A DNA stretch of 64,000 nt, from positions 4,096,001 through 4,160,000 of the forward strand of contig OY969695.1 in NCBI GenBank assembly GCA_963701965.1, given 5' to 3'. The translations under genes were made by a program, and so were the position numbers. Shown here in pieces: positions 1 through 64,000 of the stretch (within the stretch, counting starts at the first letter, position 1; each line of letters opens with the position of its first letter). The DNA comes from an uncultured Gemmatimonadales bacterium (GTDB taxonomy: Bacteria > Gemmatimonadota > Gemmatimonadetes > Gemmatimonadales > Gemmatimonadaceae). A model generated the notes under the pieces. It made no database searches and was not told where the DNA came from. It saw nothing but the letters and a program-made list of their open reading frames with translations.

Positions 1-183
1 GTGAGCGTCACATTGGATGGCACCACCAAGACGTTGTCGACCACCAACCAAGCGCTGGAGACCGCGCAGGCGGCCACCAGCTCCTACACGCAAACGGCCA
101 GCTACACGACGGCGTTCGTCTGGACGCTCGATACGCCCGGGAACTATGCCCTGGGCGTCGCCTACACGATCTCGGCGCCATGA
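1..183 (+). CDS. Pilin/fimbrial-subunit-like protein, C-terminal part (5'-truncated by window edge)
   Basis: Thr/Ala/Ser-rich. Ends WTLDTPGNYALGVAYTISAP, the same C-terminal motif as ORFs 980-1507 and 4652-5206. Stop overlaps the next ATG (ATGA). Confidence 0.6.
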   Translation: MSVTLDGTTKTLSTTNQALETAQAATSSYTQTASYTTAFVWTLDTPGNYALGVAYTISAP

Positions 184-983
184 CGCGGTGCGCGACGGCG
201 GCCCTCGCGGCCCTCGCCTGGGCCACACACGCGGCCGGGGCGCAACTGGTCGTGACGCAGATGGAGCTGTTCTTCACGCCCGACAGTGGCCGCCTCTCGA
301 CCGCGACGTTCACGGTGACGAACGGCGCGGATCATCCGGTGCAAGCCACCCTCGCCATCGAGGACTGGGATCGCACCGATCGCGGCGACAACGTCTTTCG
401 CCCGCTCGGCGCCTCGCCCGCTTCCTGTCACGATCGGCTGAGCGTGTTCCCGGAGGGGCTCTTCCTGGCGCCGAAGGAAGTGCAGACGGTCCGCGTGCGA
501 TACGCCGGCGCCGAGCCGGAAGACCCCGGCTGCTGGGGCGTCGTCTTCGTCGAGACCGTCCCTCCCGCCAGCCCGCAGGCGGGCCGCGCCATCATGTACG
601 TGTTGCGCACCGGCGTCAAAGTGTACGTCCAACCCCGGCACGCCACGCGCGATGGGACGATCGACGCGATGACCGTCCAGCCGCACATGCACGACCCGAC
701 GGGCGCCGTGCCCGATACCGTCGCGCGCGATCTGGTGGTGTCGTTTCGCAACACGGGCAGCGGCCAGATCATCGACGGGGCGGGTACCGTCGAGCTGCGT
801 CGCCCCGACAACTCGCTCGCTGCGACGCTCCGCGTGCCGCACTATTGGGTGACGCCCGGCGCGCGCCGGGTCCTGACACTCGGCCTGCCGCATCTCGAGC
901 CCGGCACCTACGTCGCGCTCGCGCTGCTCGACTTCGGCGGTCCCGAGGTGGCCGCGGGCCAACTCGCCCTGCACGGACCATGA
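180..983 (+). CDS. Fimbrial (PapD/EcpB-like) periplasmic chaperone
   Basis: Signal peptide (AGA-Q). FTVTN...DWD...LSVFP..LFLAPKEVQTVRV...WGVVFVE...GVKVYVQP and a second Ig domain (FRNTG...PGARR...LEPGTY), typical of pilus-assembly chaperones. Confidence 0.7.
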   Translation: MTRCATAALAALAWATHAAGAQLVVTQMELFFTPDSGRLSTATFTVTNGADHPVQATLAIEDWDRTDRGDNVFRPLGASPASCHDRLSVFPEGLFLAPKEVQTVRVRYAGAEPEDPGCWGVVFVETVPPASPQAGRAIMYVLRTGVKVYVQPRHATRDGTIDAMTVQPHMHDPTGAVPDTVARDLVVSFRNTGSGQIIDGAGTVELRRPDNSLAATLRVPHYWVTPGARRVLTLGLPHLEPGTYVALALLDFGGPEVAAGQLALHGP

Positions 984-1507
984 CCCCGCCGCGCGGTCTG
1001 CGCGGAACGCTCCTGCTGCTTTTGTCAGTGATCCCCACAGCGACGGCCCGCCCGCAGAACATCGTCACGCTCACCGCGACCGGCGCGCCGGCGTTCGGAA
1101 CGCCGACCGGGACGGACTACGCGGCGGGCGCCGTGTTCAATACGGGATTTCCCGCGTCGGGCGTGGCGTACACGGTGCAGATCACCGGCCTGGGGCTCAT
1201 CACGCATACCGCGACGGTGAGCATCTACTCGACGACGTCGACCCTCGGCAACGGCAAGCCGATCAGCGATCTCCAGTGGGCCTGCGTGGCCGCCTGCGCC
1301 ACGGGGACGGGATTCTCCGGCCTCACGTGCTGTGGACCGCCGGGCACCACGATCCAATCCCAGCAGATTCAAGTCGCCTCCAATCCGACGGCGGGGAACA
1401 CACTCGTCTTCCGGACTCTGTTGAGCTACGCGCTGGACGCGCCGGGTCGAACGTACACCACCGGCGCGGCGGGAATCGTCCTCCTGCTCTCGGTGACCGC
1501 GCCGTAG
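980..1507 (+). CDS. Pilin-like secreted subunit
   Basis: ATG at 980 overlaps the chaperone stop. Signal peptide, GKPISDLQW motif, C-terminal YALDAPGRTY...LSVTAP. Confidence 0.65.
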   Translation: MTPPRGLRGTLLLLLSVIPTATARPQNIVTLTATGAPAFGTPTGTDYAAGAVFNTGFPASGVAYTVQITGLGLITHTATVSIYSTTSTLGNGKPISDLQWACVAACATGTGFSGLTCCGPPGTTIQSQQIQVASNPTAGNTLVFRTLLSYALDAPGRTYTTGAAGIVLLLSVTAP

Positions 1508-1513
1508 TGCCGG

Positions 1514-4219
1514 GTGGCCATGCGGATCATCCGTGGCGTGATGGCCGCGTCAGTCCTGCTCGTGGAAACGGCGCCCCTCGCGGCGCAGGTGGTCACGCCG
1601 TCGAGTGACACGATCACCGTCGCCGGCGCACCCCGCACGTTTCAGGTGGTGGCGGTGCCGGTGCCCGCTGCGGCGGGACGGGGCGTCCGCTATCGCGTCA
1701 CGCCAATGCCGGGCGCGCGGGCGATCGGCGCCGAATCCGGCGTCGTGGATCCGACCAACGCGCTGGATGGCCGGTTGCTCGTCACCCTCGCCATCGCGCC
1801 GTCGGCGCGCGCGGGCCGCTCCGGCGCCGGCGCTGTCGTGTTTTTCTGGTCGTCGTCGGACTCGGGTATTACGGTGCCGATCGTGCTCGACGTGACGCGC
1901 GTGCGGCGCATCGTCGTCCAGCCGGTCCGGATCCAAACGGGCGCCCGCGCCGACAGCCGCGTGCGGGTGGCGTTCGTGGTGACGAACGCGGGCAACGCAC
2001 CCGACACCGTGCGCGCAGGATCGGACCAGCCGTCGGGATGGCGCGTGATCGAAGGCGCGCGGTCGGCCATCCTCGATGCCGGCGCATCCACGACCGACAC
2101 CTGTACGCTCGCGATTCCGCCGTCGACGAGCGGCGACATCACCGTCACGTTGCGGGCCTCCACAACGGCGGGCGTCGAGCTGGCGCGGGCTGGCGCGAAT
2201 ATCGAGGTGATCGATGACGGAGGAAGCCGCGCCCGCGCCTTCGGCGTCGGGCCGGTCGTGACCGTGGGAGCCGCGGCCGCCGCCGGCGGGGGCCCCATCG
2301 GCACCGGCGGAGGCGTCACGGTCTCCGGACTCCTCACCGATGATGTTGCGCTCACGGGTCGCTGGGTCTCGACGTCGACGCACGACGTGCTCTCCAACAT
2401 CGCCTACGCCGATCTGGGATACGTCACGACGCCGCCCTATCTCATCGCCACGGCGCCCCGCTGGTCGCTCGGCGCGGGCGCGACCAGCCTGACGCTCTCT
2501 CCGCTCGCCGGCACCTCCATGTGGGGTCTGGGCGCCAGTGGGATCTGGCACGACACCACGTGGCACGTACGCGCCGTGGCGGCGCGGCCGGGCGAGGTCA
2601 CCGGCGTCTCGCACTACGGGGCGATCGCCGGTCTCGGTGTCGAACGCCGGTTCGGCGCCGTCTCGGTCTTTGTGGATGCGGCGCATCTGCTGGACAGTCT
2701 GGCCGGCCGGCGCCGCCTCGACGCCGCCAATGTCGGCGCGACGATCGAGGGACCCGCCGGATTTGTCTCGACGGCCGACGTCGGGGCGCGCGAGACGGAC
2801 GCTGGCACCGCGCTCGGGTACGCCGTGGGCATCGACCGGTCGACCCGAACGTCGGACTTGAGCCTCCGGGAGATCCACGCGCCGGGCGGGTCCCAAGCGT
2901 TCGCCGTGGCCAGCGATCAGCAAATGGCCAGCGGCTACGCGCAACTGACCGGCGCGGTGACGATGATCGGCGCGGCGTGGCGCGCCGCCGACGCCAATGC
3001 GATCTTCGCGCGGGCCGTGAGCGACGGGTGGACGGTCGGGCCGCAGTTTCGAGTGACGGGCAGCACGAGCGCCCGGATCGACTACCGGATGAGCGCATCG
3101 ACCGAGACCGGATCGTTGGGGGGATTCGCCGATCGCGACCAGGCGGGCGAGTTGACGCTGAGCACCTTTTGGGGACGGCTGACCGCGACCGCCACGGCGA
3201 GCGCCGGAGTCACGACGCAGAGCACCATCGCGCCTGCCGGAGCATCCGACGACGCGACGGGTCCCCGGGTGTTGGTCAGCGCGTTGGTGACCCATCCCGT
3301 CGGCGGCGGCGCATGGAGCGTGTTCGGGACCGTCGACCACGCCGGCATCCCGGGCGCTATCACCGATCAGAGCGTGTTCGGCGCCCGCGTCAATGAGCTC
3401 CATCCATTGCCCACCGCGCGCCAGCTGACGATCGGCGCCATGCTGGCCCGGTCCGGCCTCTTTGGTACCGGCCCGCGCTACACGACCTTCGAGTGGACCA
3501 CCCACTATCGGCCATCGGACGCGTACGATCTCGCGGTCGCGGTCGAGCATTACCCGGTCGCCGTCCTGGTCATGCCGTCGACGTGGGCCGTCGCGCTGCG
3601 GATCCAACGGAGCTTTCGCCTGCCGGGCATTCCCCGGCCCGGTGCCAGCGGCACGGTGTTCACCGCCGGCATTGCGCCTGGCAACAACACCGGGCTGCAG
3701 GGCGTGCTGCTGCGCCGCAATGGGGAAACGGTCATCACGAACGCGCTCGGCGTCTATCACTTTCACAGCGCCTCGGCCGACGCGCCGGTGCTCGATCCCG
3801 CGTCGCTGCCGGTCGGCCTGCTCTCGGCCGGCCCGGTCTCGACGGGCGGCGCCGCCGGCCGATTCGACTTTCCCATCGTCGCGACGGGAGACGTGACCGT
3901 GCGGCTCGTCGTCGTGCGCGATGCGCTCTCCAGCGCGCCGCCGTTGGCGGTGTGGCGCGGCGCGGCGATCACGGCGATCGACGAAGTGGGACGGGTGTGG
4001 ACCGCGCGACCGGATGCGGACGGCGTGGCGACGTTCAAGGCGCTGCCCATCGCGACCTACCATCTGGACGTGGACTTGAGCCGGACGGCCGAGCCGATGC
4101 GCGTGAGCGAGACGCTGCCGGCGGTGGTCGTCACCCGCTCGCCCGATCCGCAGGACATCACGGTCCACGTGCGACGGCGCGCGATCAAGCTGCATCGCTT
4201 CGACGTCACGGCCAGCTAA
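1514..4219 (+). CDS. Large outer-membrane usher-like protein
   Basis: 901 aa with signal peptide. Ig-like domain (VTNAGNAPDT...PSGW), central amphipathic beta-strand region, C-terminal carboxypeptidase-regulatory-like repeats (TNALGVYHF; DADGVATFKALPIATYHL). Confidence 0.6.
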   Translation: MAMRIIRGVMAASVLLVETAPLAAQVVTPSSDTITVAGAPRTFQVVAVPVPAAAGRGVRYRVTPMPGARAIGAESGVVDPTNALDGRLLVTLAIAPSARAGRSGAGAVVFFWSSSDSGITVPIVLDVTRVRRIVVQPVRIQTGARADSRVRVAFVVTNAGNAPDTVRAGSDQPSGWRVIEGARSAILDAGASTTDTCTLAIPPSTSGDITVTLRASTTAGVELARAGANIEVIDDGGSRARAFGVGPVVTVGAAAAAGGGPIGTGGGVTVSGLLTDDVALTGRWVSTSTHDVLSNIAYADLGYVTTPPYLIATAPRWSLGAGATSLTLSPLAGTSMWGLGASGIWHDTTWHVRAVAARPGEVTGVSHYGAIAGLGVERRFGAVSVFVDAAHLLDSLAGRRRLDAANVGATIEGPAGFVSTADVGARETDAGTALGYAVGIDRSTRTSDLSLREIHAPGGSQAFAVASDQQMASGYAQLTGAVTMIGAAWRAADANAIFARAVSDGWTVGPQFRVTGSTSARIDYRMSASTETGSLGGFADRDQAGELTLSTFWGRLTATATASAGVTTQSTIAPAGASDDATGPRVLVSALVTHPVGGGAWSVFGTVDHAGIPGAITDQSVFGARVNELHPLPTARQLTIGAMLARSGLFGTGPRYTTFEWTTHYRPSDAYDLAVAVEHYPVAVLVMPSTWAVALRIQRSFRLPGIPRPGASGTVFTAGIAPGNNTGLQGVLLRRNGETVITNALGVYHFHSASADAPVLDPASLPVGLLSAGPVSTGGAAGRFDFPIVATGDVTVRLVVVRDALSSAPPLAVWRGAAITAIDEVGRVWTARPDADGVATFKALPIATYHLDVDLSRTAEPMRVSETLPAVVVTRSPDPQDITVHVRRRAIKLHRFDVTAS

Positions 4220-4647
4220 TGCGTTCGCGACTCTACGGGCTCGTCGCGATGGTGGTCGCCGGGTGTACATCGAGCACCAGCCCGTCCCGCATCGCGCTCG
4301 ATATTGCCGGCACCTGGCAGTACGTGGGCCACGAGGCCAGCCCGACGCCGGCGACGATCGACGGGCACGTGGCCTTCACGGTAGACAGCACGGGCACGTT
4401 CACCGGGGACTTTGCGGCGACCGTCACCGTCGCGGGAGATCCGGGGACGACCCTCGAAGGTCCATTGACCGGCCAGTCGCTGGATCGCCAGTCGTTGTCA
4501 TGGGACGTCGCCCTCTCGCCGCAGGTCGTGCGCCGGCATGTCGGCACCGTGGCCGGTGACTCGATGACGGGCAGCTGGGTCGACGAGACAGGATCCGGTC
4601 CCGGCGCCAGCGGGGACTTCACGGCCGTTCGCCAGCACGGGAACTAG
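4219..4647 (+). CDS. Hypothetical lipoprotein (beta-rich, lipocalin-like IAGTW motif)
   Basis: ATG at 4219 overlaps the TAA of the previous gene. Lipobox VVAG-C, then DIAGTWQY ... MTGSW ... GDFTA. Confidence 0.65.
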   Translation: MRSRLYGLVAMVVAGCTSSTSPSRIALDIAGTWQYVGHEASPTPATIDGHVAFTVDSTGTFTGDFAATVTVAGDPGTTLEGPLTGQSLDRQSLSWDVALSPQVVRRHVGTVAGDSMTGSWVDETGSGPGASGDFTAVRQHGN

Positions 4648-4651
4648 CGGC

Positions 4652-5206
4652 ATGTTCGCGGCGAAACCACGGGTCTGGACGTTGGCGTGCGCGAGCGCCG
4701 CGCTGGCACTCGCCGGAGCGCCGAACGCCCGCGCGCAGGGCAACTGTTCGCTCACGATCGTGACGGGAACGTGCACCGTGACGACCGGCGCCACGATCCA
4801 GACCAGTCCGTCGGGCATCGTCGCGCTGACGGTGTCGCCCACCGCGACGACGCTGGCCCCGCCAAGCGCCGCCGATTTCAACAGCGGCACCACGCCGGCC
4901 GCGAGCGTCATGATCACGGTCGCCACGAACAACAGCGCCACCGTGACGGCGGCGTGTGGCCAGCCCACCTGGGCGGCCATCGGCAGCGGCGCCAGCGCCT
5001 CCAAGGCGTGCGCCGATCTGGAATGGAGCGCCGACGCCAATACCGGCTTCACGGCGCTCACCACCAGTGGCCAGACGGTCGTTTCGGCGGCCTCCCCGAC
5101 CAACGGGACCAGTGTGTCGATATTTCTCCGCGCGCGCCTCACATGGACGGCGGACACACCAGGGACCTACAGCATGCCGGTGAAGCTGTCGATCGCCGCT
5201 CCGTAG
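4652..5206 (+). CDS. Pilin-like secreted subunit
   Basis: Signal peptide, Cys pairs, SKACADLEW motif, C-terminal WTADTPGTYSMPVKLSIAAP. Confidence 0.7.
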   Translation: MFAAKPRVWTLACASAALALAGAPNARAQGNCSLTIVTGTCTVTTGATIQTSPSGIVALTVSPTATTLAPPSAADFNSGTTPAASVMITVATNNSATVTAACGQPTWAAIGSGASASKACADLEWSADANTGFTALTTSGQTVVSAASPTNGTSVSIFLRARLTWTADTPGTYSMPVKLSIAAP

Positions 5207-5222
5207 CCGCTTAGCTTCCCGC

Positions 5223-5810
5223 ATGCCGTCCGTCATTCTCGCGTCACAGTCGCCGCGCCGGCGCGACCTCCTGAATCTCATTGGCATCGCGCACACGGTC
5301 CGGCCGGCGGATATCGACGAGTCCCTGTTGCCCGGCGAGACGCCGGTCGCCTGCGTCGAGCGTCTCGCCCGCGCCAAGGCCCACCGCGTTGCGCCGGAGG
5401 CACCGCACGCGGTGGTCATTGCCGCTGACACGATCGTCGTCGTTGATGACCGCATTTTGAACAAGCCGGTGGACGTGGCGGACGCGACCGCAATGCTGAT
5501 GGGACTCGAGGGGCGCGCCCACGCGGTGTATACCGCCGTCTGCGTCATCCGGGGCGCCCGCGAGGCCGCCGGCGTCGAGCGCGCGGACGTGTGGTTTCGT
5601 TCGATGACGCGGAGCGAGATCGCGGCCTACATCGCCACCGGCGAGCCAATGGACAAGGCCGGCGCCTACGGCATCCAGGGATACGGCGCGACGATCGTGG
5701 AGCGGGTGGACGGGGATTTCTTTGCCGTCGTCGGCCTTCCGCTGGTGCGCTTGACGCGCCTGCTGCGCGAGATCGGGCTCGAGTACGACTTCGGGACCCT
5801 GAGGGGATAG
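5223..5810 (+). CDS. maf: Maf family nucleoside-triphosphate pyrophosphatase
   Basis: ILASQSPRRRDLL, AADTIV, GEPMDKAGAYGIQG, VVGLP motifs. Confidence 0.95.
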   Translation: MPSVILASQSPRRRDLLNLIGIAHTVRPADIDESLLPGETPVACVERLARAKAHRVAPEAPHAVVIAADTIVVVDDRILNKPVDVADATAMLMGLEGRAHAVYTAVCVIRGAREAAGVERADVWFRSMTRSEIAAYIATGEPMDKAGAYGIQGYGATIVERVDGDFFAVVGLPLVRLTRLLREIGLEYDFGTLRG

Positions 5811-5895
5811 CGCGCGACGGCTTCGGCCCGTGGCGGCCGCGTCTCACCCGGCTGCTCACACACCGCCGGCACCGCCGATAGTACTTTCCAGGGCC

Positions 5896-6990
5896 ATGAA
5901 AACCATCGCCCTTCTGATACTCGCCGGCATGGCCGCCCAGGCGGGGGCGCAGCCGAGCGATGCCGCCGCGCGCGAGTTTCACGTGGACTCTTTTGCCTTC
6001 GAGAGCGGTGTCACGGTCAACGATATCGAGATCGTGTATGCCACCTATGGACACCTCGATGCGGCGCGGAGCAATGCGGTCCTGGCCCCCTCGCATTACA
6101 TGGCCGACCACCATGGCTACGACTGGCTGCTGGGCCCCGGACAGGCCCTCGACACGGCGCGGTATTTCGTGGTGGCGACCGAGATGTTCGGCAACGGACA
6201 TTCTTCGAGCCCCAGCAATACCCCGGAGCCGTTTCATGGACCGCGCTTTCCCATGGTGTCGATCCGGGACAACGTGCGGATCGTGCATGCGCTGCTGACT
6301 GATGGGCTCGGGATCTCACATGTGCGGGCCGTCGTCGGCTTTTCGATGGGGGCCGAGCAAGCGTTCCAGTGGGCGCTCTCCTATCCTGACTTCGCCGACC
6401 GGATCGTCGCCACGTCCGGCACCGCGAAGTGTTATCCCCACGGCGTCGTCCGCCTGGAAGGGCAGATCGCGGCTTTGGAAGCGGACGCCGCGTTCCAGGC
6501 CGGCGACTATACGAGTGAACCAATGCGGGGCATCCGCGCCTTCGGCACGGTATGGGCGGCGTGGCTCTTCTCCCAAGAATGGTGGCGCACCGGGTTGTGG
6601 CGCGCCGATACATCGAACGGTCGCACGTTCGAGGAGGTCTTGTCGCGGATTGTCGACAGCTTCACGCAAAACGACGCCAACGACATGATCCTCCAGGCCC
6701 GCATGTGGGAGCACCACGACATCGGCACCACGCCCGGCTACGGCGGCGACATCGAACGCGCCTTGCGCGGCATCCGCGTCCCCGTGTTGTACATGCCGTC
6801 GGCGACCGATCTCTATTTTCCGCTTGGCGACGCCGAGTACGAGGCGCGGTTCATCCCGCGCGTCACGTTCGCGCCGATCCGGTCGCTGTGGGGCCACCCG
6901 GCGGGCGCCGGCGCCAGTCCGGCCGACCTGGCGTTCTTGAATCAGACGATCGGCACCTTCCTACGCGGACCGGTAGCGCTCGGCCCATAG
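5896..6990 (+). CDS. Alpha/beta hydrolase, homoserine O-acetyltransferase-like family, with signal peptide
   Basis: YATYG, GNGHSSSPSN, nucleophile GFSMG, DANDMI, DLYFP, WGH. N-terminal MKTIALLILAGMAAQAGA. Confidence 0.85.
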   Translation: MKTIALLILAGMAAQAGAQPSDAAAREFHVDSFAFESGVTVNDIEIVYATYGHLDAARSNAVLAPSHYMADHHGYDWLLGPGQALDTARYFVVATEMFGNGHSSSPSNTPEPFHGPRFPMVSIRDNVRIVHALLTDGLGISHVRAVVGFSMGAEQAFQWALSYPDFADRIVATSGTAKCYPHGVVRLEGQIAALEADAAFQAGDYTSEPMRGIRAFGTVWAAWLFSQEWWRTGLWRADTSNGRTFEEVLSRIVDSFTQNDANDMILQARMWEHHDIGTTPGYGGDIERALRGIRVPVLYMPSATDLYFPLGDAEYEARFIPRVTFAPIRSLWGHPAGAGASPADLAFLNQTIGTFLRGPVALGP

Positions 6991-7992
6991 GGCGATCTTC
7001 GACAGCACATCGCCCACTCCGATCCGCGGCATGCGGCCCCGCCGGCGCGTCCAGATGACCGCGTCGCCGTCGCGCGGCTCGCGAAACGCGTCGACAATGA
7101 GATCCTGAAATTTGCGATAGGGACCGGTGCGCTTGGGGTCGGCGTTCGCCATCAGACTGACCACGGGGCGGTTGAGCGCGGCAGCAATGTGCATCGGACC
7201 GGTGTCCAACGACACCACCAGCGCGGCGCCATCGAGGATGGACACGAGGTTGCGCAAGCCCGACCCCAAGGCATTGCGCACGGGATACCGGGCCAGCATC
7301 TGGATGGTGTGCCCGGTCTCCTGTTCCCGCGCGGACGCCCCGCCGACGAGCACGGGCTCGAGGTCGTACGTCGCCGACAGCGTATCCGCCACCGCGGCCC
7401 ATCGGTCCGGCATCCATTCGCGGTCGGGATCGCCGGCGCCGATCACCAGCGCGGCCGCCGGGCGCTCGAACGGCGCGAAGAATCGCTGCTGCCACGCCCG
7501 CTCGGTGGGCCGCGGGCCGATGGACCACACGACGGGCTCGATCGGGATCTTGAGCGCGTTCAGAAACTCGAAGTATTGATCCTGCACGTGTTGGCGGCCG
7601 GCGTGCGGCGGGATCTGCGCGGTCGTGAACAGCCAATTGAGATCGCGCGCCCGCGCCCGGTCGAAGCCCAACTTCACGGTGGCGGGCGTCAGCGCGGTGA
7701 CCACACCCGCCTTGAACGCCACCTGGAGGTCGAGTACCACGTCGAACCGGCGGCCGCGCAAGCCGAGCCGGTAGGCGGCGAGCGCCGGCGCCCCGCGGCG
7801 CGGGTCGACTTCGATCAGCTCATCGATCGCCGGGTGACCACGCACGAGCGCGGCCGGGCCGGGCTGGATGACCCACGTGACCCAGGCCATCGGGTACTCG
7901 CGCTTGATGGCGTTGACGACGGGGAGGACGTGCACGCTGTCGCCGACGGCGCTCAGCATGACGACGCAGATACGATCGAACGGCGATCTCAT
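6961..7992 (-). CDS. Glycosyltransferase family 9 (LPS heptosyltransferase-like)
   Basis: VMLSAVGDSVHVLP, FDVVLDLQ, SLDTGPMHIAAAL motifs. ATG 7992 overlaps the upstream stop. Confidence 0.9.
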   Translation of the reverse strand: MRSPFDRICVVMLSAVGDSVHVLPVVNAIKREYPMAWVTWVIQPGPAALVRGHPAIDELIEVDPRRGAPALAAYRLGLRGRRFDVVLDLQVAFKAGVVTALTPATVKLGFDRARARDLNWLFTTAQIPPHAGRQHVQDQYFEFLNALKIPIEPVVWSIGPRPTERAWQQRFFAPFERPAAALVIGAGDPDREWMPDRWAAVADTLSATYDLEPVLVGGASAREQETGHTIQMLARYPVRNALGSGLRNLVSILDGAALVVSLDTGPMHIAAALNRPVVSLMANADPKRTGPYRKFQDLIVDAFREPRDGDAVIWTRRRGRMPRIGVGDVLSKIALWAERYRSA

Positions 7993-9017
7993 GGCGCGTA
8001 CCGCTGGTATCGGTCGCGCCACCGCTCCACGCGCTCCAGCACATCACGCACCGTGATCCGCGCCATGCCTGCGGGGCGCCGTTCCTTTGGGCGGCGCGAG
8101 GGTTCGCCGAAGCCGTTGACGATGAGATCGTGGAACTTGGCGTACGGGCCGTACACCGCGGGGTCGTTGTATCCAATGAGACTCACGACAGGCCGGTCGA
8201 GCGCGACGGCAATGTGCAAGGGACCCGTGTCCAGCGACACCGTGAGCGCGGCGCCATCGAGGATCGCGACCAGTCCGCGGAATCCGGATCCGAGCGCGTT
8301 GCGCACCGGGTAGCGAGCCAACGTCTGGATCTCCCGCGCCGTGTCCATCTCGCGCGGCGAATTGCCGCCGACCATCACCGGCACGAGACCATAGTCGGCC
8401 GAGAGCGCGTCGGCCACCGCCGCCCACCGGTCGCTCGGCCAGTTCTTCGGCTCGCGGCTCGATCCGATGACGAGGGCGGCCGCCGGCCGATCCAGCGCGG
8501 CGAAGAATTCCTGTTGCCACGGCCGTTCTTCGGCCCGGGGCGCCAGGTCCCAGATCACCGGCTCGGCCGGCACGCCGATCGGCGCCAAGAACTCGAAGTA
8601 CTGGTCCTGCATGTGTCGGCGCCATTCGCGCGCCGGGATCCGGGTATTGGTAAAGAGCCAGTTGAGGTCCCGGCTTCGCTTCCAATCAAATCCCAATTTC
8701 ACCGTCGCCGGTATCGCGGCCGTGACCAATCCGGCCTTGAAATACGGTTGCAGGTCGAGCAGGACATCGAACGCGCGCCCGTGCGCCGCGCGCCGCGCGG
8801 CGCCGAGCGCCGGCACCAACCGGGCCCGATCGAAGATCACCAACTCGTCGATCGCCGGGTGGCCGGCGACGAGACTGGCCGGTCCGGACTGGACAATCCA
8901 CGTCGTGCGCGTGCCCGGCGAGTGGCGCTTGATCGCGTTCAGCACTGGCAGGACGTGCACCGCATCGCCCACCGCGCTCAGCATGACGACGCACACCCGC
9001 GATCCGAGGGCGATCAT
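7989..9017 (-). CDS. Glycosyltransferase family 9 (LPS heptosyltransferase-like), tandem paralog
   Basis: VMLSAVGDAVHVLP, KNWP, SLDTGPLHIAVAL. Confidence 0.9.
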   Translation of the reverse strand: MIALGSRVCVVMLSAVGDAVHVLPVLNAIKRHSPGTRTTWIVQSGPASLVAGHPAIDELVIFDRARLVPALGAARRAAHGRAFDVLLDLQPYFKAGLVTAAIPATVKLGFDWKRSRDLNWLFTNTRIPAREWRRHMQDQYFEFLAPIGVPAEPVIWDLAPRAEERPWQQEFFAALDRPAAALVIGSSREPKNWPSDRWAAVADALSADYGLVPVMVGGNSPREMDTAREIQTLARYPVRNALGSGFRGLVAILDGAALTVSLDTGPLHIAVALDRPVVSLIGYNDPAVYGPYAKFHDLIVNGFGEPSRRPKERRPAGMARITVRDVLERVERWRDRYQRYAP

Positions 9018-9715
9018 TGCACGGCCTTGGCGAAGCTCGCCAGATCCCGCTCCGTGATCGCGCCGAGCTTGCGCGCGGAGCGCGCCAATCGCCCGAGGTT
9101 CGCGTTCAGGACCTTGGCGTCACCAGGTCTGGCAAACCGCACCCGGTCGACATCGATCACGTACGCGGTCTCGCCGCTCACCAGGACGTTCGCCAGGTTG
9201 AGATCGGCGTGGATCGCGCCCGCGCGCGTCAGCGCGCGGAGCAGTTTCGCCGTCAGCGCCAGATCATGCGGTGTGAGAGGGCCCGCGGCCAGATCGCGGG
9301 CATCGGGAATTTCCCGCGTGAGGACATCGACGCGCCGGATCGCCGGGCCGACGCGATAAATGGCATAGCCGATCATCTCCGGCGTCGGGACACCCGCGCT
9401 CGCCAATCGTCGGGACGCCGCCAGCTCGTACGGTGCCCGCGTCGGCGCCAAAAACCAATCTTGGGTCAGGGGAGCCAACAGGCCGCCATGCCAAGAGTGC
9501 CGCACGACGACGCGCGCGTTGCCGAGTGGCACGGCGTACGCGGGGCGACGCCCGCGAAGCGGGCGGGCGCCAGGATGCCGCGATGCCCAGTCATGGATCG
9601 TCGTATCCGCCGCCAAGATCGCGTCCAGCGCCTCGGCGCACGTCGCGAGCACGACCGCCTCGGCCATACCACGCGCCAGGCGCCGGTAGCCATCGGGCGG
9701 CACGCGACGCGTCAG
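9014..9715 (-). CDS. Kdo/lipopolysaccharide kinase family protein
   Basis: VVRHSWHGG, TRAPYEL, GVPTP, HADLNLANVL, YVIDVD (kinase catalytic loop and DFG-equivalent). Start uncertain (CTG 9715 or GTG 9703). Confidence 0.8.
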   Translation of the reverse strand: MTRRVPPDGYRRLARGMAEAVVLATCAEALDAILAADTTIHDWASRHPGARPLRGRRPAYAVPLGNARVVVRHSWHGGLLAPLTQDWFLAPTRAPYELAASRRLASAGVPTPEMIGYAIYRVGPAIRRVDVLTREIPDARDLAAGPLTPHDLALTAKLLRALTRAGAIHADLNLANVLVSGETAYVIDVDRVRFARPGDAKVLNANLGRLARSARKLGAITERDLASFAKAVQ

Positions 9716-11283
9716 GTGGCCACTCGAAACACCGGGATCGCGTGCGCTTTGCCCTTGAGATCCATGGGCGGGCGCTCGTCGAGTGGCGGCGGGGCCCGCA
9801 TGGCGCGCCGCATGGCGTCGGACAGCAGGATCTCGCCGGCCTCGGCCGCCGCGCACAGGCGGCTCGCGGTATTCACCGTGTCGCCGATGACGGTGAACTC
9901 GAGCCGGCGTTCGGAGCCGATGTTCCCGGCGAAGGCCTCGCCGAAATTGAGTCCGATCCCGATGCCGAGCGCGGGCCGGCCTTGTCCGCGCCACTTGATG
10001 TTGAGTTGCTCCAGCGCCCGCATCATGTCGATCGCGGCGCGCATCGCCCGGTCGGCATCGTCGCTGGTGCCGATCGGCGCCCCCCATTGGGCCATGACCG
10101 CGTCGCCCATGAACTTGTCGAGCGTGCCGCCGTGGCGGAACACGCAATCGACCATCTCTGTGAAGTACTCGGAGAGGAGCGTGGCCATGTCGTCGGGCCG
10201 CATAGTCTCCGACAAGGCCGTGAACCCGCGGATGTCGCTGAAGAGCACCGCGATCGGTCGTTTGTCGCCGCCGAGGCGCACGGCGTCGGCTGAAGTCGCG
10301 ATGCGGGCGGCGAGGCTCGGCGCGAAGTAACGCTCGAAGTTGCTGCGGACGATCAGCTCCTGCCGAATGCGCTCGGAGAACTGTCCGTTCTCGATCGCCG
10401 CGGCCGCGATCGAGGCGAACGCGATCAGGAAGTCGAGGTCATCCTCTTGGAACCGGTGCGTCGACGTGACATTGTCGGCGTACAGGACGCCCAGCACCTT
10501 GCCCTCGTTGCCGACGAACGGCGCGCACATGGTCGATCGCACGCGCTGCATGAGAATCGACTGGCCGCCGAACCGCAAATCCTCCGGGGCATTGTCGGAC
10601 AGGATCCCGACTTTGTCCTGCACGGCCGTCCGCACGATGGACTGGGGCACGGTGCGCTGCGCGGCCGTCCCGTGGCGATCCCGGGAGACTTTGGGAACGT
10701 GTTCTCCCTTCGCGTCGGTCAGGAGGATCGACACGTAGTCGACATCGAAGATCTGGAGGCAGAATCCCGCGATCGTGTCCAGCAGCGCGCCGGTATCCAC
10801 GGTGCGGGTCAGTCCCTTGGACACTTCCAGCAGCAGGGCGAGCTTCTTCGCCGCCTGCGGCTCGGTGCCGGGCTCTCCCGGCGGATGCGTGGTCGCCAGC
10901 GGCACGCCATCGGATGGCAGTTGGCGCACGATCGTCGCACCGCGCGGCGGTGTCGCGGGCGCCGGCGGGGGGACCACGTGCTCCAGCGAGGGCGTGAGTT
11001 GCATCACGCGGAACGGGACTTTGCCAAACGACACCACGTCGCCCGACGTGAGGCGCGCCGCGTCGATCCGCGCGCCGTTCACGTAGGTGCCGTTGCTCGA
11101 GCCCAGGTCCTTGACATCGACGCCGTCGTCCGTCGCCACGAGCTCCGCATGGCGGCGCGAGATCGTCGGGTCGAACACCGGGATGTCACTGGTCAGCGCG
11201 CGCCCGACGACCAACGTCGAGCCGGCCGGCAAATCGAACGTCTGCTCGCCTTCGCCGGCGACGCTGGTCAGCTTGTACGGCAT
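9712..11283 (-). CDS. FHA-GAF-class III adenylate/guanylate cyclase
   Basis: FHA (VGR...ISRRHA...DLGSSNGTYVNG), GAF (RSTMCAP...GVLYADN), cyclase (VLFSDIRGFT, LDKFMGDAVM, FTVIGDTVNTASRL). Confidence 0.92.
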   Translation of the reverse strand: MPYKLTSVAGEGEQTFDLPAGSTLVVGRALTSDIPVFDPTISRRHAELVATDDGVDVKDLGSSNGTYVNGARIDAARLTSGDVVSFGKVPFRVMQLTPSLEHVVPPPAPATPPRGATIVRQLPSDGVPLATTHPPGEPGTEPQAAKKLALLLEVSKGLTRTVDTGALLDTIAGFCLQIFDVDYVSILLTDAKGEHVPKVSRDRHGTAAQRTVPQSIVRTAVQDKVGILSDNAPEDLRFGGQSILMQRVRSTMCAPFVGNEGKVLGVLYADNVTSTHRFQEDDLDFLIAFASIAAAAIENGQFSERIRQELIVRSNFERYFAPSLAARIATSADAVRLGGDKRPIAVLFSDIRGFTALSETMRPDDMATLLSEYFTEMVDCVFRHGGTLDKFMGDAVMAQWGAPIGTSDDADRAMRAAIDMMRALEQLNIKWRGQGRPALGIGIGLNFGEAFAGNIGSERRLEFTVIGDTVNTASRLCAAAEAGEILLSDAMRRAMRAPPPLDERPPMDLKGKAHAIPVFRVAT

Positions 11284-12800
11284 GCGGCCCGTACTTGTCC
11301 GATCGCCGTGAGCAGCGCCCGCAGCTTGTTCGCCGTCTCATCCCACTCGCGCGCCGGGTCGGAGTCGGCGACGATGCCCGCCGCGGCTTGCACGGACGCC
11401 GTGCCATTGGCGATGATGCAGGTCCGGATCGTGATCGCGAGATCCATGCGCCGGTTGCCGGCCGCGATGTAGCCCACGGCTCCGCCGTACGGGCCGCGCC
11501 GCTGGCGCTCCAGCTCGTCGATGATCTCCATGGCCCGCACTTTCGGCGCTCCCGTGAGCGTCCCGGCCGGAAAGGTGGCGCGGAAGACGCCAAGGGCCGT
11601 CCCGTCGCCGGCGACCGTGCCCTCGACCTGACTCACGATATGGAGCACGTGGGAATAGCGCTCGATCCGCATCAGCTCCGTCACCTCGACGGTGCCGAAT
11701 TCGGCGATCCGGCCAATGTCGTTGCGGCACAGATCGACGAGCATCACGTGCTCGGCCCTCTCTTTCTCGTCGGCGAGCAGTTCGGCGCTCAGCGCCTCGT
11801 CCTCGGCCGGCGTCTTTCCCCGCGGGCGCGTGCCGGCGATGGGCCGGAGCGTCACCCGTCCGTCCGCCACGCGCACCAGCACCTCGGGCGAGCTGCCCAC
11901 CAACTCCACGCCGTCGAGCACCAAGTGGTACATGTACGGCGACGGATTGATCGCGCGCAGCGCGCGGTACAGTGCCGCCGAAGAGAAATCGTGCGGCACA
12001 TCGATCCGCCGGCCGAACTCGGCCTGAAAGCAATCGCCGGCGTAGATGTACTCGCGGAGCTTCTCGACCCCGGCCATGTACTCATCGCGCTCAATCGTCG
12101 TCGTGCCGACGGCCGGGGGGGCGTCGAAGTCGAGGTCCAACGGCGCGAGCGCCTCCGGCGCTCGCAACCGTTCCATGGTCGACTCGATATCGGCGATGGC
12201 CCGGTCATATTCGCGGGCCACATCGCAGTCCGGTGCAACGGGCACACTGACGACGACGCGCGCGCGCGCGCGCAGGTTGTCGATGATGACCACGGCCCGC
12301 GTGAAGACGAACACCGCGTCGGGGACGTCGACGCCGCGGGGTGGTGGAGAGGGCAGGTGCTCCAGATAGCGCACGACGTCGTAGCCGAAGTAGCCCACGG
12401 CTCCGCCCCAGAACGCCCCGAGCTCGGGATCGAGATCGGCCATCGGCGGCGGTGCGTCACGCGCGATCAGGGATTCGAGATCGGCCAGCGGGTCGGCGGG
12501 CCGCCGGGCGCCGTGCCATCCGCGTCGAGGCGTCCAGTCCTCGACACGCCCGTCCGTGAGCCGCCAGGCGGCGCGCGGCTCGGTGCCCATGAACGTGTAG
12601 CGCGACCACATCTCCCCGCCGGCCGGGGCCGACTCCAGCAGGAACGCGAACGGCCCGCGCCGGAGCTTCGCGAATGCCGAGACCGCCGTGTCGGTATCCA
12701 GGAGACAATCGCGCCACACCGGCACGATGCCGCCGCCATTGGCGGCCGCCGACGCCGCCAACGCGCGAAAGCGCTCGAACCCGGGACGATCTGCGCTCAT
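11268..12800 (-). CDS. trpE: Anthranilate synthase component I
   Basis: FLLES, INPSPYMY, PIAGTRPRG, DEKERAEHVMLVDL, FPAGTLTGAPKVRAM, ETANK. Confidence 0.93.
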   Translation of the reverse strand: MSADRPGFERFRALAASAAANGGGIVPVWRDCLLDTDTAVSAFAKLRRGPFAFLLESAPAGGEMWSRYTFMGTEPRAAWRLTDGRVEDWTPRRGWHGARRPADPLADLESLIARDAPPPMADLDPELGAFWGGAVGYFGYDVVRYLEHLPSPPPRGVDVPDAVFVFTRAVVIIDNLRARARVVVSVPVAPDCDVAREYDRAIADIESTMERLRAPEALAPLDLDFDAPPAVGTTTIERDEYMAGVEKLREYIYAGDCFQAEFGRRIDVPHDFSSAALYRALRAINPSPYMYHLVLDGVELVGSSPEVLVRVADGRVTLRPIAGTRPRGKTPAEDEALSAELLADEKERAEHVMLVDLCRNDIGRIAEFGTVEVTELMRIERYSHVLHIVSQVEGTVAGDGTALGVFRATFPAGTLTGAPKVRAMEIIDELERQRRGPYGGAVGYIAAGNRRMDLAITIRTCIIANGTASVQAAAGIVADSDPAREWDETANKLRALLTAIGQVRAACRTS

Positions 12801-12830
12801 GGCTTGGATGGAGGCGTATATTTGCGCGTC

Positions 12831-14888
12831 ATGGTCGCGAAGGTGCTGGTCGCCGGCGCATGCGTGTGCGCATCCGCGGCGGGCCTACTCGCCGGCGCGG
12901 CGCCGGCTGCCGCGCAGGTTTGGAACAGCGCATCGGCGCGCGCCCTCATGCAACGCGCCACCGATCTCCGGGCCCGCCAGCTGGCCGATACAGGACTCGT
13001 CGACTATCACGCGACGGCCCACGGCTACGTGATGTTTCTGGCGCAGCTTGGACTTGGCCTCAGTGAGCCGCCGAAGATCGTCAAAGCCGACCAGCTCGCG
13101 CTCGAAGTTTATTGGCACGCGCCCAATTTCAGCAAGCAGATCATCCAGGGCCGGCGCGACACCCTGCTGCTGCCGACCGACATCGTGTACCACCGCGACC
13201 ATCTGGGCATCGTCCAGAATAATTTCCCGAGTGCGATCCGTCTTGGGGAAGGGGACGAGGTCCGCGACGTGCCGCATCCGCTGTCCGTCCCCGGACTGGC
13301 GCTGTACGATGCGGCCATCGCCGATTCCGTGCGCGTGACCTTGCCGCCGCCGGCGGCGCCGATCACCGTCTACCGCGTGCTCGTGCGGCCGCGCGACGAC
13401 CGGCGCCCGGGCATCGTGGGGGCCATCTATATTGAGCCGCACGGCGGACAAGTCGTGCGCATGGCCTTCAGCTTCACACGCGCGTCGTTCCTGGACGCCG
13501 ATCTGGAAGACATCTCGGTCGTGCTGGAGAACGGCCTGGTCGAAGGGCGATTTTGGCTCCCGCTCCGCCAGGAGATCGAGATCCGGCGCACCGGCACGTG
13601 GTTCGACCTGCCGGCCCGGGGCATCATCCGCGCGCGCTGGGCGATCTGCTGCTACACGATCAACCACGGGCTCGACCCGCTGGTCATGGTCGGCGGCCCG
13701 GAGATCGTCTCGATGGACTCCGCCGCCCTGCGGCGATACCCGTGGCACGGCGATATCCTCGACTCGCTCCCCTCCGACGTGCGCGTGGCGACCGATGCGG
13801 ACGTCGCCAAGGTGCGCGACTACGCGCGGACGCTGGTGCGCGGCGAAGCGCTGGCTCGATCGCACGAGACGGCCCTCTCAGTGCGGTCGATCTCCGACTT
13901 CGTCCGGGTCGACCGGGTGGAGGGACTGGCGCTGGGCGCCGGCGCCACGCAGCGACTGGGCGAGGGGTTCGCGGTGACGGGCCGGGGACGGTATGGCCTC
14001 TCCGATCACCAGGCCAAGGGAGAGGCCGACGTCGCCTGGCACCGCGCGGACGGCGGTGGCCTCACCCTGTCCGCCTACCGGGCCTTTCGCGAGGCGGGCA
14101 ATGTCCCCGAGGTGTCGGGTTTCGTGAATAGCCTGGCCACCCAGGAGTTTGGCGCCGATCACACCGATCCCTACGACACGAGAGGCTTTGGGCTGGCGCT
14201 GGATGCGCCCCGGTGGGGCGGCCTCGTGTGGCGGTTGGGCGTCTGGCGCGAAGCCAACGACGCGTTGCGGGTCCACGCCAGTCCGACCTTCGGAGCCTTT
14301 GCCCCCACGATCCCGGCGGTGTCGCTCTGGCAGACTCTCCTGTCATTGGATGTGTCCCGTCCCACCGCACCCGGTCCCTTTGGGACCGAAGTGCGCTGGG
14401 ATGCCGACCTGCGTGGCGGCTGGTACTCGGCCACGGCACCTGGGAGCTACGCTCGGGCCAGTGTGGGCCTCACGGTCGAGCGCCCGGAAGGCGCCGATCG
14501 GCTGGTGACCAGGACGACCCTCGCGGGCATCACTGCCGGCGACGTGCCGATCCAAGACAACGTGTACCTCGGCGGTCCGGTGACGGGGCCCGGATACGCC
14601 TTCCACGAGTTCGTGGGCCGTGCTGGGGCGTCCGAACACGTGGAGTGGCAGTTTCCCATCCCGGCGCCTGGCCTCGTTCTGGGGCGCTACGGAACGTCGC
14701 CGCGCTCGGCCACCGTGGCGCCGTTCGCGCACCTCGTCTACACCAGCCCGTCCGGCTGGTACCCATCGGTCGGCCTCGGGCTCGCGGGCCTGTTCGATTT
14801 GGTCCGCTTCAATGTTGCCCGTGGTCTCCGCGGGGGATCGTGGACGTTCGCCTTTGATCTGGGCCGCGAGCTGTGGCCTGTCCTGTAA
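12831..14888 (+). CDS. Hypothetical outer-membrane protein (N-terminal periplasmic domain plus C-terminal beta-barrel-like region)
   Basis: Signal peptide (AAA-Q). RVDRVEGLALG motif begins an alternating beta-strand region that ends in aromatic-rich strands. Confidence 0.65.
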   Translation: MVAKVLVAGACVCASAAGLLAGAAPAAAQVWNSASARALMQRATDLRARQLADTGLVDYHATAHGYVMFLAQLGLGLSEPPKIVKADQLALEVYWHAPNFSKQIIQGRRDTLLLPTDIVYHRDHLGIVQNNFPSAIRLGEGDEVRDVPHPLSVPGLALYDAAIADSVRVTLPPPAAPITVYRVLVRPRDDRRPGIVGAIYIEPHGGQVVRMAFSFTRASFLDADLEDISVVLENGLVEGRFWLPLRQEIEIRRTGTWFDLPARGIIRARWAICCYTINHGLDPLVMVGGPEIVSMDSAALRRYPWHGDILDSLPSDVRVATDADVAKVRDYARTLVRGEALARSHETALSVRSISDFVRVDRVEGLALGAGATQRLGEGFAVTGRGRYGLSDHQAKGEADVAWHRADGGGLTLSAYRAFREAGNVPEVSGFVNSLATQEFGADHTDPYDTRGFGLALDAPRWGGLVWRLGVWREANDALRVHASPTFGAFAPTIPAVSLWQTLLSLDVSRPTAPGPFGTEVRWDADLRGGWYSATAPGSYARASVGLTVERPEGADRLVTRTTLAGITAGDVPIQDNVYLGGPVTGPGYAFHEFVGRAGASEHVEWQFPIPAPGLVLGRYGTSPRSATVAPFAHLVYTSPSGWYPSVGLGLAGLFDLVRFNVARGLRGGSWTFAFDLGRELWPVL

Positions 14889-14915
14889 ACAAGCGAGTCC
14901 CTTAGCTTTGGTCCC

Positions 14916-15309
14916 ATGACGCCGGCTCCGCGCGCCGTCCCGCTAGTGCTCCTCGTCGAAGACGAAGAGACGCTGCGCCGTGTGCTGCGCAGCCTGCTGG
15001 AGCGCGACGGCTTCGATGTCGCCGAAGCCGGGGACGGTGTGCAGGCGCTCGAATGCGGTCGACCGCTTGTCGCCCGACGCGGTCGTGCTCGATCTCAACC
15101 TGCCGGTTCTCGACGGATTCGCGGTGCTCTCGCGGATTCGGACGCGCACGACGAGCGCGTCGCTCCCGGTCCTCGTGCTCACGGCCAACGCCAATGCCGC
15201 GTCCGAGGTGCGCGCCCTCAAGCTGGGCGCGAATGAGTTTCTCACCAAGCCTTTTCGGCCGCGCGCGCTGGGCGCCCGGCTCAAGGCCATTCTCTCCGGC
15301 GCGGAATGA
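14916..15309 (+). pseudogene. Single-domain response regulator (CheY-like) with a +1 frameshift near 15052 (possibly sequencing error)
   Basis: LLVEDE...GDGVQAL in one frame; PDAVVLDLNLPVLDG...LTA...FLTKPF in the next. One extra A in CTCGAATGCG separates them. Confidence 0.85.
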
Positions 15310-15770
15310 CCGATCTGGCCGTCGGGGTCGTCGACGTGTATCTCATCCGGCCCTACGCCGGCCCGTGGCAGGTGCTCGCGCTGCAAAGGGCGCGCGACAC
15401 GCGATGCCCTGCCAGTTGGGAGACGGTGCACGGGCATATCGAACCGGGCGAGCGCCCCGAGGTTGCCGCCGTCCGCGAGGTGCGCGAAGAAACGGGCCTC
15501 GTCGTCGACCGCCTCTACAACGTCACCGTGCAGCCTTTCTATCTGCACCGCTACGGCGCGGTGCAGTTGGCCGTGGTCTTTGCCGCTTTTGTGCGGGAGC
15601 CGGGCGCGGTGACGCTGGGCCCGGAGCACCAGCGGGCCGAGTGGCTCAGCGTCGACGAAGCCCGTACCCGATTCATCTGGCCGCGCTCGCGCGCGGCCCT
15701 GGAGGACATCGTGGTGCTCCTCGGCGCCGGCAATGCGGGCCCCGTCGAGGATGTGCTGAGAGTGCTTTAG
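15306..15770 (+). CDS. NUDIX hydrolase
   Basis: Nudix box GHIEPGERPEVAAVREVREETGL; EH...WLS. Confidence 0.9.
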   Translation: MTDLAVGVVDVYLIRPYAGPWQVLALQRARDTRCPASWETVHGHIEPGERPEVAAVREVREETGLVVDRLYNVTVQPFYLHRYGAVQLAVVFAAFVREPGAVTLGPEHQRAEWLSVDEARTRFIWPRSRAALEDIVVLLGAGNAGPVEDVLRVL

Positions 15771-16609
15771 GAGCGCTTCCGCGCCGTCGGCAGGCAGTCC
15801 TCGCCGGTGAAGTCCGGCGGGACATTGGGTTTGACCCGCACACTCTTGGCCGGGATCCCCACGTTGACGTGGTATGGCCGCACGTCCTTCGTAGCCACGG
15901 CCAGGGCGCCGACCATGCCTTGGCAGTTCACATGCACGCCGGCCAGAACCGTCGCGTGATACGTGATGCGCACGCCGTCATCGAGGCGGGTCACGGCGTT
16001 GGTGACGTCGCGGCCATCGACGATGCTGTGGGTGTGCGAATAGATGTTCGCATAATCGCTGATCGACACGTTGTTCCCGAGGATGATCCCCCCGCGATCA
16101 TCGAGGAGCACGTGCCGGTGGACGACGACGTTGTCGCCGATCTCCAGGTTGTAACCGAACGTGAACTCGACGTGCTGAAACGCCTTGAAGTTCTCTCCTA
16201 CGCGCTTGAAGATGTACGGCGCCAGCAATCGCCGGAGCCGGATACCGAGGTCCACGTTCTGGCCGCCGAGCGGGGTGCGGTCGAACGAATACCACAGCCA
16301 CAGCAGCGGCTTCACGGCGTTGAACCGGATCTCATCGCACTCGGCGTAGTACTCGGGTTCCAGCGTGACGTTGCGCGGATCGCACACCGAGAGCGCCAGC
16401 CGGGTCGCCAGCGGCACCGTCACATCCTGAACGGCCGTGTCGTAGTTATCCGAGTATGCCGGATACAGGAGATCGACCAGCGTGCGGCGGCACAGCACGT
16501 TCCGATCGGTGGACGGCTCGCTCAGCATCGCCGCGATCGCGCCGAGCCAAGTCTCTACGAGCTGTTTCGACGGGCGATCGGGGAGCGTACGCAGGGGGAG
16601 GAACGCCAT
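15767..16609 (-). CDS. Hexapeptide-repeat (left-handed beta-helix) acyltransferase
   Basis: IGDNVVVHRHVLLDDRGGIILGNNVSISDYANIYSHTH; VGIPAK. Confidence 0.85.
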   Translation of the reverse strand: MAFLPLRTLPDRPSKQLVETWLGAIAAMLSEPSTDRNVLCRRTLVDLLYPAYSDNYDTAVQDVTVPLATRLALSVCDPRNVTLEPEYYAECDEIRFNAVKPLLWLWYSFDRTPLGGQNVDLGIRLRRLLAPYIFKRVGENFKAFQHVEFTFGYNLEIGDNVVVHRHVLLDDRGGIILGNNVSISDYANIYSHTHSIVDGRDVTNAVTRLDDGVRITYHATVLAGVHVNCQGMVGALAVATKDVRPYHVNVGIPAKSVRVKPNVPPDFTGEDCLPTARKRS

Positions 16610-16624
16610 CCCGCAAGATAACGG

Positions 16625-17236
16625 CTAGCGTTCGACCAGGGCGACGATGGCCTCGGCCAGCTCGTGCCGTCCCGATCCGGTCACGGCGCTGAAAGAAATC
16701 ACCTGGTCGGCGTCCAGCGCCAAGTCGCGGGCCAGCGCCGCGACGCGCGCCGCGGCGGCGGTCGCGCTCAGCTTGTCGATCTTGGTCACGACGATGATCG
16801 TGGGGAAGGCGCCTTCGGCCAGGAAGTCGAGCATCTGGCGGTCGTCGTCGCTGGGCTCGCGCCGGACGTCGAGCAGCTGGACGACGCCGGCCGGCGCCGG
16901 GCTGCCCCGCAGGTAGCCTTCAATGAGCGGCCGCCACGACGACCGTTGCTCCTTGGAGACCCGGGCGTAGCCGTAGCCGGGCAGGTCCGCCACCACGAAT
17001 TGGCCGTTGACGCGAAAGAAGTTGATCTCCCGCGTCCGGCCCGGCGTGTTGCTGGTGCGCGCCAGTTTCTTGCGCCGCACGAGGCGATTGAGGAGCGACG
17101 ATTTGCCGACATTGGACCGCCCGGCGAAGGCGATCTCCGGCAGTTCGGGCGGCGGTCGCCACCCGCCGGGGGAAGCCATCCCGCCAATGAATTCGAGCGC
17201 GCGGATCGGGAGCGGGTCGCTCCCCGAATCGCTCAG
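16625..17236 (-). CDS. engB: Ribosome biogenesis GTP-binding protein YihA/YsxC (EngB)
   Basis: [39 protein letters not shown]. Start probably upstream of ATG 17179 (CTG 17236), since ..IRALEFIGG.. precedes it in frame. Confidence 0.92.
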
Positions 17237-19638
17237 TGGGTCACCGTGCCCGGCGCCGGCAGCGCGACCGCCCGCCGCGGAGCGGGTTGCCGCGCCGCCG
17301 GCGGCTCCGGCGCCGGACGCAAGGCCACGTGCAACACCTCGTCCATCGACTTGACCGTGTGAAACGTCGCCGCGGCCCGCACTTCCGCCGGCAACTCCTC
17401 GATCTCGCGCGCATTGCCGTGGGGCACGATCAGGTGGCGGACGCCGGCGCGGTGGGCGGCGACGGATTTCTCCTTGAGGCCGCCAATGGGCAGCACGCGG
17501 CCGCGCAACGTGATCTCGCCGGTCATGGCGAGATCGCCGCGCACGGGGCGGCGGGTGAGCGCACTCACGATCGCGGTCGCGATGGCGATGCCGGCGCTGG
17601 GGCCGTCCTTGGGCGTGGCGCCCGCGGGAATGTGAACGTGGATGTCCCGGGTCCGATAGAAGTCACGGTCGAGACCCAGTTCCCGGGCGCGGCGCCGCGC
17701 ATAGCTCAACGCCGCCGACGCCGACTCCTTCATGACGTCCCCAAGGGTGCCGGTGAGCTGCAGCTTGCCGCGTCCCCGCACGACGGTGACCTCGATATCG
17801 AGCGTCTCGCCGCCCACCGACGTATAGGCGAGCCCCCGGGCGACACCCACGACGTCCTCGAAGGAGAGATCGTCCGGATCGAAAGGCGCGGGGCCCAACA
17901 GCGCTTTCAGCTCGGTGCCGCGCACCGTGACGGGCGCGGTCGAATGGGTCTCGGCGCGGCGCCGGGCCAGCTTGCGCGCCACGCGCGCGATGCGCCGGTC
18001 GAGGTCGCGCACGCCGGCTTCGCGCGTGTATCCGCGCAGAATGCCCGGCAGCGCATCGGGTTCCCACGTCACGGCGTCGGCCGGCAGGCCGTTGCGCGAC
18101 AGCTGGCGCGGCACGAGGAACTGACGCGCGATGGCCAGCTTCTCGTGGTCCAGATACCCGGAGAGGCGCAACACTTCCATCCGATCGCGCAGCGGCTCGG
18201 GAATGGTGGCCAGCGAGTTCGCGGTCGTGATGAACAACACCTGCGACAGATCGTAGTCGAGCTCGAGGTAGTGATCGTTGAAGGCGCGGTTCTGCTCGGG
18301 ATCGAGCACCTCGAGCAGCGCCGCCGCCGGATCTCCGCGATAGTCGGCCCCGAGCTTGTCGATCTCGTCGAGCAGGATGACGGGGTTCACGACTTCGGCG
18401 CGTTTCATGGCCTGCAGGATCCGCCCGGGGAGCGCGCCAATGTACGTGCGCCGGTGACCGCGAATCTCGGCCTCGTCGCGCACGCCGCCCAGCGACATCC
18501 GGACGAATTTCCGGCCCAATGCCCGGGCGACGGACTGGCCCAGCAATGTCTTGCCAACGCCGGGAGGTCCGACGAGACAGAGAATGGGACCGTCCAGTCG
18601 TCCGACGAGCGCCAACACGGCGATGTAGTCCAGAATGCGGTCCTTGACGTCGTCGAGACCGTAGTGATCCACATCGAGCACCGCCCGGGCGTGCTCGACG
18701 TCGAGCACATCGTCCGTGCGCGCCGTCCACGGGAGCGCCATGAGCCAGTCGAGGTAGTTGCGCCCCACGGTCGACTCGGGCGACATCGGCGCCGTGCGCC
18801 GCAGCTTCCGGAGCTCGCGCCGCGCGCGCGCCGCCACCGGCTCGGGCAATCCGCGGCGCGTGATCTCGGTGTCGAGCTCGGCGAGATCGTCGCCTTCCTC
18901 TTGTCCGAGCTCACGGTTGATGGCCCGGAGCTGCTCCTGCAGGTAGAACTCGCGCTGGTTCTGGAACAGCGAGCCGCGGACGTCGTCGTCGATCTTCCGC
19001 TCCAGGCGCAGCAGCTCGATCTCGGCGCCGAGGACGCGAATCAACGCGGCCCACAGATCCCCGACGGCCGGGATCTCGAGGAGCGCTTGTTTGGCGTCGT
19101 GCCGCAGGATGAGGTGCGCCGCGATCGCCATCGCGCGCCGCTCGTCGGAGTCGATGGCCTGGACCAGCGCGACGACTTCGTCCGGAATGCGGCAATGCAG
19201 CGAGACGTACTCCTCGAAGCGCCCCATGGCTTGCCGGCTCTCGGCCTCCGGCGTGACGCCGATCAGCGGGGCCGGGGCGACAATGGCGCGCAGCAAACGC
19301 GCGGTCGGCATGTAGCGCGTCACGCGGGCGCGGGCGATGCCCTCGACGAGGACCTTGGCCGTGCCGCTGGGCAGGCGCGCGAACTGGAGAATGCGCGCGA
19401 CGATGCCGACCCGATAGAGGTCCGCCGCCGTGGGATCCTGGATCTCGCCGTTCTCCTGCGCGACCAGCAGGACGAAGTGATCCTTGGCCACCGCCGCTTC
19501 GACCGCCGCCAACGAGGCGGGCCGGCCGACCAGCAGCGGGATCACCACATGGGGAAAGACGACGACTTCACGCAACGGGAGTACGGGAAGCCGATCCTCG
19601 GTTGTGACGGGCTCGCCGTCACGCGCGAAGGTGGGAAC
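17233..19638 (-). CDS. lon: ATP-dependent protease La (Lon), copy 1
   Basis: LPVLPLRE N-domain, [37 protein letters not shown] and GGLKEK catalytic dyad. Start uncertain: in-frame GTT at 19638 after an AAGGAGG SD; first canonical start is TTG 19575. Confidence 0.95.
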
Positions 19639-20894
19639 TACGCCTCCTTCTTCTGCCGCTTGGGTGCGATCTCCAGCAGCGGCGGTGCAGCGTTGGTCAC
19701 CGTGGACTCGATGACCTTGACCTCGACGACGTCATCGCGACTCGGCAGGTCGAACATGATCTCGGTCAGCATCTCCTCGAGGATCGCCCGCAAGCCCCGG
19801 GCGCCGGTGCCGCGCTTGAGCGCTTTGTTGGCGATCGCCTTGAGCGCGCTCTCCTCGAACGTGAGCTTGACCTCCTCGAGGTCGAACAGCTTGGCGTACT
19901 GTTTCGTGAGCGCGTTCTTCGGCTCTTTCAGAATGCGGACGAGGGACTCTTCGTCGAGGGCTTCGAGCGGCACCGACACGGGGAGCCGGCCGACGAGCTC
20001 GGGGATGAGTCCGTACCGCAGGAGATCGTCGGGCTCGACGTCGGCGAACGGATTCTTGATCACGCGCTTGGCGTGAAGACCCAACGCGTCTTCCTTCGCG
20101 AATCCGATCTGCTTCCGGCCCGTGCGGGCCTCGATGATCTTCTCCAACCCGTCGAACGCGCCACCGCAGATAAACAGGATGTCCTTGGTGTTGATCTGGA
20201 TGTATTCCTGTTGCGGATGCTTCCGGCCGCCCTGCGGCGGGACGGAGGCCACGGTGCCTTCGAGGATCTTGAGGAGCGCCTGCTGCACGCCTTCGCCGGA
20301 GACGTCCCGCGTGATGCTGGGGTTCTCCGATTTGCGGGCGATCTTGTCGATCTCGTCAATGTAAACGATTCCGCGCTCACACTCGGCGACGTTGAAGTCG
20401 CCGGCCTGCAGCAACCGCACGAGAATGTTCTCGACGTCTTCACCGACGTACCCGGCCTCGGTGAGCGTCGTGGCGTCGGCGATCGTGAACGGCACATCCA
20501 GTATGCGGGCCAACGTCTGCGCCAGCAGGGTCTTCCCCACGCCGGTCGGCCCGATCAACAGGATGTTGGACTTGTCCAGCTCGACCTCGTCATCGCGCAA
20601 CGAGGCGGAATTGATGCGCTTATAGTGATTGTAGACGGCAACGGCCAGCGCTTTCTTCGCCCGCTCCTGCCCGATCACATATTGGTCCAGAACGTCCTTT
20701 ATTTCCTGGGGCGACGGGACCTGGGTGATCGCCTCCGCGACTTCGCGCTCCTCGTCCTCGGCGAGAATCTCGTTGCAGAGCGCAATGCACTCGTTGCAAA
20801 TGTAGACGGACGGTCCGGAAATGAACTTCCGCACCGAATCCTTGGACTTTCCGCAGAACGAGCAACGGAGGTGTTTGTCGTGGGACATGGGCAT
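19638..20894 (-). CDS. clpX: ATP-dependent Clp protease ATP-binding subunit ClpX
   Basis: CSFCGK...CNEC zinc finger, [35 protein letters not shown] loop. Confidence 0.98.
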
Positions 20895-20992
20895 CCAATG
20901 GAGGCTGCCGAGAACTAACAGCCGTGCCGGAACGGGTCAAGCAGAGCGCAACCTGGCGTTTTCCTATAATAACAGTGCGGCGCCCGCGGCTA

Positions 20993-21008
20993 TGTGAATC
21001 CCTTCACA
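20993..21008. promoter_or_regulatory. CRP/FNR-family palindrome TGTGA-N6-TCACA upstream of clpX
   Basis: TGTGA atccct TCACA. A minus-strand extended -10 (TGnTATTAT, 20974-20966) places the site centre at about -41.5. Confidence 0.65.
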
Positions 21009-21034
21009 AACACCGTGTGCGCCGCATCACGTAA

Positions 21035-21306
21035 AGCTCCGCGTCGCGGAGCTCAGTTCAACCGACTGCGACTAGCGGGTGCGTTTTTCAGCACCCTGCT
21101 AGAGCTCCGCGTCGCGGAGCTCAGTTCAACCGAGTGCGACTAGCGGGTGCGTTTTTCAGCACCCTGCTAGAGCTCCGCCCAGCGGAGCTCAGTTCAACCG
21201 AGTGCGACTAGCGGGTGCGTTTTTCAGCACCCTGCTAGAGCTCCGCCCAGCGGAGCTCAGTTCAACCGACTGCGACTAGCGGGTGCGTTTTTCAGCACCC
21301 TGCTAG
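21035..21306. repeat. Tandem array of four 68-bp multi-hairpin units
   Basis: Units at 21035-21102, 21103-21170, 21171-21238, 21239-21306: AGCTCCGC(GTC/CCA)GCGGAGCTCAGTTCAACCGA(C/G)TGCGACTAGCGGGTGCGTTTTTCAGCACCCTGCTAG. Confidence 0.97.
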
Positions 21307-21314
21307 TGGCTAAG

Positions 21315-21944
21315 TCATGCTGTGACGGTGGGTTGTTTCGACGTTTCGACGACTTCGCCGCGTTGCGCGACGATATTGTCGATCAGTCCGTACGACTTGG
21401 CTTCCTCGGCGGACATGTGGTAGTCGCGCACGATGTCCCGCTCGATCTGCTCGACCGGACGGCCCGTGTGCTTCGACATGAGATCGTTCATCTTGGAGCG
21501 AAGGTACAGGATCTCCCGCGCCTGGATCTCGATATCGGCCGCCGTGCCCTGCGCGCCGCCCGAAGGCTGGTGGATCATGATGCGCGAGTGCGGCAGCGCC
21601 GAGCGGCGGCCCTTGCGGCCCGCTGCCAGCAGGAAGGCGCCCATGCTGGCCGCGATGCCCATGCACGTGGTATTCACCGGACTCCGGAGATACTGCATCG
21701 TATCGTAGATCGCGAGCCCGGCCGAGACGCTCCCGCCAGGGGAATTGATGTACAGATAGATGTCGCGGTCCGGATTGTCCGCGTCCAGAAACAGCAGCTG
21801 CGCGATGATGATGTTCGCGACGTCGTCGTTGATCGGCGTCCCGAGGAAAACAATGCGGTCCATGAGGAGCCGCGAGAAGATGTCGTACGTGCGCTCGCCG
21901 CGGCTGGACCGCTCAATGACGTACGGAGGATAGATCGTTGCCAT
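21315..21944 (-). CDS. clpP: ATP-dependent Clp protease proteolytic subunit
   Basis: [39 protein letters not shown] at 21944 ([11 protein letters not shown]). Confidence 0.97.
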
Positions 21945-22025
21945 ACTGGCCTCGGTTGGACTAGGCAATGCTGTGTGTAAATCTACGTGCCGGGTCAGGT
22001 GCTCTTGCTCCCAGGTGCTCACGCC

Positions 22026-23276
22026 TCAGGCGCCGTCGCTGACGGTATTCCGCTCCAGCAGCCACTTAAAGACCTTGTCCTCCGTAATGGCGCGCTCGAT
22101 TTCGCGGAGCCGCCCCGCTTTCTGGAGCGAGGCGTACACTTCGCCCGGGCTCGCCTTGCGCTTGCTGGCCGTCTCGGCGATCCGATCGTCGAGCTCCGCT
22201 TCCGTCGCCGAGAGTTTCTCCCGCTCGGCGACCGTATCAATGATGAGATCGCGGCGCACCTGCCGCTCGGCCATCGCCTTGAACTCGGTCGAGAAGCGTC
22301 CCCGATCTTCCTCGGGAATCTGATACGCGCTGGCATAGGCATCGACGAGCTGCGCGACCCAGCTCGGCGGCACGTCGAACGGATTGGCGCTGGCGATCTC
22401 ATCGAGCAGCTTCTGCCGCACGGCCGCGTCCGCGTCGCGCACGGCGTGCTCCTCGAGGTCGTTGCGCACGGTCTGCCGCAGGGCGCCGAGCGAGTCGAAA
22501 TCGCCGACTTCCCGCGCGAAGGCATCGTCGAGTGGTGGCAATGCTTTGCGCTTGACGTCCTGCAGGGTCACGCGCACGGGCTTCGTCTTGCCGCGCTGGG
22601 CCTCGTCGGGGAAATCGTCCGGCCACTTGACCGGGCGCTCGACCGTCTGTCCAGGCCGGGCTTCCATGATGAGCTCTTCGATACCCGCAATGGCCTGGGA
22701 GCCGCCCAGCACGAGCCGATATTCCTTGCCGGCGTCGACAATGGCGCCCGAATCGTCGGCGGTCGCCAGCAGCACGGTCACCATGTCGCCGGGCTTGGGC
22801 AGATCCTCGACCGGCGACCACGAGGCGCGCTGGTCGCGCATCTGCTCGATCTGCTCCGTGACATCATCGTCCCGGATGGGGCGCGAGGGCCGGTCCACGC
22901 GGAATCCGGACACACGGGGCAGGGGAATCTCCGGCCGAACCTCCAGGTGCAGCTCGAACGTCAGGGGCTGCCCCTCGGCGAACTTGACGTCATGCACGTG
23001 GGGCTGAGCGGCGGGCTTGAGCTGCTCGCGCTCCAGGGCCTGCTTCGCCGCCTCCTGGACCAACGTCTCGATCGCCTGCTGGCGGATGGCGTCGCCAAAT
23101 CGCTTCCGCACCATGGCGGCGGGTGCCTTTCCGGGCCGGAATCCCGGCAGCCGCACCTTGGTGGCGTATTGCTGCGCGGCCGATTGCTCGGCGACCCGGA
23201 CGTCGTCGGCGGGTACCGAGACTTCCAGCAGCCGCTCCACTCCGGTCGTTTTCTTCGCCGTGACCTGGATGTTCAT
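22026..23276 (-). CDS. tig: Trigger factor
   Basis: LPGFRPGKAP ribosome-binding signature, FKBP-like central domain, position before clpP. Confidence 0.95.
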   Translation of the reverse strand: MNIQVTAKKTTGVERLLEVSVPADDVRVAEQSAAQQYATKVRLPGFRPGKAPAAMVRKRFGDAIRQQAIETLVQEAAKQALEREQLKPAAQPHVHDVKFAEGQPLTFELHLEVRPEIPLPRVSGFRVDRPSRPIRDDDVTEQIEQMRDQRASWSPVEDLPKPGDMVTVLLATADDSGAIVDAGKEYRLVLGGSQAIAGIEELIMEARPGQTVERPVKWPDDFPDEAQRGKTKPVRVTLQDVKRKALPPLDDAFAREVGDFDSLGALRQTVRNDLEEHAVRDADAAVRQKLLDEIASANPFDVPPSWVAQLVDAYASAYQIPEEDRGRFSTEFKAMAERQVRRDLIIDTVAEREKLSATEAELDDRIAETASKRKASPGEVYASLQKAGRLREIERAITEDKVFKWLLERNTVSDGA

Positions 23277-23285
23277 AGGGGAATA

Positions 23286-25278
23286 TTAATTGGGCGCAAT
23301 GCCCAGCGCCCGATACACATCGGTCGCGCGGTACAAGACGCCGCCCCGGACGGTCAGTTCGACTTTTCGAATGTCTCCAATGTGCGCCAAGGGGTTGCCG
23401 TCGACCAAGAATGACGTCCGCTTGCTTGCCTTCGGTGATGGACCCGCGTTCCGCGTCGTGATGCATGATGCGGGCGGATCCGATCGTCGCCAGTTGGAGA
23501 ATGGCCGGTGCCGGAATGCCGGCCTCGGCGTACAGCTCGAGCTCGCAATGATACAGGAATCCGGCGAGGCCATCGGTACCGGCGACAATGGGGATACCGG
23601 CGCGGTACGCTTCTCCCACCATCCGAACCATGGCCGCGTAGGACTGGCGATAGCGCTCATCCAGCCCCGGTGGGACCGGGAGTCCGCCGCCGTACAGGCC
23701 GCGACGCACCTGGGCTGGCAGTCGCGCCGCGATGGGCGAGAAGCTCCGGGAGAGCACCCGTGGCCGGCCGACGAACATGTCCTCGAAGGCGCCGAGGGTC
23801 GGATCGAGATCGGTGCCTCGTGCTTTGAGTAATCGCAGGAAGCTTTGGACGCGCTCGGACTGCAAGTCGAGGGCGGCGCCGCTGGCGGCGACCGCGGTAA
23901 ATCGCGACATCGCGCGGGTGTCACGGACGGTGTCCATGAAGTTGAGCATCAGGAAATTCGCGTGCTGCAGCTCGTCGAATCCCAGCCGCACGACTTGCTC
24001 GGCGGTCATGAAGGCGGGCACGTGGCCGCTGACGCGCAGGCCATGGCAATGTGCTTCATCGATGATGGCGGGGACGAGCTCGGGCTTCATCGAGCTATAG
24101 ATCTTGATCTGCTCGAACCCGAGCGCGGCGTACCGGTCGACTGCGGCACGCCCCTCGGCTTCCGTGGACGCCAACATACCGATGGGTACCTGATACGGGC
24201 CGGGCGAGTCAATGAGGCCGGCCAGCACCACGCGCGGGCCGATCAACTCACCCGCATCGAACTGGCGGCGTAGGCGCAGCACGTTCGCGGTGTCGTTGCC
24301 CATGTCGCGACCAGTCGTGACGCCGGCCGCGATATCCAGCATGCCTTCCGTGCCCGGCTGAATGTGGACGTGCATGTCCCACAGGCCCGGTAGCAGCATC
24401 TTGCCGGTCGCGTCGATCACGGTGGCGCCCGGCGGCGCGACCACCGCTCCGTCCTCTCCCACGCGCTCGATGCGGTCGCCGCGGATGACGACCGTGGTCC
24501 GAGGGCGCGCCTGCGCGGTGATGGCGTCGAACAGGGCCGCGTGCTGGAACACGAGGATCGCGGGATGCTGGGCCAGCGATCGCGCGACGCGCGTCAGGCG
24601 CGCCGACTCCACGCTGTCCTGCGCGGCGATCATGGCCGGCACGGCCTTCTCCCATCCCGTCCGGATCGTGCTCGACCACGAGGACACGGTCCCGAAGAAC
24701 CGCTCCTCTTCGTCGAGCCAGATCGGCGCGGGGTCAAACCCGAGTCCCGTGACGGTCCACAGCACGACCGTCTGGGAACGCCCTTTCGCCTCCACGGCGA
24801 GCGACCGCACGCGCTCGATGTGCGCCTCACCAGCCGGCAGCAGCGGCAGGGTATGCGCGGGTGCCGCCACGAGCGCCTGAGCCAAGGCGGCCGAGGGCGC
24901 GCCGGCAACGTCAATGTAGTAGCCGGGCCGCGCCGGTTGTTCCTGGTCGCCTTCCACGTTGTTCGACCAGCGCATCGTCCGGCCGTCCGTCGAGAATCGT
25001 TCGTCGACGGTGTCCTTGAGATAGTCGTGCCCTTCGATGGCCACCAGGCGCGGAGTGCCACCGGCGCCGGCGATCACATGCTCGCGCACCTGGGGCCCCC
25101 GCCCCCGATCGTTGAACTGGTAATCCGCCCACCATTCCGCGCGCGTGCCCCAGATCGAGAGGGCGCCGGCCGGCCGGTCCGAGAACAGGACGGTGTAACG
25201 CAGGGTGTCGCCGGTCGACTGGGCGGACAGGCGCGCCGCGAGACTCAGGAGGCTTAGGAGGAGCGACAGACGGGTCAT
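23286..25278 (-). pseudogene. Secreted amidohydrolase (imidazolonepropionase-like) with a frameshift near 23410 close to the C-terminus (possibly sequencing error)
   Basis: Signal peptide; LLPGLWDMHVH, AGTD, GSITEGKQADVIL; continues as LVDGNPL...VRGG in another frame ending at 23286. Confidence 0.85.
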
Positions 25279-25279
25279 A

Positions 25280-25355
25280 TGCTCGGGGGAAGGATTCGAA
25301 CCTGCACTGGGTGACAGGTCGCTGACGCCGCGTGGCACATATCTATAAGGCGAGC
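25280..25355 (-). other. Degenerate copy of tRNA-Leu (attR-like or pseudo-tRNA)
   Basis: GTGCAGGTTCGAATCCTTCCCCCGAGCA resembles the tRNA-Leu 3' end GTGCGGGTTCGAGTCCCGCCCCGAGCA. The 5' GCTCG and internal ACGCG sit at the same offsets as in the real tRNA. Confidence 0.7.
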
Positions 25356-25413
25356 GCGACATCTGCCATCATGCGGTGATCGGGCGAAAGGACCACGGAT
25401 TGATGGGTGCTTC

Positions 25414-26256
25414 ATGACGATTGCTGTCGTACTCAAGGTTGGCGACGGGCTGATACTCGGTGCTGACAGCGCGGTGACTCTTACTGGCAGCAAGGGAGTA
25501 ACGAACGGCTACTTCAACGCTGAAAAGATCTTCCGTCTTGGGCGAGACTTAAGGGTCGGGGGCGTGACGTACGGCCTCGGTCAACTTGGCGGGCGGTCCA
25601 TCACGAGCTTGGCGAAGGATCTTAAGGCTCTGATGTCCGCGAACGAGCAGCCCTGGAGTGCATCGCCGACCACGTACACGATTGAGGAAATCGCCACCAA
25701 GCTTCGCCGCTTCTACTACGAGGACCGCTATCGAGCGGAGTACGCGCCAAGGTCGCTCGATACGGGCAAGTACCCCGGCCTGGGATTTTTCATCGGAGGC
25801 TATTCAGCGAATGCCGAACATCCGGAGGTTTGGCGGGTCGAGGTTGACGAGAACGGTAACTGCGACGCACCTGTCCGGGTTATCGATAGTGACAAAGTCG
25901 GTGCCCTGTGGGCCGGTCAGCCGGAAGCGCTGAACAGACTGATGAATGGGTATTCGGGTGCGGTTCTCGAGGGGCTCGTCCAATCGGGCGCGCCGCTGGA
26001 TGAAGCGTTTAAGTTTCTAAGGTCTCTGCCCGTGACCCACCTTTCAGCCGCTGCGATGCCGATACAAGATGCGATCGACCTCGTCAAATACATGGTCGAG
26101 GTGACGGCCGGTTTTGTTAGGTTTGCGCCCGGACCTAAGACCGTGCATCCTCCTACGGACGTAGCGGCCATCACGCGACACGAGGGGTTCTGTTGGGTGC
26201 AGCGCAAGCATTATTTCAACCGCGAACTCAACCCGAGCTTTGGAACTCAATGGTGA
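25414..26256 (+). CDS. Proteasome-beta/Ntn-hydrolase-like hypothetical protein (island gene)
   Basis: N-terminus (M)TIAVVLKVGDGLILGADS...NAEKIF gives Thr1, Asp17 and a KI-motif Lys. More A/T-ending codons than its neighbours. Confidence 0.7.
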   Translation: MTIAVVLKVGDGLILGADSAVTLTGSKGVTNGYFNAEKIFRLGRDLRVGGVTYGLGQLGGRSITSLAKDLKALMSANEQPWSASPTTYTIEEIATKLRRFYYEDRYRAEYAPRSLDTGKYPGLGFFIGGYSANAEHPEVWRVEVDENGNCDAPVRVIDSDKVGALWAGQPEALNRLMNGYSGAVLEGLVQSGAPLDEAFKFLRSLPVTHLSAAAMPIQDAIDLVKYMVEVTAGFVRFAPGPKTVHPPTDVAAITRHEGFCWVQRKHYFNRELNPSFGTQW

Positions 26257-26257
26257 A

Positions 26258-26431
26258 ATGACAGTCACCGTGCACAGCATTCCCACGGATACACCGAACC
26301 TGCCGGGATACACATATCCCCCGCCGAGCATCGATCGAGGACAGACGGGCCCGGAACTTCATCCGACCCCAGCGCCGCTTTCGCGCGAAACGGTCGAACG
26401 GTTGCGCGAATCCCTCCGGCAGCGCGCCTAG
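26258..26431 (+). CDS. Small Pro/Thr-rich hypothetical protein (57 aa)
   Basis: ATG one base after the stop of the Ntn-like gene; C-terminal amphipathic helix LSRETVERLRESLRQR. Confidence 0.45.
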   Translation: MTVTVHSIPTDTPNLPGYTYPPPSIDRGQTGPELHPTPAPLSRETVERLRESLRQRA

Positions 26432-26519
26432 GCGATCTCCTAGCCTGACTGGTTAGGGCTGCGCGGCCACGCCGATGGGCCGCGGTGGCGCGGCGGTGCA
26501 AAGCGTTGCGGCACAACAA

Positions 26520-26601
26520 TGCTCGGGGCGGGACTCGAACCCGCACGTCTTGCGACACGGGATCCTAAGTCCCGCGCGTCTACCAATTCCGCCACCCGAG
26601 C
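26520..26601 (-). tRNA. tRNA-Leu (anticodon TAG)
   Basis: GCTCGGGTGGCGGAATTGGTAGACGCGCGGGACTTAGGATCCCGTGTCGCAAGACGTGCGGGTTCGAGTCCCGCCCCGAGCA: class II cloverleaf with long variable arm; CCA not encoded. Confidence 0.97.
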
Positions 26602-26604
26602 GAC

Positions 26605-26635
26605 AAAAAAGGGGCGCTGCCGAAGCAGCGCCCCT
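26605..26635 (-). terminator. Rho-independent terminator downstream of degP
   Basis: Minus strand AGGGGCGCTGC-TTCG-GCAGCGCCCCT followed by a T-run. Confidence 0.85.
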
Positions 26636-26665
26636 GAATACTAGCGAAATCGGGCTGGACCCGCG

Positions 26666-28207
26666 CTACTCACCAATGCGCAGGCTCACCACGTGGCCGA
26701 TCGGCCCCTGTTGGGTCGGGGAGTAGACGAGCAGGGACACGTAGTCGCCGTTCTTGGTGTTGGACAACGCGGCCTGCAGGTCGCTCAAGGTGTGCACCAC
26801 CTTCTTTGGCTGCGGATACAGCACCTGGGCGATGATGTCGTTCGGGTTGAGCTTCCCGCGCGCCGGGCCATTGACGTTCACCTCCGTCACCTGCAGCCCA
26901 CGGTCCTCGCTCGGCAGGTTGTTATCCTGCGCGAACTGCGCGCTCACCGGCTCGACGGAAACGCCCAGCTTTTCGGTGCTCTCACCCGCTGACGGTTTGC
27001 TGCCGGCCGGACTGTTGTCCGCGACCTGCTCCTCCTGCGGCGCCTCCATGAGCTTGACCGTGAACGTCTTCTTCTGGCCAAAGCGCATGACCTCCAGCGT
27101 CACCGTCTGTCCGGGCTCGTGCGACCGAATGATCCGCTGCAACGCGCTGACCCGGTCCACCGGCTTCCCATCGGCCCCGACGATGATGTCGCCGACTTCC
27201 AGGCCCGCCTTCTGCGCGGGGCTCGAACCATCGGACGGCGTGAAGCCGTTGACCTTGGCCCCACCGATCGTCTTGAGGCCCGCCGCGCCGGCGTCGTCCG
27301 GCTCCACGGGATTGATCGCGATGCCGATCACCGCACGGCGCACCTTGCCGTACTTGATGATGTCCTCCATCACGCTCTTGGCCAGCGTGATCGGAATGGC
27401 GAATCCGTACCCCGAGTAGTAGCCCGTCGGGCTCGCGATCGCGCTGTTGATGCCGATCACGTTGCCCTGGCCATCGACCAGCGGACCACCAGAGTTGCCC
27501 GGATTGATCGCCGCATCGGTCTGCAGGAAATCCGACACCGCGTACGCCGACGGCAGCAACCCTTGCAGGTCCGCCCCGCCGCGCCCCTTGGCGCTCAGGA
27601 TGCCCGCCGTGACCGTCTCCCGCAGGCCCAGCGGATTGCCGATCGCCAGCACCCACTCGCCAACTTTCGCGGCGTTATCATCGCCTAGCGCAACGGTGGG
27701 AAGATCCGTCGCGTCGATCTTGATCACCGCGACGTCCGTCGTCGGGTCGCGACCCACCACGTGCGCCTTGAAGACCCGCTGGTCGTCGAGCGCCACCGTC
27801 ACCCGGTCCGCATCGGCGACGACGTGATTGTTGGTCAGGATGTAGCCGTCTTTCGTGACAATGAACCCCGACCCGCTCGCTTCCTGCGGCTCGACACGCT
27901 GCGGGCCAAACTGCTGAAAGAAATCCTCGAGTCCGGGCGGCACCCGGCCCCGCTGCCGTGGCCCGGTCATGAGCTTCGCGTCGCGCTGCGTCGTGATCGA
28001 CACGACCGCCGGCGTCACGTGCTCGGAGATGGAGACGAACGAGTTACTGAAGTCCGCGACCGGACGCGTGTCCTGGGCCGGTGGCTTCGAAGGAGTCTGC
28101 GCGAAGCTCTTGTGCGTCAGGTCGAAGGCAGAGGCGAAGATGAGGCCGCCGGCAAACGCCCCGACGATCGCACCGCCAATCCGCGCTCGGGCGATCAATG
28201 GTGGCAT
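26666..28207 (-). CDS. degP: Do/DegP (HtrA) family serine protease with PDZ domains
   Basis: GSGFIV, ILTNNHV, DVAVIKI, QTDAAINPGNSGGPL, two PDZ domains. Confidence 0.95.
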   Translation of the reverse strand: MPPLIARARIGGAIVGAFAGGLIFASAFDLTHKSFAQTPSKPPAQDTRPVADFSNSFVSISEHVTPAVVSITTQRDAKLMTGPRQRGRVPPGLEDFFQQFGPQRVEPQEASGSGFIVTKDGYILTNNHVVADADRVTVALDDQRVFKAHVVGRDPTTDVAVIKIDATDLPTVALGDDNAAKVGEWVLAIGNPLGLRETVTAGILSAKGRGGADLQGLLPSAYAVSDFLQTDAAINPGNSGGPLVDGQGNVIGINSAIASPTGYYSGYGFAIPITLAKSVMEDIIKYGKVRRAVIGIAINPVEPDDAGAAGLKTIGGAKVNGFTPSDGSSPAQKAGLEVGDIIVGADGKPVDRVSALQRIIRSHEPGQTVTLEVMRFGQKKTFTVKLMEAPQEEQVADNSPAGSKPSAGESTEKLGVSVEPVSAQFAQDNNLPSEDRGLQVTEVNVNGPARGKLNPNDIIAQVLYPQPKKVVHTLSDLQAALSNTKNGDYVSLLVYSPTQQGPIGHVVSLRIGE

Positions 28208-28246
28208 GCAGTCTAATCCATGGTCTGAGGGTTACTCTAATCTACA

Positions 28247-28279
28247 CTTCCCGGACGCGCGTGTTTCGCGTCCGGGAAG
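28247..28279. terminator. Perfect 13-bp hairpin between dnaK and degP (terminator or mRNA stabiliser)
   Basis: CTTCCCGGACGCG-cgtgttt-CGCGTCCGGGAAG; no clean U-tract. Confidence 0.55.
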
Positions 28280-28329
28280 CACACCGTATTCATGAGACGC
28301 GTCAGACGCGCCAGCGGTTTACCAATTTC

Positions 28330-30267
28330 TTACTTCTTGTCGTCCACGATCTCATAGTCCGCCTCGACAACGTCGTCGGGCTTGCCGCCAGTGCCCGCCG
28401 CCGGCTCCTGAGCGCCCGTGGTCGGGCCACCCGTCGGACCGCCGCTCGCGGCACCCTGCTGCTGGTACAGCGACTGGCCCGCCTCGCTGTACGCCTTCGA
28501 GAGCTCTTCCTGCGCCGACCGGATCTCGGCCGCGTCCGAGCCCCGCAACGCTTTCCGCGAGCGCTCGATGGAACTCTCGAGCCTCGTCTTGAGCTCCGGC
28601 GAGAGACGGTCTGACCACTCCTTGGCGTTCTTCTCCACCTCGTAGGTCATCCCATCCAACCGGTTCCGTGCGTCGATCTCCTCGCGCCGCTTCTTGTCAT
28701 CGGCCGCGTTCGACGCCGCGTCCTTCACCATCCGGTCGATCTCGGCGTCCGACAACCCACTCGACGCCTCGATCCGGATCTTCTGTTCTTTGCCCGTGGT
28801 CTTGTCGCGAGCCGCCACGTGCAAAATGCCGTTGGCGTCGATGTCGAACGTCACCTCGACCTGCGGCATCCCCCGCGGAGCGGGCGGAATGCCCGTCAGC
28901 TGGAACTTGCCGATCGTCTTGTTGTACTGCGCCAACTCGCGCTCGCCCTGCAATACGTGAATCTCGACCGTCGTCTGGTTGTCATCGGCCGTCGAGAACG
29001 TCTCCGTCTTCTTGGTCGGAATCGTCGTGTTCTTGGGGATGAGCACGGTCGTCACACCGCCCAACGTCTCGATGCCCAGCGACAGCGGCGTCACGTCGAG
29101 GAGCAGCACGTCCTTCTGCTCGCCCGTGAGCACCGCGCCCTGGACTGCCGCGCCGATGGCCACGACTTCGTCCGGGTTGACGCTCCGGTTCGGCTCCTTC
29201 CCGAAGAACCCCTTCACGACCTCCTGCACCTTGGGCATGCGCGTCTGGCCGCCGACGAGGATGACTTCGTCGATCTCGTTCGGCTTGAGCCCGGCGTCTT
29301 TCAACGCCTGCTCCATCGGCGCGAGCGTGCGCTTGATCAGGTCATCGACCAACTGCTCCAGCTTGGCCCGGCTCAACGTGTAGTTGAGGTGCTTCGGGCC
29401 GCTCTGGTCGGCCGTGATGAACGGCAAATTGATGTCGGTCGACGGCGCCGAGGACAGCTCCATCTTGGCCTTTTCCGCGGCCTCTTTGAGCCGCTGCAGC
29501 GCCATGGGGTCCTTCGACAGGTCGATCGCCTGGTCGCGCTTGAACTCACCCACGAGCCAGTCGATCACGCGCTGGTCGAAGTCGTCGCCACCCAGGTGCG
29601 TGTCGCCATTCGTCGACTTGACCTCGAACTGCCGCGACCCGTCGACGTCATACAACTCCAACACCGAGATGTCGTACGTGCCGCCGCCCAGGTCGAACAC
29701 CGCGACTTTTTCGTCCTTTTTCTTGTCGAGACCGTAGGCCAACGCCGCCGCCGTGGGCTCGTTGATAATGCGCAGCACATCGAGCCCGGCGATCTTGCCC
29801 GCGTCCTTCGTCGCCTGCCGCTGCGAATCATTGAAGTAGGCCGGTACCGTGACCACGGCCTTCTCCACCTTGTGACCCAGATAGTCCTCAGCGGTCTGCT
29901 TCATCTTTTGCAGGATCATCGCTGAGATTTCAGGGGGCGTATACCGCTTGCCCTGCACCTCGACCACGCCCATGTCGTTGGGACCGGCGACGACCTTGTA
30001 CGGGACACGCTTAATCTCATCCTGCACTTCGGACAGCTTGCGCCCCATGAAGCGCTTGATCGAGAATACGGTGTTCTGCGGGTTCGTCACCGCCTGCCGC
30101 TTCGCGATCTGGCCGACGAGCCGCTCGCCGTCCTTGGTAAAGGCGACGACCGACGGCGTCGTCCGGCCGCCTTCCGCGTTTGGAATTACGACGGGGTCGC
30201 CGCCTTCCATGACCGCCACCACGGAATTCGTCGTCCCGAGGTCAATCCCAATAACTTTGTCTGCCAT
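28330..30267 (-). CDS. dnaK: Chaperone DnaK
   Basis: [36 protein letters not shown]-terminal VVEADYE. Confidence 0.99.
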
Positions 30268-30360
30268 TGAACCCCTCTGATGTTGTCTGGATACTGACGT
30301 CGACCCCAAAGCAAACGAGAGGCCGGGGATTTCGGCCAATCTGGCAGCTATCGAGGCAGT

Positions 30361-31113
30361 ATGATCCCGCTAGGGGATGACACTCCGACAGTGCGCACGC
30401 CGATCGCGACCTACACCCTGATCGCGATCTGCTTTCTCGTATGGATCCTCTACCAGGGAGCCGGTTTCGATCCCGTCCGCCTGGCGACGACGGTGTGCAA
30501 TACGGGCATGGTTCCGGGCGAGTTGACCCACCTAGCCCCACTAGGAAAGTCCGTGCCGCTTGGCCACGGAATGACCTGCCTCGTTGACAACGACCGCATC
30601 AATATCCTGACGCCCTTCATCTCGATGTTCCTGCACGGCAGTTGGCTGCACATCCTCGCCAACATGCTGTACCTGCTGGTGTTCGGCCGGGCGGTCGAAG
30701 ACAGCATGGGTCGTCTCCGGTTCATCGTCTTCTATTTGATCTGCGGTCTGGTGGCGGCCGCGACCCACATTCTGTTCAACGCCGAGTCGGCGGTCCCCAC
30801 TGTCGGGGCATCAGGCGCGATCTCCGGCGTGATGGGCGCCTACCTCGTGCTCTACCCGCGCGCCTGGGTCCGGATGTTTTTCATCATCTTCGTTGTCCGG
30901 TTCCCGGCCTGGCTGGTGCTCTTGTGGTGGTTCCTGACCGAAGCCTTGGGGGGCCTCGCCCAGCTCAACGAAATCAACCCCGGCGCCTCCAGCGGGGTGG
31001 CCGTGTGGGCCCATATCGGGGGGTTCATCGCCGGCGCCGCGCTGGCCAAATTCTTCGTAAAGGCTTCGCTAGTTCGCACCCGGACCGATCGCGTCCGGCT
31101 GCGGACTATATAG
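30361..31113 (+). CDS. Rhomboid family intramembrane serine protease
   Basis: [29 protein letters not shown]. Confidence 0.93.
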
Positions 31114-31117
31114 ATTC

Positions 31118-31858
31118 GTGCCCGTGCCTGACCTTCCGCGAGGGGTCGTCTTCCGCGCCGAGGCGGGCCGACTCGGCGACTGGATCGACCACACACTGCT
31201 CCGGGCGGAAGCGACCGCCTCGGATATCGACCGGCTTTGCGCCGAGGCCGCGACGCACCGGCTCGCCGCGGTCTGCGTAAACCCCCAATGGGTCGCCCGA
31301 TGTCGAGAGGCGCTCGACCGTACGGGGGTTGCCGTCGCGACCGTCGTCGGGTTTCCCCTCGGCGCCAGCGCCACCGCGGCAAAAGCCGCCGAGGCGGCCG
31401 ATGCGGTCGATCATGGTGCGGATGAGCTCGATATGGTTGTATCGATCGGGGCGATCCGCGACGCCGATTGGCAATACGTCGAGCACGATATACATGAGGT
31501 CGTTGAAGCGGCATCGGGCGCCCTCATGAAAGTTATTGTAGAGTCCGCAGTCCTGACGCCGACCGAGATCGTGCGGACCTGCCGTGCCGCCCGCGACGCC
31601 GGTGCACACTACGTAAAGACAAGTACCGGCATGCACGCCGCGGGCGGCGCCACGACGGCGGCCGTTGCGCTCATGCGCCTCGCCGTCGGCGACGCCATGG
31701 GCGTCAAGGCATCCGGCGGGATACGGGACTGTACGGCGGCATTCGCGCTCATCGAGAGCGGCGCGACGCGCATTGGCACATCGAACGGCGTTGCGTTGGC
31801 GGACTGTGTCGGGCCGGCGCCCAAGCCGGTCTGCGAACTATTTGGGAGATGGCAATGA
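31118..31858 (+). CDS. deoC: Deoxyribose-phosphate aldolase
   Basis: IDHTLL, VVGFPLG, GADELDMV, VKTSTG, GVKASGGIR, RIGTS. Confidence 0.95.
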   Translation: MPVPDLPRGVVFRAEAGRLGDWIDHTLLRAEATASDIDRLCAEAATHRLAAVCVNPQWVARCREALDRTGVAVATVVGFPLGASATAAKAAEAADAVDHGADELDMVVSIGAIRDADWQYVEHDIHEVVEAASGALMKVIVESAVLTPTEIVRTCRAARDAGAHYVKTSTGMHAAGGATTAAVALMRLAVGDAMGVKASGGIRDCTAAFALIESGATRIGTSNGVALADCVGPAPKPVCELFGRWQ

Positions 31859-34014
31859 CCACCGTGGACACCGCGACAGCGCAGCCCACTCATTTTCTGA
31901 ACCGCGAGCTGAGCTGGCTCGAGTTCAACGCCCGTGTACTCAGCGAAGCGTTCGACGAGCGCAATCCCCTGCTCGAGCGGCTCAAGTTCCTGGCGATCTT
32001 CAGCACGAATCTCGACGAGTTCTACACCGTGCGCATCGCCGGACTCCGGCGCCAGGTGGCGGCGGGCATCGTGCCCGTGGCGCCCGACGGGATGACGCCG
32101 TCGGAGCAGCTGGTCGCGATCAACGCGCGCGTCAACGCCCTCCTCACGCAACGCCGCACCTGCTTGCACGACGTCCTGCTGCCCGCGCTCTCCGAGCGCG
32201 GCGTCCGTCTCGTCTCGATGGCCGACCTGACACCCAGCGAGTGGCTCACGGTCGACGATTTCTTCGAGTCGCAAGTCTTTCCAGTGCTGACGCCGCTGGC
32301 CGTCGATCCCGGGCATCCATTCCCGTACATCTCGAACCTCTCGTTGTCGCTCGCCGTCGAGATTCGCGATCCGGTCTCCCAAACCGACCACTTCGCGCGC
32401 GTCAAAGTGCCCAAGAGCCTGCCCCGCTGGGTGCCGTTCGGCCGCCCGCACTACTTCGTTCCGCTGGAGCAGGTGATCGGCACGAACCTCGGCGCGCTGT
32501 TCCCGGGCATGGAGATTCTCGGCTGGTATGCGTTCCGCGTGACCCGCTACACGGACCTCGAGCTGGCCAAGATCAATGAAGCCGAAGATCTCTTGGCAAT
32601 GATCGAACAGCAGGTCTTCGAGCGGCGGTTCAGCGAAGTCGTGCGGCTGGAAGTGCAGCCCAACATGCCCACGCACCTCCGGTCACTCCTGCTCGAGGAG
32701 TTGCGCGAAGAAACGTCGGCCCATCTCCCGCCGCTCACGGAGGCCGACGTCCAGGAGGCCGATCCGCTGCTCGACCTGGGCGATCTCATGGCCCTCACCT
32801 CGCTCGACATCCCCGACTTGCGCGACCCGCCGTTCACGGCCATGGTGGCGCCGGAGTTTCGCGACACGGTGGCCGGCGTGGGACATCTGACGATCTTCGA
32901 TGCCATTCGCGAGCGCGACGTCCTCGTCCACCATCCGTTCGAGTCGTTTTCGGCGTCCGTCGAGCAGTTCCTGAAGACGGCGGCCCACGATCCCGCCGTG
33001 CAGGCCATCAAGATGACGCTGTATCGGACCTCGGGCGACGCCTCGATCGTGCACGCGCTCACCGAGGCCGCCATGCTCGGGAAGCAAGTGGCGGTGCTCG
33101 TCGAGCTCCAAGCGCGGGGCGACGAAGCCAACAACATCTCCTGGGCGCGCACGTTGGAAAATGCCGGCGTCCACGTGGCCTACGGCGTGCCAGGTCTCAA
33201 GACCCACGCCAAGACGACCCTGGTCGTCCGGCGCGACGTGGATGGGCTCCGGCGTTACGTACACATCGGCACCGGGAACTACAACTCCCTCACCGCCAAG
33301 TTCTACACGGACATCGGGTTGTTCACGTGCAGCCCGTCGATTGGCGCCGACGTGAGCGATCTGTTCAACTCGTTGACGGGATACTCGCGGCAACGCCTCT
33401 ATCGCAAGTTGCTCGTGGCGCCGGCCAACATGCTGGGGCGCTTTCTCGAACTGATCGATCGGGAGACGCAACTGGCGCGCGAGGGGAAAGGCGGCCGCAT
33501 CATCGCGAAGCTCAACGCCCTCGTGCACCCGGACGTCATCGAGACGCTCTACCGCGCGTCGCAAGCCGGCGTCGAGATCGACCTGATCGTCCGGGGCATT
33601 TGCTGCCTTCGTCCCGGCGTCGAGGGACTCAGCGATCGCATTCGCGTGCGCAGTATCATCGGCCGGTTCCTCGAGCACTCGCGCGTCTGGATGTTCGCCA
33701 ACGGCGGACAGCGCGAGTACTACATCGGGTCCGCCGACTGGATGCCACGCAATCTCGAGCGCCGCGTCGAGTGCGTGGTACCGGTCGACGATGTGGCGCT
33801 CCACGCCCGCCTCGAGTCGCTGCTGGCCACGTGCCTCGCCGACAACCGCCTGGCGTGGGACCTCGCTGCCGATGGGACCTATCGCCAGCGCCAGCCGGGC
33901 GACCAGCCGGAGCGCGCCAGCCAAAGGATCCTGATCCGCGATCCGTGGGGTCGGGATGTGCCCGTGCCGCGCGCCAGCGGCGAGCACCTCCGGCCAGAGC
34001 CCTCGACCGCATGA
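31849..34014 (+). CDS. ppk1: Polyphosphate kinase 1
   Basis: NRELSWLEFNARVL, HHPFESF, IKMTLYRT, KTHAK, IGRFLEHSR, GSADWMPRN. Confidence 0.97.
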   Translation: MAMTTVDTATAQPTHFLNRELSWLEFNARVLSEAFDERNPLLERLKFLAIFSTNLDEFYTVRIAGLRRQVAAGIVPVAPDGMTPSEQLVAINARVNALLTQRRTCLHDVLLPALSERGVRLVSMADLTPSEWLTVDDFFESQVFPVLTPLAVDPGHPFPYISNLSLSLAVEIRDPVSQTDHFARVKVPKSLPRWVPFGRPHYFVPLEQVIGTNLGALFPGMEILGWYAFRVTRYTDLELAKINEAEDLLAMIEQQVFERRFSEVVRLEVQPNMPTHLRSLLLEELREETSAHLPPLTEADVQEADPLLDLGDLMALTSLDIPDLRDPPFTAMVAPEFRDTVAGVGHLTIFDAIRERDVLVHHPFESFSASVEQFLKTAAHDPAVQAIKMTLYRTSGDASIVHALTEAAMLGKQVAVLVELQARGDEANNISWARTLENAGVHVAYGVPGLKTHAKTTLVVRRDVDGLRRYVHIGTGNYNSLTAKFYTDIGLFTCSPSIGADVSDLFNSLTGYSRQRLYRKLLVAPANMLGRFLELIDRETQLAREGKGGRIIAKLNALVHPDVIETLYRASQAGVEIDLIVRGICCLRPGVEGLSDRIRVRSIIGRFLEHSRVWMFANGGQREYYIGSADWMPRNLERRVECVVPVDDVALHARLESLLATCLADNRLAWDLAADGTYRQRQPGDQPERASQRILIRDPWGRDVPVPRASGEHLRPEPSTA

Positions 34015-34053
34015 TGCAGTGACTCGTCCACGCTCCGGCGGGTCTCCCCCATA

Positions 34054-34593
34054 GTGGCGAGTGACGCCGAAATCATCGCCCGCGTGATCGCCGGCGACGA
34101 GGATGCTTTCAGCGTCCTCGTGGCCCGGTACGGTGGGCGAGCGGCGCGATACGCGACGCGGATGCTCGGCGATCGAGCGGAAGCCGAAGAAGCGGTCCAG
34201 GACACTTTCGTGCGCGCCTATCGCGCGCTCGGCAGGTGCGCGGACCGCGAGCGGTTCGCCCATTGGCTGTTCAGTATATTGATCAACCGATGCCGAACCG
34301 CGGGCGCACGCTCAGGCCGGCGAAAACGAACGTTTGTGCGGGACGAGGCGGCCCTGGTGGCGGCGCCGGCGCTGGACTCCTTTGATGGGGCCGCGTGGCG
34401 CGAGGAGATCGCGCACGCCCTGGGTCAACTCGATCCGAGACAGCGGGAGGCGTTCCTGTTGAAGCACGTCGAGCAGTTGAGCTATGACGAGATGACGACC
34501 CTGACCGGGGTCGGCGTCTCCGCATTGAAGATGCGAGTCAAACGCGCGACGGATCAGCTGCGGACGTTGCTGTCGGGGGCATACAGTGCGTGA
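34054..34593 (+). CDS. ECF RNA polymerase sigma factor
   Basis: GDEDAFSVLV, AEEAVQDTF, WLFSILINRC; region 4 REAFLLKHVEQLSYDEM...ALKMRVKRA. Confidence 0.92.
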   Translation: MASDAEIIARVIAGDEDAFSVLVARYGGRAARYATRMLGDRAEAEEAVQDTFVRAYRALGRCADRERFAHWLFSILINRCRTAGARSGRRKRTFVRDEAALVAAPALDSFDGAAWREEIAHALGQLDPRQREAFLLKHVEQLSYDEMTTLTGVGVSALKMRVKRATDQLRTLLSGAYSA

Positions 34594-35116
34594 CGCCGAA
34601 GAGATCACGGACGACCCGTTCATCGAGCGGATCGCGGCCGAGCTCCGCGCCGATGTGCCGCTGGCAGAGCGCGTCGCCCAACGCATCATGGCCGCCAGTC
34701 GTGTCACGAGCGCGGTGCGGGAGCATCAGGCCACGCGCCGGCGTGTGCGGCGTTGGTCGTGGGCGACTGCCGCGGTGGTGACGGTGGGAGTAGGGGCCAC
34801 GTTCACGGTCTTGCGTCTGGCGCCACGGTCGCCGATGACGCTGCCGGCGGTCCAGTTCAGCCTACCGCCGACGGCCGCGCGGGAGGTCGTTGTGGTCGGA
34901 GACTTCAATCACTGGGACGCCACGGCCACGCCGCTCCAGCGGTCGCGCGCCGATGGGTCGTGGCGGACGACGGTGCGGCTCGCACCCGGTCGCCACATTT
35001 ACGCGTTCGTCGTGGATGGCGAGCACTGGGTCGCCGACCCGGCGGCGCCATTGGCGCCCGGCGACGATTTCGGCGCGCCGAACTCCCTGATGACCGTCGC
35101 GCCCGGGGCCATATGA
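34586..35116 (+). CDS. Putative anti-sigma factor with one TM helix and a C-terminal CBM48/AMPK-type glycogen-binding domain
   Basis: Overlaps the sigma gene. TM helix WATAAVVTVGVGATF; VVGDFNHWD...W...LAPGRHIYAFVVDGEHWVADP...DDFG..NS. Confidence 0.8.
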   Translation: MRDAEEITDDPFIERIAAELRADVPLAERVAQRIMAASRVTSAVREHQATRRRVRRWSWATAAVVTVGVGATFTVLRLAPRSPMTLPAVQFSLPPTAAREVVVVGDFNHWDATATPLQRSRADGSWRTTVRLAPGRHIYAFVVDGEHWVADPAAPLAPGDDFGAPNSLMTVAPGAI

Positions 35117-35769
35117 AACGCCTCGTGCTGGTCGCCATGCTGGTCGCCACGCGGGCCCAGGGACAGGATGTCGACATGTCCCTGCGGGACCGGGTGGATT
35201 CGAGCACGTTCGCGTCGCTGCACGCGGTGATCAGCTCGGCCGAGGCCGCCAACCTGCCCACGAGTCCCCTCGTGGACAAGGCCCTCGAGGGCGTCGCCAA
35301 GCACGCCAGCGGTGACCGCATCGTCGCGGTCGTGCAAGACTTGGCCGCTCAGCTCGCCCACGCGCGCACCGTGCTCGGGCCCGCGGCGACCGCGGACGAA
35401 TTGACGGCTGGGACCGCGGCGCTCCGGGCGGGCATTCAGGTTGGAACGATTGTCGACCTGCGCCGCGCGCGCCATGGCGCGCCCGTGACCATCCCGTTGG
35501 CGGTCGCCGCCGAACTGGTCGCCCGCGGCATGTCACCGGACAGCGCCGCATCGACTATCTTGCGACTCGCCGCGGCTGGACGGGGCGACGCCGACATGGC
35601 GGCGGTGCCGCGGTCGCTCGGTTCGCCCTACCTGGCGTCGTCAGCGCCGCAGGGCGGCGCGCTGGGTGCAGCCGTTCCGACCACGAATCAGGGTCCGACG
35701 AACCTGACTGCGGGCCACACGAGCGAGCCATCGGGGCCTCCACCCAAACCCAAGCCACAGCGGCCCTGA
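35113..35769 (+). CDS. Secreted helical hypothetical protein
   Basis: ATG 35113 (ATGA overlap); signal peptide MKRLVLVAMLVATRAQG; LPTSPLVDKALEG motif; Pro-rich tail. Confidence 0.7.
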   Translation: MKRLVLVAMLVATRAQGQDVDMSLRDRVDSSTFASLHAVISSAEAANLPTSPLVDKALEGVAKHASGDRIVAVVQDLAAQLAHARTVLGPAATADELTAGTAALRAGIQVGTIVDLRRARHGAPVTIPLAVAAELVARGMSPDSAASTILRLAAAGRGDADMAAVPRSLGSPYLASSAPQGGALGAAVPTTNQGPTNLTAGHTSEPSGPPPKPKPQRP

Positions 35770-36827
35770 CCCTCCTCGCGGCACTCGTGTGCGTCCGCGG
35801 GGCGGATGCGCAGTTCGTGGCTTCGCTCGACGCCAGTGCCGCACGATCGACATACGATGGCTATCTCCCGTCCAGCGTGCTCACGCTGGCGCCCGCCGTG
35901 CTGTTCACCCAACGCGACGTCCGCCTTGGGCTAGACGGCGCGTTCTCCCACTTCGAGAGCGGCCGGGGCAGCGCCCAAGTCGAATCCAATGCCGCGATCG
36001 GCGGTCCGATCGCCGGCGCACTCCACTGGGACGTCGGAGCCGATGGCAGCGGATCCTGGTACCGGAAGTTCGAGCCGATCTTCAGCGGCATGGTGGAGCC
36101 GCATATGCGACTCGACCTCGCCAAAGGCGGTGCCTGGGTCGGCGCGGGCGGCGGCGGCACCAGCGGTGACAGCGTCGGCGGACATGGCGTCGTGCGCGGC
36201 GAGGGAGGGATCTGGGGACGCGTCCCGTTTCTGACCGCGTCGCTGTCGCTGGCCAATACGGCGGCCGGTGCGGTCGGCTACACAGACATCGAGGCCGTCT
36301 TCCGCGGCGATCGGGGACGATTCGCGGGAACGGTCACCGCCGGTGTGCGCAGCAACGTGCGGTTGGGCGGCGTCGGGCAGTGGGTCAACGCCGAAGGGCG
36401 GTTCGGGGTGGTCGATGGCATCGCGTTGATCGCGGGCTGGGGCGCGTACCCGCCGGATCTCGTACGCGGGACGCCGGGCGCGCGCTTCATCACGTTCGGC
36501 GTACGCGCGAGCCACCCGACCCGGACGCTTGGGGCTCGCGAGCGCCCGCCCGCCGCTCCATCCGTCCTGCACGACCGTCAGACCGTACGGTTCACGGCGC
36601 CCGCCGGGAGCCACGTCGAGCTCATGGCCGACTTCACCGACTGGCACGCCGTGGACATGCGGGAAGTGGGCCTCGGCGTCTACGAGGCTACGGTGACCAG
36701 TCCGCTGACATCCGGGACGCACCGCGTGGACATCCGGATCAATGCCGGTCCGTGGATCGCACCGGCCGAGCTGCCCCCGGTGCACGACGACTTCGGCGGC
36801 GAGGCCGGCGCGTTGGTCGTGCCCTAG
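35766..36827 (+). CDS. Secreted or outer-membrane protein with C-terminal glycogen-binding (CBM48-like) domain
   Basis: Gly-rich beta-strand body, then VELMADFTDW...GTHRVDIRINAGPW...DDFGG. Signal peptide is complete only from CTG 35766 (first GTG at 35787). Confidence 0.7.
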   Translation: MTLLAALVCVRGADAQFVASLDASAARSTYDGYLPSSVLTLAPAVLFTQRDVRLGLDGAFSHFESGRGSAQVESNAAIGGPIAGALHWDVGADGSGSWYRKFEPIFSGMVEPHMRLDLAKGGAWVGAGGGGTSGDSVGGHGVVRGEGGIWGRVPFLTASLSLANTAAGAVGYTDIEAVFRGDRGRFAGTVTAGVRSNVRLGGVGQWVNAEGRFGVVDGIALIAGWGAYPPDLVRGTPGARFITFGVRASHPTRTLGARERPPAAPSVLHDRQTVRFTAPAGSHVELMADFTDWHAVDMREVGLGVYEATVTSPLTSGTHRVDIRINAGPWIAPAELPPVHDDFGGEAGALVVP

Positions 36828-36830
36828 CGG

Positions 36831-38435
36831 CTAGTCGGTGTTGTCCGCGTCGTCGTGGCCGGTGATGACCTTGCCGTCGGGCCCCACGATTTCCACCGCG
36901 ACCCCGAGGATGCGGGCGAGCAACGCCGACTTGCGACTCGCGCCCCACAGCTCGAGACGCAAATCGCCCGCGCCGGGTTTGGGGATCGCCGTCAACCGCA
37001 TCGCGCGGCCCAGCCACCGGACCTTGATCCGGTCCACGGCGCCCACGTGGCCGCGGTCGAAGCCGTCGGCGATGCGGAGCAGGGCGGACAGGCGCTTGAT
37101 GCGCCGGCGAATGCCCGGATCGAGCGGGCCGTAGTTCCGATGCGATTTCTTGGGCCGCGCGCCGCGGTGGTAGCGGGCCACGTTGGCGATCGCGACCTGC
37201 TCCTCGGGCGAGAGACCGAGGAGGTCGGCGTGCAGGATCAGGTGATACGAGTGCTTGTTGTGATTGTGGTAGTTGATGTGGTACCCCACATCGTGCAGCA
37301 GGGCGGCGTCGGCGAGGATGTCGCGGTCGGCCGGCAAGGCGCCAATGCGCTCGCCGATCGCGTCGAACAGCTGCAGGGCCAGACGTTGCACTTGCCGCGC
37401 GTGGGGTTCCTCGTAGTGGCTGCGCTCGGCGAACTCCCGTACCGACCGTTCGCGGGCCTCGCCCGGATCGGCGACCGTCGGCGCGACGCGGGCCGTCTCC
37501 AACAAGAGCCCTTCGCGGATCCCGTAGGCCGAGACGTTCACCTCACGGGCCTCGACGCGCGCCAGGACTTCGGCGGACACGGCCAGGCCGGCCACGATGA
37601 TATCGGCACGCGCCGCATTGAGCCCTGGCACCTGTCGCCGCTCCTCGACCGACATGTCCTGCAGGATGTCGAGGATGTGCTCCAACTCCACGCGCGGCAC
37701 CCGCGTCGCGTGCACCGTGCGCGCCGTCTGGACGCCCTGCCGCGCCAGGTAGATGCCGGCGAGGTTCGTGAACGTGCCGCCGGATCCGATCACTTGGGCG
37801 CCGCGCCAGTCGCGCACGGGCAAGTGTTCGCGCAGCGCCTCGCGCACATCCTTGCGCAGCTCGCGCACCCCGCGCCGCGCCGGCACGCCGGCCAAGAACT
37901 CCTCGGTGAGCCGGATGGCGCCAAACGGCAGCGAGATCAACCGGTCGAGCAACCCATCGGCGGAGAGCGCCAACTCCAACGAACCGCCGCCGATGTCCAT
38001 GACGACCGCCCGACCGACGCCCAGGTCGAAATGGGCCAGGGCGCTGCGGAACGTCAGGCGCGCCTCCTCCTCGCCGATCAGCGCCCGCACCCGGAGCCCC
38101 GTCTCGGCCCGCACCAGCTCCAGGAACGCCGGACCGTTCACGGCGTCCCGGACAGCGCTGGTGGCGACGGCCTCGACCCGGCGCGCGCCCAGTTGCGCGG
38201 CCAGGGTCGACATGCGCCCTAGGGCATCGAGCGCGTCCTTCATGGCCTGTTCACTCAGTTCGCCGGACCCGGTGAGCCCCGCGCCGAGCCGGGGCGCCGC
38301 TTTGAGCTCGTCGACGATGCGGATGGTGCCGTTGGCCGACACGTCGGCCACGATCTGGCGGATCGAGTTCGATCCGATGTCGATCGCCGCGATGCGGCGG
38401 CTCGACTCGTCGCGACCGTTCTGCGAGCGCTCCAC
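36831..38435 (-). CDS. ppx: Ppx/GppA exopolyphosphatase with HD domain
   Basis: AAIDIGSNSIR, VATSAVRDA, GEEEARL, DIGGGSLE, GIREG, LLHDVG, ARYHR; GTG at 38435. Confidence 0.93.
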   Translation of the reverse strand: MERSQNGRDESSRRIAAIDIGSNSIRQIVADVSANGTIRIVDELKAAPRLGAGLTGSGELSEQAMKDALDALGRMSTLAAQLGARRVEAVATSAVRDAVNGPAFLELVRAETGLRVRALIGEEEARLTFRSALAHFDLGVGRAVVMDIGGGSLELALSADGLLDRLISLPFGAIRLTEEFLAGVPARRGVRELRKDVREALREHLPVRDWRGAQVIGSGGTFTNLAGIYLARQGVQTARTVHATRVPRVELEHILDILQDMSVEERRQVPGLNAARADIIVAGLAVSAEVLARVEAREVNVSAYGIREGLLLETARVAPTVADPGEARERSVREFAERSHYEEPHARQVQRLALQLFDAIGERIGALPADRDILADAALLHDVGYHINYHNHNKHSYHLILHADLLGLSPEEQVAIANVARYHRGARPKKSHRNYGPLDPGIRRRIKRLSALLRIADGFDRGHVGAVDRIKVRWLGRAMRLTAIPKPGAGDLRLELWGASRKSALLARILGVAVEIVGPDGKVITGHDDADNTD

Positions 38436-39157
38436 TACTGTCCGGCAGCCGACGCCAACCGATCCCGCTCGTACTCCTCGTAGCGATGCTTGATCTGCTT
38501 GCCCTCGGCCAGAAACACCGCGTCCTCCCCGATGTTCGTCGCCAGGTCGGCCACGCGCTCGAGGTTGCGGCCCACGAGCAGGAGCTCCAGCGACGGATTG
38601 ATGGTCCGGGCGTCGGCCATCATGTGCGTCAGCAGGATACGAAACAGGGAATTCATGAGGGAGTCGACCTGGTCGTCCGACGCGCACACCTCGCGGCCGA
38701 GCAGTCCGTCGGCCCGGATGAAGGCATCGAGCGCGTCGGACAGCATGCGCCGGGCGCGCCGCGCCATGTCTTCGATCTCCGGCTCCGGCGTGATCGTCGA
38801 CCGCATCGCCACCAGGCGCAACGCGCACTGGGCGATGTTGACGGCGTGGTCCCCCACCCGTTCCAGATCGCTCGAGATCTTGATCGCGCTGATGATGAAC
38901 CGGAGGTCGCGGGCCATGGGCTGCTGGGTCGCCAGCAGCGAGACGGCCAGGTTCTCGATCTCGACTTCCAGCACATCGAGCTCGCGGTCGCCGGCGATGA
39001 CCGCGTCCGCGCGGTCCTTGTCTTGTTTGAGCAAGGCGTCCACCGCCAGATCCACCAGGCCCTCGGACCGCTCGGACATCGTCATGAGACGATCCTTCAG
39101 CGTATCCAACTGCTCGTGGAAATGGCGGAAACCGGATTGGACTTCGGGGAGTGTCAT
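38435..39157 (-). CDS. phoU: Phosphate signalling protein PhoU
   Basis: [35 protein letters not shown]. Confidence 0.96.
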
Positions 39158-39930
39158 CCGAATCTCCCAGTGATGTAGGCATTCGTCCGCTCTTCACGAG
39201 GAGACGTGAAGAGTCGCTCCGTCGCGGCGACCTCGATCAACCGGCCGAGGTAGAAGAACGCGGTGAAATCGGACACCCGCGCCGCTTGCTGCAGGTTGTG
39301 CGTCACGATCACGATCGTCAACTCCCGCCGTAACTCGTACAACAGCTCCTCGATCTTCTGCGTGGCGATCGGATCGAGCGCGCTGGCCGGTTCATCCAAC
39401 AGCAGGACCTCGGGCTGGTTGGCCAGGGTGCGCGCGATGCACAGCCGCTGCTGCTGGCCACCGGAGAGCCCCAGGGCGCTCTCCCGCAGGCGGTCCTTGA
39501 CCTCCTCCCACAGCGCCGCCCGGCGCAGGGCGCTTTCCACCAGCTCGTCCAACTCGGCCCGGGTGCGGACGGCGTTGTTCAGGCGGGGGCCGTACGCCAC
39601 GTTGTCGTAGATCGACTTGGGGAAGGGGTTCCACCGCTGAAAGACCATGCCGACGCGCTGGCGCAGCGTCGTCACGTCCTGCCCGGATCCGTACAGATCG
39701 TCGCCATCGAGCAGGATCGCCCCGGTGTGCCGGACGTGGGGGATCGTGTCGTTCATGCGGTTGATCGACCGGAGGAAGGTCGATTTCCCGCAGCCCGAGG
39801 GCCCGATGAAGGCCGTGATGGCCCGCGGCGGCATCTCGAGGTCGACCTCGAAGAGCGCCTGCTTGGCGCCATACCAGAAGCAATACTTCCGTGCCGAAAT
39901 GGCGCCGGTCGTCGGGGGGGCGGCGGTCAT
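39154..39930 (-). CDS. pstB: Phosphate ABC transporter ATPase
   Basis: [42 protein letters not shown]. Confidence 0.96.
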
Positions 39931-40748
39931 CCAAAGCGCCCGGTGATGTAGGCCTCGGTGCGGTGGTCGCCCGGAGTCGTGAACAGCCGGCTGGTCGGCG
40001 CGTACTCCACGAGCTCGCCGGCCAGCATGAACGCGGTCCGGTCCGAGACCCGCGCCGCCTGCTGCATGTTGTGGGTGACGATGATCACTGTCATGTCGCC
40101 GCGCAGCTCGTAGACCAACTCTTCGACTTTCTGCGTGCTGATCGGATCCAGGGAGGCCGTCGGCTCATCGAGCAGCAGCACATCGGGCTCGGTCGCCAAC
40201 GCCCGGGCGATACACAGGCGCTGCTGTTGGCCGCCGGACAGTCCGGTGGCGGCATCGCGGAGGCGGTCCTTGACCTCCTCCCACAGCGCGGCGCGCCGCA
40301 ACGCCTTCTCCACGATGGCATCAGCGTGCTTTTGATACTTGGCCGTCTTGACGCGCAGTCCGGCCGCGACGTTGTCGCGAATCGACATCGTCGGGAACGG
40401 CGTCGGGCGCTGAAAGACCATCCCGATCTTCTTCCGCACCTCGATCGGGTTGACGTCGCGGGCGTAAATGTCGCGTCCGGCCAGCGCCACGGTGCCGCGC
40501 ACCCGCCCGGTCGGCACGGTCTCGTGCATGCGATTGAGACAGCGGAGCAGGGTGGATTTGCCGGAACCGGAGGCGCCGATGATGGCCGTCACCAAACGCT
40601 CGGGGAAGTCGAGCGAGACGGACCGCACGGCTTCCGAGGACCCGAAGAACGCGGACAGCTTGTCCACGGCCAGCGCGGTGCGCGCCGCGCGCGCGGCCGC
40701 GTCGGCGGCCGGCGATATCGGCCGCGGCGCCGTCGCCGCCGCGGTCAC
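39927..40748 (-). CDS. pstB: Phosphate ABC transporter ATPase (second copy)
   Basis: [29 protein letters not shown]; likely GTG start at 40748. Confidence 0.95.
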
Positions 40749-40755
40749 GGACGGG

Positions 40756-41661
40756 CTAATCCCCGCTATCGCCGGTGAACTGTCCACGGGTCGCGAAGCG
40801 GGCGACGAGGCTGATGATGAAGATGAGCGCGATGAGGACGAGGGCTCCGGCCCAGGCCTGGGCGTGCCAGTCGTCATAGGGGCTGACGGCATAGTTGAAG
40901 ATCTGCAGAGGGAGCGCGGCGATCGGCTGGTTGAGCGATGTCGACCAGAACTGGTTGCCGAGCACGGTGAACAGCAGCGGCGCCGTCTCGCCGGCGATAC
41001 GGGCCAGCGCGACGAGGGCGCCGGTCACGATGCCGGCGCTCGCCGTCCGGAGCACGATGGTGAGCGACGTCCGCCAACGCGCGTAGCCGAGCGCCAGCGC
41101 CGCCTCGCGTAACGAGACAGGGACGATCAGGACCATCTCTTCCGTCGTGCGCGCGACCATGGGAATCATCATGGCCCCGAGGGCCACGCCGCCCGCCCAG
41201 GCCGAGAAGTGGCCCAGGGGTCGCACCAGGAATTGCCACGCGAAGATGCCCATGACGATGGACGGCAGGCCGTTCAGCACGTCGGACAGGAACCGGACCG
41301 TATTGGCCAGCTTCGTGCCCCGATGCTCGGCCAGGTACAACCCGGCTCCGATCCCGACGGGCAGTCCGAACAGGCTGGCGACGCCGATCAGCATCAGCGT
41401 TCCGATGATCGCGTTCGCCATGCCGCCGCCCGCCTCGCCCGCCGGCTTGGGCATGTTCGTGAAGAAGTGCAGTTGGACCGAGCTGGCGCCGAACTTGAGC
41501 AGGTAGAAGCTGATCACGATCAGCGGCAGCGTGGCCAGGATGGCGGCGACGCCGATGAGAGCGACCATCACGGAATTCACGAATTTGCGGCGACCCAGGG
41601 ACTGGACCGCCCGCGCCGTAAATTGGCGCTGCCTGGTGCTGGGGCGGGCGGCCGCGGCCAT
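40756..41661 (-). CDS. pstA: Phosphate ABC transporter permease PstA
   Basis: GGMANAIIGT, GLPSIV, REAALALG, ARIAGETAPL. Confidence 0.95.
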   Translation of the reverse strand: MAAAARPSTRQRQFTARAVQSLGRRKFVNSVMVALIGVAAILATLPLIVISFYLLKFGASSVQLHFFTNMPKPAGEAGGGMANAIIGTLMLIGVASLFGLPVGIGAGLYLAEHRGTKLANTVRFLSDVLNGLPSIVMGIFAWQFLVRPLGHFSAWAGGVALGAMMIPMVARTTEEMVLIVPVSLREAALALGYARWRTSLTIVLRTASAGIVTGALVALARIAGETAPLLFTVLGNQFWSTSLNQPIAALPLQIFNYAVSPYDDWHAQAWAGALVLIALIFIISLVARFATRGQFTGDSGD

Positions 41662-42620
41662 CAGCCCTTCCCGCCGCGCTCGACTTCCCAGACCAGCCAG
41701 CGGGCGATCGCGTTCACGATGATGGTGATCACGAACAGCACGAAGCCGACGGCCATGAGCGCCGAGAGATGCAGATCGCTCGATGCCTCGCTGAATTCGT
41801 TGGCGATGATCGACGCCATGGTATAGCCGGGCGCGAACAACGACGCCGAGATCTCGGGGCGGTTGCCGATCACCATCGTCACCGCCATGGTCTCACCCAG
41901 TGCCCGACCGAGGCCGAGGATGACTCCGCCGATGATGCCCGACTTGGCGTAGGGGAGCACGGCGCCCCAGATCATCTCCCATTTCGTGGCGCCGAGCGCC
42001 AAGGCCGCCTCGCGCTGCGCGCGGGGCACGGCCAACAAGACCTCGCGGGAGACCGACGCAACGTACGGCAGCACCATGATCGCCAGGATCAGCCCCGCCG
42101 CCAGCATGCTCGGTCCGTAGGCCGGTCCCTTGAACAGCGGGATGAAGCCCAAGTGCAGGGTGTCGCGGAGAAAGGGCATGACGCTCACGCGCAGCACGGG
42201 CAGCAGCACGAAGATGCCCCACAGGCCGTAGACGACGCTGGGAATGGCCGCCAGTAGGTCGACGAAAAACGCCACGGGTTGCCGCAGCCGCGGTGGCGCG
42301 AACTCGGAAAGAAATACCGACACGCCGATGGCCAACGGGGTGGCGATCAACAGGGCGATCGCCGACGAGACCAAGGTGCCGAAGATCGCCGGCGCGGCGC
42401 CGAACTTCCCGTTCACGGGGTCCCACGCGCTCGACGTCAGGAAGCTGAATCCGAACTGATGCAGCGCCGGCCAGCCGGCGCGGAAGATCTCGAGCGCGAT
42501 CAGGACGAGGAGAATCGGGACACAGATGGCGAACACCCAGATGGCGCCCGCGTAGATGCGGTCGCCGAGTGCCGAGCCCTCGATGCCGCCTTCCAACGGC
42601 TGCGTGACGACGTCACTCAC
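41661..42620 (-). CDS. pstC: Phosphate ABC transporter permease PstC
   Basis: AAIPSVVYGLWG, LGRALGETMAV, IANEFSEA. Confidence 0.96.
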   Translation of the reverse strand: MSDVVTQPLEGGIEGSALGDRIYAGAIWVFAICVPILLVLIALEIFRAGWPALHQFGFSFLTSSAWDPVNGKFGAAPAIFGTLVSSAIALLIATPLAIGVSVFLSEFAPPRLRQPVAFFVDLLAAIPSVVYGLWGIFVLLPVLRVSVMPFLRDTLHLGFIPLFKGPAYGPSMLAAGLILAIMVLPYVASVSREVLLAVPRAQREAALALGATKWEMIWGAVLPYAKSGIIGGVILGLGRALGETMAVTMVIGNRPEISASLFAPGYTMASIIANEFSEASSDLHLSALMAVGFVLFVITIIVNAIARWLVWEVERGGKG

Positions 42621-43708
42621 GTACCGCTCGTCCCGACCGTCATCGAATCCAGACGAGCGGTCAGTCGGGTGGCGAGAGCCTGGGGCAGCGGCGCGTAGTC
42701 GAGAGGCGCCGCCTGTTGCTCACCATCCGTCAGCGCCCAACGCAGGAAGTCGACAAGCTTCTTGCCTTTCCCCGCATCGGGTTCGTTCTTGTACACCAGG
42801 ATGTACGTGAACGATGAGATCGGGTACGTGGTTGCGCCCGGGGCGTTGACGATCGACACGCGATAGTCCGTGTTGGGCGGGAACTTGGACGCGGCCCCTT
42901 CGGCCGCCGCCGTCACCGACGCCACGCTCGGCGCCACGAACTGGCCGGCGGCGTTCTTGATCGCGGCCGTCGGGAGTTGGTTCTGCTTCGCGTAGGCCAA
43001 CTCGACGTATCCGATCGCGCCGGGTGTCTGCTTCACCTGTCCGGCCACGCCTTCGTTGCCCTTGCCGCCCACGCCGACGGGCCACTGCAACTCCTTCCCC
43101 TTGCCGGGCGACCGGGCCCACTCCGGGCTGACGCTGGCCAGATAATCCGTGAAGATGAACGTCGTGCCGCTCCCGTCGGACCGGTGCACGACGAGGATGT
43201 CCTGATTGGGGAGTTGGACACCCTTATTGAGAGCCGCGATCTGTTTGTCGTTCCATTTCGTGATCGTTCCCCGAAAGATCGCGGCCACGATGTCGCCGCT
43301 CAGATCCAGGGGGGCCGTCACTCCTGGCAGGTTGTACGTAATGACAACCGCGCCCACGACGGTGGGGATGTGATACACCGGCCCCTTGAGCTTGCCCATC
43401 TCGGCGTCGCTCATCGGCGCGTCCGACGCCCCGAAATCGACGGTGTTCTCGGTGAGCTGGCGGATCCCGCCGCCCGATCCGATGGACTGATAGTTGATCT
43501 TGACGCCGGTCTTCGTGGCGTAGTCGGCAAACCACTTCGAGTAGATCGGGTAGGGGAACGTCGCCCCCGCTCCAGTCAAATCGGCGCCGCTCGCGGTCAT
43601 AGCACTCGGTGTCGCGGACTTGGACGCGTTCGACGCGTTCTGGTCCCCGCCACAAGCGCCGGCGCCCAGGGCCGCAATTGCCCCAATGGCCCAGCTCCAA
43701 TGCTTCAC
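42617..43708 (-). CDS. pstS: Phosphate-binding protein PstS (lipoprotein)
   Basis: GAGATFPYP, YQSIGSGGG, HRSDGSGTT; lipobox GAGA-C; GTG 43708 after a GAGGAG SD. Confidence 0.95.
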   Translation of the reverse strand: MKHWSWAIGAIAALGAGACGGDQNASNASKSATPSAMTASGADLTGAGATFPYPIYSKWFADYATKTGVKINYQSIGSGGGIRQLTENTVDFGASDAPMSDAEMGKLKGPVYHIPTVVGAVVITYNLPGVTAPLDLSGDIVAAIFRGTITKWNDKQIAALNKGVQLPNQDILVVHRSDGSGTTFIFTDYLASVSPEWARSPGKGKELQWPVGVGGKGNEGVAGQVKQTPGAIGYVELAYAKQNQLPTAAIKNAAGQFVAPSVASVTAAAEGAASKFPPNTDYRVSIVNAPGATTYPISSFTYILVYKNEPDAGKGKKLVDFLRWALTDGEQQAAPLDYAPLPQALATRLTARLDSMTVGTSGT

Positions 43709-43761
43709 TTGTACTCCTCGTACCGTGTGCCGGAAGTTAGACCACGGTGAAGGGGGCATGA

Positions 43762-43797
43762 CTATCGCCCTGTAACGCCCTGTAACGGGCGCGTCAC
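43762..43797 (-). promoter_or_regulatory. Putative Pho box upstream of the lipoprotein pstS
   Basis: Minus strand GTGAC-N6-GTTAC-N5-GTTAC direct repeats about one helical turn apart. Confidence 0.5.
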
Positions 43798-43819
43798 GCC
43801 CCCTATGAGCGGCGAGTGT

Positions 43820-44857
43820 TTAGCGCTCGGCCGTCTGGACCGTGCTCAGGTGCTGGTCGATGATCGAGACGATGTTGTTGGGCAGCGGCGCGTAGTCGAG
43901 GGCGGGCGCCAGCTTCTCGCCATCGTGGACGGCCCATTTCACGAAGTCGAGCAACTTCTTGCCTTTCGCGGCATCGGCGTACGACTTGGGAATCAACAAG
44001 AACGTGAAGGACGAGATCGGGTAGGAATCGTTGCCGGGCGCGTTCACGATGGAAACGCGGAAATCGGTCGACTCCGGCAGCTTGGCCAATGCGCCGGCGG
44101 CCGTCACCGATTGCACCGTCGGCTCGACGAACTTGCCGGCGGCATTCTGCACGAGCGCGACCGGGAGCTGGTTCTGACGGGCATAGACGAGCTCGACATA
44201 TCCAATCGAGTACGGCGTCTGCTTCACTTGTCCCGCGACGCCCTCGTTGCCCTTGCCGCCAATACCGACCGGCCACTGCAACTCCTTGCCACGGCCGGGC
44301 GCCGTCGCCCACTTCGGGCTCACCGTTGCCAGATAGTCGGAAAAGATGAACGTGGTGCCCGACCCGTCCGAGCGATGGACCGCGAGAATATCGTTTGCCG
44401 GTAGCCTGAGGCCTTTGTTCAACGCGGCGATTTCAGGCGCGTTCCATTTCACAATGTCGCCCGTGAAGATCCGGGCGATGACATCGCCGGTCAGTTTGAT
44501 CGACTGCGTGACGCCCGGCAGGTTGTACGTGAGCACCACGGCGCCGAGCACGGTCGGAATATGCAGGACCGGACCTTTGAGCTTGGCGATCTCGGCATCG
44601 CTCATCGGCGCGTCCGACGCGCCGAAATCAACGGTGCCTTCGGTGAGCTGGCGAATGCCGCCGCCCGACCCGATGGATTGATAGTTGATCTTGACGCCGG
44701 TCTTCGTCGCGTAATCGGCGAACCACTTCGAGTAGATCGGATACGGGAACGTTGCGCCGGCCCCCGTGAGGTCCGCACCCTGCGCGGCCGCGGTGCCGGA
44801 GACGAGGCCGCCGGCGATCAGCGCCAGGCCGGCACGCGTAAGTTGACGAATCGACAC
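43820..44857 (-). CDS. pstS: Phosphate-binding protein PstS (Sec signal, non-lipoprotein)
   Basis: Same PstS motifs; signal peptide ending AAA-Q; GTG at 44857. Confidence 0.95.
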   Translation of the reverse strand: MSIRQLTRAGLALIAGGLVSGTAAAQGADLTGAGATFPYPIYSKWFADYATKTGVKINYQSIGSGGGIRQLTEGTVDFGASDAPMSDAEIAKLKGPVLHIPTVLGAVVLTYNLPGVTQSIKLTGDVIARIFTGDIVKWNAPEIAALNKGLRLPANDILAVHRSDGSGTTFIFSDYLATVSPKWATAPGRGKELQWPVGIGGKGNEGVAGQVKQTPYSIGYVELVYARQNQLPVALVQNAAGKFVEPTVQSVTAAGALAKLPESTDFRVSIVNAPGNDSYPISSFTFLLIPKSYADAAKGKKLLDFVKWAVHDGEKLAPALDYAPLPNNIVSIIDQHLSTVQTAER

Positions 44858-44914
44858 CTGTGTCTCCCAGGAAAGAAGTCGAGGCAACTTACGTGTGGCA
44901 TCGAGTCGCGCCGG

Positions 44915-44930
44915 GTAACGCGTCCGTCAC
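44915..44930 (-). promoter_or_regulatory. Putative Pho box upstream of the first pstS
   Basis: Minus strand GTGAC-N6-GTTAC (11-bp period), same as the element at 43782-43797. Confidence 0.45.
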
Positions 44931-44942
44931 GTTCCGTTCGCG

Positions 44943-46328
44943 TTACGACGGATTCACCAACGGCGCCGGGAAAAATGCGGACACACTGGTGCCGCGGCCG
45001 GGTTGGCTCTCGGCTTTCACCGATCCGCCATGCGCTTCCACGAGATGCCGCACGATAGCGAGGCCCAGACCGGTGCCGCCTTCGTCGCGCGACCGCGCCC
45101 GATCGATGCGATAGAACCGCTCGAAGATGCGCGGCAAATGTTCGGCGGCGATCCCGATGCCGGTGTCGCGCACGCCGACCCACACGCCGTTGTCCTCGGC
45201 GATCGTGAACACGGTCACGCGCCCGCTCGGGGTGTGACGGATGGCGTTTTCCGCGAGGTTGCTCAACACCTGCCGCAGCGCGGTGGGATCGGCGAACGCG
45301 ACGCGCGCGTCCTCGGGAATCGCGAACTCCAACGCCACGCCCTTTTCCTCGGCAATGATCTTGGCCCGCGTCGTCGCCTCGACCGCCAGCGGGCCGACAT
45401 CGAGCGATTGTGGATTGGGCACCCAACCGCCGGACTCAATGCGCGACAGATCGAGGAGGTCATCGACGATGCGCTGCATCCGACGGGTGTTGGCGAGAAT
45501 CGTCTCGGCGAATTGCCGCCGCTGCGGCGCCGGAAGCGCCTCATCGGTCAGTGTCTCCGCGAACCCGCCCACGACGGTGAGCGGCGTCCGCAGTTCATGG
45601 GACACGTTGGCGACGAAATCCCGACGGACGGTCTCCAGCTTCCGCGTCAATGTCAGGTCCAGGAGCGCGAGCACCGCGCCGCCGCGCGCCAGGGGACGCG
45701 CGGCCAACGCCAGGTTGCGGCCATCAATGAACGTTTCGATCGACTCCGTCGCCGTGCCGGCGACGGCCGCCCCGAGCGCTTCGCGCAGGACGCGTTCACG
45801 CGGGAGGCGATCCAATGAGAAGGGCGTCGCATCGCGCACGCGCAGGAGACGGCGGCCAATCGCGTTGATGCGGACCACGCGCTGGCGGGCATCCACTGCG
45901 AGCACGCCTTCGTTGAGCGAATCGAGCAGCGCCGTCAGCAGCGATTCTTCCTCTTCCAGCGTGGTGAGCCGGGAGGAGAGCTGCTCGGCGAGCCAATGAA
46001 TGGCGATCGCCAGATCGCCCACCTCGCCGGGAGCCGAGAGCGCGGGGCGGCGCGAGAGATCACCGGCGGCCAGCGCCCGCGCGACGTCGCGGAGCTCAAT
46101 GATCGGACGGCTGACCGCGCGGGAGAAGAGAAACGCGATCGCCGCGGCAATGGCCAGCGCGACGAATCCCACGAAGTAGACGTCGTTGCGCGCTTCCCGG
46201 ATCAGCGTTTGCGTCCCGAGGTCGGCGATCCGGGCGTTGAGGCGCCACTCGATCACCCCCACCACGCACGCCACGAGAACGCTGACGACGATCAGCGATC
46301 CGAGGAGCAGGCGTTGGGTGAGCCGCAA
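44943..46328 (-). CDS. phoR: Sensor histidine kinase PhoR-like (HAMP-PAS-HisKA-HATPase)
   Basis: RRDFVANVSHELRTPLT, NLAENAI, DTGIGI, FERFYRIDRARSR, GTGLGL; adjacent to the pst operon. Confidence 0.9.
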   Translation of the reverse strand: MRLTQRLLLGSLIVVSVLVACVVGVIEWRLNARIADLGTQTLIREARNDVYFVGFVALAIAAAIAFLFSRAVSRPIIELRDVARALAAGDLSRRPALSAPGEVGDLAIAIHWLAEQLSSRLTTLEEEESLLTALLDSLNEGVLAVDARQRVVRINAIGRRLLRVRDATPFSLDRLPRERVLREALGAAVAGTATESIETFIDGRNLALAARPLARGGAVLALLDLTLTRKLETVRRDFVANVSHELRTPLTVVGGFAETLTDEALPAPQRRQFAETILANTRRMQRIVDDLLDLSRIESGGWVPNPQSLDVGPLAVEATTRAKIIAEEKGVALEFAIPEDARVAFADPTALRQVLSNLAENAIRHTPSGRVTVFTIAEDNGVWVGVRDTGIGIAAEHLPRIFERFYRIDRARSRDEGGTGLGLAIVRHLVEAHGGSVKAESQPGRGTSVSAFFPAPLVNPS

Positions 46329-46340
46329 TGCGCTAGGGCA

Positions 46341-47057
46341 CTACGCCGTGCGCGAGTGCCCCGCCTTGAGTCGATAGCCGAACCCGCGCACCGTCTCGAT
46401 CAGATCGCCCGCGGCGCCCAGCTTCGTACGCAAGCGCTGGATGTGCATGTCCACGGTGCGCGTCTGAATGTCGGGTGCGGCGTCCCACACGGTCTCGAGC
46501 AAGTGCCCGCGCGCTTGCACGCGGCCGCGACGCTCGGCCAAAGTGAGCAGGAGCTTGAACTCCGTCGGCGTGAGATCAATGTCCGTCCCGTCGACGCTGA
46601 CCCGGTGCGCGGCGCGGTCAATGTGGATTGGCCCGATCGCCAGCACATCGTTGGTCCCGCCGCCCGCCGCGCCCACGCGCCGCAGAATGGCGCCCACGCG
46701 CAGCACCAGCTCCTGAGGACTGAACGGCTTCGTGAGATAGTCGTCCGCGCCCAGCGACAATCCTCTGATCCGGTCCGGCTCGTCTTTGCGCGCGGTGAGC
46801 ATGAGAATCGCGACCTCGCGCGTCCCATCATCGCCGCGCAACTGCTCCATCACGTCAAAGCCGGAAAGACCGGGCAGCATGAGATCCAGCACCACCAGTG
46901 CCGGGCGCTCCTGCCGCGCGAGTCCCAGGGCGTCGTAGCCGTTCGCCGCTGTGGAAACGCGATATCCCGATTTTGCCAAATGGTATGCAACCAAGGCCAC
47001 AATGTCCGGCTCGTCATCGACGACCAAGACTCGTTCGCTGCTAGGCGGCGCGATCAT
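46341..47057 (-). CDS. phoB: OmpR-family response regulator PhoB/PhoP
   Basis: VLVVDDE, DLMLP, GADDYLTKPF, LTPTEFKLL, RTVDMHIQRLR, ETVRGFGY. Confidence 0.9.
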   Translation of the reverse strand: MIAPPSSERVLVVDDEPDIVALVAYHLAKSGYRVSTAANGYDALGLARQERPALVVLDLMLPGLSGFDVMEQLRGDDGTREVAILMLTARKDEPDRIRGLSLGADDYLTKPFSPQELVLRVGAILRRVGAAGGGTNDVLAIGPIHIDRAAHRVSVDGTDIDLTPTEFKLLLTLAERRGRVQARGHLLETVWDAAPDIQTRTVDMHIQRLRTKLGAAGDLIETVRGFGYRLKAGHSRTA

Positions 47058-47222
47058 ACTCTCCGAACCAGTCGGTGACCTGTGGCGAAGCGCCCGTAAC
47101 ACACCGAGGAGCTTGTCGGTCTTGGGTCAGAAGCGAAAGTTCCATGGCAGTCACGGTATTGTATCGGTAGAAAGCTCTGGGATGCTGGCCCCGCCGTCAA
47201 CTGCCGCGCTAGGTTTTTCGAC

Positions 47223-47438
47223 TTGACTCTGTTGCTCCGAGCGTACGTAAATGGCGCGCCGGTCAATGTGCCACCGGGTGGAACGGCACTCAATGCGGTA
47301 CGCGTGGCCGATCCCTCGGCCGCGGACGCAGTGGCGCGTCGGGAGATGATCATCACCGACAGCCGCGGTCTGCCGATCGAGCCGGACGTCCCCGTGCATG
47401 GCGGCTCGATCTTTCGTCTGATCGTGGCCCGGCGCTGA
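47223..47438 (+). CDS. Small hypothetical protein (beta-grasp-like N-terminus)
   Basis: YVNGAPVNVPPGGTAL.AV resembles ferredoxin/ThiS-like beta-grasp starts; no Cys; coupled to add. Confidence 0.6.
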   Translation: MTLLLRAYVNGAPVNVPPGGTALNAVRVADPSAADAVARREMIITDSRGLPIEPDVPVHGGSIFRLIVARR

Positions 47439-47449
47439 CGGTCCTGCCC

Positions 47450-48472
47450 GTGCACCGCGACTGGCTGCGCCGCCTGCCCAAGGCCGAGCTCCACTGTCAT
47501 CTCGACGGTTCGCTTCGCCCTGCCACGCTGCTGGAATTGGCGACCGAATACGGCGTCCCACTCCCCGCCCGCGACGCCGAAGGCGTGCGCGCGCACATGC
47601 GGGTCGCCGACGCCCGCAACCTCGCGGACTATCTGGCGCGCTTCACGACCACGGTCGCCGTGCTCCAACGCGCCGACGCATTGGAGCGGGTCGCCTACGA
47701 GTTGGTCGAAGACGCGGCGCGCGAGGGCGTGCGCTACATCGAGATCCGGTACGCGCCGATTCTCAACGTCCGCGAAGGTCTCTCTCTGGTCGAGACCGTC
47801 GCAGCGCCGCTCCGGGGCCTGGCCCGCGCCGAGCGGGATCACGGATGCATCGCCCGCGTCATCATCTGCGCGCTGCGCCACCTGGCGCCGTCGGTGTCGA
47901 TGGAGCTGGCCGAGCTGGCGGCCGCGTTTCGGGGCAGCGGCGTGGTGGGCTTTGACTTGGCGGGGGCCGAATTGGGACATCCCGCGGCCGAGCACGCCGC
48001 CGCGTTCCTCTACGCGCGAGAACGGGACTTGGCGTGCACCTGCCACGCCGGCGAGGGGGACGGCGCGGCCTCCGTGCGCCAGGCCGTGCACCGGTGCGGC
48101 GCCCACCGGATCGGACACGCCACGCGGCTGATCGAGGATCCCGCGCTGACCGAGTACGTCAACGACCGCCGCATCCCGCTCGAGATCTGCCTGACGTCGA
48201 ACGTGCAGACGCGCGCCGCGGCATCCTACGCCGAGCATCCGCTGCGGCGCTATTTCGATCTCGGGCTCAACGTCGTGTTGAATACCGACAACCGGCTCAT
48301 GAGCGACACGACGCTGACCGACGAGTATGCGCACGCGGCGGCGCACCTGGGTTTCACGGGCGACGAGTTGTGCGCGCTGGCGCTCAATGGATTCGAGAGC
48401 GCGTTTCTCCCGTGGCCGGAGCGGCAAGCAATGGTCAATCGCATGCGCGCCGAGATCAGCGCCTTGCGATGA
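47450..48472 (+). CDS. add: Adenosine deaminase
   Basis: LPKAELHCHLDGS, GFDLAGAE, HAGE, RIGH, EICLTSN, NTDN. Confidence 0.95.
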   Translation: MHRDWLRRLPKAELHCHLDGSLRPATLLELATEYGVPLPARDAEGVRAHMRVADARNLADYLARFTTTVAVLQRADALERVAYELVEDAAREGVRYIEIRYAPILNVREGLSLVETVAAPLRGLARAERDHGCIARVIICALRHLAPSVSMELAELAAAFRGSGVVGFDLAGAELGHPAAEHAAAFLYARERDLACTCHAGEGDGAASVRQAVHRCGAHRIGHATRLIEDPALTEYVNDRRIPLEICLTSNVQTRAAASYAEHPLRRYFDLGLNVVLNTDNRLMSDTTLTDEYAHAAAHLGFTGDELCALALNGFESAFLPWPERQAMVNRMRAEISALR

Positions 48473-49269
48473 CGGACGCCGCGATCGCGCACGCGGCGGC
48501 GGCGTTCCGCACGGGTTGCGGCACCACGGCGCCAGCGCTCGGGATCGTCCTCGGCTCCGGACTGAGCGGCCTCGCCGCGCACATTGAGCACCCGACGCGT
48601 GTACGATTCGCCGACTTGCCGGGACTCCCAATGCCGCTCACGCCCGGTCACACCGGTGAGCTGGTGCATGGCATGCTCGGGCCTCGCGAGGTCGTGGTGG
48701 TCGCCGGCCGCCTGCACCGCTACGAGGGCGTGGCCCCCGACGTCGCGACGGTCCCGATTCGCATCCTGGCCGCGCTCGGCGTTCGCGCCCTCGTGCTTTC
48801 CAACGCCGCCGGCGGCATTCGGCCGGATCTCGCGCCCGGTACCTTCATGCTCATCACGGATCACCTGAACGTGATGTGGGGCGGCCCGCGACTGCCGGCC
48901 GGACGCTTCGGGCCGGTGTACGATGCGGCGCTGGGAGACGCAATGCGCGACGCGGCGTCGGCGGCACACATCGTCCTCGCTGAAGGAGTCTATGCCGCCG
49001 TTCTTGGTCCGTCGTACGAAACGCCCGCCGAGATCCGCATGCTGGCCCGCCTCGGCGCCGACGCCGTCGGGATGTCCACGGCGCCGGAGGCCGAGTTGGC
49101 GTCGGCACTGGGGATGCGCGTCGCCGCGGTCAGCTGCATCACCAATCGCGCCAGCGGCACGTCGGACCAGCCGCTCGGTCACGCCAATGTGCTCGCGGTC
49201 ACGCGGGATGCCGCGCCCCGCTTCGAGCGGCTCCTAGGAAAGTTCGCGGCGGGATTTCAGGCCCAGTGA
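48469..49269 (+). CDS. punA: Purine-nucleoside phosphorylase (trimeric family)
   Basis: GIVLGSGL, GHTGEL, GRLHRYEG, NAAGG, GPSYETPAE, GADAVGMST, SCITN. Confidence 0.92.
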   Translation: MTDAAIAHAAAAFRTGCGTTAPALGIVLGSGLSGLAAHIEHPTRVRFADLPGLPMPLTPGHTGELVHGMLGPREVVVVAGRLHRYEGVAPDVATVPIRILAALGVRALVLSNAAGGIRPDLAPGTFMLITDHLNVMWGGPRLPAGRFGPVYDAALGDAMRDAASAAHIVLAEGVYAAVLGPSYETPAEIRMLARLGADAVGMSTAPEAELASALGMRVAAVSCITNRASGTSDQPLGHANVLAVTRDAAPRFERLLGKFAAGFQAQ

Positions 49270-50084
49270 TCGAGTGGGCCGTGACCGGCGCCCAATCCCG
49301 GCGCCCGCGCAATGGCTCGCTCCACGAACTGGATGGCGGTCGCGACCGCGTCGCCCAACGTGGCGCCCGACGCCAGACCCGCGGTGATCGCCGCGGACAG
49401 CGTGCACCCGGTGCCGTGGGTATGCCGCGACGCGAGCCGGCAATGCCGGAACACGCGCAGGTCGTCGCCGCTCACCAGCACGTCGCTCAGAAAGCCATCG
49501 CCCGATTGGTCCGGCGCCAGATGGCCGCCTTTCACGAGCACCGCGCGCGCGCCGTACCGCGCAATGAGCGCGCGCGCCGCGCGCGCCATGGCGTCAATGT
49601 CGCGCACGCGCTCCCCGGTCAACGCCTCGATCTCATCGAGATTCGGTGTGACCAGATCGGCGAGCGGCAACAAGTGGCGCCGCATGACGATCACGGCGTC
49701 GGGTGCGATCAGAGGGACGCCGGTCGTTGCAACCATCACGGGGTCGAGCACGTACGGGCCCAAATGATGGGCCACCAGAGCGTGCGCGACGGTTTCGACG
49801 ATCCCTGCCGTTGGCAGCATGCCGCTCTTGACGGCCCGTGGTGGCAGGTCGGAGGCGACGGCGTCGATCTGTGCGCGCACGAGCGCCGGCTCGACCGGCT
49901 GCCACGCCATCACTCCGCGCGTGTTCTGCGCTGTGATGGCCGTGATCGCCGTCGTGCCGAAGACGCCAAAGCAATGAAAGACTCCCAGGTCAGCCTGGAT
50001 GCCGGCGCCGCCGCCCGAGTCCGATCCAGCGATCGAGAGCGCGACCGGGCGCGAGGTCTCTTGCGTCACCGGAGTCGAAGTCAT
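49257..50084 (-). CDS. thiD: Hydroxymethylpyrimidine/phosphomethylpyrimidine kinase
   Basis: IAGSDSGGGAGIQADL, TAQNT, DPVM, TPN, KGGH, THGTGCTLSAA. Confidence 0.96.
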   Translation of the reverse strand: MTSTPVTQETSRPVALSIAGSDSGGGAGIQADLGVFHCFGVFGTTAITAITAQNTRGVMAWQPVEPALVRAQIDAVASDLPPRAVKSGMLPTAGIVETVAHALVAHHLGPYVLDPVMVATTGVPLIAPDAVIVMRRHLLPLADLVTPNLDEIEALTGERVRDIDAMARAARALIARYGARAVLVKGGHLAPDQSGDGFLSDVLVSGDDLRVFRHCRLASRHTHGTGCTLSAAITAGLASGATLGDAVATAIQFVERAIARAPGLGAGHGPLDHWA

Positions 50085-50095
50085 ATGATAAAACG

Positions 50096-50851
50096 TTGAA
50101 AATACTAAGCTTAGCTCGCGATCTGCGGCGCCGAAAGGCGCGCGAGCGATCAGGTCGTTTCGTGGCCGAGGGCGTGCGCGCTGTCGAAGAGCTGCTCCGC
50201 TCGCCTTTGGTCATCCGGGGCGCCCTGGTGGCGCCGGCGCTCGACCGCGCGCCGCGGGGGACCGCTCTACGCGAGGCGCTCACCGTCCGGGGAGTCGAGG
50301 TGGCCGAAGTGGACGACCGTGAGCTGGCCAGTGCGGCCGAAACCGGGTCGCCCCAAGGCGTCGTCGCGGTGGCCGACGTGCCGGACCATCGCCTCGAGGA
50401 TGTCGCGGTGTCGGCCACGGCGCCGTTTCGGCTGCTCGTCTTGGATGGCGTGCAGGACCCCGGCAACGCCGGCACCATCGTCCGAACGGCCGCGGCGTTC
50501 GGCGTTGCGGCGACGGTGGCCTTGCCGGGCACGGTTGACCTGTGGAACGCCAAAGTCGTCCGTAGCGCAATGGGCGCCCTCTTCGTCCACACGACGCTCA
50601 CCGCCACGTGGGAGTCGCTGGACGCTTTTCGCGAACGACACGCCGTGCCCCTGTGGGGCGCCGATGCGGGCGGCCCGGCGATCGCCGCGCCGCCGAGGCG
50701 TCTGGCGTTGGTCGTCGGCAACGAGGGCGCGGGGCTCACGCCCGCGGCCCGCCAGCGCGTGGAGCGCCTCGTGGGTATTCCCGCCCCTCACGTGGAGTCG
50801 CTCAACGTCGCGGTGGCGACGGGCATTCTGCTCTACGCGCTGGCGACATGA
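50096..50851 (+). CDS. TrmH/SpoU family RNA methyltransferase
   Basis: FVAEG, PQGVVA, DPGNAGTIVRTA, GNEGAG, ESLNVAVA. Confidence 0.92.
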   Translation: MKILSLARDLRRRKARERSGRFVAEGVRAVEELLRSPLVIRGALVAPALDRAPRGTALREALTVRGVEVAEVDDRELASAAETGSPQGVVAVADVPDHRLEDVAVSATAPFRLLVLDGVQDPGNAGTIVRTAAAFGVAATVALPGTVDLWNAKVVRSAMGALFVHTTLTATWESLDAFRERHAVPLWGADAGGPAIAAPPRRLALVVGNEGAGLTPAARQRVERLVGIPAPHVESLNVAVATGILLYALAT

Positions 50852-51684
50852 CGCCCATCCTGCCGACCGCCATCCTGCTCGCGTTCGTGTTCTGCACGGG
50901 CGCGACGGTCGGGTCGTTTCTCAACGTGTGCATCGCCCGCTGGCCGGTCAATCTCTCGGTCGTGCGCCCGCGGTCGCGTTGTCCGCGGTGCGAGCGACCG
51001 ATCGCCTGGTACGAGAATGTCCCGATTCTGAGCTGGATCGCCCTGCGCGGAAAGTGCCGGGGCTGCCAGTTGCGGATTTCCTGGCAGTACCCCGCGGTGG
51101 AGCTCGGCGTGGCGCTGGGTTGGGTCGTCGCCTTCACGGCGTTCCCGAACGACTGGTTCCTCGCCCTTCGCCTGGCGGTGTTCGGGACGGTGCTCGCGGG
51201 CATCGCCGTCACCGACCTCTTGCACTATCTCATTCCCGACGGCTTCACGGTCTTCGGACTGATCTGGGTCTTCGTGACCTCGCTGGCGGCGACGACGCTG
51301 GCCGACCCGGCAATGTTCGCCGCCCCGTACAATGCGCTCATGGGCGCCTGCGTCGGCGCCGGCGCCATCTCGATCATCGGGTGGTTGGGCGAGGTGGCGC
51401 TTTCCAAGGAGGCGATGGGGTTCGGCGACGTCACGCTCATGGCGGTCGTGGGTGCCGCGCTCGGGCCGGCGCGGGCGTTGCTCACGATCTTTGTGGGAGC
51501 GGCCGTCGGTGCGGTTGTTTTCCTCGCGCTCGTGGCCCCGATCATGTGGGTGCGGCGGCGCGGAACGCCGGGCGAGCTGCCAATGGTGCCCTTTGGTGTT
51601 TTCCTTGCGCCCGCCGCGCTCGTCACGTTGCTTAAGGGTGATGCGGCGATTGCGTGGTATTTGGCTCATCTGGGACTTCGGTAA
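50848..51684 (+). CDS. pilD: Prepilin peptidase (A24 family)
   Basis: GSFLNVCIAR, PRSRCPRC...ENVPILSW...GKCRGC, MGFGD, PFGVFLA. Confidence 0.92.
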   Translation: MTPILPTAILLAFVFCTGATVGSFLNVCIARWPVNLSVVRPRSRCPRCERPIAWYENVPILSWIALRGKCRGCQLRISWQYPAVELGVALGWVVAFTAFPNDWFLALRLAVFGTVLAGIAVTDLLHYLIPDGFTVFGLIWVFVTSLAATTLADPAMFAAPYNALMGACVGAGAISIIGWLGEVALSKEAMGFGDVTLMAVVGAALGPARALLTIFVGAAVGAVVFLALVAPIMWVRRRGTPGELPMVPFGVFLAPAALVTLLKGDAAIAWYLAHLGLR

Positions 51685-52837
51685 TGCTGCGGCCGGGTGA
51701 TTCCATCCTCGGCCGCTTCACGCGTGATCTGACCGCGGAAGCGCGCGCCGGGCGTCTCGAGACCATCCGCTGCCGCGACGTGGAAACGGCGCGGCTCATC
51801 GACATCCTGCTGCGATACGGCAAGAACAACGCGGCGCTGGTCGGGCCGGCCGGCGTGGGGAAGACCGCGATCGTCGAAGGCTTGGCGCAGCGCATCGCCG
51901 CGCGCAATGTGCCGATCTCGCTGGCCGACAGCCGGGTCCTGGCGCTCGATCACGTCGCGCTGTTGGGCGGTACCATGTATCGCGGGCAGTACGAGGAACG
52001 CGTGAACGGATTGATCGAAGGCGTCACGACCGCCGGCGACGTCATCCTGTTCGTCGATGAGCTGCACAATCTCATCGGGCAGGGCACGGCCATGGGCGCC
52101 GCGATGGATGCCGGCAACATGCTCAAACCGGCGTTGGTGCGCGGCGACTTTCGGGTGATCGGCGCCACCACCAGTAGCGAATACACCCAATGGGTGTGCG
52201 GCGATTCGGCGCTGGAACGGCGGTTTCAGAAAATCGACGTGCGCGAGTTGACGGCCGAAGAGACCCTCGACGTCTTGAAGTCGCGCGTCGAACGATTGGA
52301 ACGACACCACAACGTCGTCATCGCCGATGATGCCGTCGATGCCGCCTTGCAGCTGACCGATACCTACGTCACGGATCGCATGCGGCCAGACCGGGCCCTC
52401 GATGCGCTCGATGAAGCGTGTGCCCACACGCACGGATTGGCCCGGTACTCGGAGAGCACCCTGCTGTTGATCGCTCGAAGGCGGGAGGCGCTGCGCGCCC
52501 CCGCCGCCGATCGCGTCCGCGCTCCCACCGACGGTTCGCGCGGGCCGCTCGATCGAAGCGAAGGGCTCGACATTATAGAACGTTTGGGTGCCGAGATCGA
52601 AGCGATGTTTGGCGGGGCGGTCGATTCAGTCATGGCCACCAACACTCGTCCCCAGGCGACACCGGCGCCGGGCGCGGGGAGCGCCGCAGGCGCGCCCGCG
52701 CCCGTTCCGGTCATGTCCGTGGCCGCACTGGACGCCGAGCTGAGACGGTGTCTGGCCGCAGAAGGGATCGTCGTGCGCGGCGTGGACGTCGCCCGCGCGG
52801 TGGCGGTGGCCACCGGCAAGCAGGTCGTGTGGCGCAC

Positions 52838-52841
<4 letters not shown>
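51684..52841 (+). CDS. ClpA/B-like AAA+ protein with only the first ATPase module
   Basis: GPAGVGKTAIVEGLA, GTMYRGQYEER, ILFVDELH, IGATT, ALERRFQ, PDRALDALDEAC; no N-domain and no NBD2. Confidence 0.88.
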
Positions 52842-54100
<1,259 letters not shown>

Positions 54101-54103
54101 CGC

Positions 54104-54460
54104 GTGCTGATCACGGTCCTGGCGATTCTCGTGGGCGCCGTGGCCGTCGGCTTCTCCCGCGTTGGCGCGACGATCCGCACGGCGGCCCTGACGGCCGCGG
54201 CGCTCGTCGTGTTGCACATGCTGTCGGGGTTTTTCGTGGGCGCCTATCAGGGACCGGGCGTGGGCTTCGCGGCCGCCAAATGGCTCGGGCTGGGCGGCGC
54301 GATGATCGGCCCGGCGATGATCTTGAGCGGCGTCGCCGTCGGCGCCGTGCGGGCGCTCGCGGCGGACCGGCGCATCCTGCTCGTCCCGGCGGCCCTCATT
54401 GCGTCGGCGCTGGTCATCGTGGCGGCCAGCATCCTCGCGGCCAATCTGATTTTCGGTTGA
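54104..54460 (+). CDS. Small membrane protein (about 4 TM helices)
   Basis: Continuously hydrophobic 118-aa ORF directly after the previous gene. Confidence 0.6.
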   Translation: MLITVLAILVGAVAVGFSRVGATIRTAALTAAALVVLHMLSGFFVGAYQGPGVGFAAAKWLGLGGAMIGPAMILSGVAVGAVRALAADRRILLVPAALIASALVIVAASILAANLIFG

Positions 54461-54467
54461 CGATGCG

Positions 54468-56033
54468 CTAGAGGCCGGCCAGTCCCAGGATATGGGTCAG
54501 GCCAAAGAGGACGATGGCGATCAGTCCGCCGAGGACATAGCCGGTGCGCACGATGAGCCGGAGCTCGCGTTGAATGACGCCCCGAATGAGCTGCTCCAGC
54601 CGATCTTGATCGAACAACAGGACCTTTCGCTCCACCATCTCCTGCACGTGCAGGCGCTCGACGATGGCGGGAATCTGGGCCTCGATCCAACTCCAAATGC
54701 CCGGGGACATCACCCGCGCCAGCCGCGGCGCGGCATCCGCCGGGAGCCAGCGGCCCAGACGTCCGAGGGGCCGGTCCAGCAAGCGCGTGGCGGTCGCGTG
54801 CGCCGTGTCCTGCAGGATCTCGCGCGCCCGCGGCGATGCCGCGGCGCTGACCACCCATTCCACGATCGCGTCGTTGGGAATCGGGGCGATGAGCTCGCCC
54901 CACGTGCGATCCTGGGCCCGCTCCAGGAGACGGGACACGGCTTCGACGAGAAATCGCCGCGTACCCTCGGCGCGCAACAGGCGCAGGAGATAGTCGCCGG
55001 CGGTGCGCTCCAGCGCCACGGCCCGCTCCGATCCGGCGCCGCCCACGATGGCCGCCGCCGGCTGCTGCAGAAACGTCGAGATGGCGCTGTGCACCGACCG
55101 CGAGATCTCGTCGCGCACCGTCGGGTCGTCGAGCAGCGTCGCCAATTCCTCCTCGCCATCCCGCTCCAACGCGTCGATCACTTTGTCGAACGTGCGCTCG
55201 GTGACGATGAGTCGGGCGATGACCCGTTCGTAGAACTGGAGGTCGGCGACGAACCGTTGGAAGAGATCGTGCAACGCCGCGCGGATGCGCTCCCGGGCCG
55301 CGGGATGCTGCAGCATCGTGCCGACGCCGGAGACGGCGAGAGGCAGGTAGGCGGCGACGGCCCCCTCCACCGCGCGGGCCACGGCCGGCGGCACGCGGTC
55401 GAGCACGGGTGCGTCGGAATCGAGCAGCGTGCCGATCTGCGCCCCCAGCTGCTCGCGCACGATCCGCTCCAACTCGGGCGACGCGGCGAAGTCCTCGGCC
55501 CAGCTGGCGGTCCGCTCGCCGAGCTCGCGCCGCCGTTCGTCGGTCAGGACCGCGCTCACCGGCTGGGCGGCCAACTCGGTGCGGGCGCGGGCGATCACGC
55601 GGCGGATCTGCTCAGCGAACTCGGGCGTCGCCGTGTGCGCCGCGATGCGCTCGGCGATCCCGCGCGCCGCGTCGCCCAGTGCCAGCTCGATCTCCGGGAG
55701 CGCCGCCTCCGAGACCAGGGATCGTAACGGCCCCCGTTCCGTCTCCAGCAGGTCGCCGAGCAGCGCCGCGAGTCGCTCGTCGAGCGCATCCTTGAGGCCG
55801 GAGCGCTTGATCTCTTCCAGCAGGTCGTGCGGCGTCAGCAATCGCTCGCCGACGGTCTTGCCGATGCTCTTGGCGAGCCGCTCCTGATTCTTGGGAATCG
55901 CTCCCTGAAACCCCAGGATGCGCCGGCGCGGCCGGAACAACATCCACACCGCGACCGTGTCCGAGAAACCGCCCGCGATGGTGCCGATCGCCACCTGGAT
56001 GCCGAACTGCAGCCAGGTGCTTGGCAGCGGCAC
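54468..56033 (-). CDS. DUF445-family membrane protein
   Basis: GTIAGGFSDTVAVWMLFRP...QGAIPKNQERLA N-terminus; LEQLI...ELRLI..GYVLGGLI C-terminus. Confidence 0.85.
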   Translation of the reverse strand: MPLPSTWLQFGIQVAIGTIAGGFSDTVAVWMLFRPRRRILGFQGAIPKNQERLAKSIGKTVGERLLTPHDLLEEIKRSGLKDALDERLAALLGDLLETERGPLRSLVSEAALPEIELALGDAARGIAERIAAHTATPEFAEQIRRVIARARTELAAQPVSAVLTDERRRELGERTASWAEDFAASPELERIVREQLGAQIGTLLDSDAPVLDRVPPAVARAVEGAVAAYLPLAVSGVGTMLQHPAARERIRAALHDLFQRFVADLQFYERVIARLIVTERTFDKVIDALERDGEEELATLLDDPTVRDEISRSVHSAISTFLQQPAAAIVGGAGSERAVALERTAGDYLLRLLRAEGTRRFLVEAVSRLLERAQDRTWGELIAPIPNDAIVEWVVSAAASPRAREILQDTAHATATRLLDRPLGRLGRWLPADAAPRLARVMSPGIWSWIEAQIPAIVERLHVQEMVERKVLLFDQDRLEQLIRGVIQRELRLIVRTGYVLGGLIAIVLFGLTHILGLAGL

Positions 56034-58525
56034 TATTGAATACGGTCGGCGTGCACCGTCGGCGATGAGGGCGGCGTCGGCGACTTGACGCGCGCGCCGG
56101 CGTGCGCGCCATCCTCGACCGTCGGTTCCGCCGGACGCTGGTCGGCGAGCACGGCGCTCGGCGCGGGTAATAGCGCCAGCCGCAACACCTCGTCCATGCT
56201 GGCGACGAACGTGAACATCATGTTCGCGCGCACTTCCGTCGGCACATCCCGCAGATCTTTTTCGTTGCCCTTGGGCAACATGACTTCCCGCAAGCCCGCG
56301 CGATACGCGGCCAGGACCTTCTCTTTCACGCCCCCGATCTCCAGGGCCTTGCCCCGCAGGGTGACTTCACCCGTCATGGCCACGTCCCGCCGCACGGCGC
56401 GCCGCGAGAGCGCGCTGGCGATGGCCAGCGTGACCGCGAGCCCGGCGCTGGGGCCGTCTTTGGGGATGGCGCCGGCAGGGAAGTGGATATGCAGGTCGCT
56501 CTCCTTGAACTCTTTGTCCTCGACCCCGATCGCCGCCGCCCGCGACCGCACGTACGAGTACGCGGCATCGACGGACTCGCGCATCACGTCGCCGAGCTGT
56601 CCGGTGACCGTGAGCCGTCCGGTGCCCGGCATGCGGAGCGCTTCGATCAGCATGAGATCGCCGCCGGTCGATGTCCAGGCCAGGCCGGTCACGGCGCCGA
56701 CTTCCGGCTCCTTTTCGGCTTCCTCCGCCGCGTAGCGCGGCACGCCCAGGATCTCCTCGACTTTCGCGGCATCGATCACCCAGGCGCCTTCCTCGCCCTC
56801 GGCCTTGCGACGCGCCCGCCGCCGGAGGACCGCCGCGATGTTGCGCTCGAAGTTGCGGAGCCCGGCTTCGCGCGAGTAGCGGCTGGACACGAACCCCAGC
56901 ACTTCGTCCGTGAACACGACGTCCTGCGCCGTCACGCCGTGTTCTTCGAGCAATCGCGGGATCATGTACCGCCACGCGATCTCGACCTTCTCCTCCACGG
57001 TGTAGCCCGCGATGCGAATGATTTCCATGCGGTCGCGCAGCGGCGCCGGGATGTCGAACAGGTTGTTGGCGGTGCAGATGAAGAGGCAGGACGAGAGATC
57101 GAACGGCAGATTCAGATAGTGGTCGACGAACCCGTTGTTTTGGGTCGGATCGAGCACTTCCAACATCGCCGCCGTCGGATCCCCCGAGGGGCCGCCCGAC
57201 GTCATCTTGTCGATCTCGTCGATCATGAGCACCGGGTCGCGCACGGCCACGCGGCGGAGCGCCTGCAGCAAGAGCCCGGGCATCGATCCCACGTAGGTGC
57301 GGCGATGTCCGCGAATCTCGGCCTCGTCGCGCACGCCGCCCACGGAGATGCGGTAGAACTCGCGTCCGATCGCGCTGGCGATGGCCTCTCCCAGCGACGT
57401 CTTGCCCGTGCCGGGCGGGCCCACGAAGCACAGGATCGGACCATGCGGATCGCCGCCGCGCAGCTTGCGGACGGCCAGGTACTCGATGATCCGCTCTTTC
57501 GCTTCGTTGAGGCCGTAGTGCCGGCCATCGAGCGCGGCCTCGACCTTGGTCAGCGCGATCTCCTCGTCGCCCGATCGCTTGTGCCACGGAAGGGCGAGGA
57601 TCCAATCGAGGTACGTCCGAATGACCTGATACTCGCTGGACGCCGGCGACAGCATCCGCATCCGTTCCGTCTCGCGCCGCGCCTCCTGCCCAACTTTCTC
57701 CGGCAGCTGCGCCTCGTCGATCCGGCGCAGCATCTCGACCGTGTCCTTCTCGGCCGGATCTGCTTCGCCCAGCTCGGCCTGGATGGCGCGCAACTGCTGC
57801 CGGAGATAGAACTCGCGCTGGTGCTGCTCGATCTTGATCTCGGTCTGGCGTTTGACGTCCTCCATCACCCGGGCGCGCGCCACTTCGCGTTCCAAGCGGG
57901 TGAGGATAAAGCGCAGCCGCTGGCCGACATCGAGACGCTGCAGCACCTCGTCCTTGTCGGAGATCCGGAAATTCATGTTCGTCGACGCCAGGTCGGCGAA
58001 CCGCCCCGGATCGGAGACGTTCATCTTGAGGATCGCCGGGACTTCATCGGGGATACGGTCGACGAGATCGGCCAACGTCTCGGCGGCCGACACGATGCGC
58101 GTCACCAGGTCGTCCAGCTCCTTGGCCTCGGCGGGCGTTTCCCGCGCCGGCTTGATCCCTGCGACGACGAACGGCTCCAGCTGGTTGATCTCTTCGATGA
58201 CGATCCGGCGGAGTCCCTGCAGCGTGATCTGGACGGTATCACCCGGCAGGTTGATCCGCTCGTGCACGCGCGCCGCCACCCCGACCCGGCCGATGAACTG
58301 CTGGGAGTCGATCGGCTCGTCGTGCTCGCCGCTGGCCACCACGAGGGCGACGATCAGGCCCGGTTCTTCGTTGGCCCGGAGGAGCGCCAGGTTTTCCGGT
58401 GCGCCCATCTGGACGGCGATGGTCCCCAACGGATAGACGATCGTCGACCGGAGGGCCATCAGGGGCAAGGTCGGCGGGAGCTCCGACTTGAGGATCTCTT
58501 CTTTGCGCTGCGCTCTAGCCATCAT
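56033..58525 (-). CDS. lon: ATP-dependent protease La (Lon), copy 2
   Basis: [45 protein letters not shown]. Confidence 0.96.
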   Translation of the reverse strand: MMARAQRKEEILKSELPPTLPLMALRSTIVYPLGTIAVQMGAPENLALLRANEEPGLIVALVVASGEHDEPIDSQQFIGRVGVAARVHERINLPGDTVQITLQGLRRIVIEEINQLEPFVVAGIKPARETPAEAKELDDLVTRIVSAAETLADLVDRIPDEVPAILKMNVSDPGRFADLASTNMNFRISDKDEVLQRLDVGQRLRFILTRLEREVARARVMEDVKRQTEIKIEQHQREFYLRQQLRAIQAELGEADPAEKDTVEMLRRIDEAQLPEKVGQEARRETERMRMLSPASSEYQVIRTYLDWILALPWHKRSGDEEIALTKVEAALDGRHYGLNEAKERIIEYLAVRKLRGGDPHGPILCFVGPPGTGKTSLGEAIASAIGREFYRISVGGVRDEAEIRGHRRTYVGSMPGLLLQALRRVAVRDPVLMIDEIDKMTSGGPSGDPTAAMLEVLDPTQNNGFVDHYLNLPFDLSSCLFICTANNLFDIPAPLRDRMEIIRIAGYTVEEKVEIAWRYMIPRLLEEHGVTAQDVVFTDEVLGFVSSRYSREAGLRNFERNIAAVLRRRARRKAEGEEGAWVIDAAKVEEILGVPRYAAEEAEKEPEVGAVTGLAWTSTGGDLMLIEALRMPGTGRLTVTGQLGDVMRESVDAAYSYVRSRAAAIGVEDKEFKESDLHIHFPAGAIPKDGPSAGLAVTLAIASALSRRAVRRDVAMTGEVTLRGKALEIGGVKEKVLAAYRAGLREVMLPKGNEKDLRDVPTEVRANMMFTFVASMDEVLRLALLPAPSAVLADQRPAEPTVEDGAHAGARVKSPTPPSSPTVHADRIQ

Positions 58526-58555
58526 TGTCTCAAATTCTAATGGCGCTTACGTTTA

Positions 58556-59893
58556 ATGGCTATGTTCGATGAGCTGAGCGAAAAGCTCGAGGCCACGTTT
58601 GCCCGCCTGCGCGGGCGCGGCGTCCTCACGGAAGCCGACATCAAAGACGGGCTGCGCGAAGTGCGGCGCATCCTGCTCGAGGCCGACGTCAACTTCCAGC
58701 TCACGCGCGAGTTCCTGGAGCGGGTGGAGAAGAAGGCGGTGGGCCTCTCGGCCCTCAAGACAGTCTCTCCCGCGCAGCAGCTCGTCAAGATCGTTCATGA
58801 CGAATTGACGGCCATGCTGGGTGAGCGACGGGAAGGCCTGCGACTCTCTTCCGTCCCTCCCACGATCGTCTTGATGGTCGGCCTGCAAGGATCGGGCAAG
58901 ACGACGACGGCGGCAAAGCTCGCCCGCAAGCTCAAGGCGGAGGGACGGACCGCCCGCCTGGTCGCCGCCGACGTGTATCGGCCGGCCGCCATTGATCAGC
59001 TGGAGACCCTGGGCAAGCAGCTCGATGTGCCCGTCCACGCGGATCGGACGACGCAGGACGTCGTGCGGATCGCCAAGCACGGCATCGAGGAGGCCAAGCG
59101 CGCCCGCGACAAGGTCGTGATCGTCGATACGGCCGGCCGGCTCCAGATCGATGAGGACATGATGCGGGAGCTGGAGCGCCTCAAGGAGGCCGTGCGCCCG
59201 GACGAGATCCTGCTCGTGGCCGACGGCATGACCGGCCAGGACGCGGTGCGCATCGCGCAGGGCTTCGACACGGCGCTCGGTGTGACCGGGATCGTGCTGA
59301 CCAAGATGGACGGCGACGCGCGCGGTGGCGCCGCGCTCTCGATCTACGGCATCACCAAGAAGCCGATCAAGTACATCGGCGTGGGCGAGAAGGTCAATGC
59401 GCTGGAGGATTTCTATCCCGACCGCATGGCCAGCCGCATCCTGCAGATGGGCGATGTGCTGACCTTGGTCGAGAAAGCGCAGGAAGCGTTCGACGAGGCC
59501 GAGGCGAAGAAGCTCGAGAAAAAGGTCCGAAAAGAAGGCATGGACCTGCAGGATTTCCTGACCGCCATGCGGCAGATTCAGAAACTCGGCCCCTTGGAAG
59601 GTGTGCTCAAGATGCTGCCCGGCGTGAACTCCAAAATGCTGCGCCAGGCCAACGTCGATCCGAAGCGGATGAAGCATCTCGAGGCGATCGTGCTCTCCAT
59701 GACGCCGGGCGAGCGCAAGGATCCGACGACGTTGAACGGTTCGCGCCGCGCCCGCGTCGCCAAGGGCGCCGGGCGGCCCATCGCCGAGGTCAATCGGCTG
59801 CTCGAGCAGTTCCGCGATATGCAGAAGATGATGAAGAAGGTCGGGAATATGGGTGGTGGGCGCATGCCCCCCGGTATGTTTGGCATGCGGTAG
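58556..59893 (+). CDS. ffh: Signal recognition particle protein
   Basis: LLEADV, GLQGSGKTT, DTAGR, TKMDGDARGG, Met-rich M domain. Confidence 0.98.
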   Translation: MAMFDELSEKLEATFARLRGRGVLTEADIKDGLREVRRILLEADVNFQLTREFLERVEKKAVGLSALKTVSPAQQLVKIVHDELTAMLGERREGLRLSSVPPTIVLMVGLQGSGKTTTAAKLARKLKAEGRTARLVAADVYRPAAIDQLETLGKQLDVPVHADRTTQDVVRIAKHGIEEAKRARDKVVIVDTAGRLQIDEDMMRELERLKEAVRPDEILLVADGMTGQDAVRIAQGFDTALGVTGIVLTKMDGDARGGAALSIYGITKKPIKYIGVGEKVNALEDFYPDRMASRILQMGDVLTLVEKAQEAFDEAEAKKLEKKVRKEGMDLQDFLTAMRQIQKLGPLEGVLKMLPGVNSKMLRQANVDPKRMKHLEAIVLSMTPGERKDPTTLNGSRRARVAKGAGRPIAEVNRLLEQFRDMQKMMKKVGNMGGGRMPPGMFGMR

Positions 59894-59978
59894 TCGTCGG
59901 TCCCTGGGTGCACCGCGGAAATGCCGCGGCTGCGAGGAGCCCGGGATGAACGGTTTTTCATGAACAGGAGCACTCGCA

Positions 59979-60290
59979 ATGGTTCGCATTCGTCTTCGCC
60001 GGATCGGGCGCAAGAACGCCCCGGTGTATCGTATCGTCGTCGCCGACTCGCAGAGCCCGCGCGACGGGCGGTTCATCGAGATCATCGGCCAGTATGCGCC
60101 GCGTCAGGAGAAGTCGCTGACCGTCAACGCCGAGCGGGCCAATCACTGGCTCGACGTCGGGGCGCAGCCCAGCGACACCGTGCGATCGCTCCTCCGCCGC
60201 GCCGGCGTGCTCAAGGCCCGGCACGAGGCACGGGTGGCGCAGTCCCGGCAAGCCGGGGCCGTCCCGCTCGCCGAGCGCGCCGAGGGGTAG
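59979..60290 (+). CDS. rpsP: 30S ribosomal protein S16
   Basis: [10 protein letters not shown]...[25 protein letters not shown]. Confidence 0.98.
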
Positions 60291-60291
60291 C

Positions 60292-60822
60292 GTGAGCGCG
60301 CCCGAGCAGGTCATCGTCGGGCGGATCCGCAAGGCGCACGGGGTTCGAGGCGAGGTTGTCGTCGAGTCTTTGACCGACGAACCGGAAGCCGTTTTCGCCA
60401 CGGGCCGGCGGTTGCTCGCCGGCACCGTGGACGGGGCGCTGGCGACCGACATTCCCGAGCTCACCATCCGCCGGTCCACCCCATTCAAGGGGGGGTGGAT
60501 CCTCCGGCTCACCGAGATCACGACGCGCACCCTAGCCGACCAGTGGCGCGGTCGATACGTTCTCGTTCCCGCGGCCGAGCTCAGTCCGCCGGCCGCGGAT
60601 CAAGTCTACTATCACGAGCTGGTCGGACTTCGCGTCCAGCTGCAGGGAGGCGAGCCGATCGGCCGCGTGGAAGCCCTGTTCGAGGTGCCCCAGGGACTCG
60701 TGCTCGATGTCCGTACGGAGCGTGGGACCGTCATGGTCCCGTACCGGCCGGAGGTCGTGTTGAGCGTGGACGTCGCGCAGGGAACGATCGTGATCGACCC
60801 GCCCTTGGGACTCTTGGATTGA
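60292..60822 (+). CDS. rimM: Ribosome maturation factor RimM
   Basis: VGRIRKAHGVRGEV, YYHELVGL, operon position. Confidence 0.95.
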   Translation: MSAPEQVIVGRIRKAHGVRGEVVVESLTDEPEAVFATGRRLLAGTVDGALATDIPELTIRRSTPFKGGWILRLTEITTRTLADQWRGRYVLVPAAELSPPAADQVYYHELVGLRVQLQGGEPIGRVEALFEVPQGLVLDVRTERGTVMVPYRPEVVLSVDVAQGTIVIDPPLGLLD

Positions 60823-60832
60823 TGGGACCCTG

Positions 60833-61507
60833 ATGCTCCGCATCAACATCGTGACGATCTTTCCCGAGTTCTTCGACATGCCGCTCGCGCTCAGCATTCC
60901 CTCGCGCGCGGCGGCGGCGGGCGCCGTCGAATACCAGGTCGTCGATCTCCGCAACTACACGCACGACCGGCACCGTTCGGTGGACGACTACCCCTACGGC
61001 GGAGGCGCGGGCATGGTCATGCGCCCCGATCCGTTCTTCGAGGTGGTCGAAGCGCTGTCCGCGCGCCCCCCGCTCGTCCTCCTGTCGGCGCGCGGCGCGC
61101 CGTTCACGCAGGCCGACGCGGCGCGCTACGCGCACGGCGAGGAGCTGACCCTGCTCTGCGGCCATTACAAGGACGTCGACCAGCGGGTGGCCGATCACCT
61201 GGCGACCGAGGAACGCTCCCTCGGCGAGTTCGTGCTCAGCGGCGGCGAGACGGCCGCGCTGGTGGTCATCGACGCTACCGTCCGCCTGTTGCCGGGCGCC
61301 ATGTCGGACCCCGAGAGTGCCCGCACGGATTCGTTTTTCAGTGGACCAATGCTGGGAGCGCCCAGCTACACCCGCCCTCCGGAATACCGGGGGTTTCGGG
61401 TCCCGGAGGTGCTCCTGTCCGGCGATCACCGGCGCATCGCCGAATGGCGTCGCGCCGAGAGCCTGCGGCTCACGCAGGCGCGATCTGGCGTAACTGACCG
61501 TGGGTAG
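60833..61507 (+). CDS. trmD: tRNA (guanine-N1)-methyltransferase
   Basis: [45 protein letters not shown]. Confidence 0.97.
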
Positions 61508-61523
61508 TTACGTTACGGGTCTT

Positions 61524-61901
61524 ATGCACGAATTCAGCGAGACAGAAAAGGAATGGCTGCGGCAGGATATCCCTGCGTTTCGCGCCGGCGATACCCTGCG
61601 CGTCAATGTGCGCGTGCGTGAAGGGGACAAAGAGCGGCTGCAGGCGTTCGAGGGCGTGTGCATCGCGCGCCGCGGTGCGGGCGTGAGCGCGACGTTCACG
61701 GTGCGCAAGATCTCCAACGGCGTGGGCGTGGAGCGCATCTTTCCCCTCCACAGCCCCATAATCGCCGAGATTACGGTCGTGCGGCGCGGTCGCGTTCGGC
61801 GCGCCAAGCTGTACTACCTGCGGCACCTCACCGGAAAGGCCACGCGCATCCGCGAGAAGAAGGTGAAAGTCGCGGTGCCATCGACAACCACCGCCGAGTA
61901 G
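61524..61901 (+). CDS. rplS: 50S ribosomal protein L19
   Basis: [38 protein letters not shown]. Confidence 0.97.
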
Positions 61902-61908
61902 CTCGGCC

Positions 61909-62568
61909 GTGGGGCGGCGCTGGAGCCCCCTTGAACGAGAGCTGCGGCAGGAGTTCGGGCCGTGGCTCGCTGGAGTCGACGAAGTCGGACGGGGTCCGCT
62001 AGCGGGCCCCGTTGTCGCATGTGCCGCCGTCATGCCCGGCGATCGCCCGGTCATCCGGGGCGTCGATGACTCGAAGCAGCTCGATCGCGCCTCGCGCGAG
62101 AAGTTGGCCGGCCGCATCCGCGAGCAGGCGATCGCGGTAGGACTCGGCGCCGCCTCCGTCCGCGAGATCGAGCGCGTGAACATCTACCATGCGACTGTGT
62201 TGGCCATGCGCCGGGCGCTGACGCGCCTCGGCGCGAACGGTGTGCGACCGCACTTTGTCGTGATCGACGGCAAGCCGGTGCGTTCGCTCGGCATCGCGCA
62301 TCGGGCGGTGGTCGGTGGCGATGCGCGTTGCTACAGTGTCGCGTGCGCCTCCATCATCGCCAAGGTCACGCGGGACGGATTGATGCGCCGGCTGGCCGCG
62401 CGCTATCCGTGCTACGGCTGGGACCATAACGTGGGGTACGCGACGCGCATGCACTGGTCGAGCCTTCACGAGCACGGGATGTCGGTGCATCACCGGCGCA
62501 CCTTCTGTTGCGACGATCAGCTCGAGCTCATGCTCAATGACGTCGTCGCCGGGCAGGAGCTGTCCTGA
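61909..62568 (+). CDS. rnhB: Ribonuclease HII
   Basis: GVDEVGRGPLAGPV, DDSKQL, IDG, GDA, ASIIAKVTRD. Confidence 0.96.
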   Translation: MGRRWSPLERELRQEFGPWLAGVDEVGRGPLAGPVVACAAVMPGDRPVIRGVDDSKQLDRASREKLAGRIREQAIAVGLGAASVREIERVNIYHATVLAMRRALTRLGANGVRPHFVVIDGKPVRSLGIAHRAVVGGDARCYSVACASIIAKVTRDGLMRRLAARYPCYGWDHNVGYATRMHWSSLHEHGMSVHHRRTFCCDDQLELMLNDVVAGQELS

Positions 62569-63353
62569 CTTCGGTTTTTCGTCCGGGATTGTTGGAGGGA
62601 CAGGTCGCCTTGATCACGGGCGGCGCGACGGGCATCGGCTACGGGGTCGCCGAGCTCCTCGCATCGCTGGGCGCGCACACGGTGCTCGCCAGCCGCAAGA
62701 AGGAACGACTCGATCCCGCCGTCGAGGGACTCCGCGCTGCCGGTGGATCGGCGAGCGCCGAGGCGTTGGACGTGCGGGACCCGGAAGCGGTGAAGACGGT
62801 CGTCGCGCGCGTCGCCGCCGAGCATGGCCGCATCGATCTCTTGGTGAACAACGCCGCGGGCAACTTCTACGCGGCGTCGGAGACGCTGAGCCCCAACGCG
62901 TGGCGCTCCGTCATCGAGATCGATCTCTTCGGGACATTCTACTGCTCACAGGCTGTCGCGCCGGTGATGCGACAGGCGGGCGGTGGCCGCATCGTGAATA
63001 TCTCGATGACGCTGCACTATCGCGGGTGGCCGCAAATGGCGCACGCCACGGCCGCCAAGGCCGGCGTCGATGCCCTGACGCGGACGCTGGCCGTCGAATG
63101 GGCGCCCGCGGGCATTCGCGTGAACGCGATCGCGCCTGGTCCGATTCCCACGGAGGGCGTACGCAAGGCGTTCGCCACGGGCGAAAGCATCGAGCGGCTG
63201 GCCAGCACCATTCCTTTGGGCCGATGGGGTTCTCCGGCCGATATCGCGAACATGGTGGCGTTTCTTGCATCGTCGGCGGGGGAGTGGATCACGGGCGCGA
63301 TCCTCGTCGTCGACGGTGGCGAATGGTTGTCACGCCCGATGCGCCAACTGTGA
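62565..63353 (+). CDS. SDR oxidoreductase (2,4-dienoyl-CoA reductase-like)
   Basis: ITGGATGIG, LVNNAAGNF, NAWRSVIEIDL, AAKAGV, NAIAPGPI, ITG..LVVDGG. Start CTG 62565 or TTG 62589. Confidence 0.9.
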   Translation: MTSVFRPGLLEGQVALITGGATGIGYGVAELLASLGAHTVLASRKKERLDPAVEGLRAAGGSASAEALDVRDPEAVKTVVARVAAEHGRIDLLVNNAAGNFYAASETLSPNAWRSVIEIDLFGTFYCSQAVAPVMRQAGGGRIVNISMTLHYRGWPQMAHATAAKAGVDALTRTLAVEWAPAGIRVNAIAPGPIPTEGVRKAFATGESIERLASTIPLGRWGSPADIANMVAFLASSAGEWITGAILVVDGGEWLSRPMRQL

Positions 63354-63364
63354 TATAAGTCACA
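63349..63364. promoter_or_regulatory. CRP/FNR-family palindrome TGTGA-N6-TCACA upstream of the OmpA-family gene
   Basis: TGTGA tataag TCACA; overlaps the SDR stop codon. Confidence 0.55.
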
Positions 63365-63472
63365 AAGTTAGGCGCTTGACGCGTCGGTACATTTCTCGCA
63401 TCGAGACTTGAACAGAGGGCGTGGGCTACATTCGTTCGTTTCATTTCACCCCAAAGATTGGGGGGAGTCTGC

Positions 63473-64000
63473 ATGAGAATGTCGTCGAAGCATGTCGCGT
63501 CGGTCGCGCTGGTCGTGCCTTTCTTGGGCGCCTGCGTGCATCCAGGGCAGTACAAGAAGGATCTCGCTGAAACACGGGCGCAGATCACGCAGCAGGTCGG
63601 CCAGGAGAAGTCCGAGCGCATGGCCGCGGACAGCGCGTTGCAGGGGGACATCGGGTCGGTGAAGAATGATGTCCAGAGCCTGCGGAGCGATTTGGCGGCG
63701 CTCAAGACCGAGTATGGCGCCAAGATCAGCGCCCTCGAGTCCGGAATGCAGTTCGCCTTCCCGGTGAACTTTGCGTTCGACAATGCGACGGTCAAAGATG
63801 ATGACAAGGCGGCGCTCGACAAATTCGCCGCGGTCGCGCAGAAGTATTACGGCGGGTCGAAGATCACCATCGAGGGGTTCTCGGACCCGGCAGGTACGAA
63901 GCAGTACAATCTGGCGCTCTCGCAGCGTCGGGCCGACGCGGTTCGGGACTATCTGGCGACCAAGGGCATCGACCTGTCGGTCATTAAGACGGTCGGCTAC
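63473..64000 (+). CDS. OmpA-family (Pal-like) lipoprotein, 3'-truncated by window edge
   Basis: Not in the ORF track because it has no stop in the window. MRMSSKHVASVALVVPFLGA-C lipobox, coiled coil, VNFAFD, IEGFSDPAG..YNLALSQRRADAV. Confidence 0.9.
   Translation, partial: MRMSSKHVASVALVVPFLGACVHPGQYKKDLAETRAQITQQVGQEKSERMAADSALQGDIGSVKNDVQSLRSDLAALKTEYGAKISALESGMQFAFPVNFAFDNATVKDDDKAALDKFAAVAQKYYGGSKITIEGFSDPAGTKQYNLALSQRRADAVRDYLATKGIDLSVIKTVGY

Follow-up and report, generated by a model that had tools for sequence, protein, structure and literature searches.

The tandem repeat between clpP and clpX in the window (the whole 64,000-nt stretch of DNA analysed here, from genome G000 of an uncultured Gemmatimonadales bacterium) is an array of a REP/RPE-like element with a target-mirroring arm, which comes from one Gemmatimonadaceae genus and is previously undescribed. 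A search of the PMC open set and of bioRxiv turned up no description of the element family or of flank-mirroring arms. The element measures about 60-70 bp and is built, in order, of a 9-bp hairpin (P1), a near-invariant 12-nt core, 9-10 variable arm bases, an inner hairpin, usually a one-base bulge, and the bases that pair with the arm. How gene-less mini-elements of the REP, RPE, and SDR kind enter new sites is a long-standing question, and this family makes the insertion step testable through the readable footprint that it leaves: an arm that mirrors the flank, orthologous sites with and without the element, one site occupied in both orientations, and a fixed core that hints at the place where an enzyme would bind.

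The array and the dispersed family

The repeat at 21035-21306 comprises four head-to-tail units of 68 bp without indels (TRF: period 68, 4.0 copies, 97% matches, score 488). This arrangement, as well as the differences between units, had been described in the initial annotation and was borne out by TRF and by the unit alignment: the loop of hairpin A reads GTC, GTC, CCA, and CCA, and one further base reads C, G, G, and C. The crossed pattern had been taken to imply recombination or conversion; conversion is not needed, as one point change together with two duplications of unit length, each in a different register, would suffice. Hairpins A and B fold as described (z about -5 for a single unit as DNA), and hairpin B of unit 4 reaches past 21306 into the flank; the stem of hairpin A, which is P1, proved to be 9 bp long and not as delimited, its outer pair using the G that precedes the former unit start, where unit 1 has an A. 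A small central stem does fold with 4 bp in units 1 and 4, but it is not kept across the family, and its bases are those of the conserved unpaired core. The array is intergenic and separated from clpX by about 140 nt. It is unlikely to be an artefact of the assembly, since the unit differences are staggered, the genome holds ten more arrays, and one orthologous site carries a single copy in congener G001 (L274) and two in congener G003 (L287). No public sequencing run with this strain was found (best share 0.11), and four read sets mapped to the array contained clpP/clpX of other organisms, with almost no cover of the array itself. An Rfam family and a CRISPR were rejected as candidates (best Rfam score 23 bits against a cut-off of 64; the units abut, with no spacers). 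An exact 11-nt core without P1 also occurs just before the clpP start (21952-21962, minus strand); it is one of 20 bare cores in the genome and probably a chance match.

Table 1. Features of the clpP-clpX region, in window positions.
Feature	Position	Strand	Remarks
clpX	19638..20894	-	
Likely clpX promoter, outside the element	20966..21008	-	Box TGTGA-N6-TCACA at 20993-21008; extended -10-like hexamer at 20966-20974
Tandem array of four element units, period 68	21034..21306	+	The plus strand has the family's GNA loops and is antisense to clpP-clpX
P1 hairpin (9-bp stem, 3-nt loop)	21034..21054	+	Also 21102-21122, 21170-21190, 21238-21258; outer pair broken in unit 1
Conserved unpaired core (D-G-T-Y-C-A-A-C-C-G-A-C)	21055..21066	+	Also 21123-21134, 21191-21202, 21259-21270
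Arm of unit 4	21271..21279	+	Complementary at 7/9 to flank 21303-21311; identical arms at 21067-21075, 21135-21143, 21203-21211
Inner hairpin of unit 4, subfamily type	21280..21302	+	8-nt loop
19-nt string matching an IS5-family terminal repeat plus CTAG	21288..21306	+	18/19; also at 21084, 21152, 21220
3' flank pairing with the arm	21303..21311	+	Host-derived: 6/9 partner positions identical to the empty G005 site
clpP	21315..21944	-	Stop codon 8 nt from the array

Relatives of the unit were first found by BLAST and an iterated profile and then by a genome scan for the hairpin plus core, which counted 83 units at 54 loci (two of them doubtful), with about 7 diverged units besides. The unit is therefore not unique to this site, and the proposal of a non-autonomous, dispersed REP/MITE-like element, as opposed to a one-off duplication, held. 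Single units occupy 43 loci, double units 5, four units 4, and seven units 2; the periods are 62-69, and all 11 clusters run head-to-tail. Most of these tandem arrays have no CTAG junctions, and the repeated insertion at its own CTAG that had been invoked for the array is unneeded. At least 7 of the 9 stem pairs stood beside 69 of the 91 exact cores with scorable upstream sequence; because the search requires an intact core, copies with overwritten cores are under-counted, and only a few hairpin-only relics were found.

Among 73 non-redundant units from G000 and its relatives, P1 covaries at five pairs (including pair 3, GC 34/TA 27; pair 5, TA 45/CG 16; and pair 7, GC 55/CG 14). The P1 loop is GCA, GAA, GGA, or GTA in 61 of these units, core positions 2, 3, and 5-11 are conserved in at least 71, and the core tetranucleotide is GTCC in 55 and GTTC in 17. 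In single-stranded DNA, loops of the form C-GNA-G are highly stable, an indication that one DNA strand folds. The triplet immediately left of P1 took 19 different forms at 46 loci (CTA in 9), and no consistent target duplication could be defined; at about 15 loci with an IS5-type end in the inner hairpin, the right flank is CTAG in 11/15.

The hairpin-plus-core pattern was present in all five congeners and in 1 of 25 other relatives, in that one without the hairpin. A scan of all genomes gave 37 matches, of which the 19 beyond Gemmatimonad records have 2-7 P1 pairs and, on inspection, no long second hairpin, and a metagenome scan gave 62 matches, including 18 loci with at least 6 P1 pairs (14 syntenic with G000 and 4 judged to be chance). 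In both scans, intact copies elsewhere occurred only in Gemmatimonadaceae/Gemmatimonadales records or in contigs syntenic with G000. Viral contigs yielded four pattern matches, none with a P1 of at least six pairs, plasmids and phages gave no match to the element, and the copies showed no replichore strand bias.

Several further features of the genome were recorded. Thirty-eight of the 54 loci lie at 2.2-4.2 Mb of G000, that is, in 39% of the chromosome, an interval picked after viewing the data. Gene-strand bias and GC skew converge, oddly, near 0.25 Mb, close to an rRNA operon, which may reflect a rearrangement or an assembly join. One copy directly follows the 3' end of a 23S rRNA, and one diverged copy, with an arm that matches the tRNA end, abuts the 3' end of a tRNA-Arg (L041:2741-2822; L214:1120-1190). 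Near G000 3301100-3301230 (L213), a short tandem repeat, of about 14 bases, continues into an inner hairpin of the family type that is degenerate.

The arm and the host flank

When the arm of each copy was compared with its own 3' partner at 47 of the 54 loci (7 atypical ones were left out), 347 of 470 positions paired, against 158±12 after shuffling, and none of 20000 shuffles reached this count. The excess was also seen within subfamilies at the outer five arm positions (74/110 versus 32 and 65/125 versus 48). The same comparison was made with orthologous sites that lack the element: of 28 sites tried, 5 had no usable orthologue, 3 were dropped for low identity, and 20 were scored. The arm paired with the empty-site sequence at 105 of 180 positions versus 49±7, and at 51 of 100 outer positions versus 25 (0 of 20000 shuffles), figures that are to be read with orthologues only about 74% identical, two automatic alignments that look mis-registered, and some circularity added by aligning on the copy's own flank. 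The partner itself was identical to the empty site at 121 of 180 positions, compared with 74% downstream. At 13 of the 54 loci, the stop codon of a convergent gene lies within the arm's partner, on the 3' side of the long hairpin, and the last four codons of gene 3855787 are unchanged in three congeners that lack the element, the arm matching these codons at 8 of 10 positions. The convergent stop codons, the shared end codons, and the pairing with empty sites show that the partner is host DNA.

Individual sites gave a similar picture. One orthologous site is filled in opposite orientations (L008, L018, and L181 versus L134), with different inner hairpins, and each arm matches its own 3' flank. 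In L022, the arm repeats 21 nt of coding sequence in inverted form, apart from one mismatch and an insertion of 3 nt; the codons concerned are conserved in the orthologue of G000, which is empty, and a pre-existing guide could not have supplied such a match. Pairing of the arm fades toward the core and stops there, and P1 is not extended outward (14, 10, 13 and 5, 2, 3 of 46, as raw counts, a shuffle comparison being uninformative at invariant core positions). Mismatches between arm and flank were G.T in 21 cases versus A.C in 4 (p 0.0009 against parity and 0.004 against 4:3), compared with 6 versus 7 in P1; later selection on folding could be a source of this excess.

The extent of mirroring differed among subfamilies. 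The GATC subfamily has an arm that largely retains the consensus of the family. In a three-hairpin subfamily (e.g., L009, L012, L013, L149, L171, L278, L281, and the copy at G000 340761), the partner of the arm is carried inside the element, so that there is no mirroring of the target by this arm and the element has no fixed 3' end. Within the array of the window, only the flank of unit 4 is complementary to the arm, which was thus set before the array grew. A copy without an inner hairpin was also seen (L056:5691-5735, G000 4780691), in which the arm abuts its complementary flank to form a loopless palindrome.

The clpP-clpX spacer is free of the element in all three congeners in which clpP was found, and many of the relatives' copies lie at sites that are empty in G000. 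About 15 loci fall within open frames, as called with our own crude gene caller, among them those of pyruvate kinase, Lhr, Ada/AlkA, an SNF2 helicase, a coupling protein, a glutamine amidotransferase, a deacetylase, and others. Pyruvate kinase is 21 aa longer with the element and exactly 21 aa shorter in five of five congeners, gene 4060733 is 20-22 aa shorter in five of five, and the insert is absent from the alignable orthologues of Lhr, DUF58, and one more gene. The Ada/AlkA orthologues (44-46% identity) were too distant for the junction to be placed, and two more genes had only distant paralogues. A copy in a DUF4015 gene was rejected as a mid-gene insertion, as it lies in a C-terminal overlap instead. 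Judging from the open frames, the element is predicted to lengthen pyruvate kinase and other enzymes by peptides of 20-46 residues. Sense orientation was seen in 15 of 16 intragenic copies; the target words are symmetric, and stop-free frames explain only part of the bias (133/144 versus 106/144). Because no such bias exists between co-directional genes (9 sense versus 14 antisense copies), the intragenic bias can be read as selection on translation. The coupling protein gene, of VirD4/TraG type, contains two in-frame units and is followed by a TraF-like peptidase frame (L209:1503-3612); this region, at 2.40 Mb, is a conjugative element remnant, and inspection of the nearby ORFs revealed no relaxase.

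Insertion and its alternatives

On balance, we lean toward a mechanism in which the folded element is mobile as a single strand, the arm pairs with the target at insertion, the arm is recopied by fold-back synthesis, and a predicted enzyme recognises P1 and the core. The element would move as one folded DNA strand, with P1 and the core as the predicted enzyme site, which resembles the hairpin-plus-nick-region of HUH substrates. The inherited inner part of the arm would capture the target by pairing, with G.T tolerated, so that CTAG-type arms would insert at CTAG and GATC-type arms at GAGATC-like sites, and the outer part would be replaced by copying from the new flank through fold-back synthesis. 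In line with capture at CTAG, this word is the flank at 11 of 15 loci of the IS5-end type, although it is depleted in the genome (1914 versus 4204 expected). Inner hairpins would have been handed down from earlier flanks, an IS5 end among them, and arrays would arise from later slippage between short look-alike ends. More tentatively, the element may be a selfish DNA of 60 bp with a self-rewriting guide: hairpin plus core would be a fixed handle for an enzyme, and the arm would pair with a target and then be overwritten by the complement of the new flank, so that every daughter copy would bear a guide acquired at its latest landing site while the inner hairpins record earlier sites. If mirroring is part of insertion, the family would be a natural example of targeting by a long DNA guide, one that is altered with every jump. 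To our knowledge, such targeting is so far known only from engineered IS608.

Against this mechanism stands the fact that a cognate enzyme was not found among the families searched in six genus genomes. The search covered Y1_Tnp, Y2_Tnp, TrwC, RVT_1, GIY-YIG, IS110, and DUF772. Y1_Tnp (RAYT/TnpA), Y2_Tnp, and TrwC were absent from all six genomes, which are 67-95% complete, and 12 Y1 loci and 13 Y2 loci of other genera had no hairpin plus core. Reverse transcriptase (RVT_1) occurred only in G000, where it is of group II type and lies in an island, GIY-YIG domains were only UvrC-like, and IS110 loci lacked the motif. No recurring nuclease neighbour was detected, either by Pfam on 52 of the 93 proteins recorded in the surroundings of copies across 20 regions or by all-against-all comparison of neighbours, which returned common families only. 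The core fits the attC inverse-core pattern; an attC site was rejected on inspection, with no partner site following the core. The island itself, at 218-254 kb of G000 (L203, L205, L218, L219, L235), contains IS110 genes, an IS5 fragment, and two reverse transcriptases of group II type, has reversed GC skew, and is foreign DNA or contamination.

Mirroring could also have been acquired after insertion, and both readings could give the same end state, template switching being able to perfect inverted repeats once the element is in place. In this alternative, the main one, which we regard as possible though less likely, an ordinary REP/RPE-like element inserts at end-like sites, and template switching by the host polymerase (quasi-palindrome correction) later copies the flank into the arm. 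As described in the available text of two reports, template switching evens out differences between the arms in imperfect inverted repeats (PMC8604942, PMC3820800). It would explain the multi-base, copy-specific changes and the 21-nt copy of L022 with no special enzyme, and none was found. However, nearly all two-hairpin copies match their flank, young copies and those in coding sequence among them; the match is of fixed length and stops at the core, whereas the equally strong P1 hairpin is never extended; and decay of a perfect copy predicts parity of G.T and A.C, which was not what the mismatches showed. If mirroring does come later, the family would be a good natural assay of template switching.

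Selection of guides alone, in which arms mutate, each variant inserts only at complementary host sites, and nothing is recopied, is improbable. Members of the GATC subfamily have one arm in common and resemble each other in their flanks, and the G.T excess fits pairing. A precedent exists in IS200/IS605 elements, of which IS608, according to the available text of PMC5934647, recognises its target by DNA-DNA pairing beside a hairpin and can be steered to 12-17-nt sites by a complementary extension of 8-13 nt in engineered form. The natural guide of IS608, however, is 4 nt long and fixed, whereas the arm is 9-10 nt long and copy-specific, and the element has no coding capacity and no TnpA was found. 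Selection of guides is further opposed by about 15 near-identical IS5-end-type copies, each with a different outer arm, by the match of L022 to 21 nt of conserved coding sequence, and by the lack of a Y1 transposase in all six genus genomes.

On the basis of the end of hairpin B, it had been proposed that the unit originated as a MITE derived from IS5/IS1182 and multiplied by inserting again and again at its own CTAG; this reading is largely refuted and very improbable. The likeness of the end is real: 18 of 19 bases, CTAG included, match IS5-family elements and a MITE in other genera of the family, namely a 181-bp MITE in G006 and, in both G006 and G008, intact 1.4-kb elements (NF033581) flanked by CTAG (L250:524-704, L243, L240), and CTAG borders 11 of 15 loci of the IS5-end type. 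In the known elements and the MITE, however, a transposase or spacer is enclosed by two terminal repeats, and P1 and core are absent, whereas the unit has one such end only, in one subfamily (about 15 of 54 loci), and its left end is P1, which is not terminal-repeat-like; the other loci, about 39 of 54, lack the string yet share P1 and the core. In G000, the string occurs only inside family copies (10/10), and no element with these ends is present. A cognate transposase with the same end was likewise not encountered, DUF772 being found in one of six genus genomes as a fragment without these ends. We infer that the ancestor of the subfamily may have landed beside an IS5-type end and kept it as its inner hairpin.

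Comparison with other known systems revealed partial likenesses. Intragenic and tandem REP-like repeats are already known (PMC3733652, PMC10969869, PMC3116915, available text). REP, BIME, and REPIN sequences resemble the element, as far as the available text of PMC3733652 and PMC3116915 goes, in being short dispersed palindromes that lie mostly just past stop codons and form tandem clusters, with some in-frame genic copies and strand-specific hairpins. REP families carry a GTAG/CGTC tag, whereas the element has none at the hairpin foot and a 12-nt core 3' of the hairpin instead; a REPIN unit is an inverted doublet, in contrast to the head-to-tail clusters (11/11); REP occurs with RAYT, for which the element's genus scored 0/6; and the same text of these two sources does not describe for REP an arm that mirrors the host flank, and that of PMC3733652 makes no mention of Gemmatimonas. 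The palindromic elements of Rickettsia (RPE), in the available text of PMC10969869, likewise consist of an in-frame palindromic repeat in unrelated housekeeping genes, with a recurring peptide and no identified mover; they are about 150 bp long and belong to another phylum, whereas the element is 60-69 bp long with a core and a flank-matched arm. In the IS91 family (IS801, IS1294, and IS1294b; PMC13181058, available text), a palindrome stands beside GTTC or GTCC and there is no target duplication. Both tetranucleotides occur in the element core, but at every filled site compared with an empty one they are internal and never the junction as in IS91, the Y2 transposase of that family is absent from the element's genus (0/6), and the four-base likeness is weak. 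MIRU of mycobacteria are mobile or tandem repeats of very small size close to the ends of genes, as reportedly are the small dispersed repeats (SDR) of Nostocaceae, which are said to have no identified mover; both differ from the element in phylum and size.

Operon context

The array lies within a minus-strand cluster of tig-clpP-clpX-lon-engB, and it had been suggested to uncouple clpX from tig-clpP transcription. A scan of 20850-21400 returned no terminator-like and no sigma-70 promoter-like sites, which lends no support to such uncoupling. Between the array and clpX, a palindromic TGTGA-N6-TCACA box is invariant in G000, G001, G003, and G005; it stands 21 nt before the -10-like hexamer on the clpX strand, has its centre about 41 nt ahead of a likely start, and sits within a longer inverted repeat that is conserved. 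The box presumably corresponds to a CRP/FNR-type consensus with class II spacing, and the region suggests an internal CRP/FNR-type promoter for clpX. The TATAAT that had been noted as a plus-strand promoter is present at 20965-20970, but it is the reverse face of the likely minus-strand clpX -10, and congeners read TATGAT on the plus strand; with no sigma-70 promoter-like site in the scan, the structured repeat RNA expected from it found no support. Since no terminator was seen and a likely separate clpX promoter lies beyond the array, the effect of the array on the operon is probably small. The array is most likely a tolerated passenger and probably matters little to clpX itself. That the host has selected the array as a structured RNA or terminator, to tune clpX or to protect transcript 3' ends, is the least probable reading of all, for although the whole array folds strongly as RNA on the mRNA strand (z -10.3 versus shuffles) and convergent stop codons recur in the 3' side of the long hairpin, the site is empty in the three congeners, no terminator pattern or Rfam family near cut-off was found, both orientations occur between co-directional genes, and about 15 copies lie in coding sequence. 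Upstream of the tig region, a frame of 280 aa on the plus strand (25414-26256) adjoins a tRNA-like stretch; it has atypical codon use and no NCBIfam match, and it is possibly an acquired gene.

Follow-up and report, generated by a model that had tools for sequence, protein, structure and literature searches.

A predicted proteasome-type protease and a coupled small partner gene in a tRNA-associated cassette of a Gemmatimonadales bacterium

A short cassette beside a tRNA-Leu gene of an uncultured Gemmatimonadales bacterium encodes a predicted threonine protease with a proteasome-beta fold and, directly downstream, a conserved small partner protein. The protease and its partner likely form a protease-controlled toxin-antitoxin or anti-phage module, because about three of ten related cassettes have a longer partner and, behind it, a gene for a known or predicted toxin. 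The protease family itself has already been described (Fuchs et al., 2021; PMC8665760); the coupled partner and the toxin link are added here. Neither the partner gene nor the three-gene form was found in a literature search conducted mostly outside subscription papers. The DNA under study, referred to as the window, is the whole analyzed stretch of 64,000 nucleotides (assembly GCA_963701965.1, contig OY969695.1, positions 4,096,001 to 4,160,000).

The cassette and its integration site

The initial annotation placed the cassette between an intact tRNA-Leu(TAG) gene and a degenerate copy of its 3′ end, and both borders were recovered (Table 1). The alignment score of the degenerate copy was reached by none of 20,000 random genome windows; the 3′ ends of tRNA-Leu(TAG), tRNA-Tyr(GTA), and tRNA-Leu(TAA) tie in score, so that the copy may derive from any of the three. 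As had also been described, the protease gene is oriented against the amidohydrolase gene, the tRNA gene, and degP, all of which lie on the reverse strand, and it uses more A/T-ending codons, with a GC3 of 0.67 vs. 0.82–0.89 in eight neighboring genes. This value falls in the lowest 8.5% of 3151 long ORFs from a rough genome-wide calling, and among the family loci, 106 of 114 copies have a lower GC content than their own flanks. No integrase, hslU, or Anbu partner gene is present among the ORFs adjoining the protease gene, in line with the earlier description of the cassette as integrase-less, and the gap of only ~90 bp between partner and tRNA holds no toxin gene. Amidohydrolase orthologs in four congeners are found at another locus, and the amidohydrolase gene of the window contains a frame change near its 3′ end (~23400–23450), so that the gene is disrupted or the assembly is wrong at this point.

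Table 1. Features of the cassette, its surroundings, and selected related loci
Feature	Location	Strand	Basis or remark
Amidohydrolase gene	23290–25278	−	Its start lies 1 nt past the degenerate copy
Degenerate tRNA 3′-end copy (decayed att-like repeat), far end of cassette	25280–25307	−	23/28 columns identical to 3′ end of tRNA-Leu(TAG)
PMI-2-like proteasome-beta (Ntn) threonine hydrolase, predicted, 280 aa	25414–26256	+	Model, conservation
Pro-rich partner gene, 57 aa	26258–26431	+	Aligns with related partners; profile match
tRNA-Leu(TAG), intact, host	26520–26601	−	ARAGORN; integration site
Terminator-like hairpin, 11 pairs	26610–26635	−	After degP, immediately upstream of tRNA
Island of congener G003, 5.2 kb	L037:4347–9614		Integrase, 52-bp duplication
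MazF-like family, 156–235 aa	L088:8140–8676, L079:8202–8876, and 18 other loci		Predicted MazF/PemK fold
Hydrophobic third gene, 55–58 aa	L065, L090, L139, L218, L241, L269, L290		Conserved
E. coli prophage long forms	L304:5001–6284; L305:3787–5190		One convergent with Q, one right after repressor
Long form, 436 aa, with 61-aa partner (genome G032)	L036:2610–9751		

Relatives with an empty tRNA-Leu-tig site, which the initial annotation had proposed for comparison, were identified in two congeners, G001 and G005, where 173 and 105 bp, respectively, separate the tRNA 3′ end from tig, compared with 3244 bp here. The tRNA-tig DNA missing from these congeners amounts to 3.2 kb because it also includes the amidohydrolase gene. 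In the congener G003, the same tRNA-Leu(TAG) carries a different island (Table 1). Together, the two empty sites and this island establish the site as a real integration target. The protease gene is present in two of the six genomes of the genus and patchily in the phylum (14 of 301 genomes). The G001 homolog is 49% identical to the window protein and resides at tRNA-Gln, in an island that has an integrase gene and a duplication of the tRNA end; AbiE genes lie just past that island. Vertical inheritance at the window site was rejected, as three congeners are empty or otherwise filled there, and it is also opposed by the 49% identity of the G001 homolog vs. 85% for tig and 81% for degP. These findings support the earlier reading of an accessory gene at a real integration site. 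The window protein belongs to a 33-row clade (SH-aLRT 100) in which all named rows are Gemmatimonadota, indicating that it moves within the phylum and does not come from afar. A tRNA gene was present within 2 kb in 8 of 75 loci vs. 4.3% expected in the window genome, which is a modest enrichment. The nearness to tig-clpP-clpX-lon, to which attention had been drawn, looks incidental, because the tRNA belongs to that place natively and no Clp/Lon gene recurs near the protease gene in 97 related loci; a functional tie to these genes was rejected on the grounds of this non-recurrence.

Fold, active site, and family of the protease

Removal of the initiator Met from the ORF, which encodes T2, D18, K38, and G54, leaves Thr1, Asp17, Lys37, and Gly53 in the mature protein, in agreement with the first reading of its N-terminus. 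An AlphaFold2 model (pLDDT 91) supported the suspected proteasome-beta fold: the best match in a fold search was Anbu (5loy; Z 18.1, rmsd 3.3, 200 residues aligned), and the best 21 matches were all proteasome-family chains (Z 10.1–18.1), with Z values of 13–18 for 20S subunits, 12–13 for BPH and HslV, and 10–11 for Connectase. Conservation of the catalytic residues, examined as had been suggested, is high among 120 distant representatives (T 90% plus S 7%, D 99%, K 99%, G54 98%). The window protein differs at positions 41, 44, 47, 71, and 260 from residues conserved in 92–98% of near homologs, and a relative 75% identical to it exists. Ser129 and Asp166 of the proteasome have no conserved counterpart in the family, as judged by eye. 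In the model, the catalytic Lys sits four residues later than in the proteasome, the H1–H2 loop comprises 14 residues, and extra helices (182–203) are placed between the helices at 171–178 and 217–237, i.e., only between H3 and H4. The window proteins had no match in Pfam, NCBIfam, or PADLOC, phmmer with the window protein found no relative in the PDB, and the best hit of a protein profile in the PDB was only yeast beta1 (E 0.055). The family matches 5184 clusters at 50% identity, a number that may include other proteasome homologs.

Although the system was initially proposed to be undescribed, the family fits PMI-2, one of the “Proteasome homologs with Multiple Insertions,” in the available parts of a survey that defined 22 new proteasome homolog families and reported no clue to function from their genomic context (Fuchs, Alva, Lupas, 2021; PMC8665760). 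This placement follows the published description and record titles and not a direct sequence comparison; the PMI-2 representative WP_137109689.1 was not among the cluster members listed for 10 proteins. Shared with PMI-2 are the Thr1/Asp17/Lys/Gly core, the absence of a propeptide, which is a feature of PMI proteins, the insertion restricted to H3/H4, and the taxonomic range given in Table 1 of the survey, which covers Proteobacteria, Firmicutes, Actinobacteria, Bacteroidetes, PVC, and Euryarchaeota (PMC8665760). In the parts of that text available, neither the partner gene nor a toxin link appears.

Anbu is the best structural match of the window protein, tied with 20S beta, but the identity is 14%, the model lacks the long C-terminal helix of Anbu, and the Anbu operon partners (transglutaminase, ATP-grasp, Alpha-E) are missing from the ORFs adjoining the protease gene and from the recurring neighbors of the 97 loci. 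The 20S beta subunit has a propeptide, whereas the window ORF begins with Met-Thr, and no alpha-like gene adjoins it in the window or recurs in the 97 loci. HslV shares the fold and the N-terminal nucleophile (Z 12.7) but has hslU adjacent, a neighbor that neither adjoins the protease gene of the window nor recurs in the 97 loci. Connectase likewise shares the fold and nucleophile; it has, however, lost H1/H2 and gained a two-helix S3/S4 lid, while the window model retains H1/H2 and has no such lid.

The partner gene and its relatives

The protease gene had been regarded as stand-alone, a view that cannot be maintained given the coupled partner ORF, which the first reading missed. The partner starts 1 nt after the protease stop; an alternative TTG start at 26240 would give 63 aa. 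It aligns with the partners of its own clade, and a profile from which it had been left out ranked it first (E 1.2e-11) among the 80,471 segments of a six-frame genome translation. Among 136 short-form loci, obtained by dereplication at 80% identity from 177 loci examined and 164 usable, a partner was found in 120 and not found in 16, where a partner is an ATG ORF of 40–125 aa starting at −20 to +50 relative to the protease stop. In controls, such ORFs occurred at 829 of 4080 random positions (20%) and at 356 of 2011 long-ORF ends (18%). The start offsets of the partners peak at −4 (27 loci) and −8 (11 loci). A further 18 loci contained the partner in 12 cases, and it was not found in the other 6. 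The partner is short and rich in Ser, Ala, and Pro. Partners have no invariant residue in common, even inside one clade; none of 129 scanned matched an antitoxin family in Pfam. A motif picked by eye, [YF]x[YF][QPTK], was present in 29 of 129 partners vs. 5.6 ± 2.1 in shuffled sequences.

A third gene is coupled to the partner in 42 of the 136 short-form loci. Pfam toxin matches were obtained for 14 of these loci (PemK 5, ParE 4, of which one is below the cut-off, Fic/Doc 3, and PIN 2); 20 encode members of an unannotated family that a structure model links to MazF (best E 5e-4), and 6 encode small hydrophobic proteins, with the third genes of two loci assigned by eye. The third genes thus fall into six kinds, which are scattered on the protease tree with 21 label changes. 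No toxin gene was recognized in the window’s clade (33 of 33 rows). The MazF-like family, 17 of whose 20 loci come from one clade, is a candidate divergent toxin family, its link to MazF coming solely from a fold search with a model of pLDDT 72; the members scanned matched nothing in Pfam, NCBIfam, or PADLOC, and no link was obtained to five PemK sequences by profile or to the PDB by sequence. The hydrophobic protein is a candidate membrane toxin. The partner gene preceding it always specifies one and the same tail motif, and this pairing was repeated at L290, which came from a separate draw from the phylum.

Partners are longer in three-gene loci (median 88 aa vs. 62 aa), and their C-terminal tails follow the effector. 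Comparison of the final 28 residues gave matches in 20 of 48 pairs with the same effector vs. 2 of 277 pairs with different effectors. Left out of this comparison were L279 (membrane group), seven partners of doubtful status, and 14 of the 20 MazF-like loci, and 15 of the 20 matches come from the membrane-protein group. Same-effector matches persist even where the proteases are only 29–37% identical, and 13 of the 277 different-effector pairs are alike in their N-terminal parts. The partners of L101 (ParE) and L241 (membrane protein), for example, have an 11-residue stretch in common and different tails, and that of L100 (ParE) is similar (z 8.7) to the partner at L064, a two-gene locus whose protease is the nearest to that of L100. 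In one case, L249, the protease and a partner-like segment form one continuous ORF upstream of PemK, a fusion that could reflect a lost stop codon.

A long form of the protease, 401–440 aa, has ~120 extra residues between H1 and H2 and fits the description available for PMI-4, whose long insertion after H1 the window protein lacks (PMC8665760). Partners of 46–70 aa accompany 29 of the 32 long-form loci listed, none of which shows a coupled downstream toxin, and the partner is annotated in two GenBank phages. In prophages, long-form genes adjoin the repressor gene or sit between Q and the lysis genes; others are carried by streptococcal satellites. Such prophage positions are typical for defense cargo. 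In E. coli, long-form genes were matched by DNA in 22 of 5426 genomes; L304 has an unannotated partner of 49 aa, and at L305 no partner was found. One row of the DefensePredictor supplement labels an E. coli protein of 427 aa, which has a Proteasome match, a “predicted novel defense gene” (PMC13092281); an E. coli family member of the same length and with a similar locus tag may be this protein. The genes beside the long form of L036 read like type I restriction-modification genes, as named by eye. Defense genes were seen near 9 of 27 Gemmatimonadota loci and not near the other 18; these are raw counts with no background rate, from a scan of 70 of 132 picked ORFs in which matches to the L044 kinase, the L070 Csa3 model, and the DrmD model (L215 and L075) were dropped as non-specific. 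Several Gemmatimonadota copies are flanked by housekeeping-like genes.

A long form from a streptococcal satellite is homologous to the window protein over its full length (hhalign 99.4%, E 3.8e-21), is likewise mobile, and is followed by a 55-aa ORF. In satellite Javan421, a 401-aa long form follows genes matching HigB and HigA of Streptococcus pneumoniae TIGR4 (sp_1143 and sp_1144; E 2e-76 and 2e-55). Because this synteny and the protein size agree, TIGR4 Rrp (SP_1145) is probably a long-form member, a placement made by these features and not by alignment. According to the available part of its description, Rrp is a 44.8-kDa, proteasome-beta/Anbu-like protein with extra domains, encoded on a phage-like element; cloned by itself, this low-specificity protease caused a marked slowing of E. 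coli. It cuts the extension of a ribosomal protein, rescues a prp deletion, and shows activity in lysates of normal pneumococci, and strains from which it was deleted grew slightly more slowly (10.64898/2026.08.10.744006). It is presented there as a ribosome-rescue protease, with no partner named.

Proposed function and alternatives

As most loci contain only two genes, the simplest working unit should hold its effector among those two. The conserved enzyme seems to fit this role better than the short, variable, and hydrophilic partner, and for this reason a toxic protease restrained by its partner, serving phage defense or element maintenance, is favored, tentatively and with slightly less than even confidence. 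Under this proposal, the enzyme would become active after Met removal and would likely be toxic to its own host when free, and the partner would bind it as an inhibitor or decoy substrate. Infection may cause the partner to be lost, displaced, or cleaved, freeing the protease. Where a third gene is present, its product (a nuclease, Doc, or a membrane toxin), held by the partner tail, would be released along with the protease, so that these forms could represent a second toxin added on the same switch. The window copy would be a mobile two-gene form with no integrase beside it, for which a defense role is plausible. In favor of the proposal are the modeled fold with its conserved active site, the partner coupled to it, the patchy insertions at tRNA sites, and the toxin-tracking tails, together with the prophage and satellite positions of the long form, the defense genes near some loci, the DefensePredictor entry, and the slowing of E. 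coli by Rrp. Counted against it are the 33-row clade with no recognized toxin gene, the dominance of single groups in the tail and MazF-fold counts, the loci at which no partner was found, the Gemmatimonadota loci with no defense neighbor, the modest tRNA enrichment, and the five departures of the window protein from conserved residues, as is a benign role of Rrp, which fits the reported activity in normal lysates and slow-growing deletion (10.64898/2026.08.10.744006, in part). The literature search found no experiments on short-form members.

The tail data can also be read differently. The three-gene relatives may work in a manner analogous to toxin-antitoxin-chaperone (TAC) systems such as HigBAC and CmdTAC, which have an antitoxin with an extra segment, a third component, and swappable toxins, and a harmless enzyme might only stabilize or cleave a partner that gates a separate toxin; two-gene copies such as that of the window would then be disarmed relics or act on a toxin encoded elsewhere. 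The scatter of six third-gene types over the tree, partners composed of a protease-side segment and an effector-specific tail, and the enriched aromatic motif suit this idea, the last because TAC chaperones recognize aromatic patterns (10.1101/2024.02.24.581848, in the part available). We nevertheless consider it unlikely, since about two thirds of short-form loci and all 32 long-form loci listed show no coupled toxin gene downstream and yet keep the catalytic residues and the partner. TAC systems differ in that their third component is a SecB-like chaperone and not a predicted protease with a proteasome fold; the partner shows no DNA-binding or antitoxin Pfam family, and the window locus has no toxin gene. 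Like the window pair, type II toxin-antitoxin modules consist of two coupled genes, one of them small. Slightly less likely still is an accessory protein-quality peptidase carried by mobile elements, in which the partner would help assembly or act as a propeptide in trans, and in which common toxin-antitoxin modules would have landed downstream and supplied the toxin genes. Such a role agrees with the ribosomal-protein cleavage and prp-deletion rescue by Rrp (10.64898/2026.08.10.744006), the lack of propeptides in PMI proteins (PMC8665760), both as far as these sources are available, and the copies between housekeeping-like genes. It is at odds with the finding that no gene other than that of the partner separates the protease from the toxin, and the partner has no antitoxin-family match, with an N-terminal part that tracks the protease and a tail that tracks the toxin, and with the low GC relative to the flanks and the prophage positions of the family.

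Decay of the window copy into a remnant with no current function is improbable: the missing integrase, the degenerate repeat, the five unusual substitutions, and a long end branch (0.76 vs. a median of 0.36) point in that direction, but both ORFs are open, the four active-site residues are intact, and a relative of 75% identity exists. The transpeptidase role raised in the initial annotation gained no positive support and is the least probable reading. A Connectase-like enzyme would attach the partner to proteins of the host or a phage, in the manner of a Pup-like tag; the available account of Connectase, which has the same fold, describes sequence-specific ligation (PMC7980362), and the partner is short and rich in Ser, Ala, and Pro. 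Against this reading, Connectase scores below Anbu and 20S beta, the model lacks the lid and retains H1/H2, and the partners have no invariant residue.

In broader terms, PMI proteins may form the core of a widespread and as yet undescribed class of protease-gated toxin-antitoxin immune systems in which the partner is a phage-sensitive switch, its tails repeatedly plug in toxins, and the window represents the minimal form. This generalization, which spans bacteria, archaea, prophages, and satellites and the toxins MazF, RelE/ParE, PIN, Doc, and membrane proteins, is possible but doubtful. Should it fail, what remains is one more member of a family described without a function. The locus gives the PMI group a partner and a candidate substrate or inhibitor. 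If the generalization is true, a proteasome-type active site would control toxin release in prokaryotic immunity, as the protease counterpart of chaperone-gated TAC systems, and the activity of pneumococcal Rrp would appear in a new light, as incidental to a mobile module of genetic conflict.
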